A DNA stretch of 63,592 bases, the filler included, from Choristocarpus tenellus KU-1152 (Eukaryota; Protista; Phaeophyceae): NCBI GenBank assembly GCA_964200185.2. It is 9 parts of 9 records of this genome, joined end to end, with 100 filler letters (N's around TTAATTAATTAA, not from the genome) between each part and the next. Parts side by side here need not be neighbours in the genome. Positions count along the whole stretch, not along the records: positions 51,812 to 59,552 come from CAXNAD020005652.1; 8 more parts are not named here. One strand, written 5' to 3'. The notes beneath the pieces are model-generated. The model made no database searches. It worked only from the letters and a program-made list of their open reading frames with translations, and was not told the origin of the DNA. A program made the translations under genes and the position numbers. This document shows, in pieces, positions 1-63,592 of the stretch. Positions within the stretch are counted from its first letter, which is position 1; each line of letters starts with the position of its first letter.

Positions 1-1489
1 GATACATTAAAAAAAATCGACCCCAAAGGGAAAGAGACAATGAGAAAAGTAAAATGCAGCAGGCAGAGGTGAGCGTGTGCATGTGCCCTAATATGCCTGG
101 GCTGCCTAAGTCAGCTGCTACTTTAGTTTTAAGTATGCCAGTTATCGCAGTTTTTCTGGCATGCCACTTGTTGCCAATAATATAGGTCTTCGTTCCATCA
201 ACCACACCCCCATATGATGACCTGGGTTGATTTGTTGCCCTTCCTTGTATTCCATCCCCCAACTGTGATCCCAATCTTCTCAAAGTCGTCTTGTTGAAGG
301 TGTAAGTTGTTGAACTCCTTCAACAACAGCAGTATTAAAGTAGGACATGACGTGCTCCCTGACGACAGAAGATTATTGTGACCTCATAATTTGCGTTCAA
401 TATCCTGGACAACACAACTCCTTGTTGTGCCGGTGAAGATACTGAGAGCTGTATTTTATGGACGAAAATTGCTTTCTCAATATACCAAGGAGTATATAAT
501 ATTCAATAAGTATTACTCACACCTCCAGAGGACAGTGCATTCATTCCGTGTTATCAACACAGAATCTGATCATTGTCACGTTTTCAGCAACAATCTGTTA
601 TATTGATCGAAAATGCCTTCCCCACAGGGAGCATTCACGTAAGTTCTAGCCTGACGACTTGTCCAAGGTTTACAGCTAGGTGCGATATAGCGTTCTAATA
701 TGCAAACCTCTTGTGCTTAGACATGATGATGAGAGCTATTGTGGTTGCTTTAAAGAACACTATGATGTACTCTGTGTGTCCCCAAGGCTGAGATGTGCGG
801 GGTATGTGATGCAGGATGAGTGCTCGTTTGTTGTTTCGTGTTGCAGGTTTGTGGGTGGTGATGTTGATGTTATTGTACTTGAAATACAATGTTCAAGTGA
901 GTTTGAGTGTACCTGCAGAAAATGTCAATTTACAACTCTGGGACGCGGCTATTTCAATTTCCTTCTTGCCACAAAAGTCAACTCCAGCTTAAACAAGAGG
1001 TATCTCTATCTATTTCTCTTCATAGAAGAATTAGTAGTATGTGCTGAGTAGTATTGTTAAGGCAACTTGTTTTGTGTGGGCTGCCCATGATATTTTTCGC
1101 TTTGGTCATTGTCATACAGTACGGCTTACACCGAGAAGATGGTTATGACCTATGGAAATTCGAAGGATTCTGATGGTTCGATTGACGCAGGTTCTACCTT
1201 GAGTGACTCTGGTCAGTTGTTGATACACGTACCTGAGAACACACACAACGCGGCATCTTTTGAAGTCAGAGTGACTCATTGAAAACCAGAGTGAGATCTC
1301 CAAGGAATCGATGCTTTGGGCTATTCAGTTTTGTGGAAGGGAACAAGGGTGGAATTTCTGATGCATGGTGCAGTTTGTGTATGGCGGGGGAGCTTGTTGA
1401 AGTGAGGCCAAATCTAGTGTTAGGTTGAATGCACTCTGTTGACATTGAAGGCCAATGGAGGGGACCATGTTGTGCTAGTGTGTGTACCT

Positions 1490-1747
1490 GAGTGAAACTA
1501 TCTCAGAGGGTACGATTTTTGCCCTGTTGGTCCATTTGGGGCTTGGCTTCTCATGGGTTTTAAATGACAATCTACCTACTCCAAAATGTTTCAGAGTAGG
1601 TAAAATGTATGCGGTACGAAAAGGAGTGTCCAGAACGTGGATATTGACACTTCCTAACAAACAAGATGGCCAATATTACATCAAAATTGCAACATTAGGT
1701 TTTGGCCCCAAATGGACGCGGCTCTACCCTCTAAGATACTTTGACTC
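1490..1747 (+). mobile_element. MITE family A copy (~260 bp, non-autonomous DNA transposon)
   Basis: Imperfect TIRs GAGTGAAACTATCTCAGAGGGTA / TACCCTCTAAGATACTTTGACTC; internal sequence repeated about 17 times in the window. Confidence 0.9.
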
Positions 1748-4042
1748 GTATGCATTACGAATCATACTCTGTATCTTCAAGAAGAAATGCTCGCGCTATT
1801 TGCCTGTAACAGAACACTGCAACCTAGTACAACATAATGCAATGACATTTTTGTAACATACAGCGGTTGGCCCTATTTTGATTGCTGTGCAGTATGACTT
1901 TGATTGTAATACTGGATGCAAAAGCCAAAATCACAATAATATTCATGCATATCTTTGACCCCCCCTCCACACACTCCCAACATGGAGAGAGGTGAACAGA
2001 ATCTTTCTGATGGAAAATCGAGAAACTCAAAGCCCTTTCACATCATGTACAATCAGCACTCTAAAGAAATTTCATTATGGTCCCAACATATAATAGCCGC
2101 CCCCCAAGAGTCCTTACATAATGGTTAAAAAAACCCTGTTGTTGATCATTTAGCTGCCATAATATAGTTTGTCACAATGCTGTTCCTAATCCATGGTTTT
2201 CTAGACATTTTTGCAAATGCTCTTCAAACAACTGTATTGGCTATATATTCACCCTTGTGTAGTGCACTATCCCAGGTTTTCAAGCACATGTTCCAGGGTT
2301 AAAATTTCCTCCCTTTCTCCTCTTCAAACCCATCCTCATTTTGAATCTGTATCTTGTATTCACCCAGTTCCTGTGTTATGTCTGCAGTTTGGCTTCCTCT
2401 AACAATCGAACTATACATACTCACTTGGGTCCCAATGAATGGTAACAGCTTCCTGCCAACCTTTTTTGAGACTTAGTTTGGGGAAATCAGCACTCCAGTG
2501 CGGCATCTTATACTGATAGGTAGTTTGCAACATACCGCTGTTCTTGTTAACTATTGCAAGCATCAACGACCTGTGTCATTGGTGTGGATGAAGCCCAAAG
2601 ATTCTTCAACATTTATTAATATTCTAAGCACTCCCCTTCCTTCAAATGCTGCTCTGATATAGAATGGTGTGGAACATGTTGAGTCTGTCCTTACCTCTCA
2701 CAGTTCATTTCAAGTCCTGCGGCTGTGCCCTATGTTTTCGATGGTGGGGTCTGCTACGTCACCAGTAGTACCTAGGAGTTTCTGTTGATGTAACGATATG
2801 AATCTTTGTCGTTGACATGTCTCTCACTTATATTCCTTTACTTGTAGTTTACATACTTTATTTTTTGTTTCTGTGGGGAAATATCTATACTAAATGAAAG
2901 CATGACTAGAAAATTGACAGCCCACAAATATGTGGGCGGCCCTCATCTCCACATATGACAAAAGGGAACTACAAGAAAGGATCTCCATGACATCGTTTTA
3001 AACCTTACCTAGTGCACCTTTTGGCCCACGTTCTCTGTTCTTACACTACTTTCCCATATTCATAACATCCTTTGCCTATGACAGTGCTACTTCTGTGACA
3101 ATAGGTCCATTTAAATCGGATGATAAAAGTGTGAACATAATACCATACGTATCAATATCTTGGAGGTTTCTCCAGGATAAATGCAGAGTCTGAGCCTCCT
3201 CCATATCCAGTTGATCGATTAAGTCTTGAGGTGTAACCTTTACGGTTGTACTCTGACATACACCCATCCGACCCAACGTGCCCAAGTTTTTTACTTTCCA
3301 CCACCTGGTCAGGGTTTAGCCCTGTCTCATCTAATTGTAATAATGCCAGGCAGGGTGTCTAAAATGTGAAATGTTACACCTTCCCACTTGCAGCAATGCA
3401 GGAAATGGCTCCTTACAAGACTCTGTCATAGGTGGTAAATCCTTCTTCATTGAACCCCTCAAATTTGATGGAGAAAGTCATCAATTTCCTCCCTCCTGTT
3501 GTTCCTGTCTCCATGTTCTAGTATATACCCTTTTGTTGACAAATGAAATTTGCCCTCCAGCTACAGCCACCACCTTGAACAGAGCTCCTGGAAAACCTTC
3601 ATGATGTGAGCTATTATTGATTTTCATTCTTCGCTATTCAACCTTACGGTCTGATTGAACTCAGATCCTGATGCAAAGTATTGCAACCCAACATTATGCA
3701 ATCAATAGTAGATACAAATTATGTGACGATAAGCAAATGGATGCCAAAATTTCTTTCCAGTCGTATGACTATGAATAAAAAATCCGTAAGTAGGTGAGAA
3801 TATAGTCTCTTGGGGATGTAGAGGTAATTTAGAGTCAAGAGGGACCAGAGTTATTTTAAGCGATAGGGTAACCTCTTCCCTTGGACTTTAAATACTACGT
3901 AGTATCAACACTTGGATGAAGGTCCCACAAAAGCATTATTGTGCTGATCTCAACCGCAAAATATACCATTAGTATAGGCGGCAATATTCCACTCGCCTTA
4001 TCATAAGTAGTAGCAGTACACAGCATACATTGCACTAGCTAC

Positions 4043-4304
4043 TTGTCAAATTATCTTTGGGGGTAGAGCCGCGTCTGTTAGGGAGCCAAAATCCAATTTT
4101 GCGATTTTGATATAATTTTGGCTATCGAGTTTGTTAGGAGGTGTCAATATCCTTGTTCCGGACACACCTTTTCATAACGTACACATTTTACCTACTCCGA
4201 AATGTTTAGGAGTAGTAGTAAAATGCAATAAAAAGCTCGTGGGAAGCCAAGCCCCAAACGAACTAAACAGGGCAATACTCGTACCCTCTAAGATACTTTC
4301 TCTC
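4043..4304 (-). mobile_element. MITE family A copy
   Basis: Reverse-complement match to family A; right end TACCCTCTAAGATACTTTCTCTC, left TIR degenerate. Confidence 0.88.
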
Positions 4305-7300
4305 TACCATTTTTCAATTGTTCGAGGATCTCTTTCTACAACGCCAGCTGCTGTATCCATGGTGTAAGTCGGGAAGAGTGTACTTCCTCCAACGAATTTG
4401 TCCATTCCACACCAAAAACATTATGTGCCTTTGATATGGACGCTGTGGCAGGTCAGGGAACAAGTACATGGTGAATGGACGAATGAGGGAGTCATCGACG
4501 AAGATTGCAGTGTTTTAATCACTTCGATCAAGGTTAAATGGAATGAAGTCACAACCATTCTTACTGTGAGTGTTTAGCAAGAACCATCCCAGCAGTATCG
4601 AGAGCTCATTACTTTTTTTGCTAAGAAAGAGATGGGATTCTTATTTCTTTGGAGGTTGCAGTATTGTCTATATATAACATTGCTCTGTATATTGACAGTG
4701 CATCTTAACAAGCTGTTGAAAGAGGGGAGTACTAGCGGCATGATGTATTGCTTCTTTAATGATTCACTTATTGGTCAACTCTCGACTAGGAGGGAACTAC
4801 CAGGTGTTGAGATGCTACTGTGGGGCAGTCAGTCGCACAGCTGACTGACTTGGTAATATTGTGATATCTCAACACCAGACAGGAACAACTCCGAAGTTTA
4901 TTTTGTGTGCTCCTTTCGTGCCACAGAGGGGATTTTCATAGGGGTGACGTCAGCTAACACAGAGGATAGCCTTTCTTAGTGCCAAACAGCATCTTCTTGA
5001 TAATACTGTTCTGTTTCCTCGTTATTATTGGACTTTACATTACTATGTTTTTTTTAAAATAGATCACATCATTTATCATCGTGGTCAAGTATCCTCAATT
5101 CAGTAATTATCTGAGTTTCATAATTTCCTGCTATAATCTCGACAGGGCCGTTACAAGGAGGAAAAAAATATCATGGAATGGAATTTAGAAGATTGGAAGA
5201 CAGGAGAAAGGTACCATGAATGGAAGGGCGGAACCCTACAGTTCAGCAAACGGAGTGCTCTCTTGAGCGCAATGAAGCTTCAGTTACTGTGAAGTCCATG
5301 TTCATCCTTGCCAGACACAAAGAAAACTCTGACTCTTGTTTTGAGTGCATGCAGCATGAAACTATTAATAATCAAGTTATAGTGCTATCATACTTTGTAC
5401 TGAAAGGGGAAGAATATGAATGAGAGGTCCTGCTTGATGAAAAATACTGTGCATGTATTTGTTGCTATCCAAGATAGTAGTAGGAGGCAGAAATTCACTG
5501 ATGTAGAAGATGATTTCTAGCTGACGTTGTATTGTACTTTAAAAATTGTATCAGTTGATTTTTCTTGATCTCTATGTTGTCTCATTGGGATGCAGGTCAC
5601 AGCATAAAAATGACCAAAAGGAAGAGGGTCTCAACCCAGAGGAAACTTGGGAAAGCATTAAGAAGAGGCTGGACTTAACCTTGATCAACAGTGAAAGGGC
5701 CTTCAATGAAATACCTGGAATGATAACAAAGTGTACCTATACTATGAACTCCATATCTACGCACTTGTGTTGAGGCAATGGTTCGTATTCTCCCTGTGAC
5801 TCGTGCAATATTGCTTAATGTCATGATTGACACCCTGCCTAGGCGCTCTGATGTCTCTTCAACATTGACACAGATGTATGGCACTTACGACCTGAATAGT
5901 GGTAGCTCTAGTGGTAAACCCCTAAGATTATACCAAAAACGTGCTTGGCCTAAAGTTGCCTCCCATAAAGCTATGTGAACGATAGGAGTGTGAGGAACTA
6001 CTGTAGTATAGAGGACTATAGAGATGTGTATCTGAATCCTGGTCAGTCCTGACCCTGATGTTGCTTCTGCCCTTCCAACGCTCACTTTTAATGCATGGTA
6101 CAACTCTTAATCTTGTAAGAAGTTGGTTTTAAGTACATACTGACCTGACCACAACGCGAGATGTGCATACCCTGACTCAGTCGGGATAATCAGTCTCAGA
6201 ATCCCCCTGATATACTGTTTAGACCCTTTAACTTCAATATTGAAATCTCTGTATATATTCTTGTTCTCATGTTGATACTTGCATCTTGACTATTTATCCT
6301 TTCAATTGTCACAAATTTTATTGTTACAACAATTCCATCAGCATCTCTTCTAACAATTTTTATCCAAAGCAAAGCTTGTCACCATTTCCCTTGTCTAACT
6401 TTAGTTATAAATGATCTGTCTTGATAACCTCCATGCAAGGTTGAATACGGTCCATAATGAACACATGATTTCTCCAGTATCTCAACTATTTCGTTGTCCC
6501 AACAGTATTTGAACAGCCCTCTCATTCTTGTGAAGATATTTGATACTTGGTGGGGTGATTGTGGGCTTCGCATCTCAACACTCCCCCATTGCAGGGATGA
6601 CCTGATAAACCCCTTCGATACCTGGTCCAATATATCAGTGGAAATCTACGAGGCAACTTTGCGTGAGCCAAGGGACCGTGTCTACCTGCAAAGACTGAAG
6701 GCTAGTATAGATAACGTGATCATGGAGGTAAGGGTGGCACTCGTTTTTCCTGATCTTTGAGTGCATTTACCTGATGCTTGTCATACACTACCTCTGTGGA
6801 TGGTGTTTCTGATAGAGCAGTCCTTTCTGTTGTTGTGTTTATTGTATTGTTTGCATATGGTACTTACTCTTCTCAAGTCCCTAGTATGTCATTGGGGTTT
6901 GTTACCTCCTCCCCTTTCTACTCACTATTTTACCTACAAAAACAATTCTTGCATACACAATTCTAAATGGAATATGTATTGTTGAATTGTACAAATTGTG
7001 TGACTTTTATCAACCCAAAAAGACAAGTTCCCAGGCTGTACCAGTTCCAATTTTCTTTGACATGTCGAGATTAAGGCTTGTCAGAGATGTAACTAGTCCA
7101 TGTTCCAGGCTTGCCTATATGGCATGTTAAATAATAGATGGAAGGAACACATCATGGTCAGATTTTCAGTGCTTTCACCAAAATGAGTGGATCGAACACG
7201 AAGACTCATCTTGACCTGGCTGATCTGGTTAAATTACTCCAATATATGCAAGTTGCATGTGTAGGGTTAGGGCAAGGATTGCAAAAGGAATCTTGAAAGT

Positions 7301-8520
7301 ACTCCAGAGAACTGTGTTCTGTCATTTTTAACAAACAACCCATGGAATTGGGTCATTCTATTTTAAACGATTAGCTGATAAGTCCAAGACCCAAGTTCAG
7401 CCAGTAAGATGGAAATGGTGGTGAAGGCAACTCAAGCACTTGGACTGAGTCCATGCTGAAGACGAAACAATTTGCAATCCTCACCTGCCAACGAGACAGC
7501 AGACACAATGCTGGTACATTCTTCGGGTTAGAGGAATACTTTGAAATAGTAGAAACTAAGAAATCCATTTTCTTTACTTAGAGACAGGATCAGTAATAAG
7601 ACGCTGATGATCTCATCAATAGGAGGCCCGAAATATCTGGGGCTTCTTCTGTATGTACAACACCAAGTGCTATATGAACAAGTGTATCGCTTCAGCTTGA
7701 GATCCAAGTGCTCAACACTGAGTGAAGCGCCCGAGGTCCCGTTAATGTATGCTTGTGCGAGATGAACATCCCCCCAGGTTCATTAATATGTTAAGGGCTC
7801 TGTTCCCATCATCATCACAAATTCCCCCTGCAAAGCATCGGATTTTGAAAATGGAAACGCATCAATCACATTCTTTCATGCAAAAATATTCTTCCTTATA
7901 AAGACTGGATGTGACAGAGTCTAGGAGACTCTGCAATATAGGAGGTTCTTATTCGCAGGGTCAATTGCACGTAGGGGAGATGAGTGTATACCAAAGGAGC
8001 TTGCATATTTGAGGAACTTGTAGATGAAACTCTGAAGTAGGGTGGACCGGAGAAGTACCGGTTCACATGTTTTGCAGCATGATGTCGAGATCATGGTCAT
8101 ATGCTGGAGAAAAAAGGGAAAAGATCTATGTCATATGCGTATCTGGCTTGTTTCATGGACCAGTGGCATGCCAGAGAATTCATATAGATGATTTTGTGTA
8201 CACCATGCTATGATATTGCATCTAAGGCAGCTGAAGCAGATAAGGGTGAATACATGCTCGCTCACTAGACTCCTACTGTTTTTGAATGTTGCTTTTCTCG
8301 TTATATCTTCTTCAAAATAATATACAACAGGCTTGTCGCTCCTTTTTATATTATACTATGTGTTAAGTTGTGTTCAGGATGGATCGAAGGGAATGTTACC
8401 CTGAGTTTCTTTTCCCCATTGGAACTTATCCATGCTGACAGTATCAATAACATTATGCCCTACTTTGCTATATTTTTGTGCCATTGATTAAGTATTGTCT
8501 AAGTCCTGGCTGGCAATAAA

Positions 8521-8712
8521 TGTTCAAAGTATCTGGGGGGGGTGGCGATTGTGGCGATTGTCCATTTGGGGCCAATTTTTTCATGTCGCGAGTTTTGAAT
8601 GATTTGGTTGCATACGTCGGATGGATAATGTAAATGCACTTTTCCTGATTTTGACCCAAATGGATACCCTGGGGTAGACCCCCCCCACACACACACACAG
8701 ATACTTTGGGTC
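8521..8712 (-). mobile_element. MITE family B copy (~190 bp, G/C-tract flanked)
   Basis: TIRs TCAAAGTATCTGGGGG / CAGATACTTTGGGTC; internal GTCCATTTGGGG ... CCCAAATGGA; similar copies at 12001, 24046, 29097, 32116, 32877. Confidence 0.88.
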
Positions 8713-11700
8713 TAATAGCTAACATCAATTCCACCTCTTTTCCTTTTTCATGTTCTTTACAAACAGAATATTGTACTTTTTTGAGAATTGTTATGTTGCT
8801 TCTCCTATAGCTACCTTTTGACCAGGGTTTGAGGTACCTCAGATTAGTCAGGGCGTTTCACCAGGCCACCAAATCAAAATAGTCCTGTTTGCCTGCCGGC
8901 CTGTACTCAAAATTATCTGACATGTCCCGGTCTATGTCCATAAGTATTGAACCAGCCCACGTCTCCACCGCCCAAACATGATATCACATACTCAACATAT
9001 TCGGACCATATCCACTGGGTATTTTACCGATCCGTGTACGTGGCCAGACAGGGTCTATCATTTTCTGACATGTCCAGACCATCTCTGCTGTACCGTCTAA
9101 TTTTTCTCTGGCATTTTAAGAGCATGTCCACTACGTGTTGTACTAGTCCAACTGTCTACCACTATACGAAAAATGAAAATTTGTGCAAAATGTCCAAGGC
9201 TACGTTTTATGTGGGTAAAGACAGTACTCCTTCCAATTACCTCTGAACTTTATTGGTTCGAAATCATGAACTACATACCCGTATGTTGTGGAATGATAAT
9301 GTCAGGGGGCATGGAGATGCGGAAATTATTTAGTACGTACTCTTTACCTATTTGGCGATGTAGTAATATCATTTTTGTAATGGTATATATTATACATAAG
9401 AATATGTATAAATTGAAATAGAAAGCAACCAACTATAATATCACTCTATGCCCTCTCATACTTTGCAGATGTTTGAGGGGGAAAGTCAAACCAATATCAC
9501 AGAGACCCCCGCAAAAGTAACAGTTGTCGTAAAACGTGAAAGATATCTCTCCAAAGACCGTGTTCTATTTGAATCGAGTATAATGCATTTACTATTAATT
9601 ATTTATTTACAGCATTAATACTTCGAAGTAGTAGTATAGGATGCAACATTGTCCAGAGAGTACATTGTTGACTTTGGATACATGGAAGGTAAACCAATTG
9701 GTTTTGTAGCTATTCAACCAACGCATTTGGCTGGCTGTTTTAATCATTGATGCTTCAAGAAAGGAGGCAGCTAGGTTTATACTTTAGTATATTAGTAGCA
9801 CTATAATTTGTATTTACATTGGTCTAGAGTATCCCGGAGCGGTGGTCGAAACATATTAAGAGAAGGCAAATACGCACACTGCTATTCAGTACTGTGTTCG
9901 CGTCATCTCCTGGGTTCCAATCTCCAGTATTGCATGTTTCATCCCTTTGTTTAATTTAGGGGCAATGATATGATATGAGGTGCAGGTCATGGAACAAACT
10001 ACATTTCCACCCTCACTAATAATAACCCTATTATCAACATGTATATAGTAACAGTGCCCCTTATCCCTTAAACTTATCTGAATATATTTCCTGCCTATTG
10101 TTTCATTGTCCCTCGAAGCTGTTAGAGCGACTACCACATAGCGTCAGTGCCTTTGGAGCTGAGCTTGTGGGAGGCGATCCGGAACTAAATGCTCGCAACC
10201 CTTCAGCTACAAAGCTCTTGGGCTTCATTGTCTTGGTGAAGAGAAAGTTTTGGATACATCTCAAAGACCATCATGGGTTATGATTTCATATGAATTAAGT
10301 GTAAGAGTTACAATCTGTATCCTCCATGCCTTTTCCCTTGATCTTTGTATGTCTCCCACAGAGTTTTTTTTTCTGGGTCACTACGTTCACTGCAGTTGGA
10401 TTGTCGGGTCTTTCTTTCTGCAAGTAGGATAGAGGTATAGTGTTGAAGAAAGACACCTTTATAGCTGTCGACCATCTCCACTCTGCTCTGGAGTCTTAGT
10501 CATGTTTGCCACACACCGTTTTTTTCACAACCTTTCCTATATAGTATTCAGTACTAATCTGTGGTGCCTACTGCTTGACACTGCAAAGGCTAATAACCTG
10601 ACACTCCCCTGCCTCCTTCGTGTTTCAGCAATCCATCTTCGAACCCAGCATGTCCTGCACATCACCACAAATGGCATGGTGAGAGCAACAAAACATGCTC
10701 ATCAGGGGGGGGAGAGTTTTCATTGATCGCCTGAAACATCTACTAACCCAAGCAAAGTTATTTTGAAAGGCATCTTAGTACAGTTGTAAATACTCACTTT
10801 GACCTTGCATGTTTGTTGTTTTGGCTCTATCCACAACCAGTCCAAACCAAGTTGGATGCGGCCAAATCAGTGACAACACCTTGATCGGAAAAATGCTGCA
10901 CCTAGAAAAAGAAGGCATTAGGATAAATAGCATCTGGAAGCAACTACACTCTAGTCAAGGAACCAACAATCTGTTCCACAAAAATATATCAGTTCAGTAC
11001 ACTTGAACACTTGAATACTCCTTGATTTCCACCTCTTATCATATGGCAGCTTTGAGAAGAAAGGGACCATTTTCTGGTCCCTCCAGCGAGAAGTCAAGTC
11101 TCTCTCATTCATCAACGCCCCCCTAGTGAGAGATCTGGTTGAGATAGCATTCTACCAGGGATTGCCAAACCTCCGTGCGATACACTGGCAGTTAACCACG
11201 GAAGGGAGCGGAATTTCGAGTCAGCTCTACAGTTACAATGCAAAGATCGAGAACTGGAAGGATTGGGGCTTGTGGGGGGAAACACTTCTCAAGTGAGGGA
11301 GGGAGGAAACAATTAAGTACTGATCAATTAAAAAATAATATTTTTGTTGAGGAGGCCAACTCGAAATACTTCAGAGGTCTTTATGTATGTCAATCACAAT
11401 TTATTTTCTAGGGTGGGGTTACTTCCCAGGTGAAAAATTGGATTATGTCATGCCAGCATTGTGGAATGGATAATGGAAAATCTGCTTCACATTATATTTT
11501 TTTCAAGTTAAATGGAATGGAGTGCGATATACCTTCTGTTCACACCAAATCTTGTGGTATGACTGTTCTTTTTGGTTGACATGGCTTCATTACATTGTAC
11601 TGGGCACACATGACATGAAACACCATATTGCTACAGAGAGGACACTGCACTGGTCAAGGGTTAAAATTCATGTGCCAAGTGTGCCAAACTTTATGCAAAA

Positions 11701-12000
11701 CTGAGGCACCTTTGACACCATAGTAGTGTAGCTGTAGAAGTAGGAGATTTGGATGTGTGATGCGCCATGATTGTGTGAGTTAAAGAAATGTTTTGTCGTG
11801 ATAGGAGAAAAGCTCCAAAATCAAACCTCATTCCACTTCCCATTTAGGATATTTTGTCTATATCGTGCTGCACTCTGAAGTTAGAAAAGCACATATATTC
11901 TGGGTTAGTACCTTGTATACTTACTTGGCAGCTTTCAGGAAATGTGGTTGGATTGTGCCCTTTTGGGGGGAGAGGGCTGGGGTTGAGGATTGGAATAAAA

Positions 12001-12180
12001 GACCCAAATTATCTGGGGGGGGTGGGGGTCTACTCCAGGGGTGTCCATTTGGGTCAAAATAAGGAAAAGTGTGTTTACATTATCCATTGGACATACGCAA
12101 CCAAATCACACAAAAAATGCGGCATGAAAAACTTGACCCCAAATGGACAGCCGCCACAACCCCCCCCCCCCCCCCCAACA
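12001..12180 (+). mobile_element. MITE family B copy, truncated at contig end
   Basis: GACCCAAATTATCTGGGG start, family B core, ends in a poly-C tract just before the linker. Confidence 0.85.
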
Positions 12181-12190
12181 CAAAAACACA

Positions 12191-12290
12191 NNNNNNNNNN
12201 NNNNNNNNNNNNNNNNNNNNNNNNNNNNNNNNNNTTAATTAATTAANNNNNNNNNNNNNNNNNNNNNNNNNNNNNNNNNNNNNNNNNNNN
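12191..12290. other. Artificial contig linker (N44-TTAATTAATTAA-N44)
   Basis: Identical 100-nt spacer with a six-frame stop core recurs at 26662, 32755, 38305, 41938, 48702, 51712 and 59553. Confidence 0.97.
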
Positions 12291-12855
12291 CCCTCTTCCC
12301 CTCCCCCCACCCCAACAAAAAAAAAAAACGAACGGCTGCCAGTGTAATTCACCAGTGTGCTAATGTTCATTGAGTGCGCAATATTTTATGGCTGTTACAA
12401 CTACGACAGATTCGCTTCTTGAACAGTTATATCTATAGTCTCAACTGCATAATAACACTGATCCCCCTCTCTCCTCCTCTATCTAGCCTCTGCACTAAGG
12501 GTGGATTTCAGCAATCCAAGGAACATCCAATCAGAAGGATGAGGCACAGGGTTGCAAAACTGATCATGTCTATTGTTGTACAACTCTGGAAAAGAAGAGA
12601 CAGCACCCCATGAAACAATTGCAGAGATACAGAGTAGACGAGACACCTGGGAATACATACCATCATGGTAAGCGGCATTGGAACCCCATGCCTTCCTCTA
12701 GCTATCCTAGTGACCAGCCTCAACACATCTCATCACCCTCCCTGAAAAACACCGCAGAACACAAGAGCATCCAATCATTTTCAAGACTAAAACTAGGCAC
12801 CACAATCACAGAGTGACTCTAGACTACTAGTAAGCAAGCAGGTCCCTCAATGAAA

Positions 12856-12856
<1 letters not shown>

Positions 12857-12893
<37 letters not shown>
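12857..12893. repeat. (CA)n microsatellite
   Basis: Direct dinucleotide run. Confidence 0.95.
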
Positions 12894-12899
<6 letters not shown>

Positions 12900-12977
12900 T
12901 GCACCATGATCATCAGAACAGGATGTTGTGCTCGAGCAAAGAATGCCTCTAAATAAAGATTGACAATTTCCACTCAC

Positions 12978-14745
12978 TTGTCCCCGGCGTACTTGACTCC
13001 ACTCCCCTTAGAATAGTCTCTCGCGTCCTCGAGCACCCAACGGATTGCCCTGTTCTTGACAACATGCCTCTTGAGTGCAGGTCGGTCAAAGGCATCCACC
13101 TTCGCTGGCCCAGCGTAGTCTTCGTCCTTTTCAAGAATGGGTGAATAAAAACATGCAATCAAATGAAAAGTACACACACACACACACACACCAGAATAAT
13201 GAAGCGAAGATATCACAAGGCAGAGAGTTCATAGAATGAGGGTGAAAAAGAGCGATAAGTGTATTGGGAGATGCAAGCAACTGCTGAATGATGTGGAGTA
13301 GTGCCCACGGGTATTACTCGGTACAAAGATCAACAAGGCTCATGCAGCGAACACCATTTTGCTAGCAAAAGGAAGGGGGAGGGGTGGCACAGAGGTATTT
13401 GCAAGCCCCTCATGACTGCAGGAAACACATGTTTAATAAGTGGTTGTTGGTCCTTCCTTGACTTCAGTGGTTTTTGTGCTGTCTGAGTTCGGCTGAATGA
13501 AAAATGTTCTGACTGATGACAGTCAAGCAATTTTTTTTTCATGTGCTTTGTTTCCTCACACCACAAAGCTTGCCCTTGGATACCTATCTATACTCTCACA
13601 AAAAAGGTCTAGATTTAGAGTGTCAAAGTTACAAATCAGAGAGCATGGAAGCAATCACTATCACGGCATAACCACGGACCAAGGGACAGTGACATCGACA
13701 TAGTTCAAAGAACTACGAAAAATATTCTAAATAATGTTGTGTTGAACATGCCCTGTTGAGGCGACAAGGTTTCTTGTGCAAGGAAAAATAAGGTTGCCGA
13801 ATGAGCCAAAGCATCTTAGAGGGTAGATCCGCGTTCATTTGGGGGCCAGAATCCAATGTTGCGATTTTGATATAATTCTGGCTTTCGTGTTTGTTGGAAA
13901 GTGTCAATATCCTTGTTCCGGACACACCTTTTCAGAACGTATACAATTACCTCCTCCGAAACATTTCGGAGTAGGAAAATGTCATAAAAAAAACGTGGGA
14001 AGCCAAGCCCCAAACGGATAAACAGGACAAAACTAGTATCTCCTAAGATGCTTTCACTCGAATCTTTTGTCAGACTAGTGATACACGAAGATGTTGATAA
14101 AGCATGATACTTCGAACTCCCCTCATCATTTCTTTGTTGCGTATTCACAGACGTCAAGGTGAAAATGGGCACAAACATAGTAAAATAAAGTAAACGGAAT
14201 CATCACAGTAGAGTGGGAAAGATGAGGCAATACTTGATCAGGGTCTAAGCAGGCCTAGCAGAGGTGTCGTGTGGATACGTACCTCACTATGTTCCTCTAC
14301 TTCTTGCTCGCGATAAAGGTATGCAGGCTTCTTGAACGCCTCACGATCATTGAATGGGGGAAGCCCAACCTATCATAAGTGACGATAATGCAAAGGAAAA
14401 GAGATGGGTTTTCCAATAAGGCGGAGGGACTGCACTGGAAAGAATGGGATCGGGAGTGGGGGGAATGCTGCGCAAACGATCAAATGCAACAGTACTCGAC
14501 TTTCACCACCTCTCCATTGAGGGTGTTGATGGTAATGTTGCCATAAAATGCACACTGTTTCATGTTTCTGACGTTGGGGATAACGTAAGTCATAGAGTGG
14601 GTCTTGTCTTCGTCAACCCACCTTCTCCTGCCCAACCCACATGGGATCAAATCTGGCTATGTTGCAAGGGGGAAGACGGGGTCCCAGTTGCAGGGTCCAT
14701 GAGGTCTCCTCCACCGAAATTATTTCCCCCTCTTCAGAGGATTTA
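12978..14745 (-). CDS. Hypothetical spliced protein gene (partial), divergent from UBL5
   Basis: Phase-compatible GT-AG exons 14745-14622 (KSSEEGE...WVGQEK), 14369-14283 (VGLPPFNDREAFKKPAYLYREQEVEEHSE) and 13126-12978 (DEDYAGPAKVDAFDRPALKRHVVKNRAIRW...); no family recognised; start and end not located. Confidence 0.5.
13803..14059 (-). mobile_element. MITE family A copy with GAAT target-site duplication
   Basis: GAAT|GAGCCAAAG...CTTTCACTC|GAAT. Confidence 0.92.
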
Positions 14746-15322
14746 CTAAGTGAACCTCCCTTAGCCCCTCCCTCTTCACCCAACACGCCAGAACCCCACC
14801 CCCTGCCTTTCATAGTCTTACCACTACCTTACCTAAGAAAGGAGGGGGATTCAGGGTACTATGCGCGACTGTGAAGGGTTGTACCCTCCCTCGCGTTCAG
14901 CACGTATTATTTCAATAATTTCAGACTCAACCACTTCAGTATCCCAATTGATACAGATATCTCACAAGGCTTACGACAGTAGTCGTGTGAACTATAGCAT
15001 AATGTAACCCCTTGTTTTCTTACTTTGTCTTTGAAATTGAAAAGAGTAGATTCCGAGCTGGTCCAGGAAAGGTACTCAACTTTCAACGCCTTCGATGTCC
15101 TTATTGCCAGTGTGATTTTGTGTTGTGGAGTATGGAGTTGATGTCAGCCTACAACTGCGACAAGACAAATCAACTCAACCCCTTCACGTTTCCGGAGTTA
15201 ATCTTCCTCTCCTACAAATATTGCTATAGCTTGGTCTGAGAGTGGGCAAGGCAGAAGTGAAGCGATCGGAGCCTTTCCCCCACCAAGGTTGCTGGGCGTA
15301 GCCTACTTTTCAAGGCTTCAGA

Positions 15323-16380
15323 ATGATCGAGGTTATATGTAACGATCGCCTTGGAAAGAAGGTAATTCCTTTTATTCCTATTATCTTTAATGATCTGGGA
15401 GGCTGGTTATGGAAACGAAGATGTTTTGGTCTCGTGTATCGCACTGGAGGACAAGACAGCTTAGTCAGCCTGTCAACCGAGACCCGTACACTCCATCATC
15501 AATCATGCCTTACAACTATAGCCACACTCTGCTATAGCACTACTCCGGTCATGTTTGGACCATGATATCTTGATCGCCAAGGAGCTGTCCTGACGTGAGC
15601 AAATAGCACATCTTGTCAGTAGTAATGATCGAATAGGATGTCCTGGCATCACCTCGCTTATCTCCATCACACCGTCTCGCCCAAACCGAGCTGGTATCAT
15701 TCTAGCAACGCGACATAGGTGAACTATAGAGCTTAAAACGAGTTGCGATACTCCGACATTTTGACCCTCTCTGACCAAATGGACAACCCGCCCCTTCACG
15801 CGAGCTATAATGCATTGACCCAACCTTCTCAAACAATACTTCTTGGTATCATGTGTGTCAGGTGCGAGTGAAATGCAACGAGGATGACACTATCGGAGAC
15901 CTCAAGAAGCTCATTGCGGCGCAGGTCGGAACACGCCCGGAGAAAATCCGCATCCAGAAGTGGTACACTGTCTACAAGGTTGGATATTTTGTCAAGTACA
16001 CAATCTGACAACCTGACTATTTCTTGCTCCTCTTCACCAACCACTCAATATTAACGTTGGATGAGTTCTTATCCAAGTCTCATCCGCGAGCCCATTTCAC
16101 TACTCATTTCTCATTTCCACATTTCAGAATGCGCTCCAAAACTTTCAACTCATTGTCACCCAAGAAATCATGTTGCTTTGACTAACAATTCGTCAAATAC
16201 ATGCTCTTTCTCAGACATTGCAAATCAAGCTTCCTCATTACCACCCATTGTGTAATGTAACAATCACAGAGGATTGATTTGAGCTGTCCCTTTCACTTTA
16301 TTGCATCTTGACAGGACCATATCACCCTCGAGGATTATGAGATACACGACGGTATGGGGCTGGAAATGTACTACAACTAA
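15323..16380 (+). CDS. UBL5: Ubiquitin-like protein 5 / Hub1 (73 aa, 3 exons)
   Basis: Exons 15323-15361, 15862-15978, 16315-16380 (GT-AG) give [73 protein letters not shown], with the diagnostic C-terminal YY-x. Confidence 0.97.
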
Positions 16381-16874
16381 GAATGGCTGGGAGGCTCTCT
16401 GTGATGAGGGCATACGGGAGAGGAATAGAATAACTGCACAACAGGTTTCAGATTGGGTTATGGCTGTGATAGGACACAGGACATATTGTATTTTCTTGTT
16501 GCATCCAACCTGTTCCAGGGGCTCCACAAGTTGTGAGAAACATAATTCCACCACACTGAAAGGTGTTGCTGGCAATACAGAGTTCAATAGGTTGCTAGTG
16601 AGAAGGAGAGGAATGAACAAAGGGTCTGCTCCTTCCATGCAAACATTAAATGGATCAATCGTTTCTTGTTTATTTTTCTATGTTGGATCAAATTATGTGT
16701 ACAGTATAGGGGTATTTTTCCAGGAACATCAGTTGTGGTAAATGAACTGGGGTCTATGATAAGGCCCCACTGTATACTGAGTGCTTTCTAAGAGTGTTTC
16801 ACAAGTGTGATGGCAAAGGGTACTTATAAACACAACTAGCCCAACGACAACTAGCAAGATAGGAGCCCTGCATC

Positions 16875-19800
16875 CTACGGCCGTCCCTTCCCTTGTCCCT
16901 CTGTCTCAAGTTTCCTTGATTGGTAAGTCTGATGTGGAGGATGTATGGGCATCTGTAACGGTGCAAGTCGCTGGAAGGCTTTCTTCCCTCCCCCACTTGT
17001 AGACCCTTCAAGGAGATAAGACTGATCTGCATCGAATCCACTGAGGTCTCCACATGCAACAAAAGGCACCACCAGATTTCCAGGGCCCAACCTGATGTTG
17101 AAAAGTCCATCAATAGGAGGCAGGATGTAAAAAATTAAGATGAGGTCATCCAGGATACGTATGAATCTAGTCTCCAAAATGTCTTCTTCAACCAATCCTG
17201 ACCTTTTGAGATTATCATATTGTCAGGCCATTTGCTTGCGCTACGGGCACTTAGATTCTCATATATAAGGAAGACTCGAATTGTACTCAGACGTACAAGT
17301 GTTTCAAAGAAACGCAGTAATCTTTTTCACATTTCCATGCTTCCTGACAATAGAAGAAAAGGGGAGTTCATATATGGAGGGATGGTGAAGTACTTTAATA
17401 GTCTATTGTAGGCAAAAACAAGGAAATGTGGACAAAACATCTCTCCTTTTATGCTCATCAGCCCACACCATATGAACTCAATTTTCAAGGAGTCTACATT
17501 GGCATGGAAAAATGAATGGCGGCAAATTTAGGACTTGGCTCACATTTCATTCCCATGTGCAACAGAGTATGAGTGATTCAGCAATGGAGTGAGCATAGAT
17601 GGCTCAAACCCTGGAGGAGCTGCATAACCCTCACACACCACAAAGGACTCAATTGAACTGTTCCGACTGCTCTTGGGCTTGGCCACAGTCACCCTCCTGA
17701 ACAGGGGTCGCAACTGACTGTAGAGGAGGCTCACATCCCTACCACGGAAAATCTTTGCTACAAAGTTGCCACCCTCAGCCAGGACATGAGCAGTGATATT
17801 AAGCGCTGCGAGTAGGAGCTGAGATGGGGGCAAGAGGTTGTATAAGAAATTTAGGTTGGAATCATTGGGGCTTATATTTGTCCTGTCCTCTTCAGGTGAC
17901 TAATGCAACTATACCAGTTGAAGTATTAGTCTATTCAAGTGGTTAATGCAAGTATGAAGTTGTAGGACAGTGCCCATTTCAAATTTTTACTTGTATTCAT
18001 TGAAGCACCTTCTCGTGCACAAAAGGCTAGTTTGTACAGAAATCATTCAGTACTTAGGAATATGTGATGTCCAATGGTATTGGATGCTATCCTTGCAATT
18101 TGAATGTGATTAAGGGCATGACTCAGTAACTCTCAGCAGTGAGAAACAGTGGAGGCAGAGGTGGTATAAGGTATATCTCAACAACAAAGCTTGAAGGTAC
18201 CAACCTAACACACTCGAGTATTACCTGGAAGTGCGTAACACATTAAAGGCGTATCAACGCTCAGCAGTTTGGTAGTATGATTGTTGCACTATGAACAAAA
18301 TCGCACACACAAACACACACACACACAAGACTATGCAAGTTGGACACTCTGTGGATTCATAATAACTGAGCAAAAGACAGCAAAGGGTATCAGTCAGGTT
18401 GCCACAAGCAAACAAATTCATGAATTTGTCCACAAAAACAACACAGTCCTGGAACACTGATTCCCCTACTGTAGATGAATATGACCAGTCTTACTGGATT
18501 GTCTCTTTTCCTCTCACCTCACCTGAGCCTGTATGTATTCGTCAATATCATGCAATCCGGTGACATCTGGTGCTCCATCACAAACAACCAAGTCTGCCTT
18601 GCACCCCTGAAAGTGGCCTACAATAGCCTCAGCTGTAGCCAGCGAGGTTATGTCCCCCTGTAGGCATAATGATCAGAGTTAGGGGTAGGAGCGTTGTGAA
18701 CTAGGAATCAGAGGCGGTGGGATGACTCTGTCAGATATGGATACATTTCTTGACAATGGTGATACCACTCACGATCTTTTCACCTTTAACCCCCGCACAC
18801 ACACACACACAAAAAATCTATGATGCTCAACTCTATTGCAGTTGTCTAGACGTCGCCCCTCCCATAACGACCACCTAGAGTGCTCTCTTTGGAGATTGAG
18901 TTTCGCAAAACTCACCAATAAGAGTCTGTCCAAGCACGTATCTTGTCTCCCCCTACTCCTTCCCATCCAAACAAGAATGTACCACAATAATTCCATAACA
19001 TTCTCACCTGAATCATCATGACACCAGGGATGGGTGCCATCTCTTGCAAATCCACTGCCACTATTCGTACCTCACCCTCCTCCTCAATAGTGTCCTCATC
19101 TTTCGCCCTGTCATTTGAAATTGCTGTGTCCGGAGAATCCCCACTTGACAGATCCCCAATTACCAAGTCTCTCTTTCTTGCACTCCCAGAATGCCCCTCA
19201 AGCGTCGTGGTTTTGCCGCTTGTTCTATCCCCCCGAATCTCATCTCCAGTTGTTTGTTCTTCATCACCTTTGTTCAATTCAGTCATTCCACCTTGACAAG
19301 ATTTCACAGCGTCCTCTTCCAGATTTGCAATAGAGGCATCCACTTCAGGGACAGGAAGTTTGGGAGATGTAGTATCTTTCAGGAGCCTGCTTGCCAGCAC
19401 CTTGTTGTTGATTACCATTTTGGAAGGAGGAAATGGTCACTCCTATTTGGTAGGATGAGAAAACGTTATTGTGGGAACCTGGCAGCCTGTTGAACATGCA
19501 ACCGAGCTATTCAGATATTACACTCATAACTTGCTTCCATACGGACACCAAAATATTTCTGCGTTATAAATCACGCATGTGCTGTCAGCATGATCCAGTC
19601 ACAAACACCATTGCAGTCAAATATGCAGGGGGAAATGTGGAATGATCGAAGATAGATGATCCTACAAAGAGAATCTGACCTCGAACCCGCACATTTCGTG
19701 ACTCTGGGAATCACCTGGCTCCAGCTCCCTGGCGCAGCACAAAGGTCAACCGCCCTTTGAACTCCCTCAAACAGATCAAATTCTTCATCCAGCTGAAGGA

Positions 19801-20312
19801 GTTTGAACGCACTACGGGCCCGGAATCCTACCTTGAAGGAGACGAAGGACAGACGATATCATGTATTTCGGTATACAAAAATTTAAGGGGAATTGTGTGT
19901 GCTTTGGGTGGTACTCAGACGATTAGTGTAGAGGAGAAGGAGTAGAGAATGACCCATAAAACAGACGCCCAGTACTATAGTTGAGGAGAAGGTATGTGGT
20001 GGCCAACATACTTGAAAGTTCGTCTCTTCGGCCGTAAAGTAGTAGATTCTGAAGATCTTAAACACGATTACTATTGTCTATGGGTATAGGTCTTGAACTT
20101 TAGCTAATGCTAAAGTGTTGGCAACAAGTGAAGATGAAGATGGAGACTAGCCCAAAGTCGATCAGTATGGGTTTATTGGTGGAGAATCCGTAACAGTGGA
20201 GACCTCCTAGAAGGTAATTCGGGGATACAAGGATTGCTGCTACATATCTTCAGCGTACCTCCTTCGCTTTTCTGTAGTATATATCACGCTTGTCCTTCGA
20301 GGTACGACCCAT
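16875..20312 (-). CDS. TRM7: tRNA (C32/G34) 2'-O-methyltransferase, FtsJ/Trm7 family (6 exons)
   Basis: Exons 20312-20259, 19831-19715, 19400-19008, 18657-18523, 17818-17544, 17091-16875; motifs [106 protein letters not shown]. Confidence 0.95.
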
Positions 20313-20512
20313 GTTTCCTCTTGTGTGCCCTTACAAACTTACCCCAACCCTCAGGTTCAAATCAATGTTCAAACAACCTTCTCAACGGGAGTTCATCTTA
20401 TCACTAAGGCGTTCTTTGGATGTGAAACCGCCCAACTTTCAGACGACTTTGTTGATCATGACGCGCTGGAAGCAGTAAGGGTTGAGGAAGCCCGGATCAC
20501 AATAATAGAGTC
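20313..20512. promoter_or_regulatory. Putative bidirectional promoter between TRM7 and IFT122
   Basis: Only 200 bp separate the divergent start codons (20312 minus, 20513 plus). Confidence 0.6.
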
Positions 20513-23500
20513 ATGAAGCCAGAGCTAAGTTGGGAGGATAAGGTAATAAATCCGTTGGTTAAAGCCCTTCTCCACGGACCTTCAACCAAGCACACCCTTC
20601 GCCTCTATGAACATTGAAACAATCGATATATGTGAACCTCAATACAAGCGACAATAAATAGGTCAATCCATCCCCTTCCCATTGTGGGCATGTTCCATCT
20701 CAAAGGTACCCCGCTCCAGGCCACAGTACCAGGCCACAGTACCTGGCATTGACCCAACCATCTTCAAAGAAATGCTCCGAGAACACTAACTGGTTGTTGT
20801 TCCTATGTACATATCCCATGCCCCCATCGCTCAACGAAGGTTCCAGATAAAGATGGGCAGAAAAACCCCATCAATGACCTCTGCTTCAATCCAGATGGAA
20901 CAAGATTGGTTGTAGCTGTCGAGAATCGGGTTTTGGTCTACGATGCTGCTGAGGGGGAACTCCTTCATTCACTCAGGGGACACAAAGACACGGCAAGTCG
21001 ATGTTTCAGGACAGACCCAGTCCAATGTAATTGCCTGAGGTATTCACACTAACACTCGATATCATAGGAAGTCCTAGAAACTAGTGACTATCCGTCATGA
21101 ATGGGGAAAGAAAGCAGGACTCAAACATAAAGATGCACCAGTGGAACCGACGACTTGTAGAGCTATGTGTGATAAATCTACACTCTTCGCAGGCATAAAA
21201 TCAGTAAAATTGCGCCCAGTCGTGATTTTGCATGTCTCTTCTTTGTACAGGTATACACAGTGGACTTTGCCAAGGACGGAAAGCGCTTCGCCTCTGGAGG
21301 CGCCGATAGCACAGTGATCATATGGAAATCTAATGCCGAGGGGATCCTGAAATATTCACACATAAGTTCAATACAGACGGTCTCGTACTGTCCAGGCTCG
21401 TCCAGGCTGGCATCCTGCACTGCACAAGACTTTGGGCTTTGGAGTCAAGAGCAGAACTCAGTAACCAAACACAAGGTAAAAAAGGGCAGGAGAGAAAGTA
21501 CAAGTAAGTATTGGAAGCCATTGGCTGTATGTTCAGATGCATCACCTTGCAGCTCTAGCTCATTTTGTAGATGTTCCATGCTCAAAAAACTTCACAGAAA
21601 ATGCTTCTGGAATCCTTGCATTATGACCTAATGAAAGGGAGTAAACATGAAGCTTACTTTCGTTTGCTTGCCCCTGCTTGACAGGTCCCATCCAAAATAC
21701 TCTCCTCGGAATGGAGCTCGGATGGACAGCATCTTGCCCTTGGCCTTTTCAATGGTCACGTCAGCATTCGGGATGCTGATGGCGTGGAGAAAATAGTAAT
21801 TGAGAGGTGGGCCTGTGATATTTTGAAATGAAGAGTCATGAAGATTCTTGTCATGTTTAGCATCTTCAATAGTCATTTTTTTGTTTTAAGCAGAGGACAA
21901 AATGGTGATGAAGCAGCTTACTGTAAAGCTCTTTTTTTAGTAGGACCTCCACCAATTATACCAACACTTGCTATCATATAGATAGATATACAAAGGTATG
22001 AAGAATTTTCAGGTTGTAAACAAATTTTGGCACACTCTGAAGTGCTCTAAAATCAAGACTGAATCTACCTTGAATTTCGGGCAGAGTATTAGTTGGATCA
22101 TGGTCATCAACATGTCCAGGAAAAATGGGATGGATTGAGATCATCTGAAGGTTAGAGTTCACTAGGTATCGCAGTCTCATCTCCAGGAGGTGAGGGGCAT
22201 GTAGTCTCTTTCAACCAGTGCAAAGTGCTAAACAAAGTCAATGCCAATAACCGTACAGATAAAAGCTGAAATATAAATTCATGGGACACTTCACATTTGG
22301 TGTGCTTGCTTGTTTCACTCTATCTCTGTGTCTCTATTGGCTGTTGCAGAAAGGCCCCAGTGTGGTGCCTAGCATGGGCACCAGTACAGGAGGACGGTGA
22401 GCTGTTAGCGTTGGGGTGCTGGGACCAGACACTCAGCTTTTACCAGCTCTCAGGTGAGCAGTGGCTATTTCAGAGTGGGAATTGAGATAGATGGCTGGAT
22501 CAAACAAGAGGAACAAAAGAAGTGGGTGCAATCGGGGGGGTATGTGCAAGGAAACAGGCGTACTCTCTGGTCATGTAGCCCTTGTGAGGTCAGGTGCTTT
22601 AAGCTCTTTGGTATGAGATTTGACCATCATTCAGATTCCTATTTCAGCATATTGGTTCACTGTATTGACCAAGGGAACACCGGGCCAACAACAATCACAC
22701 CATGAGAAGAATATCCAGTCGTTTGATTTTTTTTTTCTGTCCATATCAGTCGCCCCCTTTGTTTTTATGTTTTTTGTCTGTGGATTAATTTTGTTTCTTT
22801 TTATTGCATCTCTGGACGAGTAATGTGTCATCCACACTAAGGATTAACCCTGTGACACACTATAGTGCCACTGCGATTTTTGATGTATTCTGTAATATAT
22901 AGACTTTCAGTTGAAGGTCACATCCTTACCCGGGTCGCAGACTTTGTTGCTAGATTTCCCTGCTCAAATCGCTACGAATGAACAAGTATTTTTCAGACAT
23001 TTTCTGCTCAATAATTTCTGTAGATCAGCTATCATTCCATGTGTATTGAACTCCATTATATTTGTCAAAAAAAAAAATGTCACTCCTGTGTCCATGGGTA
23101 ACAGCGTTACACCTCTTCCATTCTTGGAGGTCTTGAAACACCACTATAAAAGAAAAAGAGTAATGGGTTGAAGCCCTTGCTTTCTGTCACAAACTTTTCT
23201 CTTTACCCTACCTACCTGAGGCAGTGCACACACTGCAGCATTGGGAGATTAACTATAAATATATCTAACCCCCCAAGTAACTTACACTGGCAGAAAGTAG
23301 ATAGATCAATACATCTTGTGACCCTCTATCAAACATGTCTTTTTGTTGATTGCACATGAGGAAGCGCCTCCTAAGAATGTCAGATAGTAGTGGGATAGAC
23401 CCAAAGCATTTAAGAGGGTAGGGTCGCGTCCGTTCGGGGTCATCAATCCAATGTTGTGATTTCGATTACTTTTGGCTGTTGTGTTTGTTAGGAAGGGTCA

Positions 23501-26186
23501 TTATCCTTGCTCTGGATACACCTTTCATAGTCGTATACATTTTAGATAACTGTGTTCACACAGAAAATCGAAAAGGGAGTAAAAAAACCCGTGGGAAGTC
23601 AAGACCCGAACTGGCAAACAGGGCAAAACTCTTACCCTCTTAAACGCTTTAGGCCATAGACGACTTGAACAAACACTTTCACCTACTTTGCTGTAGATAA
23701 TGTACAACCTTCAGGTGAGTAGCATCTCAAGGACCGCTAGAAGTTCATCTTAAGACATAGGACAAGATGTTGCAGTGCTAAGTGCAATGTGTAGACACAA
23801 ACTAACAGGGAAGAGCTAAATACATAACTCAGGGTTCCTGCAATAGAATAGGGATCTCATAGAAGAGGAAACCGGACTCCTCATGCTGTTCTTCACATTG
23901 ACATTGCTCTTCGAGTTGGAAATAACAACAATAAAGCACAGTCAGACAACGCATTGTGTTTTTATTTGGTGTATCTGGTAGCGACACAGTATCCATACTT
24001 TTACAGGGCTGTGTTTTCAAGGGGTGACTAACTGTACTTCCAGGAGGCTCGAAGTATCTAGGGGGGAGGGTGGTGGCTGTCCATTTGGGGCCAATTTTTT
24101 TATGTCACATTTTTTGTGTGATTTAGTTTCATATGTTGGATGGATAATGTAAGTGCACTTTTCCTGGTTATGTCCCAAATGGACACCCTGGTGTAGACCC
24201 CCCCCCCCCCCCCCCACACTATTGGACTGGAAGAAATATTGTAAGTGACCTTTTTCTGGTTTTGTCCCAAAAGGACCCCCTGGGGTAAACCCCCCCCCCC
24301 CCCAAGTTACTTTGGGTCAGGACATATTATTAAGCAATATAAGTCAAAACGAATTGATATCCGTAGTTGAGGATGAAGTTGTGCTTGTGAACATCTCTGT
24401 TCTTGTGCGTTGTATTTGATGCCTGTCTGCAAACCCTCCTTCTGCCAGGTGTACAGCACTACAAGGATCGTAACCTAGCCTTCAACCCCTGTGGTCTGTC
24501 CTACGTAAGTGGTGGCAGTTACATTGCCATAGGAGGGAGTGATAGGAAGGCTTCCCTGTTCACCAAGGTGACAGCAGCGAGAAGTTTTGTTCATGATATG
24601 TATATATGTGTGTGTGTGTGTGTTGAAACTCCATCTGCAGTGTTGGATATCCCTAATACTATTGGAAGAACTTGACCCTGAGGGGCCCTCCACGGACACC
24701 TCTGGGGTCCCGTTGTTGAGCTTCATCCGGAGGGATGAATACCCCAAGTGATGCAAATGATACCCCAGAGAAGATGCCACAAGTGTGTTATACCCTAAAT
24801 CTTTGAGCTAGAACATTCAACTGATTCAATTTGGTGTTTGTGTTGATCTTGAAATTCGTCAGTGCCTTCAGGCGGGCTTATTCCTGTCATCTTGCTACTT
24901 TCACAGCACATTCATCCACTGACGTCGGAGATAACTCTTGTATCCGAGAAATGTCCTACCCGGACCCGCTATATGTAGGCCTCTAACTTTGAACCAAAAT
25001 CAACACCCTCTCATGCCGTACCTGATCTTGTCAATCCCGACCCCGGTGCTCATGTTTCCCTTACATGCCTTTCAAGCTTCTTCACCCAGCTCTATAATAT
25101 TTCACTGTTGTATTTCCATCTACCCATGCTTAACTTGTTGACCTATCACAACCACTCCTGACTTAGGAAGGCGTGCGTCTGTCAACTGTGTGCGAGAAGG
25201 AGGCGTGGGTCTGGGCTGTGGCCAATCGACCAGGGCATGAAGAGGTTGCTGTCTGTTCTGGCGACGGATCAGTAGAGATCCAAAAGCTGTGCTTCAAAGA
25301 TGTGACATCAATATACGAGGTAGTTTTGCTCTCACAGCTCAGGACTAATGCTTGCATCATGCAGTTAAACAAGTAATCAAAACCATGCAATGGGCTGCAA
25401 CTTTTTTATGTGAACATTCTACAAGTACGTTTTTCCTAGTTGGAAAATCAGTTGCACATAGGTATGGATGGAACATTTCTCAAAAAAGCTGCTCGCCTCC
25501 TCCCTCCCCTTAAGGTCAACATCATCGAAGGGTATGACGAAATGATAACCCCCTCTTGCTGTTCCTAGACACGGCAATCTGTACTTGTTTCTTTCATCTT
25601 TCCTTTTCTATTGATTCAATCAGAGCACGCACATAAGAATACTGATGCCTGAACAAACGTGGATCATTTCGTGCTTCTTATGCAGTATTAGAGACATGCA
25701 GAGAAATCACCCTCTGCCTTCATCTATCCTTACTTCTCAAGAGGTTGTTGAGAGGAGTAATGCACTGTTGCAGTACATCCACTGATCAAAGAACTGCTGG
25801 TCAACATCTTGTTGATCTCACGCTTTTTTGCACCCACACCACAACACTCATTGGGGACAACAAAAGCTGTGTGTATAACCCTTCCCACTGAAGTGAAGTA
25901 AACATTTTACTTTGGCAAAAAAACACAAGCTGCAATCCTGAGCAGACCAAAGCAAACTGCCACTGTTACCTGCCCCATTGTGAGGAGTAGGAGGAGCCTA
26001 TCCCATGTTGTGTCTTATCTCTCAGATGAATTGGAGAAGCAAACAACCTTATGTTCTGCACTTATAGCACACCCCATCCCTCTTTTTACGCGGTGCATTT
26101 CAACAACATGGAGTGTCCAGGAGCGGTATGCATATCGAGAAAATATGACGGACGTTGTCGTGCAGCACCTTGTGTCTGAGCAAAAG
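20513..26186 (+). CDS. IFT122: Intraflagellar transport protein 122 (WD40 N-terminal part; truncated by contig end)
   Basis: Exons 20513-20542, 20840-20992 (GC donor), 21251-21475, 21685-21806, 22350-22453, 24449-24567, 25167-25319, 26121-26186; motifs [76 protein letters not shown]. Confidence 0.93.
23398..23655 (-). mobile_element. MITE family A copy (intronic, IFT122) with family-B-like terminal bases
   Basis: Family A body but ends GACCCAAAG / CTTTAGGCC. Confidence 0.82.
24046..24318 (-). mobile_element. MITE family B copy with internal partial duplication and AGGA TSD
   Basis: AGGA|GGCTCGAAGTATCT...TTACTTTGGGTC|AGGA; right-hand segment duplicated at about 24240-24318. Confidence 0.87.
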
Positions 26187-26594
26187 GTGAAGTGCAAAGG
26201 TGGCAACACACAGTTTGGACTTGGGCACAGTACTCCCAGCACTAGTTCTATCACCACAAGTGCACTCACAACGTAATTAGCCATACCCACACACATAAGA
26301 GCGCACTGACTACAAGCACAACAAGCACGCAAATGAAACAAAAATGCACATAAAATTCAGGTTGTATCTGGTTTCTTGTTCTTACCACAACTTGTTCCCC
26401 TGGCGTTCTCATTCTGATCTTGGCCATTGATCCTAAGAAGCGGCATGTAGGATGTCACCCAAGAAAATGACATTGACAACTTGATTGCACACAAAGGCCC
26501 TTCCGACCCTGGGGGCCCATATTGTTTGTCCACAACAATTCAAGAACAACAAAATATTACTCCAGTAGAAAGGTCATATTCCACCAGTGCCTGT

Positions 26595-26633
<39 letters not shown>

Positions 26634-26661
26634 GACCTACCTCTGCCCCTGAACAAACACA

Positions 26662-26761
26662 NNNNNNNNNNNNNNNNNNNNNNNNNNNNNNNNNNNNNNN
26701 NNNNNTTAATTAATTAANNNNNNNNNNNNNNNNNNNNNNNNNNNNNNNNNNNNNNNNNNNN
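26662..26761. other. Artificial contig linker
   Basis: N44-TTAATTAATTAA-N44. Confidence 0.97.
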
Positions 26762-27888
26762 GGGTGAGGGGGGCAGTGATACTTCCTCCAAACATGGGGT
26801 CTGGATGAACACAAAGGTGCATGCATGTCTCGAGGCTGAGGCTAACCTCCATTGGGCAATCAATCTACTGAATGAGTAAGAGGGAAGGACTAGCCAAAGG
26901 TTTGCTGTGCTCAAACAGCAGTGCAAGCAATCAAGGAAGTCTGAGCAACAATAATTGTTGCTGTTGATTTTCGTGCACAGATTCAGTTCAACCATTGTTA
27001 TTTTTACTCCCAGGCAGAAAATGAGAACATATTTTCACCCCTTGTCAAGAGGAGAGATCAGTTCAGATGACCGATGTATCAATACTACTAACACAGACCT
27101 CATGCCAACAGGATGGTGTTGTTCGAGGCTAAATAGTGTACCTTCAACATCTCGGTAACTCCACCTAGCTTGCCCATGAGCCCGAGCAACACCACCAAGC
27201 AGTTTGAGGATATTGGGTAGCTTGACTGAGGGAGACACATTGTGGCATTCATCACAGCGACATTGGAGGGCATGAGTCCGAAGGCATTAAAAAACATTTC
27301 CAACTCACAAGGCCACACCAAGGCTGTACTGCTCAAATCAAGCCCGTTTTTTGTTTTCTCATTATTTTCACTCACTCTCTCACCCTGCATGGAGCATATC
27401 AATCTCCTTCTCAGATAGCTTCAACATCCTGCATCAATATACAGTACTACATACTCCGGAGTACAATATTAACTTCAAACAGATTGCCAAAACAGCACTG
27501 GGTCAGACTACTGAGCCCAACAGAACACTACTAGATAGTTGTACCTCTGTTCAAGTGGCAATTTATATTTCTCTCCTAGCATTGGCTGCAGCAGTCATAC
27601 CAAAAATGATCATATGCTAGTTTCAATCAAAAGTTGAACTGAGTGTTCTACCTCACAGCTGTTGAGGTTCTAAGCTTTTGTATCGAACTAGGGATAACGG
27701 TCAGTGACAGTCCTTTTACACATACCATGTGTCTCACAATGACCATCATTAAAATAATAACTTTTGGCCAGGTGCACATTTATCAAGTAACGTCAAAAGA
27801 ATAGGAAACATACCATTCACAAAAAAAAACGTCCCTTCCATCATCTGCAAAGTCACAGCTTGAATCCTCCAACTGTGTTGATGCGTAC

Positions 27889-30800
27889 CTGCAGCCGCTG
27901 GACCTCGTCCCAAAGACTGAACTGCATCCCCTTTTGGGCTTGTAGCCTCAGAAGAATTTGTCGATGGTATGGTTGAATTGTCACTGATGAGAGCGAGATC
28001 ACTTCCTTACCTCCTGAATCAATCGGAGGAAGTGCCATCTCCCTGGTGGAATGTTCAGTCGCTGGATATGTTACGAGCTAGGAGCACAGGCACTTCACTA
28101 CAAGGGACAGGCACAACACACTCTGTATTACATGGGAAAACTTCATGAACCAATAATGGAGACTTCTGGTAAAGTGGTACATAAATTAGAGCTAGGAAGA
28201 CAGATGTGTCAAAAAACGCAAGGCATCTCCCTCCAGCTTGTTTTGATACTCTGGAGCACCTTGAACTGTGCTATTTTCTCCAAAATTGCTGGCACTACTG
28301 CTCTTACACAGGGGGTACATATATTGTAATGTGTCATATTTTGGGGAGACTGAAACGACTAATCCATGTGCTCAAAATGGTGGACAAACAGAAAACTCTT
28401 TCTCCCTTCTAGCTGACAAGTCTGACATCAAACCAACAGCAAGAAGCAAGTGTCATTGAAAACATCCGACCAGTCAATAAATGTTTGGCCAAACACACTG
28501 AGGCCCAATGGAGAGACCACGGGTACCTCCTAAGATCTACCTAAAACGAAACCTCTGTCTGGTGATAGTTTTGATCTCAAGATTCAATCAGCAACAAGAG
28601 GCGTGTGTGCTGCTCCAAAAAAAAACATTACCTTTCCAGCAACTCAGTCGCCTCCAGGAGACGTGATTGACCCTTCATGAGCATGGCGAGGTTGAACAGA
28701 CATAGATCCCTTGATTCTTCTGGGGTTTGAGTGAGTGCTCTAAGGTGCCACCCCCCCGCCTCAGCAAGCTAAGTGCCACAGGAATATGCCCATCATAGCA
28801 TCAAAAGTATGCAGAAAGAGTCCAAAGGGTGGCAAGCAGCAGAGCTGTTAGATCTACAGGACTAAACCTGTTTCAGGATGTTGCCACCTTCCATTCCCCA
28901 GTATCACTTTCAACTGAACTTGTTCAAGCACACTGTCTGAAATGTATAATATCTCTAGAGCTATTTGAAGTAGCACCCCCCTCAAACCCTGAAACCTATT
29001 CTTGTTATACTTAGGGTTACATGGGTTTGTCTCGCCTTGCTACCCCATTAATACTTGCGAGCAAACACGACATGGCTGTATCAACAAATTAATCAAGACC
29101 CAAAGTAACTGTGGGGGGGGCGGGGGCGGGGGGGGCGTTGTACACCAGGGTGTCCATTTGGGCCATGATCAGGAAAAGTATACTTACATTATCCATCCGA
29201 CGTATGCAACCAAATCACACAAAAAATCGCGATATGAAAAATTGACCCCAAATGGACAGCCACCATCCCCCACCCACCCCCAGATACTTTGAGCCTCAAC
29301 CGGAGGAGAAGATGCTGAAAGAGATCTTTTGATCACACAGTGAATACATTTTCCAACCCCAGAGAGGACATACTACAAAACCCAATGGCTTGAATTTTGA
29401 AGAGGTGCACCTTGCCCATCCCCTGAAGTGTGACACCAAGGTTGGTCATGGCAGAAGTATACCCCGGTCTCAACCCAATTGCTCGCTTGAGCACTGCCTC
29501 CGCCTCCTCCAGACGCCAGAGCTTGGAACAAGATTGGTCGGAAGAAGAGCTTAGTCTTAGAAAAGCAGAGATTAAGGCAGGTGACATTGGTAGGGGGTAC
29601 TGTTCGCTATGTGACTGCTAGCATGTCTCCACCAGGGTAGCATCAGTGGTAAGGTGATGGAAACATCTTCTTTCCACGCCATTGGGGTGTTTTGGGTTGC
29701 AAAGCAAACACTTTCCATCTATTGGCTCAGCATGATAAACGGACCATACTAATGGTGTGCAGTATCTGCTCATGCCATGCATGCTACGCCCTCACAATCA
29801 TACCAATGTTATTAATCTTGGTTCGGGTTAGGGCTAGCAGCATTTTGGTGCTTCGAATGAAAAACCTTCACCTTTCAAATAGAGAAATGTGTGTGCTGGA
29901 GAGTACCAAGAGGACTGTTTGCGACTTGTAGGTCATGGTCATGGAGTAGAAGCTAGAGAGTAGAAGTTTTGGAGTAAATAATGCTGAGGTGTTGCTCCCA
30001 AGGCTTTGGGAAGTCGCCTAGCCCTGTTAAACTACAATTGACTGGTGGTACTTTCTAGTTAAGTATAATAGCTCAAGATATTGCTCCAGATGTTTTTTCA
30101 ATTATACTTAGTGACTGCAGCACAAGCTATCATGGGTATATTCCCAAGCATTCCAGTTGAATCCTTCTCAAAAGCGAAATGTGTAGAGCCAATATTGATA
30201 TCCCTCTGCATAGTGACTTGTTTGCCCTCGTGGTACAGTGGCATCTCAATATTTGAGAACATCGGAGCCACGAGTTGTAAGTTTGAATCCCCACTAGCTA
30301 CATTCCTGACTCACTAGGGTGAGAGGGTCAAAATATTTTGGGAGGTGAGAGTCGTGGTCACAGGCCCAAGGGGAAACCCCGAAATATATAATTTTGGTTA
30401 TCTGCTCCAGTGACAGAGGTGCATCTCAACACTTGATAAACGGTGTATGCCCACTCTAACCCTAACCCTAACCCTAACCCTAACCTAAGTATACTGTCCA
30501 ATGTCAATTTATAACAAATGCAGAGTGGTTCCCCACAAAACGCTTCCAAAGTCAGTGCATAGTCAACGCTGGTGAGTATCTTGATAGTGCGAAGGGTGTG
30601 AAGGGTGTGAAGGGTGTGAAGGGTGTGAAGGGTGTGAAGGGTGGTGTTGAGAGATGCCCCTTGGAAAAAAAAGGAAACGAGCTGCATTGCCCTCCTAGGC
30701 TAGTAGTCAAATGGACTCGACTGTTATCACCCTGAGACTGTACTACGTAGTGCCAGAGTGAAAGTATCTTAGAAGATATGGGTTTTGCCGTAGTTAGGGT

Positions 30801-32051
30801 TAGGGTACGAGTTTTTCCCTGTTTATCCATTTGGGACTTGGCTTCCCACGAGTTTTTAATGACATTTTACCTACTCCAAAATGTTTTTGAGTAGATAAAA
30901 TGCATGTTATGAAAAGGTGTGTCCGGAAGAAGGATATTGACATCTCCTAACAAACATGATAGCCAAAGTCACATCAAAATTTCAACATTGGATTGGCCCC
31001 CAAATGGACGCGGCTCTACCCTAACCCTAAGATACTTTGACTCGTCACCTACCCATCATGGTGAAGAGGGGTTGTATACAAAAGGGTAATGCCATCCTTA
31101 ACCTTAGAAAACACAAGTACTCTGTACCAAATAAAAAAAGGTTTTCTGTGCCCTTCCAAATTCATCTTATCCAATCGAGCTACTCTTTCTCCTCTTGTTG
31201 ATTAAGAACCATTGTGGACCATTACTTTCATCCTTCAATGTCTCCAACTCAACCATCAGAGAGCACAGTACAGACTGCTCTATTCCCAATCATACCAGAG
31301 TCAACAGCACAAGAAATTGCAGAGAATATGTTGCTATGAGGTAGAACAAGGACCTTGTGCAATGAGTAGGAAAGACAAAACCTGTTTCCTATTGTTGAAG
31401 TTAATAATACATATATCTATCTATGTGTGAAAGTATCTTGGAGGGTACAAGTTTTACCCTGTTTGTCCATTTGGGGCTTAGCTTCCCATGGGGTTTTTTT
31501 ATGACATTTTCCTACTCTAAAATTTCAGAAGTAGGTAAAATGTATCCATTATGAAAAACCCGTGTCCAGAATATGGATATTGACAATCCCTATCAAATAC
31601 GATAGCCAAAATTACATCAAAATCGTAGCATTGGATCTTGGTCCCCAAATGAACGTGGCTCTACCCTCTAAGATACTTTGGCTCACCTAAGTTATCAATA
31701 GATGTACCAGTCTTACCTGCTGCAATGTGCAACCGAGGTCATTCAACACAGCAGCTATGGCCATGTCATCTGAGCTGTCTCGGCACACCCTCTCACTGCC
31801 ATCCTTGGCATCCCCAGCAGAAAGGGCTCCTTCCATAATACCAAGAACCTTCTCCAAGACCTGTGCAGCCTTTGATAGGTTTCCATCCTTGTGCAAAGCA
31901 CGAAACTCCTCTAGGAGTGCACTCAGACCTTCACTCTCAAGCATTTCCAGACAAGGTTTGCTTGTGCCAGTGTGCCTGTGGGATCCTGTTGAACTTGACC
32001 CCTCTATCCCCTCCTCCTGTTGCATCAACCTGGAGTCTTCACGTGACACTG
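27889..32051 (-). CDS. Tetratricopeptide-repeat protein (partial)
   Basis: Phase-compatible exons about 32051-31717, 29521-29411, 28768-28632, 28042-27889 give AAVLNDLGCTLQQ|LWRLEEAEAVLKRAIGLRPGYTSAMTNLGVTLQGMGK|LAEAGGWHLRAL...LFNLAMLMKGQSRLLEATELLER, a TPR consensus pattern. Confidence 0.85.
29097..29295 (+). mobile_element. MITE family B copy with TCAA TSD
   Basis: TCAA|GACCCAAAGTAACT...CAGATACTTTGAGCC|TCAA. Confidence 0.9.
30456..30488. repeat. Interstitial telomeric repeat (CCCTAA)~5
   Basis: ctaaccctaaccctaaccctaaccctaacctaa inside a TPR-gene intron. Confidence 0.93.
30591..30642. repeat. 9-bp tandem repeat (GAAGGGTGT)~5.7
   Basis: Direct tandem array. Confidence 0.93.
30756..31043 (+). 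mobile_element. MITE family A copy carrying telomeric insertions near both ends
   Basis: Left end partly duplicated with TTAGGGTTAGGG at the junction (30794-30805); right TIR ACCCTAACCCTAAG. Confidence 0.9.
31425..31684 (+). mobile_element. MITE family A copy
   Basis: Full-length match with TIRs; intronic in the TPR gene. Confidence 0.9.
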
Positions 32052-32115
32052 CTATAACCCCGTAGCAGTAAATAATTCATGTGTACACATAAAAGGGGCG
32101 ATGCAGAACAGAAAT

Positions 32116-32318
32116 GGCTCAAAGTATCCGGGAGGGCGGGAGGGCGGGAGGGGGGGAGGGGGGGGTTCTACACCAGAGTGCCCATTTGGGCCCTGACCAG
32201 GAAAAGCGTACTTACATTATCCATCCGATACATGCAACCAAATCACACCTAAATCGCGACATGGGAAAAAATTGCCCCCGAATGGACAGTCACCACTCCC
32301 CCCCAGATAGTTTGGGCC
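32116..32318 (+). mobile_element. MITE family B copy
   Basis: GGCTCAAAGTATCC...CAGATAGTTTGGGCC. Confidence 0.87.
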
Positions 32319-32605
32319 AGGACCTCCAACTGCTGTTCCTTTTCACAAACGTTGTGAAAACAAAATAAATGAAAAAATAAATAACTTGCCCTTGCCTCTG
32401 ACAGGCAATGAGCGTTGACATTAAGATGGGACTCACCTCGGAATTGTTTTAGACTTAGCTATTTTATCTTTTTGGGGGGGTTCTGTTTCAACCCTTTTTG
32501 ACTTCGTAGTACATCCTAAAGACTTCTGCCTGCGCCCATCCCCATTCCTAAAGTACAGCTAGCTCTTCTCACTGGGTTGTGACTGCAGAAGAGGATGTAA
32601 GGATT

Positions 32606-32629
32606 CTAACCCTAACCCTAACCCTAACC
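32606..32629. repeat. Interstitial telomeric repeat (CCCTAA)~4
   Basis: ctaaccctaaccctaaccctaacc. Confidence 0.92.
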
Positions 32630-32754
32630 GCATACCACGAAATGCCTACCCAGAGTGCCAAGAGTACATGCACCTGTAGGCAGTCACACAGACCCACATC
32701 ATTCAACGACAGCTCCTGGGATAAGATGACTTAGTCTCGATTCATCATATGATC

Positions 32755-32854
32755 NNNNNNNNNNNNNNNNNNNNNNNNNNNNNNNNNNNNNNNNNNNNTT
32801 AATTAATTAANNNNNNNNNNNNNNNNNNNNNNNNNNNNNNNNNNNNNNNNNNNN
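32755..32854. other. Artificial contig linker
   Basis: N44-TTAATTAATTAA-N44. Confidence 0.97.
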
Positions 32855-32876
32855 CTTGACTAGCATCAGCAAGAGA

Positions 32877-33059
32877 GGCTCTAAATCCCTGGGGGGTGGG
32901 TTTCGGCTGTCTATTCGAGGCCATTTTTCCATATCGCGATTTTTGGGTGGTTTTGTTGCATGTGCGGGATGGATAATATAAGTGCACTTTTCCTGTTCAG
33001 GGCCCGAATGTACACCCTGGTTGTAGAACCCTCCCCCCCCCTCAGATATGCCTCGAGCC
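32877..33059 (-). mobile_element. MITE family B copy (diverged)
   Basis: Family B core (GGATGGATAATATAAGTGCACTTTTCCTG), degenerate TIRs. Confidence 0.8.
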
Positions 33060-34387
33060 AGAGGCACAGGAGGAGACTGTGTTGTACCTGTCTGTGGAGT
33101 CTGTGCCAAACATTAACCTTTAATGTGTGACCAACAGAGAGAACAATTCTTAACTCACTATGAGGCATGAGAGGTCAGGGCTGTGCCAGACAGCAAGGAA
33201 TCAAAATCACATTATGGGTAAATTATTCCCTCATATGTTCTACAAAAATGCTGGAGTACAGGTAGAATGGAAGGGGGGGGCTGGCGATATTAGTTTCAAA
33301 AATGTACCAATTCGTCATAGAAGTTTAATATCATTTCCCCTTCCTTTTCCTGGGAATTATCTCGATCTCTGGTCATACACACTACATGTTGGATGCACCA
33401 CTCCTCATACCAACTATTAATGCCACTGTTACACTAATCGCTGTACTACAACTTCCTGATTATACTGTCTCTATTCGTGCCTTGGTTCTTGCTCATTGGG
33501 TTCAGTCATCCCATCGCTTGGTGCTCTCCCTTCCTTCTCAACATCTTTTGTTGGAACTACATCATCAGTGTCGGCTGGTAATACAGGCTCCCCACCTTGT
33601 TCTGGGTTCCAGCGTTTTGTTGTGGGGATGGTATAATAGGAACAGATAGGACATAATAGGATGAGCGATAGAATAGACAATTCGTAGTGCTTATCATGTG
33701 GATTTTGGATATAGTGGAGACCACATCCAATGGAAAGAAGTCTGACGTGGATATTGTTCGAATACCCAAAATTAATGCAACCAATAGGGGCCATCATTGT
33801 CTACTCAAAGGATCTTCAAAATATGTGAGGGATCTGTGATAGAAAATCTTCAATGGGCCAGGTTGCGGGCCAACCTCAGAAGGATTTGTGTAATGCTAGG
33901 ATGTGGCCTCCTGATCCCTACAATTCCTCCTTGTTAAAATAAGACAGTCTAACTGGCAGATTGCTACAAGTTGTGATTTCCCCCATATAGAGTTTGTTGG
34001 ACGTCTAAGAAGTGGGTATCATGTACTTCCTGAATGAGGGTTGTAATATTGGAAATGGGCCGCTTCTACAAGAGTATTGGAGAATTTATTGTAAGTATAA
34101 TTAATATACAACGTATAACTCATAATTTATTGTCCCGCCATCCCGAATCCATAGTTCCTTTCCCGTTGCAAATGAGTTTAGCACGGTCTCAATCATATAC
34201 AGTTGCGCGAGCGGATTGACCTCAACCAAGGAACTAGGGGTAAAGGTGCAAGTACCTCTTGAAAACTACAAGGCACCAAGGCCCTCCACAAGAACTTGAG
34301 TGATAGAGGCTGCTTTGGAAGTTGCAACCATTGGGTTGTTGCGCTGAATATCGTCTGACGGTGTAGCTCCTCAACAACGTGGGGCCG

Positions 34388-36681
34388 ATGGCTCCATTGA
34401 CGCTTGCATTAGTGACAACAGTATTGGCACTGATAGCACATTGTGATGCGTTCATACCTCCAAGCTCCGTAACGCATTGGTGTCAAGCACGTTATGGCGC
34501 AAGAACTGGATGGTTAGGGCGGTCTGGTACGGGAGGAGCGGTATTGGCGGAAACATCAGAACCTGAGACGACAGCGTCTGAGGTTATGTCTGAGCGTAGG
34601 GACCCGAAGGAGTGGTTCGATTGGGTCAGAGGACAGGCCCCACCACGCCCTGAAGCACTAGCAGAGCTTTCAAGGTTTGATTCGAAATATCAGTGTTGGA
34701 CTTTTTTGAGATTCCGAATAGCACCCTTGAAATGTCATGCTCATGTAGTTTGTGGATATCCTGAGTGATAAACTGGAAGGGATCGGTTCCTTAGAACTTT
34801 TGAATGACAAGTTTGCTACTGATGATTGAGCCCTTGACGTAGTAAGATAATTTTCTGATGTAAACATTGTTTGAGGGTATGGACGGACTACATCCATTGC
34901 ACTCTAGCCCAGTCGGGCTTGCTCTTTGTGGTTAATGACTTGCTTCCTGTATCGCGTCATGCTAATATTACTTTTTCTTATGGTACTGGATGCAGGACTG
35001 TCCTGTACTCTCTTTGTCGTACTTTGCATGGACATCTCATCGTAATTCTGGCCTGGCTCTATGGAGTATTACATTTCTCGACACATCCTCTCCTGCGCGG
35101 CCCCCTTCGTTATGGAGGCCCTTGGTCTGTATAGACTGCGTTTTGTTGCGAATAATCGTCACAGCAGCACTAGCGCTATTTTCTATCCCTTGTGGCGTGC
35201 CCCTTTTCCCCATGATACTTGGCATGCTCCGACTCGTTCGTTGGAGTTTCCCCAACATCATTCCATTAAAAACTTCAACATCCTTACAACATGACAACTC
35301 GGAACCTACTATTCTATTTCATCCAGCGCGGCGGAGAAGAAGCTGGAAGAAATACCGCTGCCAAACCGCAAGCAAGAGCCTTTTCGATACACAGAGTTAG
35401 AAAAAATGTTCCGGACTAACTTTGTGGCTGGCGGGGCAGGGAGCCTTGCAACAGGAGAAGCTGTGTCAGAGTTTCGCTCTGCCGATAGCGCTGGCCAACA
35501 GTTGGTGTTTGTGAACGGTATCCTCAATAAGGAGCTCAGCGACACATCTGGGCTGGTGGGGATAGAGGGTCTGGTGGCAACACACCTGGGGGGGGTGTCA
35601 GCAGAGCACATGCCACAGGCAAGTAATGTACATCGTAGTCATGTTTTGAATAGGAGAGGTGGAGACTGCCACGTGTCTTAGATCCCCATTATGTTTCCTT
35701 GTAGGGGTTCATGGTAACTCTGCCTTCTTCCCGCCTCCTTCCACCCTCTGAAACACGTGTTTTTGTTCCACTGATAATGTGGTCATTTTTCTTGGATTTG
35801 GTGTTTGAGTCAATAAAGTAGTTATGAGTCTAGTGCAGGCACAAGTCATATTTTTATGTGTGATATTTTTATATGTCTGAGATCTCAAAGATATATACTA
35901 GGTCTCCTTCCAACCTTTTGCCCCACCTGGAACCTATTGTTTGCATTTTTTGCATTTATTATTTATCTGCACAGAATTGCATTTTTGTCGTTTCATCAAT
36001 AAATCAATGCCCTAACAGGTTCAGGAACTCCTGGCACATCTCCCAGAGGTGGATGCAGACCACCGTACTCGACAGGGAGCCCTTCCATTTGCCAGCCTTA
36101 ACCAGGCATGTTTCTCAGACGTTGCAGTGATCATGGTGGAGCCTGGGGTAGAGGTTGAGAAGCCAGTCCAGGTGAGTGAGAAGATTTAGTTAAGGTTGGG
36201 GGGGGGCTAGGTGAATTGCTGCAGTTTCTCAGTTTGTAGCTCCACTCATCTCTTCCGGCTCTTTCAATTATTCCGATTATTGTAAAGGCTACGTAATTTG
36301 CCCCAGTGGCCTTTCTCCAACATCGAAGCTGGGAAGGAGTGTGGGGAATGGATTGAAGACAGATTGAAGATGGCTGCTGTCTTCAATGTGTTTGTTAACC
36401 CTTGCTGAACCCGGACTGTATGTATTTTTCCACATGCCGAAGCTTACAGGGTTGGTCAGGAGGAAGCCTAACCCTAACACGATTGGCACACACGCCCCTG
36501 TCATAACCAGGTCCTATTTGTCTCGGACGGGTCGGTGGGGCCAAGCATTAGCCATCCTCGCCTACTGGTGTCTGCAGGGCAGGGGTCTAAATTGCGGATA
36601 CGTGAGAGCTTCACTGGGTTTGGGGAGTCTCACTTGACGAATGCCTTGGGCAGGGTCATTGTCCACGAAGGGGCAGATGTG
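34388..36681 (+). CDS. SUFD: Plastid-targeted Fe-S cluster assembly protein SufD (5' part)
   Basis: Exons 34388-34674, 35327-35618 (GC donor), 36019-36171, 36511-36681; signal peptide followed by DAF-IPP; LPNRKQEPFRYTEL, LVFVNG, FASLNQACFSDVAVIMVEPGVEVEKPVQVLFVS, SHPRLLVSAG, HLTNALGRVIV are typical of the SufD N-terminus. Confidence 0.85.
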
Positions 36682-38304
36682 GTGAGTATCCGTTTTGAAA
36701 TATACTACTGTGGAGGTTTTGAGGAATGAGGGTATCCTTGTCCTATTCACTGCCGAGAATGTCTAATGTCTCTGCAGTTTCCAATTGGAAGTGTTTTGGT
36801 AATGATTCCTTTTTGGTTTGTTGGTTAGGAGTTTTGGATGATGCAGCAAATAGTGCACTTGTATGATGGCTCCTAGAGTGTCAAGTTTTGATTGAACCAA
36901 ATGACTTTATTGGTAATAGTATCCCCCCCTCCCCCCACTCCCCAGAGCGTTTAGAATAGTGGTGATCATTTTTGGGGAGCTGGGTTAAGCTGAAAGTGGA
37001 GGATATCCAACCGCTGCATTGTCACCGGTGTAGTAATCTTGTAACTACTGTATATTTTTGAAGGGAGACTTGGATGTGCTGGAGGAGCAATAGTATGTTG
37101 CACTTTTTGTTGTTCACCTGGAGGGCTGTAGCAAGAGGTTTTCCACAACCTGCATTTGCTGGCATTGGGGTCATTGTTCTTGTATGCTGATGTCAGTTTC
37201 GATGTTTCTTGGCATGCAGTTCATTCAGGCGGTGAGTACCTGATCAATGGCTTTGCTGAAATATTTTTTCCTAGACAGAGTCAACTAAGTAACTGTAAAA
37301 GCATTGGCGTGTCCTATTTTGCTGCGTTGCAGTGTATTTATTTACTTTTCATTTTGCTCTGACAGTTTCAAAAGTTGTTGCTCTCTCTTTTGTTGTAGTG
37401 GGTAGTGGTGGCGTGTGTTGTTAGGTCTTACATGTTAGCAAGCCCACCACGGCAAAGATTTCAGCTCAATGGTACAGTCAGCACACCTCTAAGGGTGTGG
37501 ATTGTTGATAGTAATAGTTCCAGTGAAAGTGAAGGCCACGCTCGACTAACTTGCTCTGCTGGAACTGTGTGTATGTGTTTTTTTGTTTAATGAATAAAAA
37601 GGTGTATAAATTGAATTAAATAAAAAATGGTGCCTACTGTTAATGTAGAACCATTACCGTATAGGGTTAGGGGTAGCGGTGGTGAAAGTGAGCCTGTGGC
37701 TGATGGAACGTGGAACATTAAATTCATGCATGTACATTTTTTTAATTTGTGGTTTCAAAAATATAGAAAATAAATTTTGGGTGTGGAACTGTCTTCCTTT
37801 GGTCTATTGATTTGTGGTACCTGTGCTCACCCGAAATGATCTCTTGCCTATCTACAGGTATTGCGGATCTCTAGAAACAGGCAAAAGTGTAGAGTTGACT
37901 GTGAATTTGCTCAAATAATAGGTGATAGCTTGCATATGATCGACATTGAGTGGTAGGTGAGAAATGAGGGTCTGATTCTTAGAGCTTCCGAAAGGCAGTG
38001 TTTATATGCTGTGTGATCACCCTGTCATTGTTCAAGGGCATGTGGATACTCCTTCCCTCTGCAAATATGGGCATGTAGCAATGTTGTAGGTGGAAAGCCT
38101 ACTCCTGATGTTGATAACTGTCACTCCTCCTTTGCAGTGTATCATCATGCTGAAGATTGGAATGTAGATGTTTTTGTTTGCTGGGGGGGGGGCGCAACCG
38201 CTGCCGATGGGGGAGGGGCTGGGAGTTTTTTGCCTCAGGGCACTGCATATGCATTGGTTGTTCTCGTACTTTGCATGTACCTCATTTATATATCTGATTC
38301 ATGT

Positions 38305-38404
38305 NNNNNNNNNNNNNNNNNNNNNNNNNNNNNNNNNNNNNNNNNNNNTTAATTAATTAANNNNNNNNNNNNNNNNNNNNNNNNNNNNNNNNNNNNNNNN
38401 NNNN
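38305..38404. other. Artificial contig linker
   Basis: N44-TTAATTAATTAA-N44. Confidence 0.97.
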
Positions 38405-38719
38405 CTTCCTATACTATTCATTCTCTTCTTCTTTCTTTTCTCTCCCCACATTCTTGACCTGTGCCCCCAGCCAACCAGAATTCTCCTGCCCACAAAACTC
38501 AGTTTACTTCATAAACTATCACTTTACGTATGGGTTATTATTCTGCATTCTACTACTTTGACATAACCGTTGACTTACGTATGAGACAAATAATAGTAAA
38601 CAAGCAATAGAAGACACCCCACAAAGGTCACTCTTCTAATTCCATCCATTCTTTCGCGTTCAGCAAAGGGGATCGTGTGAGGCTTCACACCTTCTTGTCT
38701 TCACTACTGATAAATACCA

Positions 38720-39250
38720 TTACCTCCCAAGGTGAATTGCACAGTAGTCATCGTCCAAACAATTTAACATGGCAATTTGAAGCACCTGTTCAGACATCAC
38801 ATGCCCCATCATCGCCATCTGGCCAACCCTGTCCAACATTGTCGTAAATGTGATTTGGGGGTCGGACCCCCGTGGCATTTTCACCGCCATCACCTTCTTA
38901 TGAAGCCTTGCTATTTCCTCGTCTGAATGGATGAGGAAACTTTCCCGTAGCTGTTGCCAAGCTCCTGAGGGTGACGCTGCATTGCAGACAATGCATCTCC
39001 AAAACCCACTGGTACTTCTCAGCAGGACGTCATATGCCCTTTTGGCCTTGATGACCTTTTCTTCATCCACATTCTCCCTCTTGATGAAATCTATGTCACC
39101 CAATCTGACGGGTTCCTCCCTGACCACTAATGCCTCATCTATATCGCCCTTTGCGCCCAAAAACGGGTTATGGCGCACCAATCGGCATAGTTATCATCCG
39201 TTAACTGAAGGAGTTTGGTTTGAAGCCCCATCTGAAGCCATGAGTGATGT
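38720..39250 (-). mobile_element. Ty1/Copia gag fragment (second element)
   Basis: AYDVLL...SPSGAWQQLRESF...DPQITF...QIAMLNCLDDDY matches the Copia gag helical region. Confidence 0.75.
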
Positions 39251-39569
39251 GATGCCCTCAAACCAAACCAGTCCGGTCGCGCCTCCCCTAGCTAGAGTTT
39301 GGATAAGGCCCTTAAGCGTGTTGAAGAGCTTGGCGCATGTAAGGCTCGTCGCCGAAAGCTAGTAGTTGAGTTACATGGTAAAACATACACTGAATATTAA
39401 TTATCCACTGGGCCTTTGTCTTAGCCACCAATTATCTCTGACATATGACCAAAGACTGACCAATCATACCGCTATGCACGTTCCTACTTTGTATTGTGGT
39501 GAACTAAAGATAGACGTACCTGAAACCTATGTTATATACTTGTATCACCACAGACAATGGAAGGATAGC

Positions 39570-41205
39570 ACTAGGCTATTTAACAAACTTCCCTCGAATC
39601 CCCCTCCCTCGTTCGTGGAGATGGTCCCCACCTTGAATCCAGAAGGCATGACAATGTCTGCGATGAAGCTCCTCAAGTGCTTCCGTCATTGTCACACTCT
39701 TCTTGTACAAAGGAACCAAATGAACTTCATTCTTGTGTAATCGTCTCCGAAGATCATAGCGTAGTTGTTTTCACCAAAACTTGGCACCCTCATTGGTCCC
39801 ATGAGGTCAATGTACATGTGCCAAGCCCTTTCCTTTGACCTGGTGTCGGTCGTCTTCGGGACTGTGTGACAGTGAGCCTTCGCCTTGGAGCACCCTATGC
39901 ACGGTCTCCAATCGCCCACCAGTGTGATACCAATCACATTTGCTGTCTCCCAGGTTACTTGTTGTACGTGTGCCCCAATAACCTATGAAGCTCCATGGTG
40001 TTGTGTTGTTGCGAAGAGGTGGTGACCAAAGATGTCGCCTTTTCTGCGCGCCGATACACTTCTGCCACGTACGACTCTGAGCTCAACTCCTTGTCGAAAC
40101 TGCAAGGATCGTTACTGCCCATAACAATAAAGTTGTCTGAGTAGAAGGTAACTGGCTTACCAGTCATATTAGAGACTTGGCTCGCCAAAAGGAGGTTTTG
40201 GCCTAGCTCTGGCGCAAATTCGACATTCTACAGAGCTTCGATTATGATTCCGGCAGGCTGCTTGACTAGAACTCCCAGCCTACCAAATGACTTTAATGTC
40301 GAAGTAGGATATATCCACGGTTTCTACAGATGTTCCTGGGGTTGCGATTGCAATCTCGTAGCCGTTGAAAAACCTTACATCCGAAGTCATGGGCAGTGTG
40401 ACCCCTGAGTCCGTGGGTCACTCTTGCCAGTCACTCGTCGTGACACAGGACCAGCGAGAGATTCCACTTTGACAGCAGCTGTTTCAATGACCTATTACTG
40501 CTTCAATTGACTCAGGTCCAGAGTTTCTCCTCCCATTTTGCTGCCTTTTTGTCCGCAGTAAGGACACTTCCTCATGAAGTGTCGTGGATAATCGCAAATC
40601 TAACATCTACCGTTCTTGTTATTGTTGTACCTTTTTCATCTTGCTTTGTATTGTTGAGGCAGTCCTCAGCTCTATGTCCGTGCTTTCCACGGTGGAAACA
40701 GTTACCATTGAATGTTCCGTGCTTTTGTCCAGAGTTTCTGCTGAACTTCGCCATATCACCCTGCTTCTGGCACACCTGGCACGTTGTTGCCGTTCCCTTG
40801 ATCAACACTGCCAGGAACCTCGCACCTGGCTCGAATCTCTCCGTCTTCAGTAAGTCGTAGCACTGGGAGAGAGAGTGTCAATGATTTCTAGTGTGAGCGG
40901 CCTTTCTCTAACCAACATGCATCGGTCAAACTCGTACGTCATGAGTTAGCCTGCTAATGATGAAGTTATTGACGACTATATTGTCCACTATTGATCCGAT
41001 CTCTGAAGCCCTTTCACTGTTCAGTTGATCCTGAGGGCGAGTTTTTTTGGGGTCTTTGTCATGATCCACCTTCATAGTATTAAGTTCTTGCTGTGAGCGG
41101 CGCAATTCGCTGAATCTGTCTACGCTGTAGTACTTGGCAAAGCTCCCCCTCCACACGCCTCTGGGTGATCCTGACCTCTCCACTGTTAAAGTATTTCCCA
41201 AATCA
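39570..41205 (-). pseudogene. Decayed Ty1/Copia gag-pol (gag, zinc knuckle, protease, integrase)
   Basis: Gag fragment 40926-41201; CFHRGKHGHRAEDC knuckle; DSG-like protease site near 40410; LHRLLGH pre-integrase; CIGCSKAKAH...IDLMGPM...NYAMIFGDDYTR integrase; many stops and frameshifts. Confidence 0.88.
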
Positions 41206-41937
41206 TCAAAGAGGATAAAGGTGATAGACCCAGCGAGATTGCTTGGTGTCTGTAGAGGGATTGATCAAGATTAAGTGGGGCATGCAGTACCCCATACAAA
41301 TCAGAAATTTTTCCTTTTATATGAGAAACATTCTCATACAACTAATCACTAGTAAAAGGTAAGGTCCTGATAACTCAAAACCACTAATTGATTGTTCCAT
41401 TACCCCATACATATTTTACCGTAACTGTCCGATAGAGTTGGAAGAGTCTAATCGAACACCCTCCCTAGCTCAAANNNNNNNNNNACTTACAAGAAAACAA
41501 TTATGGATCCTAGGAGACTCCTCAGGTCAATCCTGTATGACAAGAGAACAACCAGCTATATTGAACTCACTGAAAAGGAAAAAATCCAAACAAACACAAT
41601 CAAATTCAGCAAGAAACAGACCACCACTAAACATAGTCTAAATTTAGCAAAGCCCCTGCATGCCTCCAAAAAGATATTTCTGCTGAAGGCCTTGGTCAAG
41701 ATATCTGCATATTGTTCATCTGAGCTAACATGAACATCCTTATTTGTCCAATTACTACCAAGTCCCTCAGGAAATGATGCCGTATGTCAATATGCTTTGT
41801 TCTTCCCGAACTCAAACGGTTGTTTGCCAAATGGATGGCTCATGTGTTATCCTCATACACTACATAACACGACCCAGTCCTATCAGGTTGCAAGAACTCC
41901 TACACACCTCGCAATAACAACAACTCCTTCACACAAT

Positions 41938-42037
41938 NNNNNNNNNNNNNNNNNNNNNNNNNNNNNNNNNNNNNNNNNNNNTTAATTAATTAANNNNNNN
42001 NNNNNNNNNNNNNNNNNNNNNNNNNNNNNNNNNNNNN
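41938..42037. other. Artificial contig linker
   Basis: N44-TTAATTAATTAA-N44. Confidence 0.97.
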
Positions 42038-43043
42038 ACAATACTGAGCATGTACACCATTTCATTGGTATACATGTTGCTTCAGACATACCCACACCTC
42101 CTTTGGTTCAGAAGGGAAACAAAATTACGGACAAAGAGCGCAAGATGTTACAGTAAAGGAGATGGCATGAATATTTGAACGTAAGCATTTAGGGGGATCA
42201 AGACTCATAAGGCATATTCAGGGGATTCAGATCTTTTATTGCTTGGGTCGTTTTATCTCAGTGGTCCTGGTAATACAAAATATAGAAGATCACCAATCAC
42301 AACAGTGCAGAGAGTGTACTGGGTACCCTGACAACTGTATAGAGGGCAAAATCATGATATTCCAGAAAATATTTCCTTCAGATCTCCCATATTCCATGAC
42401 CACACAATAATTAAATGTTGTACATCATATGTTTCCCTCTTCTTCCACTTCCCCCCTCACTATCTCCCTCCTCCTTGCATTGGCAATGGAAGACTATCAT
42501 TGAAAGCACTGGATCTGGAAGAAAAGGGAGGTTCCGCAGGAAAGACACCATCTGCTTCAGTGCAGATATTGTGTCTGCGAAGGGCGGCTCTATTCTCTCT
42601 TGCGGAATGTTACATCCAAAGGTTTTCCATAAGATAGGATCTTCTTTGTTGCAGTGGTATGGTGCTCTTTTCCTTCCTTGATTTCCTGATCACTTGATTG
42701 TTGACCTTTCATCATATCCTGGCCAGAACAAGAGAGAGCTCTACCCCCTGCCATCTCTATGAGATGTCTTGCACTGAGTATGATGAAAGTAGTAAGCTTT
42801 ATTACACGCGGGCAAAAATTTAAAGCTTGGGGTAGAGTTTGTTCTAATCCCTGAAGGCTTATGTTTGCTCGTGGAAAAGAGGGCGTTTGTCCCTCAAATG
42901 AGCACATCACTCCTTGGGCTTGACGTGTAATTGACTCATACACTAACAAATGTTTAATGTACGAAAGCTCAGCTTCAACAGTGCAATCTTGGATTATTGT
43001 TGATGCTCAAGGTTTTCTGAAATTTGTTGTGGCATTTGATAGG

Positions 43044-43303
43044 GAGTGAAAGTATCTTAGAGGGTACGAGTTTTGCCCTGTTTGTCCATTTGGGGCTTAG
43101 CTTCCCATGGAGTTTTTTTTATGATATTTTCCTACCCCAAAATGTTTCGGAGTAGGTAAAACATGTACGTTCTGAAAAGATGTGTCCAGAACATGGATAT
43201 TGACCCTTCCTAACCAACACGATACCAAAATTACATCAAAATCGCAACATTGGATTTTGACCCCCAATTGGACGCGGCTCTACCCTCTACGATACTTTGG
43301 CTC
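43044..43303 (+). mobile_element. MITE family A copy with TAGG TSD
   Basis: TAGG|GAGTGAAAGTATCTTAGAGGG...GATACTTTGGCTC|TAGG. Confidence 0.93.
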
Positions 43304-43634
43304 TAGGCGTTGGTGGTGTTCTTTGTGCGGTTTCTAGGACTATTGAGTGCTTTCTTTCTTTTTGGGGAGTGGCTGTCAAAGGGTATATTACTCTCTGCCC
43401 CTGGCTTTTATTGACATACGATGGAAAGGTAGCAAAGAAAGATGGTACATCACTAGTCAGAGGATATTCTCCTTTCCTGCTGGGTTTCGTGGTTATCTTA
43501 ATGAGCTTCGCTGGGTGGTGGGTTGAGTGGACAACCTCTACACTTCTCAGCAAGCTTTCGTATTGTTGTTCGGCGTGCAGCTTGTGCACTAATCCATCTC
43601 ATTTTTGCTATTAATTTATTTCATTCTGTGGCAG

Positions 43635-46600
43635 TGGAGAACACCATGCTGCAGCTAAGTGCGCAATTCAATTGGAAGAGGAGAGTCCTGAGGGCAGCAT
43701 CCCATTGTTGGGCAAGGTCAAAATACTCTACGTTAAGTGCAAGGCAAGTTGTAATGAATCCCAGCCAAATGGAAATGAATGAGAATTCTTGGAGATCTCT
43801 TATTCTTGCTCTTCTTCCTGTTATTGTGAGATAGTGGAGTTGTATATTGGGTGGGGTAGGTTGGGGTGTTATGTGACCTTGCCTTCTTGAAGTTGACTCA
43901 ATACAGTCAAGAATTGATTAGAAAGACAAGTGTACACACGGGACTAGTCAGTATTCAACATGCACCACCAATAGCGTGAGTAGTATATTTAATCCGTTAT
44001 CACTACCTTGTGCATATGTTGATACAGATTTGATTGGTCCCTTTCCTATTAAATACTTCATCATACTTTCCTTCAAGTGTGCCTTCATTGGTTTCTGGTA
44101 TCCAAATTTTGAATCACGTCATTGTATTGCTGTTTGAGTAGGTTGCCTGGGAAGCAGGTGACCTTGAAGCGGCATATAAGGCCTCCCATGGCATGGTTGA
44201 AAGTAGTTCAGGACCGGGGAACTCTGACTTCCTCAGCTTGGAGCTTGCTGTGGCAAAAGCGCTGGCATCCAGGGACGACTACAGTGATCGTAGTCTGGAA
44301 CTCTACTCAAAAATTGCATCAAAGTAAGTGTGAGAGATCCAAAGTATCTTAGAGGGTAGGGCCGCGTCCATTTGGGGGTCAAAATCCAATGTTGTGAATT
44401 TAATGTAATTTTGACTATCGTGTTAGTTAATAAGTGTCAATATCCTTGTTCCGGATACACCTTTTCAAAACATATACATTTTACCTACTCCAAACCTTTT
44501 TTGGAGTAGGAAAATGTCACCAAGAACCCATGGGAAGCCAAGCCGTACCCTCTAAGATACTTTCGCTCAGAGATTGAGCAGAGAACTCGTTGCCCAACAC
44601 ATATTTCAGCAAACTCAGTAGTCTTCAAGATATAAATTGAATGAACAGAAAAGTACTGCTACTGCAAACCCGTAACGTCCAACCCATCCTTCCTCCTTCC
44701 CCCCCCTCTTCCCTTGCATATTAACAGGCAGAGTGATTGGAGATACTATTGTTCAGTAGTTAGCCCGCTGCAAGTGCACAATGATGCAGTTAAACCATTC
44801 TCTGTTCCTCACTCTCAAGACTATAGGATTGTATGTCCCAAGCCTTTCTGCCCATGCTTGTTAAGTGCAAATACTAAAATCTCTTCAGATCAAAGAATTC
44901 CAGTGGTGTTGTCAAATCACTGTAGCACTTCGACATCATAGTACTCATGTTGTTGGTCAACATCGTCTCTCTTGCATGTTAAAAATGTAATGGATAAATC
45001 AGAACCCCTGCCAGAAGAAATCTCCAAACTATCCTTACCCATAGAACGAAACCTCTGTTTCTGTTTATCAGTAGTACAACGGGGCTTTGAGCAAAGGTAA
45101 CGTGTTTCAACCCCCTTTCATTTGGCCTTAGAATATTTCTTGATTTTCCTCATTATGATGCGTATTGCTTATAGCTTTGGCTGGAGTTTGTACTACTGGT
45201 GTTTACCAATTCCAGTACTTGTTGATCTGTCCTGTCTCACCAAAATGACACTCTAACAAGAAAGCTACAAGTATCAGAAGTGTAGACCACTAAGTTGCAA
45301 TGCTTTTCATTTTGCATAGATATTTTGGCGTGTTAAGCTGTGAAGCAAGAGCTCAATACAATAAGCATGCACTGGATTTGTTTTGTGAATTTTTAATCCC
45401 AAATAGAAAACCATTTGTAGAGCAGTGATTGGAACTACAAAGGCTTTGAAGAAAATACAAGAAATTTTTACAATTTCATCATCAGTAAAACTTCATCCTT
45501 GTTGACACCAACTGGAAATATGCAAGGTGAGTAAAGCTAAGATCTCCAAGAATTTGCACCTACTTCACTCTCTGGCTCGGACATCATCCCTCACGCACAG
45601 CCAAACCAATACCTTGAGTGTTACTCTCTCGTTCTCCTACCTTTGCTTGCATACCTGCTGCCAATCAACGTTCAATATTGCTTGTTGAGCAGACATCAGG
45701 ATGGAAAAAACAGCAGCATAGAAGCCCGCCTGGCTCTGCTGAGCAGTCTAGGCACTGCAACAAGGTTGCGAGGGGAAATTCACGATCTATCTAATAGAAA
45801 AAAAGATAATTTTGGACACCATGGTGATAGGGGAGGGGATCACGTTGCAACTACGTTAGAGAATATAGTTGCAGCAGCTGCTCAGGGAGAGGGAGGAGGG
45901 CCAATTTTGAGGGTAGCAGAGCTTGCCGATGAAATCATTCAAGATCATGTGAGGGCCTTGGGGAGGAAGGAAGGATCCTCCCAGGGAATGATGACACCTA
46001 ACCAGGTGATGTACTCTAAGGCATTGCAACCCAAAATGTTATGAATGGGCCATTAATTGCAGTTTATGCCCTTCAGACAACATAATATTGCCTGGAAGAG
46101 CCGGATGGGACTGAGCGAACACACAACTCCACCCTCTTCTTCTCTTCTTCTACTTTTCTAGACATCTCGATGATCCCTTGATCACTTCATGTTCCTCACG
46201 ATTGCTTTGAAACAATGATGAACCTTGGGAGCGAATTTCCAAATAGTTGGTGCATCTACACTCAGATTCCCGTGCTGCTGATCTATCCATTGAATTAGCG
46301 TTGCTCTATGAGTTCGTGTCATACTGTCATTGTGCAGGGAAAACAATATCCGCCCCCTCTTATGTTTGGATGTATTTTAATGTGAATCATTGGCCCTGTC
46401 AAAGTTGCAAACTCTTGTTCACACTTCAATATTTGATATTTGAGTTTCTGTCTAAATTATAAATGCTAAGGTAGTTCACTATAGTTTTGCAGAGTAACAC
46501 TATTTGTAATGACAGCTAGTTGCTTCCACTCTGTTGCCGACACTATCTCTTATGTGTAGTGTGGCTCCTACAACTCCCACTTCCTCCTCCCTAATTCTCC

Positions 46601-48421
46601 CACTTGAAATGTCTACCCACCCACCACCCACACGCATATGCCAAACAGGATAGATGCTTGATTTGATTTTTTTCTCAAAAACTGATAACCAACTGAAGGA
46701 AACGTTGACCAAGGACAATTACCACAGTACTCTCTGTTCTTTGTTGTCAAACGCTGGGCACTTCTAGCAACCATTTACCAAGCAAATTACATAAAATAGA
46801 ATGGACCCCACCAGCTCCCATCTATGTATATTATGGTTTGCTCCATCCTCAGGATTTACAAAGACATCTAGCTCTACATCAGTACTTCCCACAGCACTGT
46901 GTGCTTGAGGTTGAGAATGTTCACATGGTTCTCTTTTCTGCAGTATTTACGGTAATAATAGCCTATAAATTTGAACAACTTTGACCAATACCACACGAAC
47001 GTGAGCCCCTTCCGCCTGTAATCCTTCTCTTGACATAAATCTTTAATACATGAATAAGAAAAAATCAAGTTTAACTTTTGCAGTGTAGGAATACTCCACA
47101 GTATTGAACATTGCCCAAGTCTTGTAGTCTGTTGTTGTTCTTTGAGGAAACTCTCCGCCATTCTGTTGTGCACTGTGACTTGGGAAACAAAGTTCTAGAA
47201 ATTAATGAACCAATATCTATTTTCAGTTTTGAAGAAGCACTCAAGTCAATAGACATCTTCCGACTGCTAGTGACAAGGGCATCAGTGCAGATCGCTTGCC
47301 AACAACCAAAATTGCACTGCAACATTCCTGTATGTCTTTCCTACTAAAACCTTATGCCACCAAAAATTGTGTTGGGTGCTTGGCACTCAATATTAGAAGA
47401 AAAACACATTTCATACTACCACTCCAGTATTACTACAACTCCACCAATAAAGAAAATAACTTGGTGGTTTCCCTTTACCTTCGCGTGGATTGTTTACGAC
47501 ATATATCTGGTGCAGACTTCAAATGATGACCAGCTGTGGAGCAGAGTAGAAAGTATCCTGTGAAGGGCAAGGAAAGGGCAGAAACCTGGATTTTTTTTTG
47601 CTCAACGTCAATCTCTCTTGTTTCCAAGTCCTATTCACATCAACTGTAAAAACTTTGTAGGTGAAGGAGGTACAAAAGATCTTTGGGTCACTCATAACCT
47701 TTAATGAGGACCTTGGAAATTGGGCAGAGTGTGCTGCATGGTGTTCGAGGACCATTTTGACCATATCTACCTCAAGACCAGGAAGCCAGGTTGGAGAGGG
47801 TCATAGGATGGAGGACAAAGGTGGTGAAACGAGTGTGGGTGTGGATGGTGGAGACAGCACCCTGCTGACCAGACTGCTGACGCTAAAAGGTTGGCCTTCC
47901 ACTGGGTGCATATGACAAGATCAGCTTAATGATATTCTCAGTTGTTGGATTCGAGAGAAAAATGTACCAAGGGTTAGAGCTGCAGGACGGAGATAATACA
48001 GACCCCTGCAGCACAGAGTGTTTCTGGGGTGTTGAGGGATAAGGAACGAATATAATAGTGAGAAACTCCCATACCCACCTCACCCCTAATGTCCCTTTTC
48101 TTTGAGTTCCATTTTAATCGTACCTATACCCAGCAGCACACAACCAAATTGGAAAGAAGAAAATGTTTATAACTGTCTAAATGCTGACACATCCATGCAA
48201 CATAATCCTGGGCGCAGAGGTTCATCCCATTCTCTCTATCCTGCCCTGATGATCAACTATTATAATATGATCCCCAACCCCCCATGCACATACACTCATG
48301 TTTGCCCATAACCTCACTCCCTCAAGGCAAAATGGAGTGCCTTCTTGGGGATTGGGCCTCAAGTCGGCAGTCACTGGACAAGGCACTTTGGCTGAGTCCT
48401 GGAGACCGCTGCACTCGTGAG
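43635..48421 (+). CDS. TPR-like helical-repeat protein (internal exons)
   Basis: Phase-compatible exons 43635-43743 (GC donor), 44142-44323, 45693-46005, 47661-47889, 48327-48421; KVKILYVKCKVAWEAGDLEAAYKA, LGNWAECAAWCSRTI and LLTLKGKMECLLGDWASSRQSLDKALWLSPG are TPR-like helix pairs. Confidence 0.7.
44336..44568 (-). mobile_element. MITE family A copy, 12 nt downstream of a splice donor
   Basis: Family A match with a small internal deletion. Confidence 0.88.
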
Positions 48422-48701
48422 GTAGGCCCGTCAGCAATATACATTCTGTTAGTTCGTTTGACAGGAACGAGGGGGCAGGCCCACTTGTTACAGAAAAAAC
48501 TAATTTCTACAGGTTGAAGGAGTATAGTCTTCGTAGAATCAAGGTTGCCTGTACTGCAGAAAGTTATCTCTGCCATGGCTGACCTTACTATCCAGACGGT
48601 GATACTCATACGACCCGTAGTATCTTAGAGGGGGGGGGTGTTTAGCCCGGGTTGTGTACCCAGGGCTTGATTGGGTTTGTAAGAAACCTCTGTTTGATTC
48701 T

Positions 48702-48801
48702 NNNNNNNNNNNNNNNNNNNNNNNNNNNNNNNNNNNNNNNNNNNNTTAATTAATTAANNNNNNNNNNNNNNNNNNNNNNNNNNNNNNNNNNNNNNNNNNN
48801 N
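48702..48801. other. Artificial contig linker
   Basis: N44-TTAATTAATTAA-N44. Confidence 0.97.
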
Positions 48802-49137
48802 CCCAAGCAGAGGGGGCGACCATACAACTCCAAAACACTATGCTTAATGGAATCAATTCCTATCCATTCGTATACTAGAAACAAATGCGGGTTAAGACCA
48901 TCTCCCATATGTACGTTTTGTTTGCTGTTTGGTTTTGCTTTTTGGTGAAAACTGAATGGGAAAAAGAGAGCTGAGAAAAATGCGAGTGAAGACATTCATA
49001 CAGTAGATATCATTTCGACTATACCGACGCCTTTAATTGTACAAACAAGACTTCCCAATATCACCATCACACCACTCCACTGTAACATCTAACCCTCGAA
49101 AGCCAATACCGATACAAGATTCTTCGGATACTGAATC

Positions 49138-50777
49138 ATGGCTTATCAGGATGCGGTCACCGGCATAGACTTCGAGCTGAATGCTGCAGTGTCATGGGTA
49201 CTAAAGAGATTGAAGAAAACGTGCGGTTCAAAGATGACAGCTGCTCATTTGAAGTCGTACCAAGCGATTTCCATCGCCTATGCGGCGAAGTCTGTGAAGG
49301 AATGCGAAAGCACAGTTTCACGGGATTCGAGACATGCCTTGGCAACACAATCATACATGGAAGTGGTGGTCCCTGAATTCTTTGAGTGGTTAGGAGAGGG
49401 AGCCCCAGACTTGACCCCCCCGACTCTTATGAAGGAAGTGTTGGAGCAGACAAAGTTGGGAACTGGGAAGAAGACCATTCCGAAGACATTCTAAAGTGTG
49501 AACGCTTCGATATGGTCCAGGTGGACTAAGGCGCAGAAGATTGTCACCAATGTGCACATCCCCCTCTGGCTGACGTGAGTATGACATTAGATGTTGCCTG
49601 AACTCCTGCTGCAATGCAGTTCACTTTCGTAGGTAACACACCTGAAATCCATAATCACAACACTCAATGGGGAGTATCTTAACATATACACATCCAACAC
49701 TTTTCTTGCTTCCCAGTCTTGTTCCCGGAGGAAAGTTCCGATCTGGGGAGCAGGAGACGGATTGTCTGCAGAACCTGTGCGACCTGTTGTGAGAAGAACA
49801 GGAGAAATTGAGGATTACTGGGAGTACCATCGACCTTGGGAGGGGGGAGGACGAAGGCAAATCTCCAGTGGCGACTGAGTCTAATGTTGTGGGGTCTGAT
49901 TCAGGAGGTCCCACTTCCAGTCCTGCCAGCGCCACCCCAGAAAGGTCCAGCGACGAACTACCCTCTCCTGGATAAGGGGGGAGACCTTTGCCCCAGGTTT
50001 CCCCTCTTCCCCCCCATAAAAAAAAATGCCAGATGGTTGGGTCCCTCCATATCTTCTCCTGTTTGCAGTGAATGGGCCCCGTCCAATGATGTCCTCCAAG
50101 ACTTTGACATGAGTATTAGTGAGGGACCGCCACAAGAAGGGTCCACATCCTGTGACTTTAGCAAGAATGGGGGTCAGTAGAGTCATCTTCAACGCAGGGT
50201 GTGGAGGCAATGAGGAGGTTCAGGCTAGCAGCAAATCCAGGATCGAGGAGTCGACACCAGTTATGGAGGGCTCTTGAAGTTTGAAGCAGAGTCAAGGAAA
50301 AAAAGTAGGATGGACGACCATATTATTATTGCCCTCGTATCCACATTGGATGATGCGTCTAGAGACAGTAGGAGACATACGTAAATGATGGCAGAAAAGG
50401 CTACTGCTACGGGAGATAGGAAGAAAAGGATGGAAGAAAAGGTTACTGTCAGGGAAGATAGGCGCAAATTTGACGGAATGCTCAAGACTGCTAAGCAAGC
50501 TTGGCGCACTTTTGAGAAGAGTGGTGATACTGTTCGGGCAGAGTCCTGTAGGAAATGGTATGAGCAACTGGTGGCAGTGAGGCTGGATGAGAATATCGGT
50601 GGTGCTGGGGTGATGTTGGGAAGTGGTGGGATAGTGGTGAAGGGGGGTTCAGGGGATTTGAAGCCAGATAGTGGCGAAGGGGAGGTTGACTTGGGGGCTT
50701 TGGGGACAAGCAGTGCGAAGGGGTGGTTGACTTGCGGAAATTGGGGACAGGCAGCAGTAGTGGGAGTGGGGAGATAG
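49138..50777 (+). pseudogene. Disrupted intronless ORF, possibly a transposon accessory (Myb/SANT or NAM-associated-like) gene
   Basis: ORF pieces 49138-49494 and 50385-50777 plus intervening frames (PGGKFRSGEQETDCLQNL) with stops; charged C-terminus; family assignment is weak inference. Confidence 0.3.
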
Positions 50778-50781
50778 ACTT

Positions 50782-51014
50782 GAGCCAAAGTATCTTAGAG
50801 GGTCGGAACGCGTCCATTTGGGAGCCAAAATTGGCTATCGTGTTTATTAGGAAGTGTCAATATCCTTGTTCTGGACACACCTTTCCATAACGTACACATT
50901 TTACCTATTTCGAAACATTTCGGAATAGGAAAAAATTATTTAAAAAACTGTCGGATGCCAAGCCCCAAATGGACAAACAGGGCAAAACTAGTACCCTCTA
51001 AGATACTTTCACTC
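50782..51014 (-). mobile_element. MITE family A copy with ACTT TSD
   Basis: ACTT|GAGCCAAAGTATCTTAGAGGG...TACTTTCACTC|ACTT. Confidence 0.93.
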
Positions 51015-51711
51015 ACTTGGGGAATAAGTTGTGACAACACAGCTGTCAGTGTAGAGCTCAGTAGTCTTTTACAGCGGTGCCATGCACGTAGATGTACCAT
51101 CATCACACTGGACGGCATTTGCGAATCTTTGCTTAAATTTGAGGTAATTTGGTATTTTATGGAATTTTTTTTTGTGTAGTAAAGTCCTCTTGACCTTCTG
51201 ATATATAACCAAACAAAGCTGTCAACCCTGACCTTGTATCATGACCTCGAGCAAGATTAAAGTAACGATGGTGATCCCAGCGCTCCTCAGAAGGTTGGTT
51301 AGGGTATAATATTATCTACTACTCAGAACAAAGTGAGCTGCTCTTGTCCATGAGGACAATCTTTACTTAAATACATTGTCAACAACCAGTGGCAATTAAT
51401 TCTTCCTTTTGACTGTTGACTCTCAATCACTCTCTACATTGCGCTGATAAATTACTCTTTGTCCTGTATTACGTCTTCCTACCTCTTCTTGTATTATGTA
51501 CTTTACAGAAGTCAACTACCAATTGTACCGTTCACTATCACGTAGTGTCAATAGCGCAAAATGCAAAACACTGTTCGACAAGCAAGATCCCATCATCAGG
51601 ACCTCATCCAAATAACCTCTCCGTTTTCTTCCTTGTACTTGTGGTGTGTTGTGAGCTTATTCCTAAGCTCATCAAATCCCATCTCCCTCTCCACGTGCTC
51701 TTCAGACCCCC

Positions 51712-51811
51712 NNNNNNNNNNNNNNNNNNNNNNNNNNNNNNNNNNNNNNNNNNNNTTAATTAATTAANNNNNNNNNNNNNNNNNNNNNNNNNNNNNNNNN
51801 NNNNNNNNNNN
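51712..51811. other. Artificial contig linker
   Basis: N44-TTAATTAATTAA-N44. Confidence 0.97.
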
Positions 51812-51875
51812 TATCACAACATTGTATTTTGACCCCCAAATGGACGCGGCTCTACCCTCTAAGATACTTTGACTC
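51812..51875 (+). mobile_element. MITE family A right end (cut by contig start)
   Basis: CCCCCAAATGGACGCGGCTCTACCCTCTAAGATACTTTGACTC. Confidence 0.88.
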
Positions 51876-51926
51876 ATTACTACTCTTGCAACTGTTGCAA
51901 CTGTTACAACTGTTACAACTACGCAG

Positions 51927-54900
51927 ATGGAAGGTCTACGGTTCTCTGTTCAGAGTTTGGATGGTATGCTATATGAAGACCAGGAATGGGGATATGAAAG
52001 GATCGGTGACAAGGGGCAAGAAATTGACATCCAGGATATGATGGAAGGGGAATTGATTGATGGAGATGTTGGGGAGGGAGGAGGAGAGCAAGAGCTCCAT
52101 GGTGTGCAACCAGACCGGATACAAGAACTGTCTTCACTGTTGAGGAGGATCAAGGCAGCTATTCGAGACGCGGATAGAGTCCTTCCGGAGGCAGAGGTAT
52201 GGAACCAGAGAGTTTTTGATAGGTGCTGGAGCGCTAATCAAGGACATACCATACTTTCAAGGATTTTGTAATCTCATCCACTGCTGCTTGTCCTTGGCAA
52301 TAGTCGTGTAATTCATTCAGCACTACTCTGCAGAACCTCATACCTGTGCTTGAAGTCACCTGTTAGGATTATCGCCCTGCCAGTGAATTCCAGTGCACCG
52401 TAGACAGACCCTTCCCTTTCGAGACCATCTGCAAAAAGCAATTATGGGAAGAATATTGGAATTGATTTTCATGTCCACGGTTGAGACACTGCTACTGCAT
52501 GCAGCAAGAAACACAGGGGGATACGCACACAGGGGGATACGCATGCAAAGAGATGCAATTCCTGCGCACGTTCGTCAAAGACCACCTTCGTAGGTGTTGT
52601 TTGTGGAAATTGATGTATCCGTCCAACCAATGCTTGACTAGAGAAGGTGGAAAAGGCAGCTGTTGAAGTAGCGCGTGAAGCCGCTGGGACAGCCTTGCGT
52701 ACCAAGAACACAACGTCGGATGCAGCACGACAAGCATTAGGTGGCCTTGGTGACAGGGTTCACCTTGAGATTCTTGGAGGGAAAGGGAGTACGACCGTGA
52801 AAGGAACACCAATCTGGGTGACCATCCTTGTAGGTGTGCAGAGGTGAGTTCTCTTGTCCAGTACAACTCGTAGGTCTTGCAGCTGGGCGCCAGGCGCAAA
52901 AGGGTACAGATAAAATGACCGCCTTCCACATATTTATAAAAGGTATCACAATTCTGTTTGCTTGTCTTTCCGTTGTGTATATCAATGAGCAGCATGATGA
53001 ACATTGAGACTTACTTGTGAAAGGTTGATTCAGCCTTCTAATGCACTATCTAAACCCAGGTGGGGGGTGCATCTGCATAAGTATTTCGGACCAGGCTATG
53101 GGATTGAGACCCAGATGAAGTATAGGTTAGGGTGGCTGCACATCTCGGAAGCAAGTGGTTGTGGTAGTGTTAGTAAGAAGGAGGAGAAGATCAACGCTGG
53201 TGTACAACTGCCCAAAAAATACCAATGGAGACTCTTTGGACACAGCAGCAGAACAGATCTGCCAAGTGAGGTAGGGGAGTAACAGGATCGGCATCTATTG
53301 TCCCTGATTGTGGGGCCTGGTGTGATCCTAGTGACTGTTTCCTACTGATCCATAATTTTCTTGTTTGTTAGAAATTTTTTGAAAGTTGATTTTAGCTGCG
53401 AAAAGATTTTGTTGCGTGACACCTGAATTCTTGTCCTCCTACAAAATTATCAACCGATATCGACTAATTAATTTTTATTGAGCTCACTATCAGCAGATAG
53501 ATTGTTGGACAATTTTTCGTACCAAGTGTAGCATTGCCGCTTGCTGGGTATTGGGAGTAAACGTTGGACTACATGCGAGAGAAGTTTGAAGAATTATTAT
53601 TATTATTATTATGTTCTTATTCCACCTTGTGTCAACTTCAATACATATTATTCTTGCGTATAGTTTCTTGTGAAAAATCGTTGATTTAAAAAAGGACCAA
53701 CCTACAGAGTCGAAGTATATCAGGGTTAGGGCAGAACCGCGTGCGTCCGTTTGGGGCCCAAAATCCAATGTTGCGATATTGATTTAATTTTGGCTATCGT
53801 GTTTGTTAGGAAGTGTCCATATCCTTCCTCCGGACACACCTTCTCTTAACGTATACACTTTACCTACTCTGAACTATTTTGGAGTAGAAAAAAAGTCATA
53901 ATAAAAAACCCGTGGGAAGCCAAGCCCCAAACGGAAAAACCGGGCGAGACTTGGACCCTCTAAGATACTTTCACTCTATACTTGTTCTGGACACACTTTT
54001 TCATAACGTATACATTTCATATACTCCAACACATTTTGGAGTAGGTAGAATGTCATAAAAACACCCGTGGGAAGTCAAGCCCCAAACAGACAAACAGGGC
54101 AAAACTTGTACCCTAACCCTAAGATACTTTCACTCACACTCTTCCCAGGAAAAAATGAGAAAAAAAAACAGATGAGTATCTCTCATAAAAAAAAATCAAA
54201 TTATTTCTGATCTTTTGAACAGGGTACAGGAACCAACGTGGAGGGGTGGGTGGGTACCATAACGTGCAACTACATTGAAGCACACTCTCTCGTCAGTCAT
54301 CACAACCAAGGTAAGGAGGGTGCATGCCAACAGTCAGAGGTTCTGTTATTATTTGAGCATTTTCTGTCTCCATACAGGGTGGATGGGATACCGGTCCTGT
54401 GACTGGGTTGTGCCTCGGAACATTTTCAGTAGTGAAATAGTGTTATGTAGTAGGTAATAGGTGCATGGAACCGGCTCTAGGGTAGTTGCTACTTTTGAAG
54501 TAGCATGTCACTTTGCATGTAACTCGATAGGTCTGTGGCCATTTCTTGCATGTATCATGTCATTCTGGTGTTCTAAATGATGAAGTCAGAGAGGGTGCAT
54601 CCCAATGGAAGGGGAGAGTGTGTTACTTGATGGTGTGTTATTTGGTGGGATGCCATGCCTTTACCCAGTGTGTTGTACCTCTCTACCACAAGGCACAGAT
54701 CCATCACCCAGTGAGAGGGTGTTGTATCAAGGGTAGTATGCACTACATCATCACCCTGCAAGGACTGTCAGGCTACTAATAGATGGCTTGTGCAGCAAAG
54801 GTCAAATTCACAGACTCTGTTTTCTAGACCCCCACAACTAAGAAACAATTTGTAAGGATTTGTCTGGCCTATTGGTGATATGTCATCTAGCCGAACCACT

Positions 54901-57900
54901 AGCATTTAAGAATGAAAGTCGTGTACACTGTACAGTGATCATTTTCAACCAATGGGCAGTATGTATGCATGTATGCATATGCACTCAAGTACATTGGTAG
55001 TATGTATGTATGTATGTATTATGTATGTATGTATGTGCATTCAAGTACAGTAGTAGCACACGTTTGCATGGAAAGTACTCTTCAAAGTACACACAACAAG
55101 AAATATTAAAATTTAATGCAAAATTATTCTTATGTATTACCAGAATTGCTTAACTATTACTAGAACTGCTTAACTATTGCTAGAACTACGTAACTATTAC
55201 AAGAACTTCTTAGAGTGAAAGTATCTTAGAGGGTACGAGTTTTGCCCTGTTTGTCCATTTGGGGCTTGGCTTCCCTCGTGATTTTTATGATATTTTTCTA
55301 TTCCAAAATGTTTGGGAGTAGGTAAAATGTATACGTTATGAAAAGGTGTGTCTGAACAAGGATATTGACACTTCCTAACAAACACGATAGCCAAAACTAC
55401 ATCGAAATCACAACATTGGATTTTAGCCCCCAAATGGATGTGGCTCTACACTCTAAGATAATTTGGCTCTTAACTATTACTAGAACTGCTTTACTATTTA
55501 CTACTGGAACCACATGTTACAAACATCATTGCGTTTGTGTCAGACTTGGTGCTGTTTACACAGACATTAGAAATGATTTTCACACCTTTAACATCCACCA
55601 ACAGAATAACTCTTGCATCGTAGAAAAATGGACACCAGCATGCAACATAACAATAAATGTGATCGCAAAGCGTGCTGCACTTGCCGAAAGCAGACACCAC
55701 AGAAGTCTAACCCTAACCCCTAACAATATCACCTAAGCAATATATTTTATTGCACTTACAATTTCCTTGGAAGCGTTTTTCTTGTTCTATTGTCCCTCCA
55801 TTGCAGGCGTGTACAATCATGTGTATTATCGCCATGTGCTTGTACTTCAACAACAAAACGTGCATTTCAATTGAACATAAGAAGTGCATGAGTCATTTCT
55901 CACTGGCACTGATTAATCCTGATCTAACACTGGCACCAGATGAGGAGTACTGTGAGGCCAGTGATGGGCAAAGTCGGGATAGCGCCTTTAATCAACAGAG
56001 CCCTACCCCAGATGACTCTCCAATGCCTGTACCTGAGGACAGGAGGTGGTGTGGGGGGCATGTGTGCTTAAGGTTACGACCAACTGGCCTGAAGGAGGGG
56101 ATCAAAGAGGGTAAGGGTAAGGATAGAGGTGTGGGGGGAGGTGTTCAAGGAGGGGATATGAGTGAAACAGGTGTCCAAGCAGGGGGTAACACAGAGGGAC
56201 AAGGCGAGGAGGAAAGGGAAGGCTCACTCAAAGACACAGTGGTAGAGGGAGGACAATGGGGGAAGAGGGCTGAGGATGAGAGGAACAACTCTACAATTGA
56301 TGCTGAGGCAAGTGTAGGACAGCATACATACAGTGATATAGTGGTTCATGGATAAATTGAAGTATACCGTGGCTTGTACTCTATGACAGCCAACTCTTGA
56401 AAAGCTTGTCCCGGAAGCGAGTTGGATTAAAACAATCTTGAATCTCAAGTGCCATTCATGTGGCATCTTGCTATGCCCGTGTTCTGCTCTTAGAGGTTTA
56501 GTGAGTGAGATGGTCTCCATTCCCCTTTCAGCTCCTGCTGAACTAATTTGGATTTAACTAAACTAATTTGGATTTGCCCTTCTTTTCTCAACTGCTTTTG
56601 TACACTCAACTGACTTCAGCCTGGAGGGGTTTCTACCAAACGATGCCTTCCCTGGGGACACATGTAGATACATGTAGATAAGGTTTGAGGTCAGAAAGAT
56701 AGCTCAAAGGAATTAGAAATCACTCTTTTCTAAATCCCCTGACACGCCCTCCTCTCCCTCGGGTACTATTCACACTCATTCTGGGGCGGTTTAACTCTCC
56801 TTTTGCTGACAGGGAAGCATCAACAGAGTCAGCATCACTGGTGGCACCATCACAGGCTCAAACAGAAAAACAGTGGATTCTGTAAGGCAACCAAGTACAG
56901 CTCACACAAAGGGTGTTCCTCTTTCAGAGGTGGTGGATGAAGTTGGTTGGGGTAGCACTAGTCAGGTGAGAGGCCGCATTAGTTGTACCTCGTGTTCAAT
57001 AACCAACGCCTGTGAGGGTGTGCCGTCCATCGGAAACTTTGACATGACGGAAGAGGCGTGGTCTAGACCTGGGACATAGTCACGTTTTTCATCTTGTTTA
57101 TGGCAGGTGTAGCTCTGTGTGTGTGTGCGTGCGTTTTTTTGTGCGGTTTGATGTGTATGGATTGTAATCGTGAGATAAAGAAAAAAAGAGGTGTGTGCAA
57201 CATTTGTAGTGCATTGTAGTATATGGAAACTACGCAGCTTGGCATACCTGGAAAGTCACAGAGAATAGCATGACCGACAAAGATTAGCATGACAATATTG
57301 TGTGTAGCATGCCACATGCAGTCAAGAGTGATGTGCTGCTGTGTACTGTGATATTGGTTACACTGCTCTGTTCTACAACATCGGAATGTGATAAGAGTTC
57401 GGTTCTAGCATGATATGCATTGGACTCCCTGAATAGAGGATCACCAACCCACCGCCATCTATATATCTGCCGTATGTCAACGATGTGTTCTTCCAGAATA
57501 CCCTCGTTCAAACGAGCGTGTCTCCCACTCTGTGCTCCAACTCGTTGGAGGCCTTTGGTTGGGGAGACAACAGTGATGGTTGTCTGGGCTTCTCAGATGA
57601 GACAGCCATGGCTCTTTTCCCAAGAGCGCTTGATGTGCCTGGGATATTATTGCCTGGGGAAAAGGTGGTGGCTGTTGCTTGCAGCGACAGGTGACGCCAC
57701 TGAATAAAATAAAAAATAAAAAATTGATCACTCACATTCATCACTGTAAGTAAGTAAGCAATGCGTGCCTGATTGAGAATAGCCGGGTAGCTTTTTTTTT
57801 TTTTAGCTCTATGTGCTCTATGTGCTCTATATGCACACTGTGGGCTATCGAAATTGTATCGTTATTTGTTTGGTGGAGTACAATACACCCTTTGGCCTCA

Positions 57901-58137
57901 TTAGGACAACAGCTACAGATTTTGTTTATTCAATCACTTTCATCAATCACGTTCATTGGCTTCTGTCTCTCACGAAGTGCTAATGAGAATGATGCCCCAC
58001 ACCATGTTCTTCTTGTGAATCAGGCATTCGGTATTGGTGACACACATGGGCAATGTCTATGCTGCAGGGGATGGGGGCGATGGGGCACTGGGTACTGGGG
58101 ATCAGATATCCAGAAGCAGTTTTGTTCTAATTGATTC
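51927..58137 (+). CDS. Large RCC1-repeat protein (partial)
   Basis: Phase-compatible exons 51927-52196, 52647-52843, 53060-53270, 54223-54310, 55940-56307 (GC donor), 56813-56965, 57497-57690, 58024-58137; RCC1 repeat AFGWGDNSDGCLG...KVVAVACSDRHSVLVTHMGNVYAAGDGGDGALGTGD; upstream exons less certain. Confidence 0.78.
53707..54135 (-). mobile_element. MITE family A copy (53707-53976) plus tandem partial copy (about 53979-54135)
   Basis: Two right-hand TIRs; outer TIRs carry telomeric variants CAGGGTTAGGG (53721) and ACCCTAACCCTAAG (54110). Confidence 0.88.
55143..55510. repeat. ~20-bp tandem repeat (GAACTGCTTAACTATTACTA) interrupted by a family A MITE
   Basis: About 3.5 units before 55213 and about 2 units after 55469. 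Confidence 0.85.
55213..55469 (+). mobile_element. MITE family A copy
   Basis: Full-length, TIRs intact. Confidence 0.92.
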
Positions 58138-58228
58138 GTGAGTAACTGTAGGAAGGCTGAAGGACATGGGCTAGGAAGAGTTATTGTGGGCTATGCAACT
58201 TCATGAGACAGGCATACCACTGAGTTCT

Positions 58229-58487
58229 GACACAAAGCATATAAGAGGGTACGACTTTTTGCCCTGCCTGTTTGTTTGGGCTTTGACTTCCCATGAGTTT
58301 TTTTCTGTTTTTTGTGCCCCCTCTTTCAGTTTTCTGTATGAACACTAACCCTAACCCTAACCCTAACATGTATACGACTATGAAAGGTTTGTCCAGGGCA
58401 AGGATATTGACACTTGCTAATAAACACAATAGCCAAAATCCATCAACATTGCAACATTGGACTTATTACCCTAACATGCTTTGGGTC
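58229..58487 (+). mobile_element. Diverged MITE family A copy with internal (CCCTAA)n
   Basis: Family A body; ctaaccctaaccctaaccctaac at 58345-58367 occupies the central segment. Confidence 0.8.
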
Positions 58488-58713
58488 TCTTATTTACTTT
58501 GGATACTACTGATATGGAGTACGTTTTTACTTTTTTGTCCAGTTCCTATTTTTTTTGTTGGGCTCTTGATTATTGACACAGTTCCACCTGTGAAGTGATT
58601 CAAAAAATCAAATGAAGAACATAGAAAATGTTTTTGTGACAGTATATCACCACAGGTTCCTGGGTCATGAAATTGAACCCAGGTACCTACACAATGTGGA
58701 CTAGTGCAGAGGG

Positions 58714-58755
<42 letters not shown>

Positions 58756-58790
58756 TCATCTATCTATCTATCTACCTATTTATCCATCTT
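58714..58790. repeat. (TCTA)n microsatellite
   Basis: Direct tetranucleotide run. Confidence 0.93.
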
Positions 58791-59112
58791 ATGGATCAGG
58801 CACAGGAAAGTGAAAGCATTACGAGCATTGGTCAATGCTGGTAGGAACTATGTACCAACACCCCCAATGTGCTGAGAGCAAGGGACTACTTCCCATTGAC
58901 TTCTTGCACCATCAGAGTCCCGTGGTGTTCCTATTTGACCTTCCTGGTGACATGTACATGAGAAGTATGTTCCTATTCAAGAGTCAAGTTTCTGTTCATC
59001 ATTTTTGATTAAAAAAAAATAATTGGGTACGATACAGTTTGAAGATTAAAATATCATAATTGTGTACGCCAAACAAGTTAATTTATTATTATTATTCACA
59101 TTTTTTATTTGT

Positions 59113-59387
59113 GAGTGAAAGCAAGTATCTTAGGGTTAGGGTAAGAGCTTTGCCCTGTTTGTCCGTTTGGAGCTCGACTTTCCAAATATTTTATTGTAAC
59201 ATTTTACCTACTCCGAAATATTTAGGGTTAGGGTAAAGTGTGTACGTTATGAAAAAGTGTGTCCGGAACAAGGATATTGACACTTCCTAACAAACACGAT
59301 ATAGCCAAAATTACATCAAAATCGCAACAATGGATTTTGCCCCCCAAATGGACGCGGCTCTACTCTAACCCTAAGATACTTTCACTC
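59113..59387 (+). mobile_element. MITE family A copy with TTGT TSD and three telomeric insertions
   Basis: TTGT|GAGTGAAAG...TTTCACTC|TTGT; TTAGGGTTAGGG at 59130 and 59222; CTAACCCTAAG at about 59365. Confidence 0.92.
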
Positions 59388-59552
59388 TTGTACTCACTCT
59401 AGCAGTTCATTACGCCTGTGATCCAATCCCCAACCCTAACCCTAACTCCAATAGCACCTTTGCAATTGTCCTCACCCCCCCCCCCCCCCCCCCCCCCCCC
59501 CCACCCCCACCCCACCCCCCCCCCCCCCACAATCCAAACCGAGGCAACAGGG

Positions 59553-59652
59553 NNNNNNNNNNNNNNNNNNNNNNNNNNNNNNNNNNNNNNNNNNNNTTAA
59601 TTAATTAANNNNNNNNNNNNNNNNNNNNNNNNNNNNNNNNNNNNNNNNNNNN
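59553..59652. other. Artificial contig linker
   Basis: N44-TTAATTAATTAA-N44. Confidence 0.97.
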
Positions 59653-60360
59653 ATACACATCCCCCTTTTTATGGTTCTTGCTTGTCCTATGTCCTGTTTT
59701 TGGCGCACACACATGCCTTTTCCATCAAAGCTGTGAGCCGAATCTGGGCGGGCGTTGGCTGCAATGATCATGGTTTGGGGGATAGGACTCTTGTGCTGCA
59801 CAGTAGGGGGCCTTGGAAGGTCGCTATCATCCAGATGTGGAGATACCCTAACCCTTTCCCCATCAGCCATCACGTAAAACCAGGTTTCATCCACATGGAT
59901 CGTGTTCGCCATGGAGGCATACACACCACGTTTCCGGTCCACTTGATCGCAAATAAAGTCCATTTTCCATACCTTTTGTCACGACTTAAGCCTGGGTTTG
60001 ATCCATCAGCGATCCGGCATGGCCCCCATATCATCCAACCACTTGTTTATGGTGCTCATGCTATAATTCAGCCCCTTGGCGACAATCTTCATTGTCACCT
60101 GACGCACTGTGGATGACCGATTATCGGAGTTGATACTATGTATTGCGGCCATCTTGGTCGGTGTGAGCTCTGAAGGCCGTCCACTACGTGCCGCCACCCC
60201 TGGATCAAACTTGTGGCGTACGGGCAAGCTGATCGGCAACGTCCTCCCAGAGCCCTCACATGTAACGCTCGGACACTCCAAACCCCGGTGCGAGGTCGGC
60301 CCAACTTGTCACAGCAGTTTATGCTCACCAGTGACCATCGTGACGGTGTGCTCCACTGCA
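59653..60360 (-). mobile_element. Tc1/mariner transposase remnant (plant-type DD39D-like), frameshifted and truncated
   Basis: RSGRPSEL...STVRQV...STINKWL HTH region, then IHVDETWFY ... VQHKSPIPQTMIIAANARP ... FDGK, matching the VHIDEKWFY / KVMFLAAVARP / FDGKIG signature. Confidence 0.85.
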
Positions 60361-61007
60361 AGCGTAACCCTGGTATTCAGGGACACTTGGGCACCCTTCC
60401 TACACGGGGGGGTCGACTGGGGGGTTGCCGTGCCAATGTTCTGACCCTCGACGTGCCCAGGCCTGGCCTCAAAATCACCCCTAAAGACAACTTCATTGAT
60501 ATCTTGAAGCACCTCGAGTTTGTACCGGATGATCCTGCAACCCCACCTCTTCTGAAAGCTGAGATTGTCAACCCGATTTCATTCTGGGGGGTTATCTTCC
60601 GATTCGGCGCCGTTCTCGCTCGGTGAGCCCAGATGTTTCGTGGCACAAACTTATGGCACGAGGGGTAGCACTTCGCAATGAATATAACAATTTGTTCACT
60701 TTATGAAGCATAAACTACCAATTACAAAACCAATGACAAGGTATTTTTCAATGCTTATTGAGCAAAAGCACCATACATAAACCAACCCTAACCATCATTT
60801 TCCTTCGTAAAAGTCTAATTAATAAATCGTACAAAGCAGTGACAGCATATTTTTCCGTACCTCTTAAGCACAAGTATGCCAACGTATATAGACACGAGTC
60901 TGCAAAAAAAAATGTAAATAAAGTGTTTGCGCAAAATTAAACTCATAATGATGTTTTGTCGAACAGCGATAAGAAAATCCACTCCGAAAATCAGTAAAGT
61001 GGTACCA

Positions 61008-61270
61008 GAGTCAAACTATCTTAGAGGGTGGAGCCACGTCCGTTTGGGGTCCAAAATCCAATGTTGCAATTTTGATGTAATTTTGGCTATCGTGCTTGTT
61101 AAGAAGTGTCAATATCCTCGTTCCGAACGCAACTTTTCATAACGTATACCATACACTTTACCTACTCCAAAACATTTCTCAGTAGGAAAATGTCATAAGA
61201 AAACCTGTGGGAAGCCAAGTCCCAAACGGACAATAGGGCAAAATCCGTACCCTCTAAGATTATTTCTCTC
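61008..61270 (-). mobile_element. MITE family A copy with ACCA TSD
   Basis: ACCA|GAGTCAAACTATCTTAGAGGG...TATTTCTCTC|ACCA. Confidence 0.92.
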
Positions 61271-62469
61271 ACCAGTAGCTTTGTCCTCTGTGGCAATCTT
61301 GTTTTTTTCACCATATCGCCACAAGAGGTATAAAACAATGTACATATCAAATGAACGCTTATGGCAAGAGCTTTTGGACATATGTATCAAAAAGGATCAG
61401 GCTTTGGAGAACGGAATCTATAATGTCCCGATCAAAAAATGCAAAAATTTGCGAGGGAAACTCTCTGGCGCAATTTTGAAGGTCATGAATTCATAACGGA
61501 CAAATATGAAGTAGTTGGATGAACTACCCACAAACAACTGGTTCAAGGTAGATTGCTGCCCAAGTTTGGTGCTTGTGGCGATACGGAGAAAAAAAACAAG
61601 ACCTGCAGACATCATTTTAGCGCCATTTGCAGACTTTCTGTGAACACACACACGCGTGAGGCACACAGAAATATGAGCCACGACGGTGAGACAAGGAGAG
61701 ACACTGAGGCCACTCTGCCCCCTGGATCTACCCTCGGCAACTTCTCTCTTGAGAGACGACAGGAAAGCAAGTACCGTGTGAAATTCAGTGAGATGTTATG
61801 TGACGAAAAAGTGCGAGTAGTGGCACAGCAGCATGATCAAATCGCGCAATGAATCACACGGCTGCAACACTGGCACTGAGAGAAGATGCATTGAAAGCAT
61901 TACCACACAAACGTGGTTGGATCTTCAACCACGCCGGAGCACTCCTCTGCAGTCTCTGCTGTCTTGGGAAAGCCGGAAGAGAGCTGTGAGTCCATCACCA
62001 GTTGGTACAGTGACGAAGTCTGTAGGGAAGGCAGGTCAAGGCAGGCGAAGGGAGAGCCGAGGTGGCCGCCAGGGAAGATTGGGGAACAGAGCAGTGTGAC
62101 TGTGTGCCATTGTGCTCAGGTAACAACTAAGCGAAAACCCGGATGTAGAATATCTTAGTAGTAGACAGTTGCAGCAGGCCCTGTCTGTTTGGAAGCTATG
62201 CGAACGGAGTGGCTTACAGAAGTGAGAAACAAGTTTCTAGGGTTGGGTACTACTGAAGCCCGAAATAAGGTTGAAAGGGTAGGAGGAGAAAGCGCTCCTA
62301 ACAAAGGTAGCCGTGGAGACTTTTTTCAATACCAATTAATTCTTTACTTAGAGGTAGCGAATCAGGTGGAGGTAGACATCGAAAAGGATGCCAGGGAAGA
62401 AGATGAAGTGAGAATGAGATTATTTGCACACCGATGGTTTGGTGTATCCCACTTCTTGCAAGATTTCTT

Positions 62470-62596
62470 GAGCCAAGATATTTTAGAGGGTACAGCCGCG
62501 TCTATTTGGGGACCAAAATGGCAAAAAACACGTGGCAAGCCAAGCCCCACATGGACAAACAGTGCAAAATTTGTACCCTATAAGATACTTTCACTC
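62470..62596 (-). mobile_element. Internally deleted MITE family A copy (~127 bp)
   Basis: Both termini and both subterminal boxes retained, centre missing. Confidence 0.85.
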
Positions 62597-63318
62597 CATA
62601 CATTCGCTTTTGTTCCTGGAGTTAGGGCTGGAAGTATAAAGTTGATTAAGGCTTTCTCCCCGTTTGCATTTTTTGAGAAATCAATACAATTTTCGATCAA
62701 TTCAAGCCTGTCCTCCCTCGCCCTTGCGCCTTGATAACATATCACCCGCCCAGGAAACACAGACACACCCACTTCCGGCACTCAACGAGGAAATGTGATA
62801 GTAAAGGCTCTAACACTGTGAATTCTGTACCTTCGTATGAACGACGGGAAAAAACATCAAACAACGGTCGAGATGGCTGTAGGATATGAAATGGTCAGGT
62901 CGGAAACTGTGAGTAAATGGGAGAGACTTCCTAGCTAAGGGCCACACATCAAGGTTTCGGAGCAAGGGCGCTACGAGAGGCGTTTCGTTCTGGGTCTCGA
63001 TGAAGACATCCTTGCCGACCTCAAAGAGTGGGTGCGCAAAGATGCAGGAAGAAAGGGTGGGGAGGCTTTTTTCCCACCTAAGCCGTATACCTTAATCAAG
63101 TAATAGTGCATCTGTTGCCACTCTTGGTGACCTATAGTCCAGGGTTCGAACCCCAATATGACCGCTCTTTCATAAAAAGAAGAAAAAACGACGAAAAAAA
63201 TGGAACCCGTTCTCTGGAGGGCCTTGTGACGGGCATCACGAATACGCCTTTAATTTTAGTCCGATGTCTACATCAAAAGTTATTACGGGACAACTCCAGA
63301 GGGCGAACCTACCGGTAC

Positions 63319-63321
<3 letters not shown>

Positions 63322-63350
<29 letters not shown>
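63322..63350. repeat. (TA)n microsatellite
   Basis: Direct dinucleotide run. Confidence 0.93.
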
Positions 63351-63354
<4 letters not shown>

Positions 63355-63553
63355 AAAATGAAATTCACTATCAAAAAGAAAAAACGTAAAAAACAAGAAA
63401 CGCCACCCGAAGGTGACAGGCAAATTCAAACCATCTTCAGCGTGGTTAGTGGGCGCCCTGTGACGAAAGAGGAGTCAGCCGTAGCCCGTGTTAGCTTCCG
63501 TCTATTTCGACCCTTCTCTGGACATTCCTCAGTGGATTGAGCGATGGAGGTAG

Positions 63554-63592
63554 ATGTCAAAGTATCTGGGGGGGGGGGGTGGTTTGTGAGGG
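63554..63592. mobile_element. Start of a MITE family B copy
   Basis: TCAAAGTATCTGGGGGGGGGGGG at the window end. Confidence 0.7.

Follow-up and report, generated by a model that had tools for sequence, protein, structure and literature searches.

Telomeric GGTT variants in the terminal inverted repeats of an intronic MITE family of Choristocarpus tenellus

Telomeric insertions at double-strand breaks carry 1-8 bases that are in register with the broken site, also where they lie within repeats and are judged by the repeat consensus (Nergadze et al. 2007, PMC2246262; Santagostino et al. 2020, PMC7215372). Such in-register microhomology has been described as the signature of telomerase acting at breaks (PMC2246262). 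The locus studied here, in the phaeophycean Choristocarpus tenellus KU-1152, most closely resembles these short interstitial telomeric sequences (short ITS; PMC2246262, PMC7215372) in that in-phase TTAGGG units occupy internal positions, the insert continues the register of bases already present in the unbroken site and the ancestral state is taken from a repeat consensus; as in some short ITS, a deletion accompanies the insert at one internal site, in the copy called c6 below. It differs from them in that the gain at the element ends is no more than 4 bases, short of a full unit, placed between two half-sites, and in that this gain recurs at one and the same position within the transposon terminus. 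Moreover, the ‘empty’ state is given by paralogous copies instead of orthologous loci, so that the polarity read from them is tentative.

The element itself may be compared with Tourist-like MITEs, which are non-autonomous PIF/Harbinger elements. It shares with them a length of about 260 bp, the lack of coding sequence, terminal inverted repeats (TIRs) whose pairing reaches about 55 nt, many diverged intronic copies, one TTA target duplication and variants that arise from small changes at the ends. In contrast to these elements, the variant found here consists of a telomeric dimer, only one of the three testable copies has a clear TTA duplication, and no autonomous partner was seen in the piece analysed. 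Among the Oxytricha TBE elements, DNA transposon subfamilies differ by a small change, an indel, in the telomeric part of both TIRs (PMC4724952), and here too a telomeric repeat stands in both TIRs. However, the TBE repeat lies at the very tip in chromosome-end orientation, whereas here it begins 18 nt inside the left end of c6 (13 nt in the other long ends), with its G-rich strand running 5' to 3' inward; TBEs are also autonomous Tc1/mariner elements of ciliates, whereas our element is a non-coding MITE. A TBE-like element was therefore rejected, since the repeat is internal to the end and directed inward. Finally, yeast SiRTAs (PMC10055226) are hotspots of de novo telomere addition, in which internal telomere-like seeds, such as those of the present locus, attract telomerase after a break; there the outcome is a new chromosome end with loss of the distal arm, whereas here both flanks were kept.

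The MITE family and its genomic setting

The window, that is the whole stretch of DNA, comprises 63,592 nucleotides in nine joined parts, and all the counts given below refer to one piece of it, positions 51812-59552 (CAXNAD020005652.1; 7,741 bases). This piece has 43% G+C and a CpG observed/expected ratio of 0.43. TG and CA are in excess across it, and several differences among the MITE copies are CpG transitions; taken with the CpG depletion, this suggests cytosine methylation of the region. A plus-strand, intron-rich host gene spans the piece and all MITE copies are intronic. Two of its exons contain RCC1 repeats (Pfam RCC1, E 4.9e-05) and have GT..AG borders:

57497-57690, plus strand, RCC1-repeat exon
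58021-58135, plus strand, RCC1-repeat exon

A word-indexed protein search found no relatives of the RCC1 exon, and an exhaustive protein search found no close relative, the only matches being distant multi-repeat RCC1 proteins with at most 48% local identity, aligned to that exon alone. The word-indexed search also found no relatives of a 201-aa exon-like ORF of the piece, and the piece had no match in Rfam. The piece further contains (TATC)n / (TATG)n-type microsatellites at 58714-58790 and 54955-55030, an intronic direct duplication of 15-16 nt at 52514-52545 (GGGGGATACGCA-type) and, at its terminus, a cytosine run of about 55 nt with a few A interruptions (59476-59535), 30 nt past a short telomeric tract.

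Alignment and an nhmmer family profile identified six copies of a non-coding element of about 260 bp with terminal inverted repeats:

51812-51875, plus strand, c1, truncated at the boundary of the piece so that the right end alone remains, short state (alignment, nhmmer)
53707-53976, minus strand, c2, mixed, left end short and right end long (alignment, nhmmer)
53977-54135, minus strand, c3, truncated and adjoining c2, left end long, right end missing (alignment, nhmmer)
55213-55469, plus strand, c4, short at both ends, TTA duplication (alignment, nhmmer)
58234-58498, plus strand, c5, degenerate and oldest, left end short, site of the right end lost (alignment, nhmmer)
59113-59387, plus strand, c6, long (+GGTT) at both ends (alignment; nhmmer 59117-59386, E 2.7e-79)

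The element thus has the features by which MITEs are recognised: several dispersed and diverged copies under about 600 bp, terminal inverted repeats and no coding capacity of its own. Indeed, the copies are crossed by short chance ORFs only, and the ORF that runs across c4 had no relatives in the word-indexed protein search. The 23-nt ends pair with each other (inverted repeats I20, I21 and I17; in c6, I20 joins 59123-59143 to 59361-59381) and the predicted fold of the element is a long hairpin that joins both ends (z = -3.9). A 12-bp palindrome lies in its interior (repeats I12 and I14; predicted fold of c4). A clean 3-bp TTA duplication flanks c4 (55210-55212 and 55470-55472) within a 20-bp minisatellite, TTGT stands on either side of c6, and around c2, whose left flank is the truncated c3, no duplication is clear. 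The element is probably a Tourist/PIF-Harbinger-like MITE, a type that is indicated by the c4 duplication and that the flanks of c6 and c2 do not confirm.

Pairwise identity among the copies is 76-84%, short flanks included, and their distance to a local consensus, which understates the true distance, is 4-9%, or about 30% for c5. Judged by this divergence, the MITE copies are old. The 20-bp minisatellite on either side of c4 (55129-55208 and 55470-55508) was the target of its insertion, and a related 12-bp repeat follows c1 in register (51876-51925; family D5, 76% over 107 nt). Given these related repeats in register 3' of both, an old segmental duplication, and not two independent insertions, may account for c1 and c4 together with their right flanks. 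At the junction 53976/53977, the complete c2 stands head to tail with the truncated c3 in the same orientation; the remainder of c3 is missing beyond c2, which excludes a simple nested insertion. The left tip of c6 (59113-59125) carries 4 extra bases, GAAAG-CAAG-TATC instead of GAAAG-TATC, a partial duplication. Searches for further copies found no match to an internal 22-mer among viral contigs, where a DNA pattern search gave one chance match, in a phage gene; no match among metagenome contigs to the internal 22-mer or to an end pattern permitting both states; and no DNA-pattern match in a collection of genome contigs. A literature search with the MITE end sequences returned nothing relevant.

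Short and long states of the element ends

The 23-bp TIR occurs in two states. In the short state TTAG directly abuts AGGGTA; in the long state the 4 bases GGTT stand between them, which creates two in-phase TTAGGG units. Nine ends are readable, five short and four long, and in a tenth, the right end of c5, a deletion has removed the TTAG/AGGGTA site. The short-state ends, located by pattern search, and the long-state ends are as follows:

51853-51869, short-state end
53954-53970, short-state end (left end of c2)
55219-55235, short-state end
55447-55463, short-state end
58235-58251, short-state end
59130-59141, plus strand, left end of c6, long, perfect (TTAGGG)2, extra GGTT at 59134-59137
59363-59374, minus strand, right end of c6, long, TTAGGGTTAGAG with one G>A, extra bases at 59367-59370
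54111-54122, left end of c3, long, perfect dimer, extra bases at 54115-54118
53720-53731, right end of c2, long, TCAGGGTTAGGG with one T>C, a later substitution, extra bases at 53724-53727

The original prediction, made from the sequence alone, was that GGTT is gained at exactly the TTAG/AGGGTA point, in both TIR types and sometimes at one end of a copy only. Within the piece four ends carry the extra bases at this point (dimers at 59130-59141, 59363-59374, 54111-54122 and 53720-53731); left and right ends are both affected, and c2 is mixed. A fifth predicted site, at about 31018, falls in another part of the window. The family therefore includes short/short (c4), short/long (c2) and long/long (c6) configurations, together with c3, which is long at its left end and lacks the right one, and with c1 and c5, which were placed with the short copies. 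The insert has the same size (+4) at all four long ends and is never +10 or +16, and two of the four tracts, those at the right ends of c2 and c6, contain a substitution. The right end of c6 starts with GAGTG, as left ends do, while the other three right ends start with GAGTC or GAGCC.

The GGTT insert is in register with its surroundings, TTAG upstream and AGGGT downstream, and it is not a tandem duplication of the adjoining bases. Of the other small insertions in the copies, three in number, two are in contrast plain tandem duplications (ACGC in c2 and AT in c6), the third, CAAG in c6, being a partial one. This difference makes a telomere-templated origin of the founding insertion or insertions plausible.

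It is conceivable that the long state is ancestral, with a telomeric dimer in the TIR that was bound, for example, by a Myb-type protein, and that the short state derives from it by a 4-bp deletion. The short state is telomeric at 9 of 10 bases, which is more readily understood if a dimer has decayed than if a seed arose by chance, a random 4-bp deletion requires no template, and transposons with host telomeric repeats in both TIRs, including subfamily variants, do exist (PMC4724952). However, the identical 4-bp deletion would be required at both ends, it would have occurred without flanking microhomology and would not have removed a whole repeat unit, and the repeat is directed inward, opposite to the orientation of chromosome ends. 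Moreover, c5, the oldest copy, is short at its left end, and the short state, which had been called the majority, accounts here for five ends against four. We therefore regard an ancestral long state as quite unlikely.

Telomeric tracts inside and outside the elements

A search for (TTAGGG)2 with at most one mismatch gave 10 matches in the piece where 0.06 were expected, and in-phase telomeric tracts of at least 8 nt numbered 10, compared with 1.2 in shuffles. Telomeric dimers are therefore more frequent in the piece than expected by chance, and this excess is statistically solid. With 10 matches against 0.06, and with the long state present at four separate ends of three copies that have different flanks, chance or an assembly artefact is an extremely improbable explanation. 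Six of the eight tracts of about 12 nt or longer lie inside the MITE, which makes up 16% of the piece. In addition to the element ends, the longer tracts are:

59222-59233 (tract to 59234), plus strand, internal telomeric dimer of c6, TTAGGGTTAGGG (alignment, tract scan)
58345-58367, minus strand, internal telomeric tract of c5, 23 nt or 3.8 units, pure insertion
55707-55719, minus strand, interstitial telomeric tract outside the MITE (repeat D13, tract scan)
59432-59446, minus strand, interstitial telomeric tract outside the MITE, 45 nt 3' of c6 (12-mer and tract scans)

The change of an internal site of c6 to a telomeric dimer had also been predicted and was found at the expected place. Here the internal palindrome has lost about 9 nt of its right arm and received 10 nt of telomeric sequence in their place, the left arm being intact (59203-59214), and TT is in register upstream. 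The tract of c5 lies about 10 nt from this site in the opposite orientation and has no in-register bases. Since the two differ in length (12-13 nt in c6, 23 nt in c5), in orientation (the top strand is the G-strand in c6 and the C-strand in c5) and in type (a replacement and a pure insertion), they look like independent and ordinary short interstitial telomeric insertions, that is, scars of break repair. The internal palindrome probably drew both insertions as a fragile site. No telomerase-RNA-derived flanking bases were seen beside the tracts. Two shorter candidates for added ‘edits’, an 8-mer in c5 (58468-58475) and a 9-mer at 53125-53133, were dropped, as chance alone would give about one tract of this kind and the divergence of c5 is 30%.

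A templated change might instead have come about without telomerase, by short-patch gene conversion or by polymerase template switching such as occurs in theta-mediated end joining, from a telomere-like tract or from another copy, in a neighbourhood that is possibly subtelomeric and rich in such tracts. Telomere-like tracts are indeed very dense in the piece; c6 alone has three dimers, with a fourth tract 45 nt downstream, and its left end and internal site share 15 identical bases that include the dimer. However, the piece shows no donor that shares longer flanks, the short-state consensus offers no GGTT template in cis, and the tracts occur in both orientations. Repair of this kind, templated but independent of telomerase, seems to us improbable as the source of the long ends.

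Proposed origin and spread of the long ends

We consider that there is about an even chance that the long ends are inherited variants which were founded by one or two telomere-templated insertions. Each end of the source elements would have gained GGTT a single time, or one end alone would have gained it and passed it on to the other through pairing of the two inverted repeats; the long variants would then have spread by transposition, so that most of the present long ends were inherited and not re-made. The founding insertion was probably telomere-templated: if the host telomere repeat and telomerase template are as we assume, a single round of telomerase synthesis (GGTTAG) would have extended a 3' end at ...TTAG, and the extended end would have re-joined on the AG of AGGGTA, with a net gain of 4 nt. 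Vertebrate-type telomerase adds GGTTAG per round to a primer ending in TTAG. A gain of 4 nt by this route is thus chemically reasonable, since a TTAG end extended in this way can re-join on the AG of AGGGTA.

The distribution of states among the copies is compatible with a nested history, from short/short to short/long to long/long, that would require two events only. The informative sites among the six copies are few and conflicting, the splits at odds with this history being as many as those in its favour: three sites group c3 and c6 against c2 and c4, two group c2, c3 and c6 against c4 and c5, and the parsimony-informative splits for the three groupings of c2, c3, c4 and c6 number 3, 2 and 2. 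By pairwise identity, the long copies are no closer to one another than to the short copy c4. As left and right ends are both affected, either a minimum of two identical events is required or a single event with copying from end to end, and this need for the same 4 bases to arise twice or to be converted is a point against inheritance. The left-type base at position 5 of the right end of c6, together with the hairpin, gives a hint of such end-to-end conversion, in which case a single founding event would suffice. The substitutions in two of the four tracts are what would be expected if the tracts were as old as the copies. On the other hand, the concentration of tracts in the MITE and the deletion at the same site in the right end of c5 would fit a fragile site that was repeatedly repaired.

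That the site was repeatedly repaired is the core of another explanation, in which the copies break again and again between TTAG and AGGG after their insertion, telomerase extends the 3' end, which re-anneals further downstream, and each long end is a separate edit. Long ends are found in both end types and in the mixed copy c2, the inserted bases are exactly in phase without duplication, and the in-register microhomology is the mark described for telomerase at breaks (PMC2246262). Telomeric tracts also occupy three positions of the element, with four further short tracts elsewhere in the 7.7 kb, and the right end of c5 is deleted at the very site. However, each end would have to undergo about 0.6 events while single-base changes accumulated to about 0.08-0.1 per site, so that a seed made of two half-sites would be a hotspot outpacing point mutation several-fold. 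The outcome is +4 in all four cases and never +10 or +16, even though the long state would be the better seed; two of the tracts have already decayed; and a break 17 nt inside the end has no known cause. Such recurrent editing of individual copies is unlikely in our view. We hold in similar doubt the more general proposal that telomerase, or another telomere-templated repair, repeatedly fills internal near-telomeric half-sites into perfect dimers, with a high-copy MITE recording many independent events.

The idea of a telomerase-style edit put forward in the original prediction is therefore supported in part. The in-phase position, the fact that GGTT is not a duplication and the occurrence at two places in the element speak for it. 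Frequent editing of one copy after another following insertion is, in contrast, unsupported: the copies share 76-84% identity, the four long ends show an identical +4, decay is seen in two of these tracts, and the nested history fits. Inheritance of the long ends from a small number of founding insertions is the reading that we prefer.

To conclude, the GGTT end variants of this MITE are real and mildly unusual, and frequent telomerase editing is unproven. If the long ends were inherited, GGTT would simply be a convenient marker for a subfamily of a MITE that is ordinary in other respects, and the internal tracts would provide further examples of short telomeric repair scars outside mammals. 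If the ends were instead re-made copy by copy, telomerase would be a site-specific mutator at internal seeds, an effect that would be measurable in any genome with the transposon consensus as the ancestral state. Should the filling of half-sites prove recurrent, the MITE would provide a natural record, across the genome, of how telomerase acts at internal breaks.
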